DNA of 64,000 nucleotides from Granulosicoccus sp. (GTDB lineage: Bacteria > Pseudomonadota > Gammaproteobacteria > Granulosicoccales > Granulosicoccaceae), in the NCBI GenBank assembly GCA_045106855.1, contig JBGCFI010000026.1, positions 40,711-104,710 on the forward strand, read 5' to 3'. Below are positions 1 through 64,000 of this stretch, piece by piece (the stretch's first letter is position 1; every line of letters starts with the position of its first letter). The notes under the pieces were generated by a model. That model did not search any database. It was not told where the DNA came from and worked only from the letters and a program-made list of their open reading frames with translations. Position numbers and translations under genes: made by a program.

Positions 1-3000
1 CGCTGAGATCGCCATCCAGTGTCAGGCCAGTAGCAAGGTTGGAAATCCCGTCACGCGGTGGAACCTGTGCATCAAGCGCTGAAAGTTGACTGACAAACTC
101 TGCAAGATCCGCAAGTGCGCCGCTCGTCAACGACACTTCATCGTGCGCCGTAATAGCGTTTTCAAGGGTGGCAGCAGAACCGTCATGAAGATAAGGGGCG
201 GTTTGCCAGACACCTGCCAATGGCGGTGTATCGATACCCGTCAGGGATGCATCGAGACGTCCTCCACTGTCAGCATCAAGAGTACCAATGTCATGCAGGT
301 TCAATGTGTTGGCAGAGTCCGTAAACGATGATCCGGAATGACACTCGGCACAACCGTTACTGGCAAACACAAGCTTGCCTCGCTCAGCGGCCGCACTCAA
401 GGAACCATCCGACGCACGATAAGGGCTGGGCAGAGGTTCTTCGAGTGACTGCAGGTAATCCGCCAATGCATCAAGATCCGGACTTAATCCTGCTTTGGGA
501 TCACCCAGTGGTTGTGCACGCGACCCTTGATTGAACAAGTCGTTGGACAGCAGGCCCGTACCACCGGCAAAGCCTCTAATCTGTCCTTCGAAATCCTGAA
601 TTTCGTCAAAATTTCCGCTCCAGTGCAATAAGCCGTTTCGTGTCCCACCGTTACCGATCAACGATGTGGTATTGCGGATACCCTCGCCGAATTGCGTGAA
701 ATCCCAGCTGCGCCCGTCATGCCCTGCTTCGTTGTGACACGATGCGCAGCTCATGTAATCGAGAGCTGCAAGGCGGTCGTCACGCGCATCGTAAAACAAT
801 TGCTTGCCGCGAAAAACGCTTGGGCTCAAACGTTCGCCGTCTGTAACGTTAACAACCGCAATTTGATCAACCAGATTATCGCCTTGTCGCACAACGTTGC
901 TGACATCATAGACCCCGACTGAGCGGTCCATGAAATGATGAACAAACAGTTGGTCTCCCGAACTCGACAGCAAAACGGACTGCGGAGCAAATCCGGTATC
1001 GAATCGGGCATATTCAATGTTAGTACTGGCATCAATCAACGCCACCTGTCGATTGCCTTCAAGAGAGGCAAAAAACGTCAGCCCATAAGGGCCAAACGCA
1101 CCGTGACTGGCAACACTGGCATTGTCGTGATCAATGCGCGCACCGAGATTTTCCTGCCCGCTATCAAGATCTATAACCGAGGTGATTGCTCGCACGCTCT
1201 GGTCAAAGACTAACGGCAGGCCATTACGTCGTGTACCACGAAGAATATTATCCTGCTTTGAAGGCACCATCGCCCTCTGGCCATCAGGGGATATCAGAAC
1301 GGGCCCAAGGTAGTTAGGGATGCCAGGGCCCTGATTTTCAGAGCTTGCACGGTTACTGTGACCCAGAAGAATCACGCCATCGGCACTTAACGCTGACGTC
1401 GAGGTGGAAAACAGATGCACCTGCCCACCTTGACCCGTGACTGACGGGTTGGCACCACTCTCACCAGGAACTGGCGGTGTTATGAAGCTGGACACATACA
1501 AGGTACTTCCCGCAGCATCGAGTGACAAATGCCTTGGAAAGTTGCCCACCATACGGCGACGTCTTTCGATGCCACTTTGCGCATCAAGCTGAACCACGGT
1601 GGCGATGCCCTCAAGTGCGATATAGGCACTGTGCTGATTAAACACAATGCCGTGTGGCCGACTGGCAGTATCAAGCATAATGGTTCGCTCAATGGCGCGA
1701 TTGGTGGTATTGATGACAGAAACAGTTGCATCATCCTTATTGACAACCCAGATGCGTCCATTGGGCGCCAGCGCGAGCGCACTGGGGTTACGCCCTACCG
1801 GGATCACATCCAGAACATCGTAGTTATCAGTGCTAACGATACCAACGCTATTGTTATCCGGGTTTACATTCCATAGTTCCGATCGCAAGACAACCTCAGC
1901 CAATGCCGAAGAGGCAACCGCTTGTTCAGAATTTACCGGCTCGTGTACGACCTGGATAAACGTTTTGACCGTTTCATCGCCCGCGGGGGTGCGGACAACA
2001 ACACTGACAACATAACGCCCCTCGGCGACAAAACGATGAGAGGCACTATTGCTTGCCGAAAAGCCAGTGTCACCCGTGCCATCCCCAAAATTCCAGCTGT
2101 AGCTCAGCCCAAAACCCGAAGCATTGGCCGTAAAGGTATTAGTTGATCCGGTTTGTACCGGACTGCTAACAATATCGTCCACTTCAGGTGGATTACCATT
2201 GTTGGGATCCACTGGTTCAACATCTGCGGCAATCCTCAGAGTATGCGCAATGGAAGGCACGCCCTCCTCATCCACAGCAAAAAGCATCCAGTAACCGGGG
2301 GTCGCCACGTTCTCATTACCATGCATTGTGATGGTGTACAGACCATTGGCTTGTTGCGTAAACGCAGGTTTGAACATGCGTACATCGGTATTGACCGCAT
2401 GCGTCACCGAAGACATCTTGATCAGCGTGAAATATGCGATATCTGCCGATGTGGTGACAGAAAAGGGCTGACCATAGCCAATCTCCTCAACAGTACTTTG
2501 CAACGATGGGCGAGCTGCAGCTTGCCCACTGACATCGAAGAGATACGGTGGTGAGAATATCTGTGCATCCTGGTGAGTACCACTACTGAACGGATTGCCG
2601 GCATCGTAACCACCACCTGCCGTGATAACACGACCATCGGTCATCAACAATGCCGTGGAGTGATAATCTCGAGGAACATCCATACCGGCAACAACCCGGA
2701 ACTCACCGGTAGCGGGGTTCCAGATTTCTGCATTCAGGACACTGCCATTGTCCTGAAACTTTGCACCCGTGGTATTACCACCCACCACCATGACTTCACC
2801 GGTGGGCAGAGGAATCATCTGGTGGAACTTGCGTGGGTAATTCATCGCCTGTGTACTTCGTATCACCGGACGACTTCCGTTCAGATTGATAGTGAATGCC
2901 TGGTTATCGGCTTCCCCCTCACCGTTGTTTCGCCATGTACCATCGTTGGTACCGGTCATCAGCAACAGACCTTCGTCATACATGATCTGTATGCCTCCAG

Positions 3001-4207
3001 AGTGTTCGCCATTGTCGGTATCAGGGTTGGCAGGGCTTGAAAAGCCATTGCCGTTCGGGTCGATATAGTGATTCTCTACGGTATCCCAGAAGTGATACAC
3101 ATCACCACTGGGTGCCTGACTCAATAGCGGGAACCACGTCGTATCCCCTCGCTTGGGACGACGTTGACGCATGGTTAGAAAGTCGATGCCATTAAGAACA
3201 CGCCAGCCTGTTTCTTTGGACCATAGATCCGGATTGCGCACATTGGTCGAGCTACCCATTGCAGTCAGGATATTGCCATTGCCAAGCGCAAGCGAGGTGG
3301 GGTACCAGCGACCACCACTGGACATGTTTTCAATTTGCGTCCAGTTGTTCGTCGTCGAGTCGTAGATCGACGTCCATGGACTGTTACCCTGATTACGTCC
3401 TCCGTTTACAAAGACTTTGCCATCGTCCGTCATCGACGTTGCGGCGCAGAACATGTTGTGCCCCAGGTGCAGCGTCTCATCAAACTGGCCAGTCATCGGA
3501 TCCCACGTGGCACTGTAGGTCTGTTCCGTGGTGGGCCAGGTTCGCCGTTCAGATCCGGAGTAGGTCAGGATACGACCATCGGGAAGGTTGGCCATCGATA
3601 CGGCAACCAGAGGCCAGTCGAGAATGTCACCCCATTGCCCTATCTGTGAAGGTGTCTGCAGCTGAACACTCGCACTATGCGAACCATTGCTGGCATCGAG
3701 CGCGTTAAACTGATCCAACGCATTGCCGGATGCATCCAACACCGTCAGATCGTAGACATCCCGGTTGCTACAGCAATCACCACGACCGACAAGCTCGATC
3801 CTGCTCAGGGTTACCGGTGCCGGAAATATCACTCTCACCCACTGATTGGCGGTGGTTTGGGAGTGGTAAAACGTGTGGCGTCCCTGGGCGCCTGGCGCGT
3901 TGTTGCCATCAATAGCGAAGCTGGCTAAAAACCGAGAGTCATACGTGGCCGCCACGTCTATCGTTGCACCCGCAGAAGCCAACGCTGCATCGGTGCCAGT
4001 GTCGGCATTGATGGCGATGATCTCGCCCAACTGGATGATGTCACTGCCGGTGCTGGCGTTAGAGCGCACCACAAGCTCAGTGACGTTAGCCATCTGTCCG
4101 GACGCCGGGGTGCTTGCAAGCACTGCGAACACCATGAGAAACATATGCACCCACGCGCGCTGAACCCGCGCACCTGACGCTTCACCGTTTCCTGATCGAA
4201 TTTCCAT
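1..4207 (-). CDS. Large secreted multidomain protein, 3'-truncated by the window edge: signal peptide, F5/8-type-C (CBM32-like), copper radical oxidase (galactose/glyoxal oxidase-like propeller), DUF1929-like Ig domain, PKD, YVTN-like beta-propeller, di-haem cytochrome c peroxidase/MauG-like
   Basis: Absent from the ORF track because there is no stop inside the window. Hand translation of the minus frame from ATG 4207..4205 gives 1402 codons plus 1 nt with no stop. An alternative in-frame ATG at 4144 starts MFLMVFAVLASTPASG (signal-like). Motifs: NMFCAATSM, GGRWYPT, PRDYHST, SSVTHAVNTD, SYSWNFGDGTGD, GKQLFYD..MSCASCH (nt 734-748), GKLVFASNGCAECH (nt 338-352), APYLHDGSAATLENAI. The four track-listed minus-strand ORFs in 1-4207 share one other frame, and the third minus frame has none. 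Confidence 0.85.
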   Translation of the reverse strand, partial: MEIRSGNGEASGARVQRAWVHMFLMVFAVLASTPASGQMANVTELVVRSNASTGSDIIQLGEIIAINADTGTDAALASAGATIDVAATYDSRFLASFAIDGNNAPGAQGRHTFYHSQTTANQWVRVIFPAPVTLSRIELVGRGDCCSNRDVYDLTVLDASGNALDQFNALDASNGSHSASVQLQTPSQIGQWGDILDWPLVAVSMANLPDGRILTYSGSERRTWPTTEQTYSATWDPMTGQFDETLHLGHNMFCAATSMTDDGKVFVNGGRNQGNSPWTSIYDSTTNNWTQIENMSSGGRWYPTSLALGNGNILTAMGSSTNVRNPDLWSKETGWRVLNGIDFLTMRQRRPKRGDTTWFPLLSQAPSGDVYHFWDTVENHYIDPNGNGFSSPANPDTDNGEHSGGIQIMYDEGLLLMTGTNDGTWRNNGEGEADNQAFTINLNGSRPVIRSTQAMNYPRKFHQMIPLPTGEVMVVGGNTTGAKFQDNGSVLNAEIWNPATGEFRVVAGMDVPRDYHSTALLMTDGRVITAGGGYDAGNPFSSGTHQDAQIFSPPYLFDVSGQAAARPSLQSTVEEIGYGQPFSVTTSADIAYFTLIKMSSVTHAVNTDVRMFKPAFTQQANGLYTITMHGNENVATPGYWMLFAVDEEGVPSIAHTLRIAADVEPVDPNNGNPPEVDDIVSSPVQTGSTNTFTANASGFGLSYSWNFGDGTGDTGFSASNSASHRFVAEGRYVVSVVVRTPAGDETVKTFIQVVHEPVNSEQAVASSALAEVVLRSELWNVNPDNNSVGIVSTDNYDVLDVIPVGRNPSALALAPNGRIWVVNKDDATVSVINTTNRAIERTIMLDTASRPHGIVFNQHSAYIALEGIATVVQLDAQSGIERRRRMVGNFPRHLSLDAAGSTLYVSSFITPPVPGESGANPSVTGQGGQVHLFSTSTSALSADGVILLGHSNRASSENQGPGIPNYLGPVLISPDGQRAMVPSKQDNILRGTRRNGLPLVFDQSVRAITSVIDLDSGQENLGARIDHDNASVASHGAFGPYGLTFFASLEGNRQVALIDASTNIEYARFDTGFAPQSVLLSSSGDQLFVHHFMDRSVGVYDVSNVVRQGDNLVDQIAVVNVTDGERLSPSVFRGKQLFYDARDDRLAALDYMSCASCHNEAGHDGRSWDFTQFGEGIRNTTSLIGNGGTRNGLLHWSGNFDEIQDFEGQIRGFAGGTGLLSNDLFNQGSRAQPLGDPKAGLSPDLDALADYLQSLEEPLPSPYRASDGSLSAAAERGKLVFASNGCAECHSGSSFTDSANTLNLHDIGTLDADSGGRLDASLTGIDTPPLAGVWQTAPYLHDGSAATLENAITAHDEVSLTSGALADLAEFVSQLSALDAQVPPRDGISNLATGLTLDGDLS

Positions 4208-4600
4208 TGCTCACGCAGCCGTTAATCATAAGGTCGAATGGCTATCGAGCACGCAGACAGCAACCCAAAGGGAGTCATATATCGGGGATATCGACCCGCT
4301 CAGGATCTGCTGAATCGTGGGCTTTCAATGATGTGATGAAGTCCATAGGCCTCGTTAATGAGGCAGGTGGCATGTCTTGATTTTATGTTGTAGCCCATCT
4401 TGCAGAAGTCGCCTTTGCGTCTGATCAACCAGATGCCTACGTCAGCGATGTATGCCTTTTGCGCATGTCTTCGATTCGCAAAGCCAATAAAATAAAACGA
4501 TAGAGTAATGTCTATGCAATGAAGAGCCGGTTTGCAACAAGCCTTGAACACTCTTGATAAAAAATGTGCATTAGCTTCAAAAACACATGGGACGTGCCAT

Positions 4601-5704
4601 ATGAAATCGGCAACAAGAACACGATATATAATCACGCAAATGACAGCAAGCTTCTTCTTGCTATTGACAATACTCGTGCTTTCAACACCACTGCATGCTC
4701 AGCAGTTATTTGACCAGAGGGAGTCAATAAAATCAGGATTGTCCATTCGCGTAGACAACGATTTTTTTGTCAATGCAGATTTAGACAAAGACTATACCGG
4801 TGGAATCGCCCTCGCCTTCTCTGGCAGACAAGCACTGCTTAGCCCGTTCTCTTTTGATGGTGTTCGGGCAAAGCTCAATCAACTGACCGGCTTCAACCGC
4901 TTGTACGACCCTGGTCAGACATTCAAACTGCATGCGATTGAAACGGGTTTTGTTTTTTTTACGCCGTCAGATCTAAGTATTGAAGCGCCCCAACCTGAAG
5001 AACACCCTTATGCCAGCTTGTTCTTTCTGGGTAACAGCCAACAAGTTGTAGCGCCGACTCGACAGCTTGCTTTCAATTCCATGTTTACCATCGGCGCTCT
5101 CGGGCTGGATTTTGCTGAAGATGTTCATGCCGGGGCGCATGAGGCGACCGGTAGTAATCCACCCAAAGGCTGGGCCAACCAAATATCTTCCAAAGGGGAA
5201 ATCACCGCTAAATATAGTGTTGGCATACAAAAATTGGTTGCACAGAAGCGGTTACTTTTTAATCAAAGAGCTGAGTTTAAAGTTGCAGCCGAAGGCGACA
5301 TCGGATTTACAACAGGTGCAGGTGTTGGGTTCAGCGCCAGAGTTGGACGCATACACACGCCATGGTGGGGATTTAATCCACAACAGTCTGATTATGCCAG
5401 CCAAGGTTCACCTATGGCCAGACATAGCAATGGCCTAACTGGTAGAGACGTGTTTTTTTATTTTGGAGCGAATATAAACCACAACCTCTATAACGCAATA
5501 TTACAAGGTCAATTCAAAGACAGCGCAGTAAGCTATAGCGCTAGTGAAATCAATCGTACAAGCACAGAGCTCTGGGCCGGCGTATCACATCAGGTTTCAC
5601 GCCATTGGAATGTCGCTGGATTCGTTCGCAGTCACACTCCTGAATTGAAAAATACTCTGAAAAATAGCCTCTGGGGTGGCTTGACGCTTAACCGATCTAT
5701 GTAA
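4601..5704 (+). CDS. Outer-membrane LpxR-like (DUF2219 family, lipid A 3'-O-deacylase-like) protein
   Basis: ORF 4532..5704. The likely start is ATG 4601 (MKSATRTRYIITQMTASFFLLLTILVLSTPLHAQQ, signal-like). The mature N-terminus SIRVDNDFFVNADLDKDYTGGIALAF resembles the DND / D.DYT.G signature I associate with LpxR. The composition is beta-barrel-like. The start is uncertain (4532, 4601 or 4640). Confidence 0.5.
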   Translation: MKSATRTRYIITQMTASFFLLLTILVLSTPLHAQQLFDQRESIKSGLSIRVDNDFFVNADLDKDYTGGIALAFSGRQALLSPFSFDGVRAKLNQLTGFNRLYDPGQTFKLHAIETGFVFFTPSDLSIEAPQPEEHPYASLFFLGNSQQVVAPTRQLAFNSMFTIGALGLDFAEDVHAGAHEATGSNPPKGWANQISSKGEITAKYSVGIQKLVAQKRLLFNQRAEFKVAAEGDIGFTTGAGVGFSARVGRIHTPWWGFNPQQSDYASQGSPMARHSNGLTGRDVFFYFGANINHNLYNAILQGQFKDSAVSYSASEINRTSTELWAGVSHQVSRHWNVAGFVRSHTPELKNTLKNSLWGGLTLNRSM

Positions 5705-6026
5705 GGCCATTGATAATTTCTTGCGAGAATGTGGGGCTGGAAATATACCGGCAACTACGTCCCAGATAACACGCAACGCGTTCACTGATCGTCTTGACCA
5801 GCTGGTTGAACTGTTTGCTATCAATACGCATTATTCAATTGTCGCTGACTTGTTATAACCCCTGGCATGTTATTCCACAGTCGTAGTTTGGATTGTGTAA
5901 AGTCGATCTAGGAATGAGGCAACAAACATCTCGTTACATCGCATAGAGCGGGTATTAGCCATAAACAATGATATATCCTAAGGTTGCTGCCTATTTCAGG
6001 TCATAGCGCACTAAAAGGATTTAGAC

Positions 6027-6815
6027 ATGGGTGAACAACGGCTCTATTTTGCCAATAGAAGCATTTTAAAGTCAGAACAAGGTATTTGCAGAGCACGATG
6101 CCTCCTTCGCTTGTTGTCTAGTATCCCGTTTCTTCAGATGTGTGCAGGATTAGCTGCCTGCAAATCTATAGGTGACTCGTTCCACAGGCCTGTTCAAAGG
6201 CACACCCAATCACAAGTAGAATTCGTCCGCGCTTTCGAAAATCTCAAAGGCATAGAAAAAAGGATAATATCTGAACGTCCACAGAATATAGAGTCCTTAT
6301 TACTACTATTTTTGCATAAGCAGATGAGCGAAGTCCGCACTTCGGAGGTCAAACAGCACTGTAGTCCGAATTCGAAGGATGTCGGTTCCTGCCTTTATCA
6401 AGTGCACGATCAGCTTAGTGTCTGTTGTAGCTCCAGTGTTCGGCGTGTCGTTGGAATTCCGGGTATTGCGAAACAGCAAATGTATGGGGGCCTGTTGCTA
6501 CCTGCGGGTAGCGAAACCGACATTAGTGGTGACTGCACATCCAGTCTGGTTACGCTTCACGAAAGCGTGAAATACGGTGACTTTTATTTAGGCCCGGGCC
6601 AAGTCCTTTTTGATGACGAGCGGCAAATTAGTTATGCTGATTTGACACATGGGCAAAGCTACAAAGGATTGATATTAGCTGGGGGTATGCCGAATCGTGT
6701 TCAATTTGAAGCACCCAACAGAATAGTCAGCGCAACCCTCGCTAAAGACTCCTCCTATCAAGGTTATCATCTGCGAGCTGGTACAAATGTTGATTTTATA
6801 CTAACGGAGCTTTGA
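6027..6815 (+). CDS. Hypothetical protein, segment 1 of 3 of the frame-interrupted repeat-protein gene
   Basis: ORF track entry of 262 aa with a Shine-Dalgarno-like AAGGA upstream. The C-terminal third already carries the repeat motif (GDFYLGPGQVLFDDERQISYADL, YKGLILAGGMPNRVQFEAPNRIVSATL). Confidence 0.5.
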   Translation: MGEQRLYFANRSILKSEQGICRARCLLRLLSSIPFLQMCAGLAACKSIGDSFHRPVQRHTQSQVEFVRAFENLKGIEKRIISERPQNIESLLLLFLHKQMSEVRTSEVKQHCSPNSKDVGSCLYQVHDQLSVCCSSSVRRVVGIPGIAKQQMYGGLLLPAGSETDISGDCTSSLVTLHESVKYGDFYLGPGQVLFDDERQISYADLTHGQSYKGLILAGGMPNRVQFEAPNRIVSATLAKDSSYQGYHLRAGTNVDFILTEL

Positions 6816-7813
6816 AGCAGGCGACTCTGGTCAAGTCAAAACGGATTGGTAACTATCTGATTCCTCCAGGAAAGGTATCGTTTCTTGAAACAGGCTTTGT
6901 GCCCAGAGCAAAGCTTGCTGAACCTCTCAACACACCTAGTGGCGTGATTCCGCGTTACACCGACGTACATTTGGATGAACAGACCGGTTTACAGCAGATC
7001 TACATTAAACACGATTGGAAAATTAGTAGTTTGCCTGTGCCGAAGAGAATGTGGCTCGAAGTCCATTCTAATGGACAATTGAAGTACCTGGATACCACGT
7101 TTTATCCGATAGGCTTTAAAGGACGTGTATATCCGGAATCAACTCGTCTGGAATTTTCGGCCGATGGCCGTGTCGTTCGTGATAGCTACACAGATGGATC
7201 TCTAAGGCCTGTGACCAGTTATTCCGATTTTCATCCACCTCATACTGAATTGCAGCAGGCACAAAAAATCGGATCACTAGAATTTCCAAAACACAGTTTT
7301 GTCTACAAACGGCATGATGGCTCTCTTAGATTCGCAATACCCCCATATTCGATGATTTACCAAGGTTTTTTACTCGATGCTTCGCTGATTCGATTTAGTC
7401 ACAGCAATCTCGTGTCTGAAGCAACGCTTGGCGCAGAAAAAAACATATCCGGAATAGTATTGCCAAAGGGCTCAACCATTAAATTTGATACCAATGGGAG
7501 CTTGGATAGTGTATTTCTTAGAGATCGAGTAAAAGTAGATGGTAATTGGCTTGTAGAAAAACAAACTATAAAAATCCACCCTAATGGAACGCTCAAACAA
7601 TATACAGTAGAGGGAGGCGCAACATTTTCAGGCCTTGAGTTTGTTCGGCCAGTGAGTTGGGAGTTTTACGATACTGGAAATGTCAGATCAATTTATACTG
7701 AAGAACCCTTTGAGTACGATGGTGTCGTGTTTGATGGAAACACGGTTTTTTTCATCCGAATGGCTCTGCATCATCTGGCGTTCTCAATACCGTCGCCACT
7801 GTTCAAGGCGTGA
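6812..7813 (+). CDS. Hypothetical repeat protein, segment 2 of 3
   Basis: ORF track entry of 333 aa. Its start is only a TTG overlapping the upstream stop, and this frame is open from 6794. Repeats include LEVHSNGQLKYL, LEFSADGRVVRD, IKFDTNGSLDSV, IKIHPNGTLKQY and WEFYDTGNVRSI. Confidence 0.45.
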   Translation: MKQATLVKSKRIGNYLIPPGKVSFLETGFVPRAKLAEPLNTPSGVIPRYTDVHLDEQTGLQQIYIKHDWKISSLPVPKRMWLEVHSNGQLKYLDTTFYPIGFKGRVYPESTRLEFSADGRVVRDSYTDGSLRPVTSYSDFHPPHTELQQAQKIGSLEFPKHSFVYKRHDGSLRFAIPPYSMIYQGFLLDASLIRFSHSNLVSEATLGAEKNISGIVLPKGSTIKFDTNGSLDSVFLRDRVKVDGNWLVEKQTIKIHPNGTLKQYTVEGGATFSGLEFVRPVSWEFYDTGNVRSIYTEEPFEYDGVVFDGNTVFFIRMALHHLAFSIPSPLFKA

Positions 7814-8145
7814 AATATGCCACAGGTACCGAACTATTGTTTGACTTAGACGGTAAGCGCATCCATTCCAGGGCTGGCAAGCCGCGTTGGAAAGATGGTA
7901 AGGCTCCGTCGATTCGCAAAAACATTGAGAACAGTATAGTTACCACGACAGTTCTGAGTAATTCCCATAAATCTGTCCGGGTTCTGTCGTCTATTTTGAA
8001 CGAAGAAGAGTGCGAAAAAATGTTTCCAGCAGACGGGGAAAGTACATTTCCCGGAGGATTCAGTCTTAATCAACCGCAGATGGCTGTTCTGTTAGGGTGT
8101 GGTGCAACGGATGAACAGTCCGGTATATTAAGTAGATCTCCTTAG
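7810..8145 (+). CDS. Hypothetical protein, segment 3 of 3
   Basis: ORF track entry of 111 aa. Its start is a GTG overlapping the upstream stop. The frame is open upstream and there encodes HPNGSASSGVLNTVATVQGVKYATGTELLFDLDGK, a continuation of the repeats. Confidence 0.4.
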   Translation: MKYATGTELLFDLDGKRIHSRAGKPRWKDGKAPSIRKNIENSIVTTTVLSNSHKSVRVLSSILNEEECEKMFPADGESTFPGGFSLNQPQMAVLLGCGATDEQSGILSRSP

Positions 8146-8251
8146 GCTGCAACATCCCATTATGGAGTGACGAATGGCAAAATTAAGTGTCCTGCCCTCG
8201 GGGTTGTAAAGTTCCATGCCAGTGTCGATTCAGCCAATAGAAAACGGTTGA

Positions 8252-8285
8252 CTCTCATAGTTTTCAGCAACTATGAGAGATCTTT
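8252..8285 (+). terminator. Hairpin, possible intrinsic terminator after the repeat-protein gene
   Basis: Perfect 11-bp stem ctctcatagtt (8252-8262) / aactatgagag (8269-8279) with a 6-nt loop ttcagc, followed by atctttgt. Confidence 0.45.
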
Positions 8286-8346
8286 GTCATGTTCGCGTTG
8301 GCAGAAGAACAGGTACCGGTGGGGTATACGATGTTTGGCTTACTAG

Positions 8347-8390
8347 ATTCCCGCCTGCGCGGGAATGACGATAGTGCGCGGGAATGACGC
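8347..8390. repeat. REP-like palindromic element (ATTCCCGC-ctgc-GCGGGAAT followed by GACGAT) plus an adjacent half copy gcgcgggaatgacgc
   Basis: Perfect 8-bp inverted repeat 8347-8354 / 8359-8366, with a half copy at 8376-8390. A related copy lies at 54120-54139, and the flanks are similar over about 55 bp (ggggtat...agattcccgc...gcgggaatgacgat). Confidence 0.7.
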
Positions 8391-8438
8391 GTTGTCGGAG
8401 GATGATGATTCTCTAACCGTCTTCTGATATTCGAATCT

Positions 8439-9353
8439 CTATCCGTCTTCTGCGACTCGGTTTCGACGTGCTCTGGGATGAGACTCGTCATACACTTTCG
8501 CCAGATGCTGAAAATCCAGGTGGGTATATATTTGTGTCGTACTGATATCTGCATGACCCAGCAATTCCTGCACGGCTCGCAAGTCTCCACTACTTTCCAG
8601 CATATGACTGGCGAAGGAGTGCCTGAGCATATGCGGGTAACAATCCCGATCCAGGCCTTGCGACTCAGCCAGTTTTTTCAAACGCATCTGTACGGTTCTG
8701 GGGGCAATACGTTTGCCACGCGAACTCAGGAAAACCGCTGAACAATCCGCACCTGGTAGGCTGCGGCGATAACCAAGCCACTTGTTAATGGCATCAACCG
8801 CATGTTCACCAACGGGCAAATCACGCACCTTGCTACCTTTTCCGGTAACGCGAACCTGACCAACGCTCAGGTCGAGATCTGCCAGGTCAATACTTACAAG
8901 CTCGGCCAGTCGTAAACCCGATGAGTACATCAATTCGAACATCGCCAGATCCCGACAGATCATGGGATCATTGAGGTTCTGCGACAGCAGTCTGCTGACC
9001 TCCTCCGGGGCCAGCGTCGCCGGCAATGCGTTCTTGTCCTTCGGCGCCAGAATATCCTGCGCCGGATTGACTCTGGCAATTCCATGATCAATCATGAAGT
9101 TGTACAAGCCACGAACCGCTGACAAGCGCCGGGCAAGACTTCTGCCTGCTATACCATCACGATGCTGTTCGGCCACAATTGCGCGCACATCGCTTGCGGA
9201 TAAGGACTGCCAGTTTTCTATATCGCGCTCAGCTGCCGAACGGGCTACCGCTTTCAGATCCCGCGCGTAGTTGCTGACAGTGTGCGGCGAAGCACGACGT
9301 GCAACGCTCAGCTCTTCCAGATACCGATCTATGGCACTTTGAAAATCGCTCAC
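8439..9353 (-). CDS. xerC: Tyrosine site-specific recombinase XerC
   Basis: 304 aa. N-terminal core-binding region (YLEELSVARRASPHTVSNYARDL) and C-terminal catalytic motifs (HMLRHSFASH, LLGHADISTTQIYTHL). Conserved dapF-DUF484-xerC context. Confidence 0.93.
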   Translation of the reverse strand: MSDFQSAIDRYLEELSVARRASPHTVSNYARDLKAVARSAAERDIENWQSLSASDVRAIVAEQHRDGIAGRSLARRLSAVRGLYNFMIDHGIARVNPAQDILAPKDKNALPATLAPEEVSRLLSQNLNDPMICRDLAMFELMYSSGLRLAELVSIDLADLDLSVGQVRVTGKGSKVRDLPVGEHAVDAINKWLGYRRSLPGADCSAVFLSSRGKRIAPRTVQMRLKKLAESQGLDRDCYPHMLRHSFASHMLESSGDLRAVQELLGHADISTTQIYTHLDFQHLAKVYDESHPRARRNRVAEDG

Positions 9354-10153
9354 TTTTTCGCTGCCTGTGCATGGGCAACGTAACTGTGAATGCGTCGACT
9401 GAGAAGCTCTCCCATCTGGTTGAGAAACATGACGCCTTTGTTAGCGCCGAACCGAGATTCGTCACGGCTGGTCAGCATAACGACTCCAAGCTTGCGTTCA
9501 AACTGAAGTGGAATCATGGCCGCCGATCCCACGTTTGCATGATCAGGTCCGACCATCGCACGAAGCTGCTCGTCGCTTGGCATGCCACAGACTGTTTCAC
9601 GCCCTTTGAACAGTGCGTCGAACTGCTTTACGCGTTTATCAGTGTGCCTTACGGTGGTAGCGCCTTTGACCTGCTCAAGCTTGGGAGCGCGTTGCCGCGG
9701 GCTAGTCTTGGGCTTGCCGGCCTTGTCGGTGGCTTTATTTTCGCTTGCCTTCTTGCGAGGCGCTCTCTTTGGAGCTGGTGCGATCAACATCAGATGCACA
9801 TCCTCTGCATTGAAACTGGTTCGTAGGCAGTTCTGGGTTAACTTGACGATGTCGGGCAAGTTAGAAGCCGTTATGATTTCCTGATTGAGCAAATGCAGAC
9901 GCTCATGCAAGGACTCATTCTGCCTCGCCACCGCAATCAGATCACAAAGACTCTTTTCAAGATGTCCGCACTTGCCTCGAAGCACGCTAACCTGTTTCTC
10001 GATTAACGACACCGCCTTGCCCGAGTCATGCGGGACCCGCAACCTCGTCAGAATATCCTGATGGCTGACAAAGAATTCCGGGTTACGGATAAGGTACTTG
10101 ACGACGGCATCGGGGTCGATTTCGTTGCCAATATCGGTCTGTTCAGGTTGCAT
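9350..10153 (-). CDS. DUF484 (YigA-like) family protein
   Basis: 267 aa. N-terminus VVKYLIRNPEFFVSHQDILTRLRVPH is typical of DUF484. It sits in the conserved position between dapF and xerC, with a 4-nt overlap with xerC. It contains a basic Lys/Pro-rich insert (APKRAPRKKASENKATDKAGKPKTSPRQRAPK). Confidence 0.8.
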   Translation of the reverse strand: MQPEQTDIGNEIDPDAVVKYLIRNPEFFVSHQDILTRLRVPHDSGKAVSLIEKQVSVLRGKCGHLEKSLCDLIAVARQNESLHERLHLLNQEIITASNLPDIVKLTQNCLRTSFNAEDVHLMLIAPAPKRAPRKKASENKATDKAGKPKTSPRQRAPKLEQVKGATTVRHTDKRVKQFDALFKGRETVCGMPSDEQLRAMVGPDHANVGSAAMIPLQFERKLGVVMLTSRDESRFGANKGVMFLNQMGELLSRRIHSYVAHAQAAKK

Positions 10154-10160
10154 GTTATCG

Positions 10161-10994
10161 CTACATTCTTGTTTGTCCCTCGAAGACTGTAGAACATGGG
10201 CCAGTCATTTCAATCGAAGCTTGCACATTAGGCCAATGTATTTTCAAATTTCCACCGGGTAAGCTCACGATAACGGTATTGTCAAGGAGCCCTTGTGAGT
10301 GAGCGATGGCCACTGCTGCACAGGCTCCAGTGCCGCATGCGCGTGTCTCACCAACCCCCCTTTCGAAGACTCGCAACCGGATATGCTGCTTATCGATGAT
10401 CTGCATGAAACCGACGTTGACACGATTCGGGAATCTTTCATGTCGTTCAACCAGTGCCCCCAGATGCTCTACATCTGCTACACATAGATCATCGACGTGA
10501 AAAAGTACATGTGGATTACCAATACTGGCAGCACCAACCTTAAAGCGATGTCCGTCGACCTCAAGGTCGTAAAAATCACGACGTTCCTCAGCAACAAAAG
10601 GGATACGCGCTGGCTCGAATTGAGGCACACCCATCTGGACCATGACTTGCTCATCATGCTGCAACTGCAGAGTGATGATGCCCAATGCGGTATTGACAGG
10701 AATGGAACGACTTTGCGTAAGTTTCCGGTCTGTGACAAAACGGGCAAAGCAGCGTGCCCCATTGCCGCAGTGTTCAACCTCATCACCATCGGCATTGAAT
10801 ATTCGGTAATCGAATTCCGCCTGTTCCACCGTTGGCGCACCCACGACGAGCAGTTGATCAAAGCCAATACCGGTATGTCGATCCGACCAGCGTTGAACCG
10901 TATCACTATCAAGAATAACGCCACCATCCCGGTTATCAATGACCATGAAGTCATTGCCCAGACCGTGCATCTTGGTAAATTCAACGGACTTCAC
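10161..10994 (-). CDS. dapF: Diaminopimelate epimerase
   Basis: FTKMHGLGNDFMVIDN, CGNGARCFARFV and ACGTGACAA motifs. The ORF track start (11150) overlaps lysA. GTG 10994..10992 forms a GTGA overlap with the lysA stop and gives MKSVEFTKMHG, matching the usual N-terminal length. ATG 10970 is an alternative start. Confidence 0.92.
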   Translation of the reverse strand: MKSVEFTKMHGLGNDFMVIDNRDGGVILDSDTVQRWSDRHTGIGFDQLLVVGAPTVEQAEFDYRIFNADGDEVEHCGNGARCFARFVTDRKLTQSRSIPVNTALGIITLQLQHDEQVMVQMGVPQFEPARIPFVAEERRDFYDLEVDGHRFKVGAASIGNPHVLFHVDDLCVADVEHLGALVERHERFPNRVNVGFMQIIDKQHIRLRVFERGVGETRACGTGACAAVAIAHSQGLLDNTVIVSLPGGNLKIHWPNVQASIEMTGPCSTVFEGQTRM

Positions 10995-12238
10995 GGCAAA
11001 AGAAATTCCTGTGCAAAAAGTGCTTCGGTTTCCTCTCGGGAGCGAACCAGGAACGCATTGTCTCCGTCGACCATCACCTCGGCAGCACGGGGACGCGTAT
11101 TGTAATTTGAGCTCATCACGAACGCGTAGGCACCAGCGGAGCGTACACATAGTAAATCGTTTTCCGCAATCGCAAGTTGACGTTCTTTACCGAGGAAATC
11201 TGCCGACTCGCAGATGGGTCCGACCACATCATAAACACGTGACTCACGCTCTAGAGTCTCAACCTCTTCTATCGCCTGCCAGGCGCTATACAGTGCCGGG
11301 CGTATCAGATCATTCATGGCAGCATCGACCACGGCAAAATGCCTATCTTCATTACTTTTCAGGTATTCAACGCGCGTTAAGAGAATGCCAGCCTGACCAA
11401 CGATATAACGGCCGGGCTCAACCAGTATCTGCAGGTCTCTGTCGCCAATTACGTTTTTAACACAGTCAGCCCATGCCTTTACATCCAGGCTGGTATCTCC
11501 CTCACCATAGCCAATACCCTGACCACCACCCACATCGATGTGGCTCAGATGAATACCTTCTTCCTCCAGCGAATCCACCATCGATACCAGTAGTTTCACA
11601 GCATCCTCATAAGGTTCAAGGCTGGTCAGCTGCGAACCAATGTGGCAATCAATCCCTTGCACGTCAATGGAAGGATGTTGTGCCGCACGTCGATACGTCT
11701 GCATGGCGTCCGCCATGTTGATACCGAACTTGTTTTCTTTAAGACCAGTAGAGATATACGGGTGCGTCATGGCATCAACATCAGGGTTGATGCGCAGGGA
11801 AACCGGCGCAACCACACCATGCGCCTTGGCAACCTCTGCCAGCCTATCAAGTTCTGAGACCGATTCGACATTAAAACAGCGAATTCCCGCCTCGAGAGCC
11901 GCAACCATCTCACGCTCGTTCTTGCCGACACCTGAAAAAACAATAGATGATGGCTTGCCACCGGCAGCCAGTACACGTTTGAGCTCCCCTATGGAGACGA
12001 TGTCAAAGCCCGAACCCAGACGCGCCAGGGTGTCGAGAATAGCCAGATTACTGTTGGCCTTGACTGCGTAACAGATGAGATGGTCAGAACCACTGAGTGC
12101 ATCGGCGAATTCGCGCCATGCGTGTTCGATACTGCCTCGGTTGTACACGTATAACGGTGTACCAAATTCCTCAGCCAGCTCACTGCAGCGCTTGTTATCG
12201 GTCATCAATGACCCGGATTGTCGGTAGAAAGGCGTCAT
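10991..12238 (-). CDS. lysA: Diaminopimelate decarboxylase
   Basis: 415 aa. PLP-dependent group IV decarboxylase pattern (ICYAVKANSN, IDVGGGQGIGY, CESADFLG). lptM-lysA-dapF context. Confidence 0.95.
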   Translation of the reverse strand: MTPFYRQSGSLMTDNKRCSELAEEFGTPLYVYNRGSIEHAWREFADALSGSDHLICYAVKANSNLAILDTLARLGSGFDIVSIGELKRVLAAGGKPSSIVFSGVGKNEREMVAALEAGIRCFNVESVSELDRLAEVAKAHGVVAPVSLRINPDVDAMTHPYISTGLKENKFGINMADAMQTYRRAAQHPSIDVQGIDCHIGSQLTSLEPYEDAVKLLVSMVDSLEEEGIHLSHIDVGGGQGIGYGEGDTSLDVKAWADCVKNVIGDRDLQILVEPGRYIVGQAGILLTRVEYLKSNEDRHFAVVDAAMNDLIRPALYSAWQAIEEVETLERESRVYDVVGPICESADFLGKERQLAIAENDLLCVRSAGAYAFVMSSNYNTRPRAAEVMVDGDNAFLVRSREETEALFAQEFLLP

Positions 12239-12272
12239 GTTGGAAATGAAATATCTAAATTAAAGTGGGAAG

Positions 12273-12485
12273 CTATTGCGTCGCTGGAGTCGCTGATTTT
12301 TTCTTGACTGTTTCTGCTTCATCTGTGTTGCCCTCCTCTGACTCGATGATACGTTCGTTTGCGATTTCGAGCTCTTTTACCAGTTGCAGGTCGGGCGGCA
12401 AAAACAATTCCCCCTTGTTGCCGCAACCCGCGAGAATCAGCACCGCAAAAAAAACGCACAGATACGCTGTCAGTAGTCGGAACAT
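12273..12485 (-). CDS. lptM: Small lipoprotein LptM/YifL family
   Basis: 70 aa. MFRLLTAYLCVFFAVLILAGCGNKGELFLPP has the lipobox LAGC followed by G.KG.L..PP as in YifL. It sits immediately upstream of lysA. Confidence 0.7.
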   Translation of the reverse strand: MFRLLTAYLCVFFAVLILAGCGNKGELFLPPDLQLVKELEIANERIIESEEGNTDEAETVKKKSATPATQ

Positions 12486-12561
12486 AACGCAACCTCACTT
12501 GCACTACAGGGCATTGGAGTATACTCGCCTGCGCACATCAACCGAGTTTTCAAGCCGCCTC

Positions 12562-13239
12562 ATGAGTACCAAATTGCTCGACAGCATCGAAATCAGCACT
12601 GCTGACCAGTGCGAATACAGCGTTATCTGGTTGCACGGGCTGGGAGCCAGCGGCCATGACTTCGAACCCTTGGTACCTGAGCTGAACCTGCTGGAACGGC
12701 CGGGCGTCCGATTTGTGTTCCCGCACGCACCCATCCGTCCGATTACCATCAACGGCGGTGCCGCCATGCGCGGCTGGTACGATATCAACTCTCTGGATTT
12801 CGACGAACGCGAACAGGATACAGCGGGGATTCGCGAGTCGGCAGCACACGTCAACGCACTGATAGATGCCGAAATAGCACGCGGCATACCGTCAACCAAT
12901 ATCCTGCTCGCAGGCTTCTCCCAGGGCGGTGCAGTTGCCCTGTTCACAGCGCTGACCACGGCACACAAGCTCGGCGGTATCATGGCTTTGTCTACGTACC
13001 TGCCCATACAGGAAGCCGCGCTTCAGGAGCTGACAGAGCACGGCAGACAATTGCCCGTGTTTATGGCACACGGACAATTCGACGACGTTATCCAGATTCA
13101 CTATGCCGAGCAGTCACACACGGTGCTTGCTGAACAAGGGATTGAGGTGCAGTGGCATAGCTATGCCATGGCGCACAGTGTCAGTAGCGAAGAGGTCACT
13201 GACATTTCTGCGTGGCTAAAACGTCAGTTCGGCATGTAG
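12562..13239 (+). CDS. Alpha/beta-hydrolase carboxylesterase/phospholipase family protein
   Basis: ATG 12562 ([11 protein letters not shown]...). The part of ORF 12265..13239 upstream of this overlaps lptM antisense and is compositionally odd. Motifs are [14 protein letters not shown] and the GFSQGGA nucleophile elbow. Confidence 0.85.
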
Positions 13240-14714
13240 GCAGTTGCCAGGCGCTGCCCTGCCCTTTTTACTGCGGCCTCTACTGCATCAGGAGCGGTGC
13301 CACCGATATGACGGCGGGCGGTTACAGACCCCTCAAGCGTGAGTACCTCGAACACATCATCCTTGATGTGAGTACTGAAGCTCTGCAGCTGTTCGAGTGT
13401 CAGCTCTGACAGGTCAAGATCATTGTGCATGCCAAATGCCACAGCTTCACCAACGACCTCATGCGCATCTCTAAAAGCCAGTCCTTGCCTGACCAGATAG
13501 TCAGCAAGATCGGTTGCCGTGGAAAATCCGGCCTTGGCAGCCTGCCGCATCGCATCGTGACGAACCTCTATAGCCGGTAGCATATCGGCAAACGCACACA
13601 GACACCCAAGCCAGGTGTCGACCGAATCGAACAAGGGCTCTTTGTCTTCCTGATTATCCTTGTTGTAGGCCAGAGGCTGACTTTTCATTAAGGTTAATAG
13701 CGACATGAGATTGCCGTAGGCGCGTCCGGTCTTGCCTCTGACAAGCTCAGGGACATCCGGGTTTTTCTTCTGCGGCATGATCGACGAGCCGGTACAAAAG
13801 CGATCGGGCAAATCGATGAAACGAAACTGCGCCGACATCCACAGAACAAGTTCCTCAGAGATTCGAGACAGATGCATGAGACTAATGGCTGTGGCCGAGC
13901 AGAATTCGATCGCAAAATCTCGATCACTCACAGCGTCCAGCGAATTTTCGCAGATCGCATCAAAGCCAAGAAGCTGGCATGTTATTTCCCGGTCTATTGG
14001 GTAGGATGTGCCCGCAAGCGCAGCCGCACCCAACGGCATGCGGTTAAGCCGTTTACGGGTATCCGCCAGCCTCTCCAGATCGCGCAATAGCATCTCGAAC
14101 CAGGCCATGACGTGGTGCCCGAACGTAACGGGCTGAGCCGTCTGCAAATGCGTAAATCCCGGCATGATTGTGGCTTTTTCGGCCATTGCCAGCTCCAACA
14201 GACCCTCAAGCAGTCGTGTAAGTTGTCCGGCGGCCTGATCACAAGCGTCCCGCAAATACAATCTGATGTCGGTTGCCACCTGATCGTTCCTGGATCTGCC
14301 GGTGTGTAGTCTTTTTCCTGCATCACCTATCCGCGCGGTCAACGCAGCTTCGATATTCATGTGAACATCTTCAAGAGCCACCGACCAATCGAACCCACCC
14401 GTCTCGATATCATTCTGCACGGCATCCAGGCCAGTCTGTATTGCGTCATGATCGCTGGCACTCAAAACACCCGTGCGCTGTAACATCGTGGCGTGTGCCC
14501 GCGAACCCTGGATATCCTGTCGGTACATGCGTTTGTCAAAATTCACCGACGCCGTAAATTCCTGCACGAACTCATCAGTGGATTCTGAAAATCGACCTCC
14601 CCACATACCCTGACCTGATAATTCACCCGGCTGAGAATCACGCGGCCTGGTTGCTGTCTTTTTTTCAGTGGATTGTTTTGCTTCTGTGCTACCAGGTTTA
14701 TCAGACTGACTCAT
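13224..14714 (-). CDS. argH: Argininosuccinate lyase
   Basis: 496 aa. [20 protein letters not shown] and [12 protein letters not shown] signature motifs. There is a 36-aa Ser/Thr/Lys-rich N-terminal extension, and ATG 14606 (MWGGRF) is an alternative start. Confidence 0.95.
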
Positions 14715-14874
14715 TAATCATCCAAACAGTTTTTCGGGTATCAATGGCCCGATTGAAGACAGGAGCAATGCTGATGCTCCTAATAAGCGCCTCTGTCAAC
14801 GATGTTCCAGGCAGGCACTGCACGCGTATACTATCGTTTTTACAGATAAATACTGTATCTTCGCGACAAGTACC

Positions 14875-15654
14875 ATGCAGTTTAAAGATACCGCCCGGCT
14901 GCGAACACCTCGTGTACTGATAACCCGACCCGAAGGCCAGCAGCTCGATTTTTCACAAGGCTGCGAGGCTCTGGGATATTCAGTCGCACTACTGCCGTGC
15001 CTGCAAATTGTACCGTGCAAGACAGATCTCCCATATTTTACCCGTTTGCTTGATACACATGGTACCGCCCTGTTCACCAGCGCAAATGCGGTTCAAATGG
15101 CTCACCGTCTCAGGCCCTTGCCGTGGCCGCAAATACACATACATGCCATTGGAGCCGCTACAGCCCATGCGCTCGATCAGTACCAGCAGAAAGTAGCATT
15201 GATACCGCAAGCGCCTTATAACAGCGAGGCCTATCTCAAACAGCTTGCTGATACCCGGCCGGGATCACTGTTAATCATCAAAGGCATCGGCGGGCGCGAC
15301 CTTATCCTGCCTCGTCTGCAATCGCTGGGCTGGCAGGTAAGCGCTGTCGCACTCTATGAGCGGTTATTGCCGGATGTAACCACCGAAACCATCGATACAT
15401 TGTTCACTGACACCCTTCCGGACATTGTCAGCGTCACCAGCAATGAAACGCTCTCCAATCTTTGGCAACTGTGCCGCCAATATACCGGTGAGCTTAGCAC
15501 CATGCCATTGGTGGTTAATAGCCAGCGATGCGCCCAACTAGCCGCCGACCTGGGATTTAAAAACGCAGCCCTGATTGCTGAACCTGCCGGTAACGAGGGT
15601 CAGTTAAGCTGTCTTGCACAATGGAAAAAACAGGAATTTGACCCTCACTACTAA
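14875..15654 (+). CDS. hemD: Uroporphyrinogen-III synthase family protein
   Basis: 259 aa. RVLITRPEGQ..., a two-lobe HemD-like pattern, FTSANAV and VTSNETL. The assignment is by family resemblance only. Confidence 0.65.
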   Translation: MQFKDTARLRTPRVLITRPEGQQLDFSQGCEALGYSVALLPCLQIVPCKTDLPYFTRLLDTHGTALFTSANAVQMAHRLRPLPWPQIHIHAIGAATAHALDQYQQKVALIPQAPYNSEAYLKQLADTRPGSLLIIKGIGGRDLILPRLQSLGWQVSAVALYERLLPDVTTETIDTLFTDTLPDIVSVTSNETLSNLWQLCRQYTGELSTMPLVVNSQRCAQLAADLGFKNAALIAEPAGNEGQLSCLAQWKKQEFDPHY

Positions 15655-16204
15655 ACGATTCACGATTGCATCATCAGGATGAGAAATTTTAATACCTCTT
15701 TGGGTGTACCTCTGTCGCAGTTAGTACGGTGCCAGTCAGAAAGATCAACTCAATGATCCGACTACAGTAGATCTCGATAAGCGATGATCTTTTTTTCCAG
15801 TGAACTACACTCCTCTTGGACCTATCAACAAAGCGAATACGTTCGGCGAAGTAACTCACCGGATTGTTCGAGGTCATTTCATGGAGTACTACCGGGTTTA
15901 TATGCCGGGTTCTAGGGATATCGGTGCACAAACTAGTCACGCAGCTGGCTGCTACAACTGGCTAATTTTTATGTTCTTGTCAGAAATGTGAACATGTTAG
16001 TTGCGTAAACGTAACACTATCAAAATGCGTAAAAGCTTTGATAATGACAGCCTAGAGTCTCACTTGGACCAGCCATGAATGCGTTAAATCTCATCCTGAA
16101 TACACGTATCTATCAACATCAGGACGAGGCGAACCGTCTTTATTCAACTCAACATCTTTTTGTTAGTCACGAGCACGAAGTCCCATCGGTAGATCAGTCA
16201 TCGC

Positions 16205-18916
16205 ATGCGCGATAGCGAACATAGTACGGTCGAACGGCGTGCTGACCATGAGCTTCGCCAGGCCGTTCACAACATACAAAATCGTTTTCTCGAACGGGTT
16301 AGTGATCGAGTTGCCCGCGGGCTTTCACTGCGCGAGCTCAGTGAAGAGCTAATCGTAGAGGCTCTTCGGCTAACTGACGCCGTATACGGCTGTGTTCTCA
16401 GGCCCGTTAATCCACAAAAACTGACTCTCGATGCCGTTGTGTCTGTCAGCTCGGACGGTAAGTTGTCGCGTCAGCATGACAACTTGCTTGAGAGTCGACC
16501 CGATGAGGTCATCCGGGACGTTATCGAAGTATTGAAACCGACATTTTCAAACAGTTCTGATGACATTGAACTGAGTAACCTTCCCAGTGCTCACCCGCGC
16601 ATCCTTTCCTATGCAATCTGTCCGATTCATGAACACGGCTCTTTAAAAGCTCTGTTGTTGGTTGCCAACGTCAGACATCGATTTGATCTTGTACTTGTCA
16701 AACGACTGCAATCAATGCTTGATGCGTTCATCAGGGTGCACATCAATAGCATCATCAATCGTGGTATCAACAATATTATTGCCGGCGTAGGCGATACGAA
16801 CAGACAATTGCTGAGCTTACTTGAGGCTTCATTCAATGCGATTGTCAGCGTAGACGACAACCTCAATGTAACAGCATTTAACCCTGCCAGCGAACAACTG
16901 TTTCAAGTCGACACGCAAAGTGCTCTGGGATCATCTCTGGACTTGTTTCTGTCACACGATGCCATCGAATCAATTCAGAAGAAGGCTGCTGATTACAGTT
17001 ATTCACTGCGTGCTAACGATGAGAGACCCTACCGTCTAGAAAATTCAGAGGCTATAAAAGCGAGTTCACAACGAGTCCCTGTTGAACTTACTGTTTTTCA
17101 TTCACGGATTCGTGAACGTGTGTACACCACATTGGTACTCAATGATATCAGTGGGCGACTGCAATCAGACGCAGAGCTACAGAATGCCTTGGTACAATAT
17201 CGTACGCTGACAAAATTGGCACCAGTTGGCATCCTGAAACTCGATGATCAATGGCTCTGTGAATACGCCAATGACATGTGGTGTCGACTCAGTTCACTGA
17301 CTGTTGAAAGCAACGCCGGTAGTGGCTGGATAGAAGGCATCCATCGAGATGATCAGTCACTGGTATTGACGGACATGCAACGTTGCCAGGAGAAGGGGGA
17401 AACCTATCGGGATATTGTAAAACTCAACAGCACGGGTAACTCAACGATTTGGGCAAGCATCAATGCAACGGCATTGGTAAATAATCTCGGACAATTTACC
17501 GGTAGTCTTGTTGTGATCATGGATATCACAGAACAGTACGAAGCGGAACAACGCTTCAAACAGATTGCCCACCATGACGCACTAACCGGTTTGCCAAACC
17601 GAACCCGTTTTCTTGAGCATTTACATAACTCACTGGCGCAACGCAGTGTGCACGGTATCGTGTGTCTACTATTCATTGATCTTGACGGCTTTAAAGCCAT
17701 CAACGATACGCTGGGACATGACGCAGGCGATGCATTGCTGTTGCAGGTTGCGCAACGATTGCGGCACACCGTAAGCGATGAAGACACTGTTGCGCGTCTT
17801 GGTGGTGACGAATTTACAGTGACACTCAGACGATTGGTACAAACCAAGGATGCGAGCACTGTTGCCGATGCGATAGTTCATTCAATCAAGCAGCCATTTC
17901 TTCTGGAACAGGAAGAAGTCTACGTCTCTGCAAGTATTGGTATAGCCATGGCTACCGGTCTTAACTCCGATACAACCTCCGATGCCAATAGCCTGATTAA
18001 GCAAGCAGACATCGCATTGTATCGGGCCAAGCTGTCGGGTCGATCCAGGCATGTATTTTTCACTCCCGAACTGGATCAGGCTCAACGCGACAGATCCGTG
18101 TTGATCACTAGTTTGCGCCGCGCTGTCGACCGTCAGGATTTTGAGCTTTTCTATCAGCCGCAATTACTGATCAAGGAAAACAGAGTACTGGGGTTTGAGG
18201 CACTGTTGCGTTGGCCTCAGGAGACTGGTGAACACATAAGCCCGGGCGCATTCATTGATGTGCTGGAAGAGACCGGTCTTATAGGGGAACTGGGTGAATG
18301 GGCAATATCGCAAGCCTGCGGTCAACACAAGATATGGTTGAGACGGGGATTGATAAGCCCTGCCACCACGATGTCGGTTAACGTATCAGCGCGGCAGTTG
18401 AGCACACCCAATTTCGCCCAACGTATAACCTCCATACTACAAAGACATTCCATGCGACCGGACAGCCTGATACTTGAAATAACAGAGTCAGCTCTGGTGC
18501 AAACCATCGAGACCGATATCATCAACGAGATCAAGGCACTGGGTGTGCAAATCTCACTGGACGACTTTGGCACCGGGTATTCATCGCTCGCCTATCTTAG
18601 TCAGCTACCACTGGATCATCTCAAAATCGATCGCTCGTTCATCGCTGACATCGAGCGGTTCCCACATGCTGTCGCCGTTGTGAAAAGCATCATTGCTTTG
18701 GCTAACACATTGGGTATCCGTGTTATCGCAGAAGGCGTTGAAACACCTACTGTACTTCCAATGCTGGCCAATGAAGGTTGCGAGGGTTACCAGGGATTCT
18801 ATTTTTCCGAGCCACTACCTGCCAGAGCGATGGCAGCCAGATTAGAGAGCGCTGAGACAGTGACCTTGAGCCACTATGCCAACTTCATCGATCTGGGCGA
18901 GAGGCTTACGGTTTAA
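16205..18916 (+). CDS. Signalling protein with GAF-like N-terminus, PAS domains, GGDEF diguanylate cyclase and EAL phosphodiesterase domains
   Basis: 903 aa. HHDALTGLPNR, RLGGDEFTV (GGDEF intact), ELFYQPQ, EALLRW and DDFGTGYSSL (EAL signature intact). Confidence 0.92.
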   Translation: MRDSEHSTVERRADHELRQAVHNIQNRFLERVSDRVARGLSLRELSEELIVEALRLTDAVYGCVLRPVNPQKLTLDAVVSVSSDGKLSRQHDNLLESRPDEVIRDVIEVLKPTFSNSSDDIELSNLPSAHPRILSYAICPIHEHGSLKALLLVANVRHRFDLVLVKRLQSMLDAFIRVHINSIINRGINNIIAGVGDTNRQLLSLLEASFNAIVSVDDNLNVTAFNPASEQLFQVDTQSALGSSLDLFLSHDAIESIQKKAADYSYSLRANDERPYRLENSEAIKASSQRVPVELTVFHSRIRERVYTTLVLNDISGRLQSDAELQNALVQYRTLTKLAPVGILKLDDQWLCEYANDMWCRLSSLTVESNAGSGWIEGIHRDDQSLVLTDMQRCQEKGETYRDIVKLNSTGNSTIWASINATALVNNLGQFTGSLVVIMDITEQYEAEQRFKQIAHHDALTGLPNRTRFLEHLHNSLAQRSVHGIVCLLFIDLDGFKAINDTLGHDAGDALLLQVAQRLRHTVSDEDTVARLGGDEFTVTLRRLVQTKDASTVADAIVHSIKQPFLLEQEEVYVSASIGIAMATGLNSDTTSDANSLIKQADIALYRAKLSGRSRHVFFTPELDQAQRDRSVLITSLRRAVDRQDFELFYQPQLLIKENRVLGFEALLRWPQETGEHISPGAFIDVLEETGLIGELGEWAISQACGQHKIWLRRGLISPATTMSVNVSARQLSTPNFAQRITSILQRHSMRPDSLILEITESALVQTIETDIINEIKALGVQISLDDFGTGYSSLAYLSQLPLDHLKIDRSFIADIERFPHAVAVVKSIIALANTLGIRVIAEGVETPTVLPMLANEGCEGYQGFYFSEPLPARAMAARLESAETVTLSHYANFIDLGERLTV

Positions 18917-19324
18917 TCTACTGCGGTAGCGGCCAAGCCAACTCGTGTCGGCATCAATGTGATAAGCCATTAGCTCATCAAGACAGCCTTGCGGTATTTC
19001 AATGGATTTATGCGCCTGTGCCTGGTGTTTGTCATGCAGGTGAGGCCAACGGTATTCGCACCACGCGAAAACAGGCGCATCTTTGTAAAGCAGTTGATAC
19101 TCAACCGCAACAGCATCGGGCACTTGATTGACCACATTGAACAAACACCCGCTGGTACCAAATTTTACGATACGGGTGAACGCGCTGGGAGACTGCCAGT
19201 CCAGGCTTGGTTCATCGCCTGTCAATCGTCTTTCGTGATGCCGCACCAACTCACTAATCATTGAGCTTAACACGTCAAAACCAAGTACTGATGGTTGATT
19301 CTGCCGGTCGGTTGCACCTTGCAT
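18842..19324 (-). CDS. Hypothetical protein
   Basis: 160-aa ORF with no family recognised. It has a 75-nt convergent overlap with the 3' end of the GGDEF-EAL gene, so the true extent is uncertain. Confidence 0.35.
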   Translation of the reverse strand: MQGATDRQNQPSVLGFDVLSSMISELVRHHERRLTGDEPSLDWQSPSAFTRIVKFGTSGCLFNVVNQVPDAVAVEYQLLYKDAPVFAWCEYRWPHLHDKHQAQAHKSIEIPQGCLDELMAYHIDADTSWLGRYRSRLNRKPLAQIDEVGIVAQGHCLSAL

Positions 19325-19500
19325 AAGCTGGAATCTGTTCCGCGAACAAGCATGGAAGTCTGGTGAGCATCAACAAAGCTGCACCTGTCGAGTATGCAAT
19401 ACTACCCGAGCCGGTAGCTGTTGAGTACGCAATACACAGTCTTTAACAACTTGTGTATTCAACCCGATGGTTACACGCATTACAAGCTGTGTCGGGCACG

Positions 19501-20961
19501 CTATTTCAGCCCAAGCGTCGTCCACATGGCGTCAACCTTTGTTTTGATATCATCGCTCATTTCAATCGGCTCACCCCATTCCCTGTCGGTTTCTCCCGCC
19601 AACTTGTTAGTGGCATCCATCCCCATCTTGGAGCCCAGACCTGATACCGGAGAGGCAAAATCGAGATAGTCTATCGGGGTATTTTCTATCAGCGTGGTGT
19701 CACGCGCAGGATCCATTCGCGTCGTGATTGCCCAGATGACATCTTCCCAGGATCGGGCATTAACATCATCATCCACCACAATCACAAACTTGGTATACAT
19801 GAACTGGCGTAAAAAACTCCAGACACCCATCATCACGCGTTTAGCATGTCCAGGATATTGTTTTTTCATACTGACCACCGCCATTCGATAAGAACAACCT
19901 TCTGGTGGCAGAAAGAAGTCAACGATTTCAGGAAACTGTTTCTGCAGGATTGGCACAAATACCTCGTTAAGCGCCACGCCCAGAATCGCCGGCTCATCCG
20001 GTGGCCGACCTGTGTAGGTCGAATGGTAAATCGGATTGTTCCGATGGGTCACACGCTCTACGGTGAAAACCGGGAACTCATCCACCTCATTGTAATAACC
20101 GGTGTGGTCACCAAATGGACCTTCAGGAGCGGTTTCACCCGGGTAGAGAAAACCTTCGAGTACAAATTCTGCAGACGCCGGCACTTGTAAATCTGACAAT
20201 TGCGCCGTGGCCAATAAAGTGCGTTCACCGCGCAGCAAGCCTGCAAAGGCATGTTCTGACAAGGTGTCGGGGACGGGAGTCACAGCGCCCAGAATAGTTG
20301 CCGGATCTGCACCCAGTGCGACCGCCACCGGGAACGGCTCGCCTGGATGTGTTTGTTGCCATTCACGAAAATCCAGAGCACCGCCGCGGTGGCTCAGCCA
20401 GCGCATGATGGTTTTGTCCGGAGCTATAACCTGTTGCCGGTAGATCCCCATGTTCTGACGCTTCTTGTGAGGCCCCTTGGTAATGACCAGTCCCCAGGTT
20501 ATCAGCGGTCCGGCATCACCCGGCCAACAGGTCTGCACAGGCAGCCTGGCCAGATCCACGCTCGACCAGCTGTTTTCCTGACAAGCCGGGTTTCTCGTGG
20601 TCTTGGGTGCCATGTCCAGGACTTTTTTAAAGATCGGCAACGTATTCCAGGCATCTTTCAACCCCTTTGGAGGATCTGGCTCTTTAAGAAACGCCAGCAG
20701 TTTTCCTACCTCACGCAGTGACTCGACAGAATCCTCTCCCATACCAAACGCCACGCGCTCAGGCGTACCAAACAAGTTCCCCAGCAGTGGGTAATCTGAG
20801 CCGATCGGGTTTTCAAACAGCAAGGCTGGCCCTTTCGCCCGTAAGGTGCGATCACAAATTTCAGTAATTTCCAGATTCGGATCTACTGGTGTACTGATAC
20901 GGACAAGCTCTCCACGAGATTCCAGGCCCTCTATAAAATCGCGAAGATCGGTATATTTCAT
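19501..20961 (-). CDS. ubiD: 4-hydroxy-3-polyprenylbenzoate decarboxylase UbiD
   Basis: [52 protein letters not shown] closely parallels the N-terminus of E. coli UbiD. The ORF track start 20994 is a GTG 11 codons upstream and is possible but less likely. Confidence 0.93.
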
Positions 20962-21051
20962 ATCGGTTGGTTGAATATTCGTGGATAGAGCCACTGTGAC
21001 AACGTGAGAACAGTTAGGCGACCAAGGTCTTTGAGGTTTTAACGACCCACG

Positions 21052-23082
21052 CTAAGCTGCCAGACCACTGTGTCTGAGAAGAGCATCTACCTCAGGCTCA
21101 CGGCCTCTGAAGGCTTTGAACGACTCCATCGCATCTCGCGATCCACCGACCTCCAGTACATTCTGCAAGAACGCCCTGCCCGTCTCTGGATTAAAGATAC
21201 CGTCTTCCTCAAACCTTGCAAAAGCATCAGCAGAAAGCACCTCTGCCCACTTGTAACTGAAATAACCAGCACTGTAACCACCAGCAAATATGTGTGAAAA
21301 GCCATGCTGGAAACGATTGAACGCCGGCACAGGTACCACGGCTACGCGCTCTCTCAAAGTATCGAGGGTCGCCTGTACATCCGCGGCCTTATCAGTACTT
21401 GAATCCAGATGAATTTGCATATCGAAAAGCGAAAATTCAAGCTGCCGCATCAGCTGCATCGCTGATTGAAAGTTTCGTGCACTGCGCATCTTGTCCAGCA
21501 GCGCATCAGGTAGTGGTTCTCCCGTCTGGTAGTGACCACTGATCATGTCGATTGACTCGCGTTGCCAGCACCAGTTTTCAAGAAACTGACTAGGCAGTTC
21601 CACGGCATCCCACTCCACGCCATTGATACCTGAAACACCGGATGCCTCAACCTGAGTCAGCATGTGATGCAGACCATGGCCAAATTCATGAAACAGGGTG
21701 GTAACTTCCATGTGCGTCAGCAGCGCCGGATCATCACCAACGGGCGGAGTCAGGTTGCATGTCAGGTAGGCAATCGGTCGCTGCACGGAGTCCCCTATCC
21801 GCTGCCGGGTTGCACAGACATCCATCCAGGCACCGCCGCGTTTGTTTTCCCTGGCGTAGTTATCCAGATAGAACTCTCCGCGCACGCGGCCTTCATTATC
21901 GCTGATGGCGTAAAGCTGAACATCGGGATGATAAACATCAACATCATCTACTTTTTCGATGTGAAGATTAAACAGTTTTCCAACCACGGCAAACATTCCC
22001 GGGATGGCTTTATTGGCCGGAAAATAAGGTTTAAGCTCCTCATCCGAAAGATCGTGCTGTTGCTTTTTCAACTTGTCACTGGCATACGCGACATCCCAGG
22101 CGTAAAGCGTATCCATGCCTAGAATGGATTTTGCAAAAGCTTCCAGTTCAGCAAACTCCTGTCTGGCCTGTGGCGCCGCACGTGTCGCAAGATCATTTAA
22201 AAAATCCATTACCTGTACCGGGCTGTCCACCATCTTGCACACGACAGATAGATCGGCATAAGTCGGATATCCAAGCAGGCTTGCTTTTTCTGCACGCAAA
22301 CTCAATATAGTGTCGATATGCGTTCCGTTATCGTATGTGTCCGCATGGGGGCCCTTATCTGATGCCCTTGTACAAAAGGCTGTGTACATCTCCTCTCGTA
22401 AAGTACGATCGTTGGCGAACTTCATCACTGCCATGTAGCTGGGAAATTCCAGGTTGACCAGATAGCCAGACAATTCTTTGGATTGCGCTCGTTGTCTGGC
22501 AGCTGCTACCGCTGAATCAGGTAGCCCATCAAGTGCTGATGCATCGGGTAGTAACTTGCTCCAGGCATTAGTGGCATCAAGAACATTATCTGAGAATTCG
22601 GTTGTTAGCCTGGACAGTTCCTGCTCTATTTCCGCAAATCTCTTTTTCTGATCAGCATCCAGTGATACTCCACCCAGTTTGAAGTCACGGATACTGTGTT
22701 CAATCTGTTGTTTACGCTCGGCACACATAGTGGCAAAAAAAGAACTGTTCCTAAGTGCCAGAGTTGCATTATAGAGCTTATCATTCTGACCCAGCTCGGT
22801 GTAATACGTGCTTAGCTTGGGCAGACAGGCTTTGTATACCTCACGCAGAGCATCGTTGTTCATCACTGCATTCAGGTGGCTTACAGGTGACCAGAACAGG
22901 CTCAGTGCATTATGTGCCTCCTCAAGAGGTTGAATAAGCGACTCCCAGGTCGGCTCCTTCACATCATTCAATTTGTCGATAACTGTTCGGCAATTGTTCA
23001 GGTGTTTATCCAGTTGCGCTTCAAGATCCTGTACTTGTATATCGGAGAAGGCTGGACGGTTGACCTGATTGGCTTCGCTCAT
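21052..23082 (-). CDS. prlC: Oligopeptidase A (M3 family zinc metallopeptidase)
   Basis: 676 aa. It has the HEFGHGLHH zinc motif and M3 family length and layout. Confidence 0.92.
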   Translation of the reverse strand: MSEANQVNRPAFSDIQVQDLEAQLDKHLNNCRTVIDKLNDVKEPTWESLIQPLEEAHNALSLFWSPVSHLNAVMNNDALREVYKACLPKLSTYYTELGQNDKLYNATLALRNSSFFATMCAERKQQIEHSIRDFKLGGVSLDADQKKRFAEIEQELSRLTTEFSDNVLDATNAWSKLLPDASALDGLPDSAVAAARQRAQSKELSGYLVNLEFPSYMAVMKFANDRTLREEMYTAFCTRASDKGPHADTYDNGTHIDTILSLRAEKASLLGYPTYADLSVVCKMVDSPVQVMDFLNDLATRAAPQARQEFAELEAFAKSILGMDTLYAWDVAYASDKLKKQQHDLSDEELKPYFPANKAIPGMFAVVGKLFNLHIEKVDDVDVYHPDVQLYAISDNEGRVRGEFYLDNYARENKRGGAWMDVCATRQRIGDSVQRPIAYLTCNLTPPVGDDPALLTHMEVTTLFHEFGHGLHHMLTQVEASGVSGINGVEWDAVELPSQFLENWCWQRESIDMISGHYQTGEPLPDALLDKMRSARNFQSAMQLMRQLEFSLFDMQIHLDSSTDKAADVQATLDTLRERVAVVPVPAFNRFQHGFSHIFAGGYSAGYFSYKWAEVLSADAFARFEEDGIFNPETGRAFLQNVLEVGGSRDAMESFKAFRGREPEVDALLRHSGLAA

Positions 23083-23279
23083 GGATCGTGGTACCTGATA
23101 CTGTGTTGATTAGCTTTTACGGGGATCGCGCTTTACTTGATCTGTATCGGCAACTGTCATTCAATCGCAGAAAAGCACACTGGAAGGTATCGCCTTACAT
23201 GAACAACCCTGCCACGTGATATACCGTTGACGCCTTCGACAATGGATGGCCTTAAGAAAGCCATCTCACCAAGACTGGC

Positions 23280-25709
<2,430 letters not shown>

Positions 25710-25721
25710 CTAACCTCCTAA

Positions 25722-26798
25722 TTATAGTCCTTTTTTTACCCTTCCGTGTTCCATGTGAAACCTCTCATGAGATTGTTCTGCAAGGATATCCAGATTGACA
25801 CCAGTTACAAATATCTGGCCGTTTAGCTGAGTCAATTGAGAGATCAAAGAACGCGCATGAATATCATCGAGTTCGGACGTTAGATCATCACAGAGAATAA
25901 TCGCATTTCGCGAGCGCAGGTTTTTCAGGACATCCAATTGTGCAAGATGCAGCAAGTAAACCAGGACTTTCTGTTGTCCGCGCGATAGCACCTGTTTAGC
26001 GAGGTATTGGCCTGAGTAGATAGCTATATCCGCACGATGTGGCCCATCTGTGGATGTCTTCATTTTCCGGTGCGTGGGCAAATTGTCGATAAGAAGATCG
26101 GACAAAACCTTATCCTGATCCCATCCCGCTCTGTATCGAAGTTCCACGTGGAACGTACTGTCGAGTTGATCTACTCGTTGTTGAAGTGCCACTGACAATG
26201 ATTTCACGTACGATTCCCTGGAGTCATGAAGCGCCATCGCAGCGGTAACAAATGGTGTATTCCAGGTTTCGATAGCTGATTGGGACGCCATCTCCCGTAG
26301 AAGTTGATTACGTTGGGACAACGCTCGTCTGAAGTCGCGCCAGAAATCCAGAAATCGAGGTTCCACGTGGAACAGTCCCCAGTCCAGAAACTGTCGACGT
26401 TCGTCGGGACCTTCCTGAACCAGCCTGTGACTGTCAGGTGTAAGCGATTTTATTGGCAATAATCGCGTTATCTCCGACTGACTTTTAATTTCTTCAAAAT
26501 CTAGCCTGAGATCGACATTCCCGTCTGTTCGGCGTTCTAATCCAGCACGATGCTCGCGTTCTGTTTGCGGATCGTTAAATGAGGAAGTAATTCTATACAA
26601 CTCATTCTGATGGGATATGAGTTCCTTTGGCTTTCTCGTCCTGAAGGAATGGCCTGTCGATAAGCAATGAATAGCTTCCAGAATACTGCTTTTACCGGAT
26701 CCGTTATTACCGGTAATTAAATTCAGAGTAGGATGGGGTTGCAGTTCGGCTTGTTCAATGATTCGAAAGCTGGCGATATCCAGCAGCGAAAGAATCAC
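25722..26798 (-). CDS. recF: DNA replication and repair protein RecF
   Basis: 358 aa. It has the Walker A motif GNNGSGKSSILEAI and sits in the dnaA-dnaN-recF-gyrB context, with a 4-nt overlap with dnaN. Confidence 0.96.
   Translation of the reverse strand: MILSLLDIASFRIIEQAELQPHPTLNLITGNNGSGKSSILEAIHCLSTGHSFRTRKPKELISHQNELYRITSSFNDPQTEREHRAGLERRTDGNVDLRLDFEEIKSQSEITRLLPIKSLTPDSHRLVQEGPDERRQFLDWGLFHVEPRFLDFWRDFRRALSQRNQLLREMASQSAIETWNTPFVTAAMALHDSRESYVKSLSVALQQRVDQLDSTFHVELRYRAGWDQDKVLSDLLIDNLPTHRKMKTSTDGPHRADIAIYSGQYLAKQVLSRGQQKVLVYLLHLAQLDVLKNLRSRNAIILCDDLTSELDDIHARSLISQLTQLNGQIFVTGVNLDILAEQSHERFHMEHGRVKKGL
26140..26155. promoter_or_regulatory. parS: parS centromere-like site (aGTTCCACGTGGAACg)
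   Basis: Perfect 14-bp palindrome GTTCCACGTGGAAC at 26141-26154, matching the Pseudomonas-type parS TGTTCCACGTGGAACA. It lies inside recF, where it encodes FHVE. Confidence 0.75.
26359..26374. promoter_or_regulatory. parS: parS centromere-like site (gGTTCCACGTGGAACa)
   Basis: Second perfect 14-bp palindrome at 26360-26373, 219 bp from the first. It is also inside recF and encodes FHVE. Confidence 0.75.
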
Positions 26799-27907
26799 AA
26801 ACGCATAGGCATGACAACGTATTTGCTGTCATTGGCATTTGATGATTCGGGGGTTATCAAGGCACTACTGTTGCCGTCCTTGACCATTATCCGTGCGTTT
26901 TCACATTCCAGTGAGCTTAAAACATCCAAGAGATAGGTCACATTGAATCCGATTTCGGTTGAATCGCCTTCGTACTCGACTTCTAGTTCATCAACAGCTT
27001 CTTCCTGATCAGGGTTATTGCTTGAAATAGTCAATAGGCCGTTTTCAAGGGCTATACGCACTCCCCGGTATTTTTCATTGGACAAGACAGAGGCGCGCGT
27101 AAGTGATTGTTTCAGGGTTTGACAATCAATAACGATTTCCTTATTCCCATCGATGGGAATAACACGGTTGTAGTCAGGAAATCGTCCATCTATTAGCTTC
27201 GTACTTATCCGGACACCGCCTACTTGTATTTGTAAATGTTGTGGCGTGACCATCAGAATGACTTTGTCTTCTGGATCAACTCCACTCAAAAGACGTTGCA
27301 GCTCGCTGACGCTTTTGCGAGGAATTATGGCTCTGACGGGGGTATCTGGATCTGCCTCAGTGTCGCACTGGGAATAGGCAAGTCTGTGTCCATCTGTTGC
27401 AACGCACGATAAACGATCAGCGCCTATTTCCAGGAGCATCCCGTTAAGATAAAACCTGACATCCTGCTGAGCCATTGAAAATGATGTGTTCTTTACACAA
27501 CGATGCAAGTCAACGGCTGTAATGTGAACTTCCTGAGGAGATTCCAGAGCGCCTACTTTGGGAAATTCATCTGCTGGAAGCGTCGCCAACGTAAAGCGGC
27601 TGCGACTCGATTTTAACAACACCTTATCACCTGAATAAAACAGATCGATTCGGGCAGATTCAGGAAGATGTTTGCAAATATCCAGAAGTTTCCTTGCAGG
27701 CACGGTTGTTGCCCCTGTTTGATCTATCTGCATCTCCACACGAGCCTGCATTTCTATTTCTGAATCACTAGCGGTGATTGTCAGATACCCATCATCTGCC
27801 TCTATCAGCACATTCCCCAAGATTGCAGATGTCTGTTTGCGTTCAACAGCACCGACAACATGCTGTAGTGGAAGCAATAAAGACTCACGTTGTGCACTGA
27901 ATTTCAT
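26795..27907 (-). CDS. dnaN: DNA polymerase III beta sliding clamp
   Basis: 370 aa. MKFSAQRESLLLPLQHVVGAVERKQTSAILGNVLIEA is typical of DnaN. Confidence 0.97.
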   Translation of the reverse strand: MKFSAQRESLLLPLQHVVGAVERKQTSAILGNVLIEADDGYLTITASDSEIEMQARVEMQIDQTGATTVPARKLLDICKHLPESARIDLFYSGDKVLLKSSRSRFTLATLPADEFPKVGALESPQEVHITAVDLHRCVKNTSFSMAQQDVRFYLNGMLLEIGADRLSCVATDGHRLAYSQCDTEADPDTPVRAIIPRKSVSELQRLLSGVDPEDKVILMVTPQHLQIQVGGVRISTKLIDGRFPDYNRVIPIDGNKEIVIDCQTLKQSLTRASVLSNEKYRGVRIALENGLLTISSNNPDQEEAVDELEVEYEGDSTEIGFNVTYLLDVLSSLECENARIMVKDGNSSALITPESSNANDSKYVVMPMRL

Positions 27908-28325
27908 GGCTTATATAAAAGGATAGATTTTTTATAGAGTTATTTTTGTTACTACTACTCAAGAATAACCTGGTGGATAAGTTAAATATTCTCTTTAAAA
28001 TCAAAGAGATATTCTATTTTAACATCGTGTATAACGCTATCTGGCATGGTCTTACAAGTTGTGGGTAATTTGGGGATAACATTAACTCTGTATTACATAC
28101 TATGTTTATACGTGAGTTATCCACAGGAAGGAAGGTCCGGTTGAAAACGCGATAATCACGTGTTCGTTGATCTGTAAAAAATGTGCTCTTTCGTCTGTAA
28201 TAAGTCTACAGACTTGTTGATCCTATTGAATTAAAGCGGTTAGCTCAATGATTCAGAATAATTTAATCGTCGCAGCGATTATCAATGACTTGTTTAACTG
28301 ATAGACAAAGGTCATCAGGGCGTCA
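27908..28325. other. oriC: Candidate chromosomal replication origin (oriC) in the dnaA-dnaN spacer
   Basis: 418-bp non-coding spacer that is visibly AT-rich. DnaA boxes: GGTGGATAA 27972-27980 (8/9), TGTGGGTAA 28060-28068 (8/9), TGGGGATAA 28071-28079 (8/9) and TTATCCACA 28117-28125 (9/9). The A/T-rich stretch 27911-27960 is a possible unwinding element. Gene strand polarity flips around this locus. Confidence 0.55.
28117..28125 (+). promoter_or_regulatory. Consensus DnaA box TTATCCACA
   Basis: Exact 9/9 match to the R-box consensus, read directly. Confidence 0.7.
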
Positions 28326-29726
28326 TTAACTCGACAGAGTCCTGTGTAGATTTTTAAAATCTTCAGCGACGTTTTCGTCACTGTCGCGCAATTCGGCAAC
28401 CTTCTTACACGCATGCAATACCGTCGTATGGTCACGCCCGCCAAAGGCTCTGCCAATTTCTGGCAGACTTTTGCTGGTCAAATCCTTGGCCAATGCCATG
28501 GCGATTTGTCGTGGCCTGGCGATGGACCTGGCGCGGGTTTTACTGGACAAGTCGGCAAGTCGAATCTTGTAATACTCAGCGACGGTTTTCTGTATGTTCT
28601 CGATAGACACAGCGCGACCCTGAACCGCCAATAGATCAGCAAGCGCCACCCGTGTGGTTTCCATTGTAATAGGGTCGCCATTGAGCTGGCAGTAGGCGAT
28701 AACCCGTCGCAGTGATCCTTCTAGCTCGCGGACGTTGCTCCGTATTCGATTGGCTACGAAAAAACTCACTTCCGACGGCAGTTGAATACCCAGGGTTTCT
28801 GCCTTGCTATTCAGGATGGCCACACGCATCTCAAGCTCGGGGGGTTCGATAGCAACGGACAATCCCCAGCCAAAGCGCGTTTGTAGTCGCTCCTCGAGAC
28901 CGTTGATTTCCTTGGGATAACGGTCGCAGGTGAGAACGATCTGCTGATTGCCTTCAAACAGGGCATTGAAATTGTGAAAGAACTCTTCCTGAGTTTGTTC
29001 CTTATTGGCAAAAAACTGGATATCGTCGACTAGAAGCGCATCAAGGCCACGGTAAAACGCTTTGAATTCATGCATTTTGTTGTGTTGTAGCGCGGTGACC
29101 ATTTCCTGTACGTAGCGTTCGGAGTTGATATACATAACCCGGGCATCTGGCTTGTTGGCAAGAATTTCATTGCCAATTGCTTGCATCATGTGCGTCTTGC
29201 CTAGCCCGGAAGCGCCGTAAATAAGGTAGGGGTTATAGGCTGTGCCAGGGCTTGCACCTATCTGCAGAGCAGCAGCGCGCCCGAGTTGATTGCTTTTTCC
29301 TTCCACCAATGTCTTGAAACTGAATTGTGGTTTCAGGTTCGAGTGAGGCTGGTCTGCTGAAACCTTGGTCGCGATCTGGGAATGCGCGGGTGCTGATGCA
29401 GCTGGTTGGTAGACAGATCGGTTGCCGGGACTACCGTCCTTTTCGGTGACCGGATGATCAATTTGAGAGTAGGGCGCACTCAGAGCTCCCGAGCCAATGA
29501 CGAAGACCACGTTGACTGTGTCAGGTTGTGCGAGCGCCGAAGCAATTTCCTGTATCCGGGTGTGAAAACTGCTCTGTACCATATCCAGGACAAATCGATT
29601 GGGTGCCAGTATGCTCAGCGTCTGATTTTCATGATGCGCCTGCAGCGGCCGGATCCAGGTGTTGAGCTGCTGGTCAGACAACTCAGTTTCCAGCTGCAGC
29701 AGACAGCGATCCCAAAGTGTACTCAA
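28326..29726 (-). CDS. dnaA: Chromosomal replication initiator protein DnaA
   Basis: 466 aa. AAA+ motifs YGASGLGKTHMMQAIGN and LLVDDIQFF, plus the C-terminal DNA-binding region (IARPRQIAMALAKDLT, GGRDHTTVLHA). Confidence 0.98.
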   Translation of the reverse strand: MSTLWDRCLLQLETELSDQQLNTWIRPLQAHHENQTLSILAPNRFVLDMVQSSFHTRIQEIASALAQPDTVNVVFVIGSGALSAPYSQIDHPVTEKDGSPGNRSVYQPAASAPAHSQIATKVSADQPHSNLKPQFSFKTLVEGKSNQLGRAAALQIGASPGTAYNPYLIYGASGLGKTHMMQAIGNEILANKPDARVMYINSERYVQEMVTALQHNKMHEFKAFYRGLDALLVDDIQFFANKEQTQEEFFHNFNALFEGNQQIVLTCDRYPKEINGLEERLQTRFGWGLSVAIEPPELEMRVAILNSKAETLGIQLPSEVSFFVANRIRSNVRELEGSLRRVIAYCQLNGDPITMETTRVALADLLAVQGRAVSIENIQKTVAEYYKIRLADLSSKTRARSIARPRQIAMALAKDLTSKSLPEIGRAFGGRDHTTVLHACKKVAELRDSDENVAEDFKNLHRTLSS

Positions 29727-29936
29727 CTGTGGTCTCTCCGGATGGATTGGACAATCTGATTGTGCTTACCGTGTTAACGGAATCGGCACGAATCCTGAGA
29801 TTGCAGGGGGGGTTGAACCTTACGCCAATACGAGCTTGATATTCAATAACTGTCTAATGTTTTTTCTCGTCTTTGAACCTGTAAACACCCACTTGGGCGA
29901 TCAGCAAATAGTTTCACAGTAACTAACTATAAGGGA

Positions 29937-29965
29937 TTGACCGTTTAACCAATTCGTATTAAACT
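29937..29965 (+). promoter_or_regulatory. Candidate sigma70 promoter for rpmH-rnpA
   Basis: TTGACC (29937-29942), a 17-nt spacer, then TAAACT (29960-29965), about 55 nt upstream of the rpmH ATG. Confidence 0.35.
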
Positions 29966-30021
29966 TGCGGGTTCGTTAAAGAGTCCAGTGGCGCCGCGCG
30001 TTACCTCAGAGCAGCATTATC

Positions 30022-30156
30022 ATGAAAAGAACCTATCAACCCAGCAAGATCAAGCGTGCCCGCACCCACGGCTTCCGAGCTCGCAAAGCCACTCGTGGTG
30101 GTCGAGCAGTACTCGCCGCGCGTCGTCGCAAAGGTAGAGCCCGCCTAAGCGCCTGA
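30022..30156 (+). CDS. rpmH: 50S ribosomal protein L34
   Basis: Below the ORF-track size cut-off. Hand translation gives [44 protein letters not shown] (44 aa), followed by rnpA. Confidence 0.97.
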
Positions 30157-30237
30157 TTTGACACACTGACCCGGTGGTTGCATCTCCCTCAGCAAAAGAG
30201 GTTGGTGCAACAAGGCAGTCAGTGAACACCGGGTCGC

Positions 30238-30636
30238 ATGAAAGAGCCAGAGAATTCCCGGAATCATGACGACCACGGGGTAGATGTGCCCGTCGGCACT
30301 TGTAAAGGTTTTCCCAGATCAGCTCGATTGCTTACCGCCAGGGACTACGCGGCAGCCTTCAAAAAGAACAAACGACTTTCAGACCAGTACTGGACTGTAC
30401 TGGTTCACCGTGCTGATCAGGATGAACCCCGGCTAGGTCTGGCCATAGCCAAAAAACGTGCAAAGCTGGCGGTGGACAGAAACCGGATCAAGCGCATAGC
30501 CCGGGAGTCGTTCAGGCACCACCGATCCAGACTTACCCGAATTCAGCTGGTAGTCATGAATCGTGACCAGACTGCTGGAACCGATAGCAGGATCTTGCGT
30601 ACGGCGCTGGATAGTCTGTTGGGCAAGCTGATCTAG
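30238..30636 (+). CDS. rnpA: Ribonuclease P protein component
   Basis: 132 aa, basic, with FPRSARLLTARDYAAAF and the RNR-like motif VDRNRIKRIARE. It sits in the rpmH-rnpA-yidD-yidC context. The start may be a few codons downstream. Confidence 0.9.
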   Translation: MKEPENSRNHDDHGVDVPVGTCKGFPRSARLLTARDYAAAFKKNKRLSDQYWTVLVHRADQDEPRLGLAIAKKRAKLAVDRNRIKRIARESFRHHRSRLTRIQLVVMNRDQTAGTDSRILRTALDSLLGKLI

Positions 30637-30800
30637 TTTTCATGTAGAACATTGTTTATCGAGTTGTGGTAATCCGGCACGGCATTACGTTCCAGCTGGC
30701 GTTAGCAGGGCAGATGGTCATCCCACGCTTTTTAACCATGATGCCAACAGATCGAGAGTGTTTCGTGCCATTGGTCTCTAAAACAGGCGATAATAGTGAG

Positions 30801-31076
30801 ATGCTACGTCTTATAGGCTTCTATCAACGATGGGTCAGTCCGCTGCTTCCACCTCGGTGCCGCTTCGTACCCACCTGTTCAGCGTATGCCGCTGAGGCCA
30901 TCGAGAGTCATGGCCTGGGGCAGGGTAGTGCCCTTGCCTTGAGACGTATCTGTAAGTGTCACCCTTTTCATCCCGGTGGGTTTGATCCCGTTCCGACCCA
31001 TGACAGGACTGCTGCCAACAGCAACTCATCCATGGCTGGACAACATCAGCCTTCACCCAAACGACAGAATACATAG
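30801..31076 (+). CDS. yidD: Membrane protein insertion efficiency factor YidD
   Basis: ATG 30801 gives [52 protein letters not shown]. The 45 codons of ORF 30666..31076 upstream of this are not YidD-like. Confidence 0.9.
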
Positions 31077-31084
31077 AATCAGTA

Positions 31085-32869
31085 ATGGAAACCCAACGGC
31101 TTCTCCTGTATCTCGCATTCGGATTTTTAAGTCTGATTATCTACCAGACATGGATGCAGGATTACCATATGCCAGAGCCGGCAGCGCGCGTAAGCGCTGA
31201 TGCACCGGGTGTCAATCAGGTTCCCAATGCGCCTGCCGACCCGGCACAACTGCCGGATGCAGCGGATATACCCAATGCGGTATCAGGTCCGGTAGCGCAA
31301 CCCGAAGTCCTGACACAGAATCCGCAAGCCAGAACGATAACAGTGAGCACCGATGTTTTTGATGGTGCCATAAGTACACTGGGCGCTACTATCACCAAGA
31401 TAGAACTGAAAGACTATCCGATTTCCATCGAGCAACCCGATACCTCATTCCTCCTGCTCAGTGATGATCCTACACACTATCTGGTGGCAGAATCCGGGCT
31501 GCAGGCCAGAGCGAACGAGGCCGCTCCCACGCATAAGGAAATCATGTCGGTCGCGGGGGATTCCTTCACGCTGGCTGATGGCCAGGATTCACTAGCCATA
31601 CCGTTTACCTGGGTGTCTGATTCGGGCATAAAAGTAACCAAGACGCTGACGTTCACGCGTAGCAGTTATGAGGTTGATATCCACTACCTGATAGAAAACG
31701 GGTCTGGTGCGGACTGGACCGTCAATCAATACCGACAGCTAAAACGCAAACCGGGTACCTCTGATGAAAAGCAGCAGTTCGTCAATACTTACATTGGAGC
31801 TGTCGTCAGTAATGATGAAGACCGATACGCCAAGATCAGTTTTGGGGATATGGAAGATGAAAATCTAAGTACCCCGGTAACCAACGGCTGGGTTGCCATG
31901 ATTCAACACTACTTTGCAGCCGCCTGGATTCCGGCAGCCGAAGAAGTCAATACCGCATACTCGCGGCATCTGATTAGTGAAAACCGTTATCTAATCGGCA
32001 TGGTATCCGCCAGTCAGCTTGTTCCTGCGGGTGCGCAGGGGACGTTCACCTCCAAGGCTTATATCGGGCCGAAAATACAAGACAACCTAAACGCAGCTGC
32101 CGAACATCTAGAACTAACCGTGGATTTTGGCTGGCTGACAATCATTGCTCAGCCGTTATTCTGGGTGCTTAAGACCATTCATAGTTATATCGGCAACTGG
32201 GGATGGGCGATCATTTTTACGACCTTCATCATCAAGGCTGTGTTTTACAAGTTGTCCGAGGCCAGCTATCGGTCGATGGCCAGAATGAAACTTCTGCAGC
32301 CCAAGCTGGCATCTCTGAAAGAGCGCTATGGTGATGACAGAGCGAAAATGGGGCAGGCCACCATGGAGCTCTACAAGAAAGAGAAGGTGAATCCTCTGGG
32401 TGGTTGTTTGCCGATGATCATCCAGATACCGGTTTTCATCGCGCTTTATTGGACGCTGCTTGAAAGTGTTGAACTTCGCCAGGCGCCATTCATGCTCTGG
32501 ATAAAAGACTTATCCATCAAAGATCCGTTTTTTATCCTGCCCATTATCATGGCAGCCACAATGTACTTTCAGCAGAAACTGAACCCGGCTCCAGTGGATC
32601 CGATTCAGGCAAAGGTCTTTCAGTTCCTGCCTTTGATTTTTGGCGTATTCTTCGCCTTTTTCCCAGCAGGACTCGTGTTGTACTGGGTTGTTAACAATAC
32701 CCTGTCGATAGCACAGCAGTACTATATAACCCGCCATGTGCTTGGTGAAAAAAATCATAAAGGCAAGGGAAACAAGTCCAAAAAAGATAAAAAGGAAGAT
32801 GTTGACGGCAAGAGCGTGGATTTAACCAAGAAGGGCAAATCGGATAGCGCGGACGACAGCGCAGAGTAA
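31085..32869 (+). CDS. yidC: Membrane protein insertase YidC
   Basis: 594 aa with a large periplasmic domain and a conserved C-terminal core (GWAIIFTTFIIKAVFYKLS, NPLGGCLPMIIQIPVFIALYW). Confidence 0.97.
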   Translation: METQRLLLYLAFGFLSLIIYQTWMQDYHMPEPAARVSADAPGVNQVPNAPADPAQLPDAADIPNAVSGPVAQPEVLTQNPQARTITVSTDVFDGAISTLGATITKIELKDYPISIEQPDTSFLLLSDDPTHYLVAESGLQARANEAAPTHKEIMSVAGDSFTLADGQDSLAIPFTWVSDSGIKVTKTLTFTRSSYEVDIHYLIENGSGADWTVNQYRQLKRKPGTSDEKQQFVNTYIGAVVSNDEDRYAKISFGDMEDENLSTPVTNGWVAMIQHYFAAAWIPAAEEVNTAYSRHLISENRYLIGMVSASQLVPAGAQGTFTSKAYIGPKIQDNLNAAAEHLELTVDFGWLTIIAQPLFWVLKTIHSYIGNWGWAIIFTTFIIKAVFYKLSEASYRSMARMKLLQPKLASLKERYGDDRAKMGQATMELYKKEKVNPLGGCLPMIIQIPVFIALYWTLLESVELRQAPFMLWIKDLSIKDPFFILPIIMAATMYFQQKLNPAPVDPIQAKVFQFLPLIFGVFFAFFPAGLVLYWVVNNTLSIAQQYYITRHVLGEKNHKGKGNKSKKDKKEDVDGKSVDLTKKGKSDSADDSAE

Positions 32870-32909
32870 AGTGAAACGGTAGAATTCTGCCGGCGCTTAA
32901 GGGGATGAC

Positions 32910-34259
32910 ATGACAAGTGAGGGTGTCGTAACCGATACTATTACGGCAGTCTCGACAGGGTCAGGCAAGGCAGGCATCGGGGTTATTCGTGTCAGTGGAC
33001 CGTTGGTCCAACAGATTTCCCGCGCGATAACTGATGCTGATTTGATACCCAGGCATGCGCACTATCTTCCGTTCCTGGATGAGAATGCCCAGGTGCTCGA
33101 TGAAGGGGTTGTCATTCTGTTCGAAGCACCCCATTCGTTTACCGGCGAAGATGTTCTGGAATTGCAAGGCCACGGAGGTGCTGTAATTCTGGACATGCTG
33201 CTTGCCAGAGTATTGCAATTGGGTGCGCGAGCGGCGCGCCCCGGTGAGTTCTCAGAGCGTGCTTTTCATAACAACAAACTTGATCTGGCTCAAGCCGAAG
33301 CTATCAGTGATCTCATCGAAAGTAGTAGCACGGCCGCGGCCAGAGCTGCTGTGCGATCCATGCGAGGTGAGTTCTCAACGCATATTCATCGCATTAACGA
33401 CGAGCTTGTCGGTTTGAGGGTGTGGCTTGAGGCCGCGCTGGATTTCAGTGAAGAGGACATCGACTTCCTGGCTGATCCGCAGCTTCGCCAGCGAACTGCG
33501 GTGTTAGTTGAAGATTTTGATTCACTGCTGGCTAAAGCAGAACAGGGCCAACGATTGCGTGATGGCTTGTCCATTGTCATAGCGGGTGCTACAAACGCAG
33601 GCAAGTCCAGTTTGCTCAATTGCCTGTCCGGTGATGACACAGCCATTGTGACTGATATCGCAGGCACCACCCGTGATGTGTTGCGTACGGATATAACGAT
33701 AGAGGGTGTGCCGTTACATATCATAGACACTGCTGGTGTTCGCGAAACCGATGATGTCGTGGAACAACTCGGCATAGAGCGCGCTTACAAAGCTGTAGAT
33801 CAGGCGGATCATGTACTGGTGTTGCTCGATGCTACTGCACCCGAGATGCCGGTATTGCCAGACATTGACAAGCAACGCCTGAGTATTGTGCTGAGTAAAA
33901 CAGATCTGGTTGATAACAGTACATTGAAAGCATTGGAAGCGCAGTGGGAATCAAGGCTGGGCGTGTCCATGAAAACAGGGCAGGGCATATCAGCGCTTCG
34001 TACATTCCTGTTAAAGATTGCAGGACACGATCAGCAAGTAGAAGGCGTTTACATTGCGCGCAGGCGTCACATACAAGCCATAGAAGCCGCGCGTCAATCA
34101 ACACAAGCGGCGTTATCTCGATTGAAGGAAAATACCATGCCCGAACTTGCTGCAGAGGAGCTACGCTTGGCGCAACAATCGTTGGCTACAATTACAGGTC
34201 GTTTTGATAGCGAAGACTTGCTGGGCGAGATTTTTTCAAGCTTCTGTATTGGTAAATAG
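32910..34259 (+). CDS. mnmE: tRNA modification GTPase MnmE
   Basis: 449 aa with G1 GATNAGKSSLLN, DTAGVRET and the C-terminal FCIGK. Confidence 0.97.
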   Translation: MTSEGVVTDTITAVSTGSGKAGIGVIRVSGPLVQQISRAITDADLIPRHAHYLPFLDENAQVLDEGVVILFEAPHSFTGEDVLELQGHGGAVILDMLLARVLQLGARAARPGEFSERAFHNNKLDLAQAEAISDLIESSSTAAARAAVRSMRGEFSTHIHRINDELVGLRVWLEAALDFSEEDIDFLADPQLRQRTAVLVEDFDSLLAKAEQGQRLRDGLSIVIAGATNAGKSSLLNCLSGDDTAIVTDIAGTTRDVLRTDITIEGVPLHIIDTAGVRETDDVVEQLGIERAYKAVDQADHVLVLLDATAPEMPVLPDIDKQRLSIVLSKTDLVDNSTLKALEAQWESRLGVSMKTGQGISALRTFLLKIAGHDQQVEGVYIARRRHIQAIEAARQSTQAALSRLKENTMPELAAEELRLAQQSLATITGRFDSEDLLGEIFSSFCIGK

Positions 34260-34285
34260 CTCGTTAAACGTAAACGAAATTTTGG

Positions 34286-36103
34286 TTACACAGAAGGCAA
34301 TTCCTCTTCTCCCAAACCGAACTGCATAGCTGCAAGTTTTGCGTACAACCCGTCGTTGGCCATTAGTTGTTGATGAGTCCCGCGATCCACCACGCGGCCT
34401 TGATCCATGACGATAATCTGATCGGCATTCACAATAGTCGCCAGGCGGTGCGCAATAACCAGCGTCGTTCTTCCACTCATGGCTCTGTCCAGTGCCTTCT
34501 GCACCTTGGATTCACTTTCCGCGTCCAGCGCACTGGTTGCTTCGTCCAGTAACAATAACGGCGGATTTTTCAGCAATGCCCTGGCAATTGAGAGACGTTG
34601 TCGCTGGCCACCGGACAAGCGCACACCTCTCTCACCCAGATAAGTGTCAAACCCTTCGGGCAGTCTTTCAATAAACTCCAGCGCTTGTGCATCTTCTGCT
34701 GCCTGTCGAACCTGCTCATCGGTGGCTTGTGGATTGCCATAGCGAATATTGTTGGTGACATTTTCCGAAAACACCACGCTCTCTTGTGATACGAGGCCAA
34801 TCGCCTGGCGTAGATCGTCAAGTGCGAGTGTATTGATGGGTGTGTCGTTAAGAGTGATGCTACCGGATTGCTGGTCATAAAATCGCAACAGCAATTGCAG
34901 GACGGTTGTCTTACCAGCGCCTGATGGTCCTACCAGAGCGATGGTTTTTCCCGGTGATAACTCAAAACTCACATCTTGCAATGAGGGTGATTCCGGACGG
35001 CTTGGGTAACAGAAATTGACATTGTTAAAACGTGCCGATGCACCATCGGTTCGGCTTTGCAACAATGGCTGGCTGCCAGAGGTTATAACGGGTTTGGCAT
35101 CCATGAGTTCCAGCAAACGTTCGGTTGCTCCGGCTGCTCGTTGAACATCACCGATAACTTCTGCCAACGCACCTGTTGATCCGCCCACGATAGCTGCATA
35201 CAACATGAATTGAGTAAGCAACCCGGGAGTCATGCGTCCATCCATGACGGCTTGCGCTCCAAGCCACAGTACAAATACGATTGAGCCGAACACAAGGGTG
35301 ATGACGAGTGCCGTCAGGTATGAGCGATTGCGGTTACGTCGCAGCGCTGTTGCAAAAGCGGTATCCGCTGCATCACCATAACGCGCGGCTTCCATATCCT
35401 CACGTACGTAGCTTTGCACTGTCTGCATGGCATTGAGTGTCTCGTTAGCCAGGGCACCTGTGTCGGCAAGTTTGTCTTGTGAATCGCGTGACAACCGTCT
35501 TACACGTCGGCCGACAACCAGTATCGGAACCACCACGACAACGAGCAGCCCGACAATAATGCTGGCAAGTGTCGGACTGGACCAGATCATGAGTAATAAA
35601 CCGCCCGTAAACAAAAGCACGTTGCGAAGTCCCAGTGAAATACTTGAACCAATCAGCGACTGTATCAACGTGGTATCACTGGACAGGCGAGATTGCACTT
35701 CGCCGGTACGCAAGGTTTCGAAGAACACCGGATCCTGTTTCAGTACTTGCGAGAACACGCGCTTGCGTAAATCAGCCGTAATTCTGTCACCAAGCCATGA
35801 GACGCAATAGAATCTTACCGCTGTGGCCAATGCCAACACCAACGCCACTGCGAACAAAGTCAGGAATACGCGATTGACATCCGTGGCTTGCATGCCCGCC
35901 ATGCTGTCCGGCACGCTGAACCCCTGATCGATAAGCAGTCGAAACGCCAGTGGGATAGCAAGTGTTGCAGCTGCTGCAACCAGCAGCGCAGCCGCCGCAA
36001 CCAGTACCCGGGTTCGGTAGGGCTCAAGAAAAGGTTTGAGGCGCCATAACGTCTTCCACGCCGATTGATCAATTGTTTTGACGTCGTCAGTGAGTTCTGT
36101 CAA
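34286..36103 (-). CDS. ABC transporter, fused permease/ATP-binding protein (type-B exporter, MsbA-like fold)
   Basis: 605 aa with six predicted N-terminal TM helices, Walker A GPSGAGKTT, signature LSGGQRQRLSIARA and Walker B LLLLDEATSALD. The start is TTG 36103 and no in-frame ATG is nearby. Confidence 0.92.
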   Translation of the reverse strand: MTELTDDVKTIDQSAWKTLWRLKPFLEPYRTRVLVAAAALLVAAAATLAIPLAFRLLIDQGFSVPDSMAGMQATDVNRVFLTLFAVALVLALATAVRFYCVSWLGDRITADLRKRVFSQVLKQDPVFFETLRTGEVQSRLSSDTTLIQSLIGSSISLGLRNVLLFTGGLLLMIWSSPTLASIIVGLLVVVVVPILVVGRRVRRLSRDSQDKLADTGALANETLNAMQTVQSYVREDMEAARYGDAADTAFATALRRNRNRSYLTALVITLVFGSIVFVLWLGAQAVMDGRMTPGLLTQFMLYAAIVGGSTGALAEVIGDVQRAAGATERLLELMDAKPVITSGSQPLLQSRTDGASARFNNVNFCYPSRPESPSLQDVSFELSPGKTIALVGPSGAGKTTVLQLLLRFYDQQSGSITLNDTPINTLALDDLRQAIGLVSQESVVFSENVTNNIRYGNPQATDEQVRQAAEDAQALEFIERLPEGFDTYLGERGVRLSGGQRQRLSIARALLKNPPLLLLDEATSALDAESESKVQKALDRAMSGRTTLVIAHRLATIVNADQIIVMDQGRVVDRGTHQQLMANDGLYAKLAAMQFGLGEEELPSV

Positions 36104-36202
36104 CGCGGATATCTCTTAATAGGAAAACCAAGGGAGTATGGTGACGGATAAGTCAGTTAACCAGAGCTTGAGCACAAAATCATTATCGACAATGCGTAAC
36201 AG

Positions 36203-36349
36203 CTACCCGGGTGGCTTATCGTCAGCCTGCTCTCTAGAGACAGGGTTTTGCGTCGGTGTCCTGTTTTTACCCCCGTTTGAAGCTGGCTTCGGTGGCATTT
36301 GAATGATACGCGGTGGGGGTGGCGGGGGCGGTGGGGGTCTTTTTGTCAC
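36203..36349 (-). CDS. Candidate small ORF (48 aa) with nine consecutive prolines
   Basis: Hand translation from GTG 36349 gives MTKRPPPPPPPPPRIIQMPPKPASNGGKNRTPTQNPVSREQADDKPPG, ending at TAG 36205..36203. AGGAG (36362..36358) lies 8 nt upstream of the GTG. It sits between the 3-TM protein gene and the ABC exporter on the same strand. Confidence 0.35.
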   Translation of the reverse strand: MTKRPPPPPPPPPRIIQMPPKPASNGGKNRTPTQNPVSREQADDKPPG

Positions 36350-36400
36350 CGGCAATACTCCTGCTAATGGTTAATAAGCAACTTTGCGCAAGTTCAGTAG

Positions 36401-36940
36401 CTAAGGCAAAAGAATGTCGGATACCGGGACGAATGCCATGATACAAAACACAAAAGCACTGATGACAAAGCTATTCCCGTAATACAACCAGAACCGCTTG
36501 TTATCGTTGGCCCGGGCATTGAAACTGGCATGATCGATAAAAGATTGTCGCATGAATTGATCGAATGCTTCATCGGACCATTGCTCAGCTGTGTGATTGT
36601 CAGTCTTGTCCTTGTAGTAGCCACGAAGCTGCGTTACGTACTGTTCTATGTCTTCCAGTAACGGGAAGGCATTGTAGTGCTGGCTATGCCAGGCCTTGAT
36701 GTAGCAGATAATAGCGGCGACAAACGAGACAACCGCCATGCCATAGATAAGCCAGAAAAGTGGTGGTGCATTGTCGGAGCTTGCGATGATGGCATTGAAC
36801 AGATAACTCATCATGGTAAAAACAATGGCGACAATCGCCAGTAATGTCCGGAATCGATCATCCAGACGATTCCTCTCTGTCATCTCATGAAAATACATTT
36901 TTTCATAGAAGGTATCTCGATCCGACAGCTTCATGGCCAT
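36401..36940 (-). CDS. Hypothetical integral membrane protein (about 3 TM segments)
   Basis: 179 aa. Hydrophobic segments are LLAIVAIVFTMMSYLFNAII, LFWLIYGMAVVSFVAAIICYI and FVISAFVFCIMAFVPV. No family recognised with confidence. Confidence 0.6.
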   Translation of the reverse strand: MAMKLSDRDTFYEKMYFHEMTERNRLDDRFRTLLAIVAIVFTMMSYLFNAIIASSDNAPPLFWLIYGMAVVSFVAAIICYIKAWHSQHYNAFPLLEDIEQYVTQLRGYYKDKTDNHTAEQWSDEAFDQFMRQSFIDHASFNARANDNKRFWLYYGNSFVISAFVFCIMAFVPVSDILLP

Positions 36941-37078
36941 GCCTTGTCCATAAAAAACTCTTAAAAAATATTCTCAGCCGGGTGTGTGCTGAGCGTCAAT
37001 AGCTGGTTTTGTAACACGTAAAAAGCAGGGTTACTTATCCGGGAATTCCACGGCGATTTTCATGTCACGAGGCTACCT

Positions 37079-37109
37079 GGCTAGAATCACAGTCTAGCCG
37101 CTTTCTTTT
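37079..37109 (+). terminator. Orphan intrinsic-terminator-like hairpin upstream of mnmG
   Basis: Stem ggctaga (37079-37085) / tctagcc (37093-37099) with a 7-nt loop, followed by gCTTTCTTTT (37100-37109). No plus-strand gene lies upstream. Confidence 0.35.
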
Positions 37110-37337
37110 GGTACCTTTTGACTAAGTGAGTCATGGTTGTCTCTAGCTGGGACACTGACCCTCGTCTGTGAACTCTGGCTGAGGAAATTCTTTCAACACC
37201 TATAGAGCCGGTTTTTCGAACACGATGGCAACTGATCACTGTTCTACCGGCTGTTGAATGTGAGCTCTCTGTCCGGTGAATTCTTATTGGACAGCGCTTA
37301 TACTAGTCGCCTGGTCGAAAAATTTACGAGTTGCGCC

Positions 37338-39248
37338 ATGCAGTACCCCAATCACTTTGATGTCATCGTTGTCGGTGGTGGTCATGCAGGTACCGAAGCT
37401 GCGCTGGCCTCTGCGCGTACGGGGGCTGCAACGCTACTGTTGACACATAATATAGACACGCTCGGGCAAATGAGTTGTAACCCGGCGATTGGCGGAATCG
37501 GAAAAGGGCATCTGGTCAAGGAAATTGATGCATTGGGCGGCGCGATGGGTATCGCGGCGGATAAGGCAGGTATTCATTTTCGCACGTTGAATTCGCGCAA
37601 GGGCCCTGCGGTGCGGGCAACACGTGCGCAGGCAGATAGAGTATTGTACCGTTCTGCCATCCGCCAGATACTGGAAAACCAGCCGAATCTCACTATTTTC
37701 CAGCAAGCCGTCGACGATCTGATACTGGATGAAGTATCGACACCCGGCTTTACGCAGGCGCAGGTTTCCGGTGTAGTAACACAGATGGGGGTGCGTTTTT
37801 CGGCACACACCGTCGTCCTTACAGTGGGTACGTTTCTGGCGGGCAAAATTCATGTTGGAGAAGCCAATCAGTCGGCCGGCCGCGCAGGTGATCCGCCGTC
37901 AATGACTCTGGCGTCACGGCTGCGTGAAATGCCGTTCGATACCGGCCGATTGAAAACAGGTACGCCGCCTCGCATCGATGGCCGCTCGATTAATTATGAT
38001 GGATTAAAGCCTCAGCCCGGTGATGAGCCGCGGCCGGTGTTTTCTTACCTGGGTAGCGTGGATGACCATCCACAACAGGTGCATTGTCACATCACGCACA
38101 CCAACGAACGCACACACGACATCATTCGCAATGCCCTGCATCGTTCACCCCTGTTTGCTGGCGATATAGAGGGCGTTGGTCCGCGCTATTGCCCGTCTAT
38201 CGAAGACAAGGTGGTGCGTTTCAGTGACAAGGATTCACACCAGGTTTTCATCGAACCCGAAGGACTTAGCACCCACGAGGTTTACCCGAACGGTATCTCC
38301 ACGAGTTTGCCGTTTGATGTGCAAATCGAGTATGTGCAATCAATCCACGGGTTTGAGAATGCGCACATTACCCGGCCAGGCTACGCGATTGAATACGATT
38401 ATTTCGATCCGCGAGGCCTGCGGGCTTCACTGGAAACCAAATCGGTGGCGGGGCTTTTCTTCGCCGGTCAGATCAATGGCACCACGGGGTATGAAGAAGC
38501 CGGTGCACAAGGACTTATCGCCGGGCTTAATGCTGCCCGTCAGGTTGCATCGCTTGAGCCCTGGACGCCGAGGCGAGATGAAGCTTACATTGGTGTTCTT
38601 ATAGATGATCTGATTACGCGCGGTACCCGTGAACCTTATCGGATGTTCACCAGCCGGGCGGAATACCGCCTGTTGCTGCGAGAGGACAACGCTGATTTAC
38701 GGCTAACAGAGCTTGGCAGACAGATGCATCTTGTCGATGATGCCCGCTGGCAGGCATTCAGCGAAAAGCGAGAGGCCATCAGCCAGCTGAAAGAGCGCAT
38801 CCATTGCCTGTGGATTCGGCCCGGCACGGCTGAGGCCAGTCAGCTGCATACCGCGACAGGCATGACGTTCGAGCGCGAAAAACGATTTACCGATTTGCTG
38901 AAAATGCCAGAAATACGCTTGAGCCAACTGCTGGAGATTGTTGAACCGGATACGCAGAACGAGGCAGGCGCTGTTGTCGAGCAAGTTGAAATTCAGGGCA
39001 AGTACGCAGGCTATCTTGATCGTCAAAGGGCTGATATCGACAAGACAATGTCGCAACAGGAAATTGCGTTGCCCGATACGCTGGATTATTCCGCGGTGAC
39101 CGGCCTGTCCAACGAAGTCAGGCAGAAGTTCAGCGAGCATCGGCCGGGAACGATCGGGCAGGCATCGCGAATTTCAGGGGTTACGCCTGCGGCCATTTCT
39201 TTGCTGCTGGTGCACCTGAAAAAGCACTCATACAAGATGAGCGCTTAG
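37338..39248 (+). CDS. mnmG: tRNA uridine 5-carboxymethylaminomethyl modification enzyme MnmG (GidA)
   Basis: ATG 37338 gives [27 protein letters not shown] (FAD fold). The track ORF start 37254 adds 28 non-homologous codons. Confidence 0.97.
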
Positions 39249-39917
39249 TTGTTGCCACAATCTACTGAGCTGGAGTCTGCACTGGCAGCAGGGCTTGCAC
39301 ATCTGGCTGAGCAACATGGCGTACAGATTCCGGAAGAGTCACAGAGTGATCTTCTGCAATATGTTGCTTTGCTGACTAAATGGAATCGGGTCTACAACCT
39401 GACGGCTGTGCGCGAACCCGTTGCGATGGTTGAGCGTCATTTACTCGACAGCCTGGTGCTGTGTCGGTGGTTGCCTGACGTCTCCAATGCTGACAAACAT
39501 CGCCCGGATGTTATGGATATAGGCAGCGGTGCAGGCTTACCCGTATTGCCACTGGCCATTGTCAGGCCTGATCTGACATTTGCCTCGATTGAATCCAACG
39601 GCAAGAAAGCACGTTTTCAGCAGCAAGTAATGGTCGAGCTCGGGATCGACAATGTCACGATTTGTCATCAACGTGTGCAAGACGTCCTCTTGCAGGCAGA
39701 TTTCGTTACCTCCAGAGCATTTACAGCGCCCGGTGATTTTTTGACAATCGCCGAGGCTCGGTGCACCGAGCACGCACAGGTAGCGGTGATGCTGGCGCAT
39801 AGCGATACCCTGCCTGACCCCTTTCCAGAGGCGTTTTCGCTGCAGGAACTTGTACCAGTAGACATACCGGGCAATTCTGCACCCCGTCATATCGCGATGT
39901 GTCGTCGTAACCCATAG
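39249..39917 (+). CDS. rsmG: 16S rRNA (guanine527-N7)-methyltransferase RsmG (GidB)
   Basis: 222 aa with LLTKWNRVYNLTAVREP and the SAM motif MDIGSGAGLP. TTG start directly after the mnmG stop. Confidence 0.93.
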   Translation: MLPQSTELESALAAGLAHLAEQHGVQIPEESQSDLLQYVALLTKWNRVYNLTAVREPVAMVERHLLDSLVLCRWLPDVSNADKHRPDVMDIGSGAGLPVLPLAIVRPDLTFASIESNGKKARFQQQVMVELGIDNVTICHQRVQDVLLQADFVTSRAFTAPGDFLTIAEARCTEHAQVAVMLAHSDTLPDPFPEAFSLQELVPVDIPGNSAPRHIAMCRRNP

Positions 39918-39951
39918 TTATGGGTTGCCGTTATGGATTACACTTGAAGCC

Positions 39952-40986
39952 ATGAGCCGTATCATTGCCATAGCCAACCAGAAAGGCGGGGTGGGGAAGA
40001 CGACCACCACGGTCAATCTGTCCGCTGCCCTTGCCAGCATGCACAAACGTGTGCTGTTGATCGACCTTGACCCGCAAGGTAATGCAACCATGGGTTGCGG
40101 AATCGACAAACACGATGTCGAAAAGGGAATTTTCGATGTACTGGTCGATGGCATGTCGGTTGACGAGGCCAGTGTGAAAGCCGCTGAAAACGGTTGCGAT
40201 GTCCTGTCAGCCAACAGTGATCTTACGGCTGCGGAAGTCGAGCTGATGAGCATGGATCAGCGTGAACAACGTTTGCATCAGGCACTAGGCGTGGTTCGGG
40301 ACAACTATGATTTCATCCTGATAGATTGTCCGCCTTCGCTGAATATTCTTACATTGAACGCGTTTGTCGCCGCGGATAGCGTGCTGGTGCCTGTTCAGTG
40401 CGAGTACTACGCTCTGGAAGGTTTGTCAGCATTGCTCGAAACCATTGAAGGGGTGCGCGAATCTGTTAATCCGGACATTGCCATTGAAGGACTGTTGCGC
40501 ACCATGTATGACGGGCGTAACAAGCTCGGAATCGAGGTATCCGCGCAACTGATAGAGCATTTTGGCGATCAGGTGTTTCGTACGGTAGTACCGCGTAATG
40601 TCCGGCTGGCTGAAGCGCCGAGTCATGGTATTTCCATCATGGAGTACGACCGCACATCGCGAGGAGCCTTGGCTTATCTGGCGCTGGCGGGCGAAATCGT
40701 CAGGCAACGTGCTCGCGCCAGCGCATCGCAAGGAGTGGCTGCCGTGGCTGTGTCTGAACAAACCGCACCGCCGGCTGCCGCGGACAACACAGATGCAACA
40801 TCCGTCAGTCAGCCCACCCCGGCCGATGTAGACCTTGGCGACCCACACCCGGTTACCCATAACGGCAATACAACAACCACAGAACCGGCATCGGAAGGCA
40901 CAGAGCCTGTTGCCGATGCCTCTCCTGAACATTCAGATCAACCAGCGGAGCCCCGCGTGAGCGATACCGAACCTGTCAATGGCTAA
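39952..40986 (+). CDS. parA: Chromosome partitioning ATPase ParA/Soj with about 90-aa low-complexity C-terminal tail
   Basis: ATG 39952 gives MSRIIAIANQKGGVGKTTTTVNL (deviant Walker A). The ATPase core ends near ..LAGEIVRQ, followed by an Ala/Thr/Pro/Glu/Asp-rich tail to 40986. Confidence 0.95.
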   Translation: MSRIIAIANQKGGVGKTTTTVNLSAALASMHKRVLLIDLDPQGNATMGCGIDKHDVEKGIFDVLVDGMSVDEASVKAAENGCDVLSANSDLTAAEVELMSMDQREQRLHQALGVVRDNYDFILIDCPPSLNILTLNAFVAADSVLVPVQCEYYALEGLSALLETIEGVRESVNPDIAIEGLLRTMYDGRNKLGIEVSAQLIEHFGDQVFRTVVPRNVRLAEAPSHGISIMEYDRTSRGALAYLALAGEIVRQRARASASQGVAAVAVSEQTAPPAAADNTDATSVSQPTPADVDLGDPHPVTHNGNTTTTEPASEGTEPVADASPEHSDQPAEPRVSDTEPVNG

Positions 40987-42115
40987 ACGACCTCGTATGG
41001 GCCGTAACCTCAACGCACTGCTTGGCAGCGCCGCGAGAGAGCGTACTAATAGCAACTCCGACAATTCGGACAACGCGGTAGAACCGGCTGAGCAGAGCGC
41101 CGCTGAAGCCGACAAGGTTGCAACGCCAGAGATCGCGCCTGACGCGCAAAGCGTTAAAGAGGCGAGCGCTGAAGCCGCCTCGAAAAAAGCTGGCGGTACC
41201 ATCGAAGACGGCCGGAAAACCCAGTCATCCGAGTCAGACACAGCCGCAAAGGAAACTTCAGCAACACCTGCTGGCCCCGTCAGTATCGACACGGCGGCTG
41301 AAGAGACTGCAACGGTGGTCGGTAATGCTTCGGGTGAACGTCTGATCATGCTCGGGGTAGAAAAAATCAGGCGAGGCACCTACCAGCCGCGTCGTTTGTT
41401 TGATCAGGAGCTGTTGCAGGAGTTGGCTGACTCCATAAAAGCTGAAGGCATGATTCAGCCGATCATTGTCCGTCCATTCGCCGATGGTTATGAGCTGGTG
41501 GCCGGAGAGCGGCGTTGGCGCGCCTCCCAGCTTGCGGGTATTGATCGGATACCGGCTATTGTTCGCGATATGGAAGATCGCTCCGTAGCAGCGGTGTCGG
41601 TCATTGAGAACATCCAGCGCAAGGATCTGAACCCGTTGGAAGAAGCCGCAGCCTTTCAGCGGCTTTGCGATGAATTCGGTATGACGCACAAGGCGGTCGC
41701 TGAAGCCGTCGGTCGATCGCGCGCCTCGGTGACCAATCTGATGAGATTGCTCGAATTGCATGACGAGGTTAAGGTCATGGTCGATAAGGGCGAGCTGGAA
41801 ATGGGCCATGCCAGGGCGTTACTTGGTGCTCCAAGAACCCATCAGCCCGAGATCGCCCGGCGAATTGTCAAACAGGGCCTGACAGTTCGGGCGGTAGAAA
41901 AATATGTCAGATCGCTCGATGCTGACGGAAACGAAGTGCCCGCGCCGGTTTCCGGCAGCGTGACCGATCCCGATATTGAACGCCTGAGCAAGAAGCTGGG
42001 TGAAAAACTGGGTGCGCAGGTGCAGATATCACATAAGGGTAACGGTACGGGCAAACTTCAGATCAGCTATTCGTCGGTCAGTGAGCTGCAGGGAATACTC
42101 GCTCACATCAAGTAA
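40979..42115 (+). CDS. parB: Chromosome partitioning protein ParB/Spo0J with about 100-aa low-complexity insert after the N-terminal ParA-interaction motif
   Basis: 378 aa with N-terminal GRNLNALLG, ParB box GERRWRAS, the HTH region and the C-terminal dimerisation region. The start overlaps the parA 3' end by 8 nt. Confidence 0.95.
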   Translation: MAKRPRMGRNLNALLGSAARERTNSNSDNSDNAVEPAEQSAAEADKVATPEIAPDAQSVKEASAEAASKKAGGTIEDGRKTQSSESDTAAKETSATPAGPVSIDTAAEETATVVGNASGERLIMLGVEKIRRGTYQPRRLFDQELLQELADSIKAEGMIQPIIVRPFADGYELVAGERRWRASQLAGIDRIPAIVRDMEDRSVAAVSVIENIQRKDLNPLEEAAAFQRLCDEFGMTHKAVAEAVGRSRASVTNLMRLLELHDEVKVMVDKGELEMGHARALLGAPRTHQPEIARRIVKQGLTVRAVEKYVRSLDADGNEVPAPVSGSVTDPDIERLSKKLGEKLGAQVQISHKGNGTGKLQISYSSVSELQGILAHIK

Positions 42116-42413
42116 GGCTGCGCGTTGCTGTTTGCGGGTAGACAACCCGTGGCAAGTGACTGATTCTGCCGAGAATTATGCTTTGCTTTCAAAGAGTGTG
42201 CATTTTATTGCCGCATTTATTTCGCCTGAATATTCGCATTCTGAGCTTTTTCCGGTGCAGGCGTCAAAGGGCTTGTGATTACCTACTGCTCAATATTTGA
42301 TCCGTTTGAGCACGTACAGCGAAAAAACGCTGGTATACTTCCGCTGCTTCAAGCCGGTCAAGCAATTTTTAGTTGGTCGGCTATCCTAATTATTCTTCGA
42401 TTCTGACCTCGTC

Positions 42414-42803
42414 ATGCGACAGGCCGAACAACGGTTGCGTGTTATCAGGCTGTTGCTCATCTGGCAATTTGTCGGTGCACTGGCAGCAGGTCTGGTGGGA
42501 GGATTGTGGGGATTGAGTGCTGCGTTGGGTGCATTGGCGGGTGGCATCATTGTCTGGCTTCCAAATTGCTACTTCGCGTTCAGAGCATTCAGGCACCGTG
42601 GCGCTCGCGCGGCACGGCTGATCGTTCGTTCGTTCTACGCTGGTGTTACAGGTAAGATTTTCCTGACCGCCAGTTTGTTTGTTGTTGTTTTCATCAATCT
42701 GAAACCACTTAACGCTCCCGCGATATTTGCCGGGTTCATAGCGGTCCAGATGTTGAACTGGATTGTGCCACTACTGGCATCAAGACAGAAAAAAGCACTA
42801 TAG
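42414..42803 (+). CDS. atpI: F0F1 ATP synthase protein I
   Basis: 129 aa, hydrophobic and basic. First gene of the atp operon. Confidence 0.8.
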   Translation: MRQAEQRLRVIRLLLIWQFVGALAAGLVGGLWGLSAALGALAGGIIVWLPNCYFAFRAFRHRGARAARLIVRSFYAGVTGKIFLTASLFVVVFINLKPLNAPAIFAGFIAVQMLNWIVPLLASRQKKAL

Positions 42804-42958
42804 CGCCAGACCATGGCAGGTCCAGGCACTTCAGGAAAGAAATATTAAGGACGAGCAGCACCAGGGAGTTTTGGGAATAACCTTTGTTCCATGAATTTCC
42901 TGTCAATCGAGTTGTAGTGGAAGGCATCAGCAGCCGTTACAGGCTCCAGTCAAGCTAA

Positions 42959-43825
<867 letters not shown>

Positions 43826-43831
43826 TTTTAG

Positions 43832-44149
<318 letters not shown>

Positions 44150-44180
44150 TCGGGCTGTCGACTAACGGGAGGCAAGGCAT

Positions 44181-44651
44181 ATGAACCTTAACCTGACATT
44201 ACTGGGCCAGGCTATCTCGTTTGCTGTGTTCGTCTTCTTTTGCATGAAGTATGTATGGCCGCCAATTATCAACGGCTTGCGTGACCGACAGGCACTGATA
44301 GCCGGCGGTCTGGCTGATGCTGAGAAGAGTTCACAGAAACGCGAGGAAGCAGAAGCAGAAATTGCTACGATGCTGCAAGACGCCAAAGCCCAAGCGGCAG
44401 AGATCGTTGCGCAAGCGCAGAAACGTGGCAATGAGATCGTCGAATCGTCCAAGGATGCCGCGCGCACCGAAGGTGATAGGCTTAAGCAGAGTGCTCAGGC
44501 AGAGATTGATCAAGAGGTGGTCGGTGCACGAGAGGGTCTGCGCAAGCAGGTTGGCTCGCTAGCTGTTGAGGGTGCCAGACGCATTCTTGGAAGCGAAATC
44601 GACCAGAACAAGCACAACGCGGTCATAGACGACCTCGTCAAGCAACTCTAG
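44181..44651 (+). CDS. atpF: F0F1 ATP synthase subunit b
   Basis: 156 aa with a single N-terminal TM helix and a charged coiled coil. Operon position supports the call. Confidence 0.95.
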   Translation: MNLNLTLLGQAISFAVFVFFCMKYVWPPIINGLRDRQALIAGGLADAEKSSQKREEAEAEIATMLQDAKAQAAEIVAQAQKRGNEIVESSKDAARTEGDRLKQSAQAEIDQEVVGAREGLRKQVGSLAVEGARRILGSEIDQNKHNAVIDDLVKQL

Positions 44652-44740
44652 ATTGGCGTCTTCAGCCGCAGGTAGCGAGTAACGAAACCCGGTATTTTCC
44701 GGGTGATAAACACACCGGCAACGACAGGCAGGTAGTCAAA

Positions 44741-45274
44741 ATGGCATCCGAATCTACAACAGCAAGACCCTATGCGCGAGCCATTTTCGAGCTCGCCTCC
44801 GAGCGGGGTGGATATGATCAATGGTCCAGTCGTCTGGCTTACTGGTCTGCTGTGGTGCAGGATGAATCCATTCGAACCAGACTGGCGGAGCCGGGCGTAA
44901 CAGCCCAGGCCAAGGCCGATCTCATCGCCAAGGTGTCTGATGGCCTTGATGATGACAGCCTCAGCCTGCTCAAGTTGCTCGCTGAGAACGATCGTCTGAC
45001 GGCTCTACCTGATATGCACACGCAGTTCGAACAATTGCGACGTGATGCTGAAGGCGAGGTCGAGGCACATGTCGTCAGTGCCTTCGCACTGACTGATGAA
45101 CAGTCAGCGCGCATCGTTGAAGCACTGGGCAAACGGCTGTCACGCAAAGTCAAGATAACCAGTGAAGTTGATAGCGATCTTATCGGCGGTGCGATTATCC
45201 GCGCAGGCGATCTGGTCATTGACGGCTCTATACGCGGACGTCTTTCAGGGCTGGAACAATCCGTCGCCAGATGA
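44741..45274 (+). CDS. atpH: F0F1 ATP synthase subunit delta
   Basis: 177 aa starting TTARPYARAIFELA and ending GGAIIRAGDLVIDGSIRGRL. Confidence 0.95.
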   Translation: MASESTTARPYARAIFELASERGGYDQWSSRLAYWSAVVQDESIRTRLAEPGVTAQAKADLIAKVSDGLDDDSLSLLKLLAENDRLTALPDMHTQFEQLRRDAEGEVEAHVVSAFALTDEQSARIVEALGKRLSRKVKITSEVDSDLIGGAIIRAGDLVIDGSIRGRLSGLEQSVAR

Positions 45275-45351
45275 TGTGCATGACAGCAGCTTCACGGCCT
45301 GTCCACTCACGCTGACCCGACATTACAGATTTCAAGAGACTACATATACCC

Positions 45352-46896
45352 ATGCAACAACTGAATCCATCCGAGATCAGTGACCTGATCCGAGAGAAAA
45401 TCGGTGGTACTGATACCTCTGCCAATGTGCGAACAGAAGGCACTATCGTAAGCCTTAACGACGGTATCGTGAAAATTCACGGCCTTGACGACGCCCTGTC
45501 AGGCGAGATGATCGCTTTTGAAGACGGACTTTTCGGGCTGGCACTTAACCTTGAGCGCGATTCGGTCGGCGCGGTTGTTCTCGGTAGTTACGAGAACCTC
45601 TCAGAAGGCGATAAGGTCCGCTGTACGGGTAAGGTTCTGGAAGTACCGGTAGGACCGGAACTACTGGGCCGTGTAGTCAACGCTCTGGGTGAGCCGATTG
45701 ATGGCAAAGGGCCCATCAATGCGACCATGACAGCACCTATCGAAAAAGTGGCACCGGGTGTTATCGACCGGCAGTCAGTCGATGAGCCGGTACAAACAGG
45801 CTTGAAAGCGATTGATGCGATGGTGCCAGTCGGACGAGGTCAGCGAGAGTTGATCATCGGTGACAGACAGACAGGTAAGACGGCTGTTGCTATCGACGCC
45901 ATCATTAACCAGAAAGGCACAGGTATCAAATGTGTCTACGTCGCCATTGGTCAGAAACAATCCACCATTGCCAACGTTGTGACCAAGCTGGAAGAGCACG
46001 GTGCTCTGGAAAACACCATTATCGTTGCTGCGGGTGCTGCAGATTCTGCTGCCATGCAATTCGTTGCGCCTTATGCCGGTTGTTCAATGGGCGAGTACTT
46101 CCGTGATCGTGGCGAAGACGCTCTTATTGTCTATGATGATCTCACCAAGCAAGCGTGGGCATACCGCCAGGTATCACTGCTGCTGCGTCGTCCACCGGGT
46201 CGTGAAGCCTATCCGGGTGATGTTTTCTATCTTCATTCACGTCTGCTTGAGCGTGCATCACGCGTCAACGCCAACTACGTGGAAAAATTCACCAACGGTG
46301 AAGTCAAGGGCAAAACCGGTTCACTGACCGCGTTGCCTATTATCGAAACACAAGCGGGTGACGTATCGGCGTTCGTACCGACCAACGTTATCTCCATCAC
46401 CGACGGCCAGATATTCCTCGAAACCGATCTGTTCAACGCAGGTATCCGACCAGCGATCAATGCGGGTTTGTCAGTCTCTCGAGTTGGTGGCGCTGCACAA
46501 ACCAAGATCATCAAGAAACTCGGTGGTGGTGTGCGACTGGCATTGGCACAGTATCGCGAACTGGCAGCTTTTGCCCAGTTTGCCTCTGACCTTGATGAAA
46601 CCACTCGAAAGCAGCTTGAGCGCGGTCAGCGTGTTACCGAACTCATGAAACAGAAGCAATATGCTCCTCTATCAATTGGCGAGATGGGTGTTTCTCTGTT
46701 TGCTGCGAACGAGGGTTTCATCGATGATGTGCCGGTAAACAAGGTCGTGGATTTCGAAGCATCAATGCACGACTACTTCCGTAGCAATCATCAGGATATC
46801 CTTGACCAGGTTGATGAGTCCGGTGACTGGAACGATAATATCCAGGCGTCGTTCAAGAAGGGCCTGGAAGCGTTCAAGGCCAACGGAAGCTGGTAA
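45352..46896 (+). CDS. atpA: F0F1 ATP synthase subunit alpha
   Basis: 514 aa with the P-loop GDRQTGKTA. Confidence 0.98.
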
Positions 46897-46902
46897 GCGC
46901 TC

Positions 46903-49184
<2,282 letters not shown>

Positions 49185-49186
49185 TC

Positions 49187-49606
49187 ATGGCTGCCTCTCT
49201 CAAAGTTGAGATCGTCAGTGCCGAGAACGAGATCTATAGCGGTGATGCTTCTATGGTTATCGCTTCGGCACAGATGGGTGAGGTGGGTATCGCTCCGGGA
49301 CATACGCCGTTTATCACGCGTATCAAGCCGGGTGAAGTTCATGTCCGCCCCGCCACAGACGGCGAGCCTCTGGATATCTATGTATCCGGTGGATTGCTTG
49401 AGGTTCAGCCCTTTGCGGTAACAATACTGGCAGATACGGTATTACGTGCTGATGACATTGATGAAGCGGCCGCTCAAAAGGCCAAAGATGAAGCGGAAGC
49501 AGCGCTGGCCGGTGGTAAGGCTGGTGAAATTGATTTTGCCGCTGTTCAGGCGCAGCTAGCGGAAGCCGCAGCGCAACTGGAATTCATCAAGAAACTAAAA
49601 AAATAG
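49187..49606 (+). CDS. atpC: F0F1 ATP synthase subunit epsilon
   Basis: 139 aa starting LKVEIVSAENEIYSG. Last gene of the operon. Confidence 0.95.
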   Translation: MAASLKVEIVSAENEIYSGDASMVIASAQMGEVGIAPGHTPFITRIKPGEVHVRPATDGEPLDIYVSGGLLEVQPFAVTILADTVLRADDIDEAAAQKAKDEAEAALAGGKAGEIDFAAVQAQLAEAAAQLEFIKKLKK

Positions 49607-49622
49607 TAAATGCGGCGAACGG

Positions 49623-49650
49623 GAAGGCCAGCGCAATGCTGGCTTTCTTC
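49623..49650 (+). terminator. Intrinsic terminator of the atp operon
   Basis: Stem gaaggccagc (49623-49632) / gctggctttc (49638-49647) with one G-U pair, loop gcaat, running into TTTCTTC. Confidence 0.7.
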
Positions 49651-50072
49651 GCCTGCGTGTCCCGCCAGGGTGAAAATCACGTCCTGATGCTTTTTCGAAC
49701 AAACGGTACCGTATTAAAACAGGTCAGAATTGTTCAAGACTCCACTAGAAAAATCGACTTGAAGTGAGTGCGTGCATCGGCTGTTCGCAAACTCAGTGGC
49801 AGCGTTGCCCAGATTGGCAAACTCATTGCTGTTCCTGTAAATCAATAGACCATCAGTCGCTGCGAGCGACGCGTCTGACAAAACCTTGACTCTGGATAGC
49901 ATCAAGCAGGCTAATCCTCATGAAACAGGCAGGCCTGACCGCCATGCTGACAGGTTGCGAGTTTTCAGACTTTTCCTCGCTGATTCATAGCCTGATGAAT
50001 TTGAACCAGGCAGTGCTCACAGAATCTTTTGGCTCATGTGATAATGCGCCGAATTTACGTTAAGGACATCAC

Positions 50073-51440
50073 ATGGCCACTCGTTTGATCGTACTGGCTG
50101 CAGGCAAAGGTACACGCATGAAGTCTGCGATACCTAAGGTGCTGCATCCATTGGCAGGTAAACCGCTGCTGGCTCACGTGCTGGATACGGTAGCCGGGTT
50201 AAATCCGGCAGGTATTACGGTCGTTATCGGGCACGGTGCCGAGCAGGTCAAACAGAGCTTGTCGGACAGGACTGATCTTGCGCTGAACTGGGCGATCCAG
50301 GAACAGCAGCTGGGCACCGGACATGCGGTTCAGCAAGGCCTGGAGGGCATAGCTGACGACGATGATGTACTGATTACCTATGGCGATGTTCCTTTAACCC
50401 GTGGCAGCACCTATCAGGCATTACTGGATGCATGTAATGAACAGAGTATCGGCTTATTGACGCTGATGATGGATGATCCGACAGGTTATGGCCGGATAAT
50501 CCGTGACGGTGGTGCCATCGTAGGTGTTGTTGAACAAAAAGATGCCACTGTCGATCAACTGACTATTTCCGAAGTCAATGCTGGCGTTGTTGCCATCAAG
50601 GGAGTTAGTTTGCGTTCCCTGCTCAGTCGTCTGGATAACAACAATGCCCAGGGTGAGTACTATCTGACGGATATTCATAAACTGGCCGTTAAGGATGGTT
50701 TAAGCATCACAGCGGTTCATCCGACGGATGCCTGGGAGACCGATGGTGTTAACAGTCGATCACAGCTTGCACGTCTTGAACGGATTCACCAGCATTACCT
50801 GGCTGAGCAACTCATGGACTCCGGCGTCACCCTGGCCGACCCTGCGCGCATTGATATACGAGGCGTACTAAAAACCGGGACGGACGTAAGCATCGATGTT
50901 AATTGTATTTTTGAAGGCGATTGCACGATAGGGAACAATGTCTCTATCGGTCCCAATTGCCTGATATCGGGCAGCCGAATTGCTGACAACAGCGTTGTGC
51001 TGGCAAACTGCGTGCTTGATGATGCTGTTGTTGGTGAGAAAACCACGGTAGGTCCATTTGCGCGTTTACGGCCCGGCACTAATCTGGGCAAGAGCGTCCG
51101 TATCGGTAATTTTGTTGAAACCAAGAATGCAAATATTGGCAACTCCAGCAAGGTTAACCACTTGAGCTATGTCGGCGATTCTGTCGTTGGCACAAACGTC
51201 AATATCGGTGCCGGTACTATCACTTGTAACTATGATGGCGCGAATAAACATCAAACAACAATCGAAGACGATGTGTTTGTCGGTTCCAATTCAGCGCTGG
51301 TGGCACCTGTCACGATAAGCGCCGGCGCGACGGTGGGAGCGGGCTCGACTATCGGCCGTGATGTACCGAAGGATAGCTTGTCGTTGACACGTGCAAAGCA
51401 GATCGATCTTGAGCATTGGACCCGACCAGTCAAGAAATAA
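50073..51440 (+). CDS. glmU: Bifunctional UDP-N-acetylglucosamine pyrophosphorylase / glucosamine-1-phosphate N-acetyltransferase
   Basis: 455 aa with LAAGKGTRMKS and C-terminal hexapeptide repeats. Confidence 0.97.
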   Translation: MATRLIVLAAGKGTRMKSAIPKVLHPLAGKPLLAHVLDTVAGLNPAGITVVIGHGAEQVKQSLSDRTDLALNWAIQEQQLGTGHAVQQGLEGIADDDDVLITYGDVPLTRGSTYQALLDACNEQSIGLLTLMMDDPTGYGRIIRDGGAIVGVVEQKDATVDQLTISEVNAGVVAIKGVSLRSLLSRLDNNNAQGEYYLTDIHKLAVKDGLSITAVHPTDAWETDGVNSRSQLARLERIHQHYLAEQLMDSGVTLADPARIDIRGVLKTGTDVSIDVNCIFEGDCTIGNNVSIGPNCLISGSRIADNSVVLANCVLDDAVVGEKTTVGPFARLRPGTNLGKSVRIGNFVETKNANIGNSSKVNHLSYVGDSVVGTNVNIGAGTITCNYDGANKHQTTIEDDVFVGSNSALVAPVTISAGATVGAGSTIGRDVPKDSLSLTRAKQIDLEHWTRPVKK

Positions 51441-51512
51441 TCATTCACTAACATTGATGTAGTTACAGCAGCGATCAATTAAAAATGCTGTCAACCCTGA
51501 GACGATGACCTG

Positions 51513-53345
51513 ATGTGTGGAATAGTAGGCGCGGTAGCGCAGCGTGATATCGCAGATATCCTGTTAGCCGGATTACAAAGTCTGGAATACCGTGGTTATG
51601 ATTCTGCTGGAATCGCAACCACCAGTGCTGATGGCAAGCTCAACAGACTCAGACGCGTGGGTAAGGTCAAGCAACTGGTCGAAGCTGTCAATGAAACCGG
51701 CATGCCCGGTGGCACCGGTATCGCGCACACACGCTGGGCAACGCATGGCGAACCCAATGAGGCGAATGCTCACCCGCATGTCTCTACAGACCGGATCGCG
51801 GTTGTACACAACGGCATTATTGAAAATCATATCGAGCTACGAGAAAAACTTAAAGCGCTTGGTTATGCGTTTGAGTCGGATACCGATACCGAGGTCATAG
51901 CGCACCTGGTAGAGCATGAACTTAAATCAGCCAACAGTTTGTTCGAAGCGGTTCGAATTGCCGTGCCCCAGCTAGAGGGGGCCTATGGCACTGTTGTTAT
52001 GGATCAAAGTCAACCTGAGCAACTGATCGTTGCGCGCTCAGGTAGCCCGCTGGTTATTGGCTATGGCATTGGCGAACACTTTATCGCATCAGACCAGTTA
52101 GCGCTTTTGCCAGTGACTCGCCGCTTCGCTTTTCTGGAAGAGGGTGATGTTGCCATGATCACTCGTGAGAAAGTCTCTGTTGTTGATGCGCAGGGTAATG
52201 CGGTTGATCGCCCGGTTGAAGAGTCGACCCTATCAAACGATGCGAGTGACAAAGGCAATTACAGGCATTACATGCTTAAGGAAATCTATGAGCAACCCAT
52301 TGCCATTCAGCGCACGCTTGAGGATCGTCTGGCTAATGGCCAGGTTCTGGATACGGCGTTTGGCGAGAACGCGGCATCATTGTTAAAGGATGTAGAGCAC
52401 GTTCAGATAATTGCCTGCGGCACCAGTTATCACGCAGGTATGACGGCACGCTACTGGTTTGAAGGTTTTGCGGGCGTCTCGTGCAATGTTGAAATTGCTT
52501 CCGAATACCGTTATCGACAATCCTTTGTAAGGCCCAACAGTCTGTTGGTGACTATCTCGCAGTCGGGTGAAACCGCTGATACGCTGGCCGCCTTGCGTCT
52601 TGCAAAAGAGCAGGGATTCATGAGCAGCCTGACCATCTGCAACGTGGCTGGTTCATCGTTAACACGTGAATCTGACATGACCTACCTGATGAAGGCCGGT
52701 GCCGAAATTGGTGTCGCGTCGACCAAAGCTTTCACCGTACAGTTATCGGCCTTGTTGATGCTGGCAGCGGCTGTGGGTCATCACAAGGGACTGAGTGCTG
52801 AAATGGAGAAAGAGATCGTTGGCGCACTGCAGAGTCTACCCGCCAAGATCGAACAAGTACTGGGAATGGATGAAGCCATAGCTGAACTGGCCGAGGGCTT
52901 TGCCGATAAACATCACAGCCTGTTTCTGGGGCGTGGAGACCAGTACCCTATCGCCATGGAAGGGGCGCTTAAGCTTAAGGAGATTTCCTACATTCATGCC
53001 GAAGCCTATGCGGCGGGTGAATTAAAGCATGGACCACTTGCATTGATTGATGCGGACATGCCAGTCATCGTGGTTGCACCGAACAACGAGCTGGTCGAGA
53101 AGTTGAAGTCCAATGTAGAGGAGGTGCGGGCACGCGGTGGCCTCATGTATGTGTTTGCGGACAAGCAGGCAAAATTTACCAATGATAAAACCATGAGTGT
53201 TTTGGAAGTGCCGCATTGCAATCCGTTGATAGCACCGATTATCTACACCATACCCCTGCAATTACTGTCCTATCACGTGGCCATCATTAAAGGTACGGAT
53301 GTGGATCAGCCGAGGAATCTGGCGAAATCAGTGACGGTTGAATAG
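51513..53345 (+). CDS. glmS: Glutamine--fructose-6-phosphate aminotransferase
   Basis: 610 aa with the MCGIVGA N-terminal nucleophile, two SIS domains and the C-terminal NLAKSVTVE. Confidence 0.98.
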
Positions 53346-53564
53346 ATATTTTGAGTAGCCTGTTATCGGTGTAGGCTGAATATAAAGTGGGTGAGATGCC
53401 AATAAAATTTGGAACCTCCACACGATGAAGGTAACTTTTGTCTGAACCTGTACGGCAGAGCTATTGTATCCTTGACGGTGTATTCTCGATGATTATCATC
53501 TGCTCTGTCAGGATTTCGGCTCAAACCGGACCTAGGAGGCACGAGGCGATTCAGCACGAGTATT

Positions 53565-53939
53565 TTATTCGTTGATAATACAAAACCCATTGCCAAAAGG
53601 ATCAACGCAGTGGGCTATCGACCCCCAATCACCACTTTCTCCACCTTCATGTTGTCCGCCGAGTTCTTTTACTTTGGCCACCACTTCGTTAACATCTTCG
53701 CGAAGAAAATCCACATGAACAGGAGTCCAGTGACGCTCATAGGTGCGAGTTATCTTGCTGTTTTTAACAGCCACTGTTCCTTCACTTCTCTCTTGTAGAT
53801 AAATTTCAGCATTGTCGGTGGATAACACAATCATTTTGTCACCTTGAGTGCGCAGCTTCTTACAACCTAGAGCTTTCACGTAGAAGGACTCTCCCTCAAC
53901 TAAATCAGGGACATCAATGCTTATTGATAATTTGATCAT
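53565..53939 (-). CDS. VOC (glyoxalase/bleomycin-resistance/dioxygenase) family protein
   Basis: 124 aa with the pattern IDVPDLVEGESFYVKALG...HVDFLREDVNEVVAKVKELGG...DPFGNGFCII, in a low-G+C segment downstream of glmS. Confidence 0.7.
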   Translation of the reverse strand: MIKLSISIDVPDLVEGESFYVKALGCKKLRTQGDKMIVLSTDNAEIYLQERSEGTVAVKNSKITRTYERHWTPVHVDFLREDVNEVVAKVKELGGQHEGGESGDWGSIAHCVDPFGNGFCIINE

Positions 53940-54119
53940 GCATGTTCCTTGAATATATATTGAGGCTGATATTATATACAGTAATATTTTTAACTGTCAA
54001 ATTGTAGTCTTTGAGAGTTTCGCTGCACATTGGGAAACTGTTTGATGCCTCTCCAAGAACGCTGTGGGCGCGCGCGCAAGGACAGATGCTGTTGGGGTAT
54101 TTTGCGTTGGGGATACGAG

Positions 54120-54139
54120 ATTCCCGCGTTCGCGGGAAT
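54120..54139. repeat. REP-like palindromic element, second copy (ATTCCCGCG-tt-CGCGGGAAT followed by GACGAT)
   Basis: Perfect 9-bp inverted repeat 54120-54128 / 54131-54139, with flanks resembling the copy at 8347-8366. Confidence 0.7.
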
Positions 54140-54224
54140 GACGATGAAAAAGGCTTCTGGCTATCAGGAATGATAGTGGCAAAGGTTTCAGATTATCAAA
54201 AATGACAGTAAAGGCAGGTTAACT

Positions 54225-55595
54225 TCACGATTCGGGTTTTGAATCCTCAATCCTGTTTTGGACATCTTCTTCATATCTTGAATCCTCCATCCTGTTCATG
54301 ACATCTTCATCATAGGGTCTTGATTCAAACCACTCTTCGGATTCTTCAAGCTCATCAAGCATCTGCTCTTCTGCGGCATCGATAGCATATCCTGTGGCAA
54401 GGCCTGAGGTGTTTGAAGAGATAGGCAGGTACGGTGCTGGCTCATCGATTATGGTGTGCGGTCGTTGACTCATACGGTAGACACCGTAAAGACATATTGC
54501 GCTCATTAACAGGACCAGGATGATAAAGTACCATTCAATCCCCAGATGCGACATGGCATAGCCCACCACTATCGGGCCTGACATGGCACCCAGGCCATTG
54601 ATGAACAGCAGCCCGCCCGCAGCAGATGCCATCTGGTCCAGTTCCAGATAGTCATTGCCATAGGCAACCAGTAAGGAATAGAGCGGATTGGCGGTACCGC
54701 CCAGCATGAATGCCGCTGCCAGCAAAACAGGATAATGGTGACCAAAGTACATGCACAGTAGCGCCGTTGCCGCTCCGGTACCTGTGGTTCCTATGATGAG
54801 AATACGCCTGTCGAGTTTGTCGGATAGCCAGCCGATCGGTATCTGAAAAAACATGGCGCCAGCGAAGATGGCCATAATGAAATAAGAGGTCTGGGCAACG
54901 CTTAATCCACGCTCGGTCGCATAGATGGGTGACATCGCGTACAACACGGCATAGATACCCCCCAGCATTAGCATGCCAAAGCTGGCAAGAGGTGATGTGT
55001 TGACCAGCTCCTTCAAGGACATCGCTCTTGCTGAGGTTTCTACGGGCGCGGTGTTGGACGCAGATAACAGAATGGGAGCGATTGACAGGGACACCAGCAC
55101 GGTAATAAGTACAAACAAGGTGTAGTCTGCCGGGTCTCCCAGATTGAGTAGCAGTTGGCCAAGGAACATGCCCAGCATTTGCACCAGCATATATAAAGAC
55201 AGTGCCTTGCCACGTGAGGCGTTTGACGCGGAATGATTCAGCCAGCTCTCGGCAACGACGTAGACGCCAGAGAAGCAAAAACCGACCAGTACACGCAGAA
55301 GCCACCAGGCGTACGGATTGACAATGGCTGCGTACAGAATGAAGGCAGCTGATATCAGCGAGCCAAACGCGGCAAACACGCGTACATGACCTACGCGTTG
55401 CATTAACAGAGGCGTAATTTGCGCCCCGCCCAGAAAGCCAACAAAGTAGGCGGCCATGATGTAGCCCATGGTGGCTGAATCTATTTGCTCGAGTGAGCCT
55501 CTCACGCCCAGCAAGGTGCCTTGCAAGCCGTTGCCAAGCATGAGTAACATCATGCCAAGCATCAGGGCCCAGGTTTGTTTTAAGACAGACAGCAT
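54225..55595 (-). CDS. MFS transporter
   Basis: 456 aa with 12 predicted TM helices and an acidic C-terminal tail carrying a tandem 13-14-aa repeat. Confidence 0.9.
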   Translation of the reverse strand: MLSVLKQTWALMLGMMLLMLGNGLQGTLLGVRGSLEQIDSATMGYIMAAYFVGFLGGAQITPLLMQRVGHVRVFAAFGSLISAAFILYAAIVNPYAWWLLRVLVGFCFSGVYVVAESWLNHSASNASRGKALSLYMLVQMLGMFLGQLLLNLGDPADYTLFVLITVLVSLSIAPILLSASNTAPVETSARAMSLKELVNTSPLASFGMLMLGGIYAVLYAMSPIYATERGLSVAQTSYFIMAIFAGAMFFQIPIGWLSDKLDRRILIIGTTGTGAATALLCMYFGHHYPVLLAAAFMLGGTANPLYSLLVAYGNDYLELDQMASAAGGLLFINGLGAMSGPIVVGYAMSHLGIEWYFIILVLLMSAICLYGVYRMSQRPHTIIDEPAPYLPISSNTSGLATGYAIDAAEEQMLDELEESEEWFESRPYDEDVMNRMEDSRYEEDVQNRIEDSKPES

Positions 55596-55773
55596 GACGG
55601 CAAATATAGCTCTTGAGCGTGCGGATTGTACGCGTGACAGTGACGTGGAGACTAGGCGCGTGACGCAATTTCAGGGCCTGTGTCGTAGCTTGAACAGTCC
55701 TGTGGTTATACTGCGTACAAGGCTTGATTGAAACCGTCAATCTGATCAACCTGTTACTTGGATAAAGGCACAG

Positions 55774-56364
55774 ATGAGCAAGCACGTTGATTATTATCAT
55801 TTCCTCATATCACCCTGGAGCTACCTGGCCATAGGGCGTTTCAACTTGCTGAAAGAGCGCAGTGGAATAACGGTTGATTACCTGCCCATCGATGTGGGTA
55901 GCACGTTCGCCACCATGGGCGGATTGCCGCCCGCCAAACGTCATCCCTCGCGTCAGCGATACCGCATGGATGAACTCAAGCGCTGGTCGGCATACCTGGA
56001 TATCCCCATCAACCTGACTCCGGCATTTTTTCCGGCTGATCAAAGCCTGGCCGCATGCATGCTCTACGCAGCTGCGCCCGGGCAACGCGCCGCACTCAGT
56101 GACGCCATACTCACCGCCGTCTGGCGTGATGAACAGAATATTGCCGATCCGGCAACGCTCTCAGCCATAGCGGCGGCCTGTGGCTGTGATGGCCGCGCAT
56201 TGCTGGAATCTGCAGCCGATCCTGCGATGCAGGAGAGGTTAAAGGCGAACACCCTGGACGCCCATGAGAAGCTGGTTTTTGGTTCGCCAACCTATATCTA
56301 TGCGGGCGAGTTATTCTGGGGACAGGACCGATTGGATTTTCTCGATAGAGCGCTTCAGGACTGA
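55774..56364 (+). CDS. 2-hydroxychromene-2-carboxylate isomerase family (DsbA-like thioredoxin fold) protein
   Basis: 196 aa with YHFLISPWSYLA and VFGSPTYIYAGELFWGQDRLDFL. Confidence 0.8.
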   Translation: MSKHVDYYHFLISPWSYLAIGRFNLLKERSGITVDYLPIDVGSTFATMGGLPPAKRHPSRQRYRMDELKRWSAYLDIPINLTPAFFPADQSLAACMLYAAAPGQRAALSDAILTAVWRDEQNIADPATLSAIAAACGCDGRALLESAADPAMQERLKANTLDAHEKLVFGSPTYIYAGELFWGQDRLDFLDRALQD

Positions 56365-56432
56365 ATTCGCGTTTAAGTACACGCCATCACCGATAACTTC
56401 AGAAGTATTCGACCAAATACCACAGGAGCATC

Positions 56433-58019
56433 ATGCAGATCAAACATAAACTATCCTTTTCCACCCTGCTGCTGACATCGGCACTAGCCGCAGCATTACC
56501 GGGCACGGCCTTATCCGAGACGTTTTCATGGGCGGGAACCACCGACCCTCAGACGCTGGATCCGCACGCTGTTAACACAGCCCCCGTGCTTGGTTTTCTC
56601 AACAATGTTTACGAGGGCCTGGTTCGACGCAACAAGCAAATGCAGGTGGAAGCGGCACTTGCTACATCATGGGAACAATTACCTGAAGGAGGATGGCGAT
56701 TCAAGCTACGCGAGGGCGTAAGTTTTCATGATGGCAGTACCTTCAACGCTGACGATGTGTTGTTTTCGTACGAGCGTGCCTCATCAGAGGCAGCGGATAC
56801 GCGCTCATGGTTTTCTCCGATCAGCGAAGTACGAGTCGTCGACGACTACACCATCGATTTTTTAACCAAGGCACCCAATCCGCTATTCCCCAGCTCAATT
56901 GCCAATTTCATGATCATGGATCGTGACTGGACAACCAACAACGGGGCTGAACTGCCTTCCAAAGAAGCTGAGAATCACGCTACGCGAAATGCAAATGGAA
57001 CGGGCGCTTATCGTGTCAGCGCGCGAGATCCGGGTGTACGCACAGAGCTTCTGCCACATGCCGATTGGTGGGACAGCAACGAGTCGAACATCACCAAAGC
57101 GATTTTTACACCCATTGGGCAAAGTGCCACGGGTATGGCAGCACTTTTATCAGGTGAGATAGATTTCATCTCGCCGATTCCTTTGCAGGATGTACCGCGT
57201 ATGAAAGAGCGGGAGGGATTTACTGTACATGAAGGTGTCGAGGCCCGGGTTATCATGTTCGGCTTCAAGCATGACGGTGGTGAGCTGATGTTCTCCGATG
57301 ATGTCAGTGGCAAGAATCCTTTCCAGGATGTACGCGTGCGTACAGCGGCTTATCAGTCAATAGATGTTGATACGCTGATTGACAAGATCATGCGTGGTAA
57401 CGCTCAACCAGCAGCTCAGCTGGTATCCGATACCATGAACGGTTACAGCAAATCCCTGGGCGAACGTCTGCCCTATGATCCGCAGGCTGCCAAAGCCTTG
57501 CTGGCAGAGGCCGGGTATCCGGATGGTTTCAGCTTCGGCCTTCAATGTCCTAATGATCGATATATCAACGACGAATCTATCTGCAAGGCGGCCGCATCCA
57601 TGATGGCGAAAGTGGGTTTGAACGCCAAGCTTGCCAGTATGCCGGTGCGAAACTATTGGCCGGAACTGCGTGAAGATAAATTCGATATGTATCTGCTTGG
57701 CTGGTCACCGGGTACCTTCGATGCAGAGCACCCCATTCGTTTTCTGGCATCAACACCAAACACGGAGAAAAAACTGGGAAGCTGGAATTTCGGTGGCTAC
57801 TCGAATGCGCGTGTTGATGAGCTGTTACCTTTAATACAGACCGAGCTTGATGAAGCTGAGCGGCAGGCTATGGTCGATGAGGTCCACGGGCTACTTCAAG
57901 ATGAACGTGCTTACATACCGATGTATGTACAACCTTTGATCTGGGCGTCGAAAGACAACATTGAGCTGACACAGCGAAGTGATAACTTTTTTATTCTTCG
58001 GTGGGTAAGTGTTAACTGA
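56433..58019 (+). CDS. ABC transporter substrate-binding protein, family 5 (peptide/nickel type)
   Basis: 528 aa with a signal peptide, DPQTLDPH, and family-5 SBP length and pattern. Confidence 0.88.
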   Translation: MQIKHKLSFSTLLLTSALAAALPGTALSETFSWAGTTDPQTLDPHAVNTAPVLGFLNNVYEGLVRRNKQMQVEAALATSWEQLPEGGWRFKLREGVSFHDGSTFNADDVLFSYERASSEAADTRSWFSPISEVRVVDDYTIDFLTKAPNPLFPSSIANFMIMDRDWTTNNGAELPSKEAENHATRNANGTGAYRVSARDPGVRTELLPHADWWDSNESNITKAIFTPIGQSATGMAALLSGEIDFISPIPLQDVPRMKEREGFTVHEGVEARVIMFGFKHDGGELMFSDDVSGKNPFQDVRVRTAAYQSIDVDTLIDKIMRGNAQPAAQLVSDTMNGYSKSLGERLPYDPQAAKALLAEAGYPDGFSFGLQCPNDRYINDESICKAAASMMAKVGLNAKLASMPVRNYWPELREDKFDMYLLGWSPGTFDAEHPIRFLASTPNTEKKLGSWNFGGYSNARVDELLPLIQTELDEAERQAMVDEVHGLLQDERAYIPMYVQPLIWASKDNIELTQRSDNFFILRWVSVN

Positions 58020-58104
58020 TAGTCAGTAATAATTTGATCTAACGGAAAGGTGGCGGGTGTCCTCAGGGGCGCAGCCACCGTCAGATGCCGGCGTCAGGCT
58101 TACG

Positions 58105-58878
58105 TTAATTCTTGCTGCCGGTTCTGGTTAGTTGCAGGCGCAGTCCCAGACTCAATCCCAGATCCTGTTCGTAATCGATGGCTGCATAGAATCTGATTCG
58201 GTTAAATGGATACACAATTCCCAGGGCCAGATAAGGAACATACTCCTGTTCATAACGGTAGAGTGATGGCTGGTCCAGAGCGTTCAGTACAACGTTGCGA
58301 CGACTGCGCTGGTAACTGGCTCCCACGGCTAGATAGGTATTGGCGCCATTGGCGAACTGAGCGCTGGCAGGACTAAGCAGCAAAGCTAAAGAGACACTTC
58401 TGTTTCGCAGTCTTGTCTGGGCCTGCACGCCGCCAACGGCGATATTGCTATCGACATCCAGAGACTCGTTTTGTCCGGACAAGCGCAGCTTAACCGTGTA
58501 GTCGCGCCAATCGGGCAGACCCGTGATGTAGAGTCCACCGCCTTGTGCACGACCTGATGCATCTATTTCGTTGCCCAGAGCAATGCCGGACAACGTGGAG
58601 TCTACGCTCTGGGTATCGAAAAACAATACAAAATGATCGGAAAAAACGGGAAGCGATAGTCGAGCCCCAGCGCGCAGATTATCTGCACTTGCCCGGCCAC
58701 TCAGGTCGAGGTTGATATTCTCGAACTGTCGAGGCAGGTTTGCCTGTCCATCTGGAAACGTGCGTGTCTGCGCAATAACATCGCTGCTGACAAGCCAGGC
58801 TGCAGTTGTTAATGCGACAAAACGGGCCACCCGGATAAGGACTTTGCTGCTTGAGAAACCATTACTTAATTCGCGCAT
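58105..58878 (-). CDS. Hypothetical exported protein, possible outer-membrane beta-barrel
   Basis: ATG 58878 gives MRELSNGFSSSKVLIRVARFVALTTAAWLVSSDVIAQ (signal-like). The body has alternating beta-strand-like sequence but no terminal aromatic residue. The track start 59004 overlaps the divergent gene. Confidence 0.45.
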   Translation of the reverse strand: MRELSNGFSSSKVLIRVARFVALTTAAWLVSSDVIAQTRTFPDGQANLPRQFENINLDLSGRASADNLRAGARLSLPVFSDHFVLFFDTQSVDSTLSGIALGNEIDASGRAQGGGLYITGLPDWRDYTVKLRLSGQNESLDVDSNIAVGGVQAQTRLRNRSVSLALLLSPASAQFANGANTYLAVGASYQRSRRNVVLNALDQPSLYRYEQEYVPYLALGIVYPFNRIRFYAAIDYEQDLGLSLGLRLQLTRTGSKN

Positions 58879-58983
58879 AGTCCATGGTCCATTGTAAACT
58901 ATAGGGAGAGGCGTCTTTGTTAGCCGGTTGGCGCATCGCGCGTTATGGATCATGTCGCGTTTGCAATAAGGATCATTATACTC

Positions 58984-60123
58984 ATGCAACGACGTCGAAA
59001 CCACTTATTGAAAGGAGGCTTATCATTGAGCACTGCCGATAATAGCGGTATGCATCATGACGCATTGCGCCATGTGCTGCCTGAGTCTGTCCGTTCAATG
59101 CTGAGAGCATTGCTTGGGCTGGTCTTGTTGAGCGGCGTACTTTTCTATGTATGCTTCCGGCCTTTTGCGCTGCACGCGTTGTTACCTCAATCTCTCCTTT
59201 CACACCATTGGCAAAGCATCTTGCCTGAGGTATTCCTGTCTCACCTGCCGGTCACGGTATATCACTCTTTCCCATCGTTTATTGGTGGCCTGAGTGTCGT
59301 TTTGTTTGTTGCACTTCTACCTTCCGTCAGACGAACAGACAACCCTATTGCGTTGTCGGTGGCTGTTGCCACTCTGTCGCTGTTCGAGATTTTTGTCGGG
59401 TATTTTCATTGGCAGGATATAGTCGCCACCCTAGCAGGTACATTGACCGGCTTATGCCTGATTCGATGCCTCGTTCGGTACCGCAGTATGTCCGGCAAGG
59501 TGGACTTTCCTGCTGCTGAGGTTCAGCAAAGCCTTCCCGAGCCAACGTCATCAACGTATCGTTACACGCTGTTTCCGGCAACCGCTGCTGTACTTTTTTC
59601 TTCTTTGCTTGCCATTGGGTCAACCTGGACCAATGACTATTCCAGCAATGAATGTGCACGTTATAGTGAAGAGGGCTTCTGCGAAGAATACAAACGCGAC
59701 GCCCAGCCTGTCTACATGAGTTACGAGCAATTAAGAAGCTCGGTAAAGATCGAATCTGCTCGTGCACCCGACAGAATTGGGCGGCTGTATTTGTACGGTG
59801 ACTACGTATTTCTGAATGAGGTTAACGAGGGTATTCACATCATTGACAATGCTGAGCCCACCTTGCCGGTTAATCTTGGCTTTATTCGTATTCCGGGGAA
59901 TACTGAGATCGCTGTACGCGATAACTACCTGTACGCAGATAGCTATGTTGATCTTCTGACGCTGGATATCAACGATCCCATGACTTTGTCGGTTATCAGT
60001 CGACAACAGTCTATTTTTCCTTTCGACGCCTATCAGAATATTCCGCAGAACATTACGTTTTCCGGTTTCGAGATAGACCGTGAACAAGGTGTCGTTGTTT
60101 CGTATCGTCTGGAGGGATCATGA
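58984..60123 (+). CDS. Membrane-anchored LVIVD-repeat protein
   Basis: ATG 58984. The N-terminal half has several TM segments. The C-terminal half has LVIVD-type repeats (GIHIIDNAEPTLP, DLLTLDINDPMTL). Confidence 0.6.
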   Translation: MQRRRNHLLKGGLSLSTADNSGMHHDALRHVLPESVRSMLRALLGLVLLSGVLFYVCFRPFALHALLPQSLLSHHWQSILPEVFLSHLPVTVYHSFPSFIGGLSVVLFVALLPSVRRTDNPIALSVAVATLSLFEIFVGYFHWQDIVATLAGTLTGLCLIRCLVRYRSMSGKVDFPAAEVQQSLPEPTSSTYRYTLFPATAAVLFSSLLAIGSTWTNDYSSNECARYSEEGFCEEYKRDAQPVYMSYEQLRSSVKIESARAPDRIGRLYLYGDYVFLNEVNEGIHIIDNAEPTLPVNLGFIRIPGNTEIAVRDNYLYADSYVDLLTLDINDPMTLSVISRQQSIFPFDAYQNIPQNITFSGFEIDREQGVVVSYRLEGS

Positions 60124-60926
60124 TTATGCAACCATTGTTTCGTTATGCCTGTGGCTCTCTTTTTATCGTAGCCTCTGTGATGCTGTCAGGGTGTTCAGAT
60201 AACGCAAGTAGTGATGCTTCAAGCACGGATCGCCCGGGTCTGACTGGTACTGCCGGTTCCACAGCGCGAATGATCATTGACGGTGACTATCTCTATGCGA
60301 TCTCAGGCAGTTCTGTTCAGTTGTTTGATATCTCGACACCGGCTGCGCCTGTTCCCTGGACCCAGGTCAATATTGACTGGGATATACAAACCTTGTTTGC
60401 GTATGAAGATTATCTGCTGGTGGGTGCCGCGGATGGAATTCATATACTGGATAATACTGATCGTGCCTCTCCGCAGTATGTCGGTGACTTTCAACATGCT
60501 GTTACGCGCGATCCGGTTGTGGCGCAGGATAACGTAGCGTATGCAACTCTCAGACGTGATGACACGCAGCCTGGTAACGATATCGTTAACCAGCTTAACG
60601 TGATTGATATCAGCGACGTTGAAGATCCCGTGTTGGTGCAGGTCCAGAACCTCAATTCACCCTCTGGTCTGGCAGTAAGGGGCGAACGGCTTTATGTGTG
60701 TGATGGTAGCGAGGGCCTCAAGATTTTTGACATAAGCGACAAGTTAGCGCCAAGCGTATCCGAAATTCTGTTCAACATAGAATGCAATGATGTCATAGCC
60801 ACCGATGACACCTTGCATGTCATTGGACCTCGCGACTACTCGCAATACAATACAAGTCTGACTCCCACGCCGCAGTTGATGAGTACGATACGTCGTGAGC
60901 CGGTTATCTATCTAGTGGATAGGTGA
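60120..60926 (+). CDS. LVIVD-repeat lipoprotein
   Basis: 268 aa with the lipobox LSGC. Repeats are VQLFDISTPAAP, GIHILDNTDRASP, LNVIDISDVEDP and GLKIFDISDKLAP. ATGA overlap with the upstream gene. Confidence 0.65.
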   Translation: MIMQPLFRYACGSLFIVASVMLSGCSDNASSDASSTDRPGLTGTAGSTARMIIDGDYLYAISGSSVQLFDISTPAAPVPWTQVNIDWDIQTLFAYEDYLLVGAADGIHILDNTDRASPQYVGDFQHAVTRDPVVAQDNVAYATLRRDDTQPGNDIVNQLNVIDISDVEDPVLVQVQNLNSPSGLAVRGERLYVCDGSEGLKIFDISDKLAPSVSEILFNIECNDVIATDDTLHVIGPRDYSQYNTSLTPTPQLMSTIRREPVIYLVDR

Positions 60927-60993
60927 TATGCGCAAGTTGATGGGTAAGGCAAATTGACCTATTGATGGTGTAAGAGAATACAATTACGGCGCA

Positions 60994-61956
60994 TCAGGCG
61001 CTGCATTTTTTGGTAACGCTGCTCAGTTGTAAAAAAATATCCAGGCACAACGCCAGGATTATGATACAGCCACCGACAATTGCCAGAGGTGGCATATCTG
61101 TGCCAATGAGTATGGCTGCTGAGCCAATGGCTACAATAATTTCCGACATCGTCAAGAGGGCGGACGTGGGTGCAGGAATCTGGCTTGCGCCCCATATCTG
61201 GGCGATCATGGCCGGATACAATGCAAAGATGCCAAAGACAATGGCAACAACCGCAATAAGTGATGTTCTGTTTTGAGCTGTGGTGTCTTCGACGATAAAT
61301 GATGTTGCCTGTGACGGTAGTACATTGTCGGTAAACTGAAGAAACAGTATGGCCAGAAGAGACAGGAATGCGGCGCTGGCAATAGCCACCAATGTTCTTG
61401 AGTAAGCACAGCTTTGCCCGTCGGCTCTGAGCAAACTCAGACTGATACCCCAGAAGACGCCTGAAGCAATTGCGCACCAGTCCCCTACAGATTGTGGAAC
61501 AGGAAAACCATCGCCTTCACTCAGCAGCAACCACAAACCAGAGAATGCGATAAACATAATGAGCAGTCTTGAGGCATTGATCGGCTCTCCATAGATTAAT
61601 CGTGCAGCAAGGGTTGTCCACAGCGGTAACAGATAAAATAGAAAAATGACGCGGATGACGTCTGTGTACATAAGGGCAATAAAGTACAGCGTAGTCGCCA
61701 GGCCCAAAACAAATCCGGAACGCACAGTTTCCAATTGTTCAAGATCTGTCAAATTGCCACGCAGCCGCATCATTATCAGCGACGGGATTAGCGCTGCCGC
61801 CATGACAAACGCCAATGCCCATAACGCGTTGATACCCAGCGATTCCATGTAACGTAGTGGAATCCAGAACAATCCCCACAAAGACGAACCTGTAACGACC
61901 GCAATTGCACCGGTTCGGTGTGTGTTTGTGTATCCTGAGGCAGTTGTAATTCCCAT
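60994..61956 (-). CDS. DMT (EamA) family transporter
   Basis: 320 aa with about 10 TM helices in a duplicated EamA-like arrangement. Confidence 0.8.
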   Translation of the reverse strand: MGITTASGYTNTHRTGAIAVVTGSSLWGLFWIPLRYMESLGINALWALAFVMAAALIPSLIMMRLRGNLTDLEQLETVRSGFVLGLATTLYFIALMYTDVIRVIFLFYLLPLWTTLAARLIYGEPINASRLLIMFIAFSGLWLLLSEGDGFPVPQSVGDWCAIASGVFWGISLSLLRADGQSCAYSRTLVAIASAAFLSLLAILFLQFTDNVLPSQATSFIVEDTTAQNRTSLIAVVAIVFGIFALYPAMIAQIWGASQIPAPTSALLTMSEIIVAIGSAAILIGTDMPPLAIVGGCIIILALCLDIFLQLSSVTKKCSA

Positions 61957-62016
61957 GTGCAGCCAGTTTACAGGTCTGTGCAGACACTTTACTGAACTAT
62001 ATTTCGAGGAAATGAC

Positions 62017-62412
62017 ATGGATTTACTGAAAATGGGCCAAGATCTACTTGGCGACAAACTTGGCGATGCCGGAGGCATCATGGAAGCCCTGTCAGGACTC
62101 ACCAGTGGTGAGGGCCTGGATGTTGGTGCGATTGCCGAAAAACTGAAAGAAGGTGGTTTGGGTGATCAGGTCAGTTCGTGGTTGGGCGATGGCGACAATG
62201 CCCCTGTATCGGCTGATCAGATTACAAGCGCTCTGGGTTCGGACAAAATCAGTGAGATGGCTTCAAAGCTTGGAGTGGATGCTGGCTCTGCGGCAGAAAC
62301 TTTGTCTCAGGCAATGCCTTCACTGATGGATAAGCTGAGCTCAGGAGGCAATCTGCTTGATTCTGTGACATCCGGTAATCCTCTGGATATGGCGAAAAAT
62401 CTGTTCAAATAA
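62017..62412 (+). CDS. YidB/DUF937 family protein
   Basis: 131 aa, Gly/Asp/Leu-rich, with SWLGDGDNAPVSADQITSALG typical of DUF937. Confidence 0.7.
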   Translation: MDLLKMGQDLLGDKLGDAGGIMEALSGLTSGEGLDVGAIAEKLKEGGLGDQVSSWLGDGDNAPVSADQITSALGSDKISEMASKLGVDAGSAAETLSQAMPSLMDKLSSGGNLLDSVTSGNPLDMAKNLFK

Positions 62413-62487
62413 GCCTGACTTGTATCGTTCCGGGCAATAGCAAAAAATTGATTACACAACAGTTTTCAATCGCGAACTGCCAACTGG

Positions 62488-62526
62488 ATCAGCAAGGCCT
62501 TAACAGAAGGTTTTGCTGATTCTTAC
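62488..62526 (+). terminator. Hairpin, possible terminator after the DUF937 gene
   Basis: 14-bp stem atcagcaaggcctt / aaggttttgctgat (two G-U pairs) with loop aacag. The T-tail is weak (tcttac). Confidence 0.3.
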
Positions 62527-62608
62527 AGCTTGAGGCGGCATTGCCCACTCCGTCTGCGAACCCATCCGTGCAGTTCGTCATTCAAAGCCACATCAACCAT
62601 CCATTTAC

Positions 62609-64000
62609 TTATCCGCGCGTTGGTGAATCGAGTAACGAAAGTGAAGGCGATTCACGCAGTAGCTGCCGGCTGTAGTCGGACGAGGGTGCGCTGAAAAAGC
62701 GTTCACTGGGTGTGGTTTCAATATGTTGGCCATTGCGTAAAACCATAACGGTATCTGCCATCTGTCTGACAACTGCCAGGTTGTGGCTGATGAACAGTAT
62801 GGTCAGCCCCAGTGACTGTTGCAGATCCTTGAGTAAGTTCAGTATCTGTGCCTGTATAGACACATCCAGCGCTGATGTAGGCTCATCACAAATCAGAAAT
62901 TGAGGGCGTGCGACGAGCGCTCTTGCAATTGCAATGCGCTGTCGTTGTCCGCCTGAAAACTGATGCGGGTATTTGAGCATGGCACGTTGCGGCATACCGA
63001 CAAGCTCCAGAATGGAGGCTATTAGTCGTCTTTGTTCAGCGTTTTTATCGACCAGACCATAAAAACGCAGGCTTTCTTTCAATATCGCCTCGACGGTACG
63101 GCGGTTGTTCAGAGATGAGTAGGGATCCTGAAAAACCATTTGAATCTGGCGTCTGGCAGGATGAGCGCGAGTACGAACTCGTGCATCCGGTAGTATCTGG
63201 TCATTGAAGTACATGGATCCTTGTGATGTTGCTACCAGCCCGACAATAGCTTTTGCAAGCGTCGACTTACCGCTGCCGCTTTCACCGACCACCCCCAGCA
63301 CTTGTCCGCGCTGCAGAACCAGCTCGATGGAATCAAGCGCTTTGAATCCGGGTTTTTTTCGTAGCCAGCCATTATGTGCACCATACACAACAGACAGGTT
63401 CTCAATCCTTAACAGCGGTTCTTGTGCGATGTCCGGCTGAGTCACAACATCGCTAACTGATTCTGGCAAGGTGGTATAGGGTGTATCCGGTGTGTGGTCA
63501 TGCAATAACCAGGTGGAGGCATGATGTGAGCTGGCACCTTCAATTTTCCAGTCGCTCTGTCCGTCAATACGATGATCGTCAGCAGCAATATTCACAAAGC
63601 GCTCGGCCTGCCGCTCTATGCGCGGTACCGCTGCCATGAGTTGCCGGGTATAGGCCTGATCCGGATCGCCCAGTACCTTGTCAGTACTGCCATGCTCGAT
63701 GACACGTCCATAACGTAGTACGGTCACGACATCGGTAACCTCGGCAATAACGCCAATGTCATGTGTAATGAGGATGACGCCGACACCACGATTTTTTGCC
63801 AGATCACGAATCAAGGCGAGAATCTGTTTTTGAATTGACACATCCAGCGCTGTGGTTGGTTCATCGGCGATGATCAGTTCAGGCTCTGTGCATAGCGCTA
63901 AGGCAATGACAACACGCTGTCGCATACCGCCGGAAAACTGGTGAGGATACTCGTCTATTCTCTGCTCCGCGTTGTCGATACCGGTTTCCGTAAGAAGATC
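62609..64000 (-). CDS. ABC transporter ATP-binding protein with two fused ATPase cassettes (Dpp/Opp-type), 5'-truncated by the window edge
   Basis: The track ORF starts at an internal Met. The frame stays open to 64000 (..DEYPHQFSGGMRQRVVIALAL is the cassette 1 signature). Cassette 2 has GESGSGKST, FSGGQRQRIAIARA and LICDEPTSALD. Confidence 0.92.
   Translation of the reverse strand, partial: DLLTETGIDNAEQRIDEYPHQFSGGMRQRVVIALALCTEPELIIADEPTTALDVSIQKQILALIRDLAKNRGVGVILITHDIGVIAEVTDVVTVLRYGRVIEHGSTDKVLGDPDQAYTRQLMAAVPRIERQAERFVNIAADDHRIDGQSDWKIEGASSHHASTWLLHDHTPDTPYTTLPESVSDVVTQPDIAQEPLLRIENLSVVYGAHNGWLRKKPGFKALDSIELVLQRGQVLGVVGESGSGKSTLAKAIVGLVATSQGSMYFNDQILPDARVRTRAHPARRQIQMVFQDPYSSLNNRRTVEAILKESLRFYGLVDKNAEQRRLIASILELVGMPQRAMLKYPHQFSGGQRQRIAIARALVARPQFLICDEPTSALDVSIQAQILNLLKDLQQSLGLTILFISHNLAVVRQMADTVMVLRNGQHIETTPSERFFSAPSSDYSRQLLRESPSLSLLDSPTRG

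Follow-up and report, generated by a model that had tools for sequence, protein, structure and literature searches.

A giant exported protein of Granulosicoccus that joins a galactose-oxidase-like copper radical oxidase to a propeller/di-haem module

The stretch of DNA analysed here (the window) comprises 64,000 nucleotides of a Granulosicoccus contig, and all features described below lie on its minus strand. At the left end of the window this strand is open for 1402 codons (1–4207) from the ATG at position 4207 without any stop codon. An in-frame TGA is found two codons upstream of the ATG (4211–4213) and therefore 4207 is the first possible start. Translation and database match identify the region as the 5′ part (codons 1–1402 of 1937) of a giant gene in which an oxidase and a di-haem protein are fused: the first 1402 residues of the database protein P0001 (1937 aa) are identical to the translation of the window, and the other 535 codons lie beyond the left window edge. 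The window covers 72% of the protein, counted from the N-terminus. The product is a genuine, exported Granulosicoccus redox protein with several domains, and the earlier note was right in proposing a genuine gene on the grounds of the open frame. It had also called this frame hidden. In fact, NCBI already annotates the gene, in a Granulosicoccus MAG, as "galactose oxidase-like domain-containing protein", and the frame is absent from the list of open reading frames only because it runs past the window end, where its stop codon is cut off. It is practically out of the question that the frame arose by chance or by misassembly or that it belongs to a pseudogene. The stop codon missing within the window is the only point in favour of such an origin, whereas a chance open frame of 1402 codons should be essentially impossible at ∼53% GC, an identical full-length protein is in the database and hundreds of full-length homologues keep the catalytic residues. 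On these three grounds we rejected this explanation.

The protein is composed, in this order, of a putative signal peptide, a galactose-binding-like lectin domain, a copper radical oxidase (propeller and E-set domain), a PKD linker and a propeller/di-haem module. The order and coordinates of the domains, previously obtained by hand translation, were all reproduced in the profile and PDB matches, and F5/8-type-C, E-set/DUF1929, PKD and CCP_MauG were all matched in the profile search. Residues 1–37 (4097–4207) read like a signal peptide with a basic n-region, a hydrophobic core and the sequence ASG|Q, and a periplasmic or surface location of this bacterial protein is predicted. The F5/8-type-C (CBM32-like, galactose-binding-like) domain (3653–4090) was matched by its Pfam profile at residues 98–163 (32.3 bits in a scan of the domain alone; cut-off 27.8), and the region aligns with the N-terminal domain of galactose oxidase. 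The PKD domain (residues 682–753, 1949–2164; profile match 6.2e-11) is the only linker domain between oxidase and module in the Granulosicoccus member, and in relatives the linker comprises about 100–1500 aa. C-terminal to the part covered by the window follow two copies of a domain of no known type, a Big_9 Ig domain and a hydrophobic anchor at the C-terminus.

The oxidase half consists of a seven-bladed kelch propeller (residues about 190–565, 2513–3640; profile, PDB match and model) and a galactose-oxidase-like E-set (DUF1929) domain (residues 566–660, 2228–2512; GO-like_E_set, 7.6e-21). The profiles Kelch and Glyoxal_oxid_N were also matched, and the best PDB match is galactose oxidase with 3.5e-76 over residues 138–659. 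With the AA5_2/galactose oxidase enzymes (9g8h/9g43, 1gof and CgrAlcOx 5c86) the fusion protein has the F5/8-type-C domain, the kelch propeller and the C-terminal E-set domain in common, and the four copper ligands and the cross-link cysteine all align. Cys254 (3446–3448) corresponds to Cys228 of galactose oxidase, the partner in the Tyr–Cys cross-link, and Tyr302 to the radical-bearing copper ligand Tyr272 (Trp301–Tyr302, 3302–3307). The further copper ligands are Tyr515–His516 (2660–2665; Tyr495–His496 of galactose oxidase) and, within the E-set domain, His603 (2399–2401; His581). The four ligands are invariant in 120/120 homologues, and the cysteine is kept in 116 of these 120. Judged by this alignment, the oxidase half is an AA5-type galactose-oxidase-like copper radical oxidase with intact copper ligands and cross-link cysteine.

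Nevertheless, the fusion protein differs from the AA5_2 enzymes in being bacterial and in having ∼1270 extra residues including two haem sites. In addition, the radical tyrosine is preceded by Trp301, which is invariant in the fusion family and a glycine in galactose oxidase. The stacking Trp290 of galactose oxidase, which is carried by the GGSW sequence in 6xlt/1gof, is not matched in the alignment; Ser320 takes its place in a loop that is three residues shorter, and the family consensus at this position is Ala. An assignment as galactose 6-oxidase proper, the archetype of AA5_2, is not supported on account of Trp290. The protein is not an orthologue of GlxA either, as the match to the NCBIfam GlxA model (146.6 bits) stayed below the cut-off of 800.

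The module begins with a YVTN-type beta-propeller (residues about 769–1120, 848–1903; profile, model and fold match). The part after it (residues about 1125–1385, 53–835; profile and PDB matches) is a di-haem cytochrome c domain and falls into the CCP/MauG/HZS-gamma superfamily. In this domain, the profiles CCP_MauG (residues 1134–1204, above cut-off) and RoxA-like_Cyt-c (1327–1353) were matched. The first haem motif, CASCH (residues 1154–1158, 734–748), occupies the position of the catalytic haem and the second, CAECH (residues 1286–1290, 338–352), that of the electron-transfer haem. Trp1196 (620–622) corresponds to the inter-haem Trp94 of the P. aeruginosa CCP, and His1355 (143–145) stands at the position of its axial ligand Met275. 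Exactly two CXXCH motifs per protein are present in 119/120 homologues, and both motifs together with His1195 and Trp1196 are likewise kept in 119 of 120. The position of His1341 is a histidine in 116/120 homologues and that of His1355 in all 115 which have a residue there. Thus, the second haem is predicted from the alignment to be bis-His ligated, as in HZS gamma-II (PMC12758564). At the first haem the layout resembles the open catalytic site of CCPs with conserved polar residues.

The earlier note had listed the propeller and the di-haem CCP as two separate domains. Our comparisons show instead one rigid conserved unit, which belongs to a widespread and uncharacterised branch of the CCP/MauG superfamily that resembles hydrazine synthase beta-gamma. 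The model of the module has a pLDDT of 86.8 and a pTM of 0.89. When its propeller fold was compared with the PDB, HZS beta (5c2v_B) ranked second (TM 0.72), and HZS gamma is the best PDB match of the haem domain by sequence (5.7e-13). In hydrazine synthase (5c2v), too, a propeller precedes a di-haem CCP-like domain with an axial histidine, and in Scalindua beta and gamma are fused. On the other hand, hydrazine synthase beta-gamma proper was rejected: the match to the NCBIfam model hydrazine_BC reached only 62.7 of the 1250 bits required, Trp1196 stands where HZS gamma has His144, as a tryptophan does in non-anammox homologues (PMC12758564), an alpha-subunit partner or anammox context was not found and the module carries an oxidase. 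Flanking-gene clustering of 86 loci gave no recurrent hydrazine synthase alpha-like neighbour.

With the bacterial di-haem CCPs (P. aeruginosa 1eb7, Shewanella 3o5c, Nitrosomonas 1iqc) the module has in common the two CXXCH motifs, the inter-haem tryptophan, the PY(L/F/M)HDG motif and, by alignment only, the calcium-site residues Asn79, Thr256 and Pro258, which correspond to Asn1179 (conserved in at least 90% of the homologues), Thr1336 (Thr/Ser in 113/120) and Pro1338 (116/120). The E-values to these enzymes are only 1e-9 to 1e-10, however, and the di-haem domain always has a propeller before it. The module departs from canonical peroxidases in that the Met ligand is replaced by His, the distal His71 of CCP is without a counterpart in the alignment and no clean alignment is obtained for the catalytic Gln104/Glu114. 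A canonical CCP was consequently rejected, as His1355 is not compatible with the His/Met ligation of the high-potential haem. A MauG/MbnH-type enzyme was rejected as well, since the axial tyrosine is absent and the matches to the NCBIfam models MauG and MbnH, with 42.7 bits, stayed below their cut-offs of 444 and 363. Of the CCP/MauG-like di-haem protein proposed earlier, the superfamily assignment stands, by profile and by the two CXXCH motifs, whereas the invariant histidine in place of Met or Tyr speaks against a canonical CCP or MauG.

In species-representative genomes the fusion occurs in at least 597 stretches, which stem from several phyla and include cultured strains; the hosts belong to aerobic Pseudomonadota, Verrucomicrobiota and further groups. 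Of the 251 closest proteins 224 carry the oxidase as well, and in 223/224 of these fusions it precedes the module. In our literature search neither a published description of the fusion nor a characterised enzyme with this architecture was found. Thus, the novelty suggested in the earlier note holds with regard to characterised enzymes but not with regard to rarity, as the exact fusion is common. This giant secreted protein, although widespread in nature, appears never to have been studied. Both halves are under strong purifying conservation, the module (mean pairwise distance 0.48) more so than the oxidase (0.55), and the distance matrices of both halves correlate with r = 0.56, a value reached by 0/500 permutations. 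The model of residues 190–1389 (pTM 0.80) suggests a defined packing in the short-linker Granulosicoccus member.

How might the two halves work together? We tentatively favour a tethered oxidase–peroxidase pair that is coupled by proximity, a reading that may well be correct and would make the protein the covalent bacterial counterpart of GlxA–DtpA–Sco and of the fungal AlcOx–peroxidase pair. The substrate of the oxidase would be a primary alcohol, probably part of a glycan to which the lectin domain binds, and its oxidation would reduce O2 to H2O2. This H2O2 would be taken up by the tethered di-haem module at the open first haem, and the high-valent haem state thus formed may serve to maintain the active Cu(II)–tyrosyl radical of the oxidase, to remove damaging peroxide, or both. 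The earlier note had hypothesised a self-contained machine that produces and consumes, or channels, peroxide; the coupling would rather be realised by enforced proximity, since the linkers of such variable length argue against a sealed channel. Proximity-based coupling is plausible because two such partnerships are known. In Streptomyces the H2O2 of the copper radical oxidase GlxA is used by DtpA, with a linked Sco chaperone, and DtpA and Sco are required for GlxA maturation at low copper (PMC4736821). In Colletotrichum and Magnaporthe, AlcOx and a haem peroxidase form a genetic pair in which the peroxidase activates the oxidase (PMC9770985, PMC12951238). Similar to the Streptomyces system and its Sco-dependent maturation, a SCO1/SenC copper chaperone gene adjoins the fusion gene in 26 loci. 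Unlike the fusion, GlxA, DtpA and Sco are separate proteins and DtpA is a DyP with b-haem instead of a di-haem c protein; the fungal enzymes are secreted together as two proteins from head-to-head genes, and the fold of their peroxidase is unrelated to the fused module. Counting against the tethered pair are the widely varying linker, the non-canonical peroxidase features of the module and its occurrence without an oxidase; moreover, its closest solved relative reduces NO and not H2O2.

Less probable, though still a possibility of some weight, is that both enzymes are independent modules on one cell-surface scaffold and that the fusion merely co-localises them. The di-haem unit would then run its own reaction with an external donor, either a general detoxification of peroxide or N-oxide chemistry as in HZS gamma. 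With 1305 cluster representatives (E <= 1e-30) the superfamily of the module is huge, and the PKD–propeller–di-haem unit also occurs without the oxidase, joined to FG-GAP repeats in two loci (FG-GAP–PKD–module–CHRD proteins in L034 and L065) and alone in P0249; therefore the module need not be coupled to oxidase-made peroxide. The highly variable linker length also fits this explanation, and the predicted bis-His haem resembles a site at which electrons from outside would enter, as they do in HZS gamma. On the contrary, the predominance of oxidase fusions with one domain order, the co-variation of both halves together with the packing suggested by the model, and the fact that functional pairs of copper radical oxidase and peroxidase are known twice independently argue against mere co-localisation.

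The requirement of DtpA and Sco for GlxA and the neighbouring Sco genes might also hint at a built-in maturase, as might the protein-modifying enzymes within the CCP/MauG superfamily. Such a module would act only once, in a MauG-like way, in the formation of the Tyr–Cys cofactor or in copper loading. We consider this quite unlikely, as the module has an axial His and not the Tyr of MauG/MbnH, which is found at this position in a separate YtkA–CCP_MauG protein encoded next to the fusion gene in relatives. Moreover, the cross-link of galactose oxidase forms autocatalytically with Cu and O2, and it is hard to see why a 650-aa module should be more conserved than the oxidase for a single event.

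Since bis-His c-type haems are typical electron-transfer centres, the haems could instead be an electron sink through which the reduced oxidase sends two electrons to an external acceptor. The protein would then be a dehydrogenase with little or no H2O2 production, and the C-terminal anchor could keep it near the membrane or the surface. This is very unlikely in our opinion. To our knowledge O2 is the only acceptor used by copper radical oxidases. Given the low potentials usual for bis-His haems, the transfer from Cu(I)/Tyr would be uphill, and the first haem has retained the open layout of a CCP-like catalytic site.

The tethered pair might finally be extended to a second, bolder proposal, which is unlikely: the copper oxidase would feed H2O2 to the HZS-beta-gamma-like propeller/di-haem site, and there the glycan or other polymer already attacked by the oxidase would undergo a further, specific oxidation or peroxygenation, so that the module would do more than detoxify peroxide. 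In some lineages the giant protein would itself be modified by a neighbouring MauG-type enzyme, and the fusions would constitute a large unrecognised class of extracytoplasmic two-step oxidative enzymes in bacteria. If true, this would for the first time assign a role to the abundant non-anammox family of HZS-beta-gamma-like proteins, and bacteria would have a new route to oxidise polymers. Besides the copper chaperone, a MauG-type di-haem enzyme is the other frequent neighbour of the fusion genes in relatives.

The minus-strand frame that starts with the ATG at position 4207 is real, as the earlier note had claimed. Its translation runs through 1402 codons without a stop to the edge of the window and is identical to residues 1–1402 of the 1937-aa database protein of this giant gene (P0001, to which all residue numbers refer). 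As an in-frame TGA is found two codons upstream of the ATG (4211–4213, minus strand), 4207 is the earliest possible start. The frame is, however, "hidden" only by the window edge: frames running off the window were omitted from the supplied list, which therefore contained only short ORFs in this region, and NCBI already names the protein (galactose oxidase-like domain-containing protein).

By comparison with Pfam and NCBIfam profiles and with the PDB, every domain that had been proposed was recovered in its place. The signal-like N-terminus (residues 1–37, minus strand, read from the sequence) is followed by an F5/8-type-C domain (32.3 bits in a separate scan, cut-off 27.8), a kelch propeller with a galactose oxidase-like E-set/DUF1929 domain (E-set match 7.6e-21), a PKD domain (residues 682–753), a YVTN-type propeller (TIGR02276, 38.5 bits versus 27.85) and a di-haem domain (CCP_MauG, 31.9 bits versus 25.6; RoxA-like_Cyt-c, 34.2 versus 26.7). 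The two CXXCH haem motifs are CASCH at 734–748 and CAECH at 338–352, both on the minus strand. The kelch and E-set part matches solved galactose oxidases with 3.5e-76 (9g8h) and about 1e-52 (1gof). Beyond the left edge of the window follow a Big_9 Ig domain and, on either side of it, one copy of a domain of ∼180 aa (residues about 1403–1590 and 1700–1880); this repeat has the signature LDGxxxDW...W(M)AHD...AYRNDG... and matched neither a Pfam or NCBIfam family nor any PDB entry. The C-terminus consists of a Gly/Ser-rich segment and then a short hydrophobic stretch with Arg-Arg (FWLLILLALGCRR). Its similarity to JDVT-CTERM is below the threshold (E = 0.033, 14 bits versus a cut-off of 27), and the hydrophobic tail may serve in sorting or anchoring. 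GlyGly-CTERM-like tails are present at the end of some relatives.

The active site of the oxidase is well preserved. In the alignment Cys228, Tyr272, Tyr495, His496 and His581 of galactose oxidase correspond to Cys254, Tyr302, Tyr515, His516 and His603, and none of the 120 best homologues departs from the four copper ligands, while 116 of them keep the cross-link cysteine. The stacking Trp290 of galactose oxidase is missing in the fusion family, its position being occupied by Ser320 (window 3248–3250) in a loop which is three residues shorter. Instead, the family has an invariant Trp301 (window 3305–3307) directly ahead of the radical tyrosine (RWY versus RGY in galactose oxidase), and this residue may be an alternative shield of the Tyr–Cys cofactor.

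With respect to the haems we come to a different conclusion than the earlier note, which had assigned a separate CCP/MauG-like domain. Both CXXCH motifs as well as His1195 and Trp1196, the latter aligning with the inter-haem Trp94 of the Pseudomonas aeruginosa CCP, are kept in 119 of the 120 best homologues; His1341 is a histidine in 116 of them, and the equivalents of the Ca-site residues of CCP are conserved in the alignment. For the distal His71 of CCP no counterpart is aligned in the module, which suggests that the first haem is probably constitutively open. The axial Met275 position, 17 residues past the proline of the PY(L/F)HDG motif, is taken by His1355, and all 115 homologues having a residue in this column have a histidine. 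This invariant histidine predicts a bis-His-ligated second haem, whereas the second haem is His/Met-ligated in CCP and His/Tyr-ligated in MauG. Thus, the assignments as bacterial CCP and as MauG were both rejected, as they failed the axial-ligand test. Bis-His ligation is known for haem gamma-II of hydrazine synthase (HZS; PMC12758564). In fact HZS gamma is the closest solved relative of the haem domain by sequence (5c2v_C, 5.7e-13), with the bacterial CCPs ranking below (1e-9 to 1e-10), and the top haem-side NCBIfam model is the HZS beta-gamma fusion, at 62.7 bits far under its cut-off of 1250. A genuine hydrazine synthase was rejected on this score and on the His144 and context tests. The AlphaFold model of residues 755–1402 is confident (pLDDT 86.8, pTM 0.89), which indicates that propeller and haem domain form one rigid unit. 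When this model was compared with the PDB by Foldseek, HZS beta ranked second (2e-15, TM 0.72 on target, rmsd 4.0 Å) after an archaeal YVTN-PKD S-layer fragment; the matches are mostly propellers, and the list speaks to the propeller half and not to the fold of the haem domain. Taken together, the propeller and the haems are better described as one HZS beta-gamma-like module with an axial histidine. According to a study of 2025 (PMC12758564), fused beta-gamma-like HZS homologues, in which a tryptophan replaces gamma-His144, are "highly prevalent in environmental bacteria", with no function known for them, and this description of the non-anammox homologues fits the fusion module. Many residues of the propeller are invariant, such as NPDN 782–785, E916, E957, KQD 984–986 and R1006, and the mean pairwise distance is lower for the module than for the oxidase (0.48 versus 0.55), so that the module is the better conserved half.

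The fusion is not the rarity which it had appeared to be. Almost all of the 120 best database matches have both the oxidase and the CCP Pfam domains listed, and 119 contain exactly two CXXCH motifs. With one genome scanned per species, at least 597 related stretches came up, and most of the best 80 of these extend from the oxidase through the haems. The hosts among the matches listed belong to Granulosicoccaceae, Woeseiaceae, Steroidobacteraceae, Burkholderiales and Methylophilaceae, and further to Verrucomicrobiota, Chloroflexota, Acidobacteriota and Polyangiales. An exhaustive search in which the module was the sole query gave 1305 cluster representatives (50% identity) at E ≤ 1e-30. The oxidase is present in 224 of the 251 closest proteins, in 223 of these ahead of the module, and most of the 27 proteins without oxidase are N-terminally truncated fragments. 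Several copies occur in some genomes: one Methylophilaceae MAG chromosome (OZ252007.1) carries at least four fusion paralogues (L013, L017, L020, L032), and in locus L006 two are arranged in tandem (1–6143 and 8001–14288). Nevertheless, the statement that the architecture has no characterised precedent stands, as our literature search revealed no description of an oxidase/di-haem fusion and no relevant paper for the PDB entries 9G8H and 9G43; cytochrome fusions are not mentioned in a review on copper radical oxidases (CROs). The fusion is widespread, uncharacterised and assembled from known parts.

CROs are important biocatalysts; their activation depends on an external peroxidase or oxidant, and the H2O2 which they make harms them. 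They reduce O2 to H2O2, must lose one electron to enter the active Cu(II)-tyrosyl state, and peroxide inactivates them (PMC12951238). In Streptomyces the CRO GlxA is paired with the DyP peroxidase DtpA and a Sco chaperone (PMC4736821), and the fungal AlcOx–peroxidase tandem is a second, independent pairing of an oxidase with a haem peroxidase (PMC9770985). The fusion family shares with the GlxA–DtpA–Sco system the oxidase, the haem enzyme and frequently Sco, but here the first two are covalently joined. By analogy, we suggest a tethered oxidase–peroxidase pair as the most likely reading of the giant protein. The module would consume the H2O2 made by the oxidase, and the oxidising equivalents from H2O2 would (re)activate the oxidase, protect it, or both.

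The distance matrices of the oxidase half and the module half are correlated (r = 0.56, reached by none of 500 permutations). The linker between both halves varies from about 100 to 1500 aa (median 416), which speaks against a sealed peroxide channel, and this version of the coupling was rejected. The Granulosicoccus member has a minimal linker with a single PKD domain, and the predicted structure of residues 190–1389 (pTM 0.80) hints that in this short-linker member oxidase and module are packed in a defined way. The module can also be combined with another partner and is thus portable: in paralogues from two Granulosicoccaceae genomes (L034, 4816–10950; L065, 4732–11133; both plus strand) FG-GAP repeats replace the oxidase and are followed by PKD, the propeller/di-haem module, a third CXXCH and a CHRD domain. 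Since such oxidase-free modules exist and proven peroxidases are only remote relatives of the module, the alternative that oxidase and haem module work without functional coupling is still substantial, and the wording "self-contained machine" of the earlier note is stronger than warranted and needs correction. If the tethered pair proposed here holds true, Gram-negative bacteria would have evolved, in the form of a fusion, a third case of the oxidase–peroxidase partnership known from Streptomyces and from plant-pathogenic fungi, and nature would provide a ready-made self-activating or self-protecting design. For the specialist, a known partnership would be hard-wired, and the fixed link to a peroxide-producing enzyme gives a testable hypothesis for the function of the HZS beta-gamma-like proteins. 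The cultured hosts include Rhizobacter sp. Root1221, Variovorax, Paracidovorax wautersii DSM 27981, Steroidobacter agaridevorans and Undibacterium curvum; genetics and biochemistry are possible in the last four.

Two types of genes recurrently adjoin the giant gene in the 86 related loci. A SCO1/SenC copper chaperone gene (Pfam 9e-25) is found in 26, mostly of the Burkholderiales type, and is read in the same direction as the giant gene (e.g., L018, 4886–5566; L016, 2379–3056; L006, 16495–17157; all plus strand). In 17 loci the neighbour codes for a protein with an N-terminal YtkA and a CCP_MauG domain, 526–645 aa when intact (e.g., L001, 15802–17466, minus strand; L002, 16184–17797, L003, 13836–15416, and L006, 6219–7319, plus strand); one of the 17 is the locus of an 88%-identical Granulosicoccus relative, in which the gene lies convergently downstream of the giant gene. 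Only L006 has both neighbours. The YtkA–CCP_MauG protein scores best with the MauG and MbnH models and has a tyrosine at the axial-ligand position (PYMHDGRF..L..V...YY), which by its sequence makes it a protein-modifying enzyme of the MauG type. Its substrate might be the giant protein, in which it would generate a protein-derived cofactor.

In the 64-kb window no second oxidase, module, MauG-like or Sco gene is found elsewhere, and the sole other ORF with a CXXCH (60962–61516, minus strand, 185 aa from stop to stop) is far from the giant gene. The genes upstream, LpxR, three ORFs without family match and xerC-DUF484-dapF-lysA, look unrelated and give no functional hint. The three consecutive ORFs (262, 333 and 111 aa; 6027–8145, plus strand; no Pfam match) are located between LpxR and xerC-DUF484-dapF-lysA, and with a GC content of about 0.43–0.46 versus 0.53 in the giant gene this stretch may be an acquired island.
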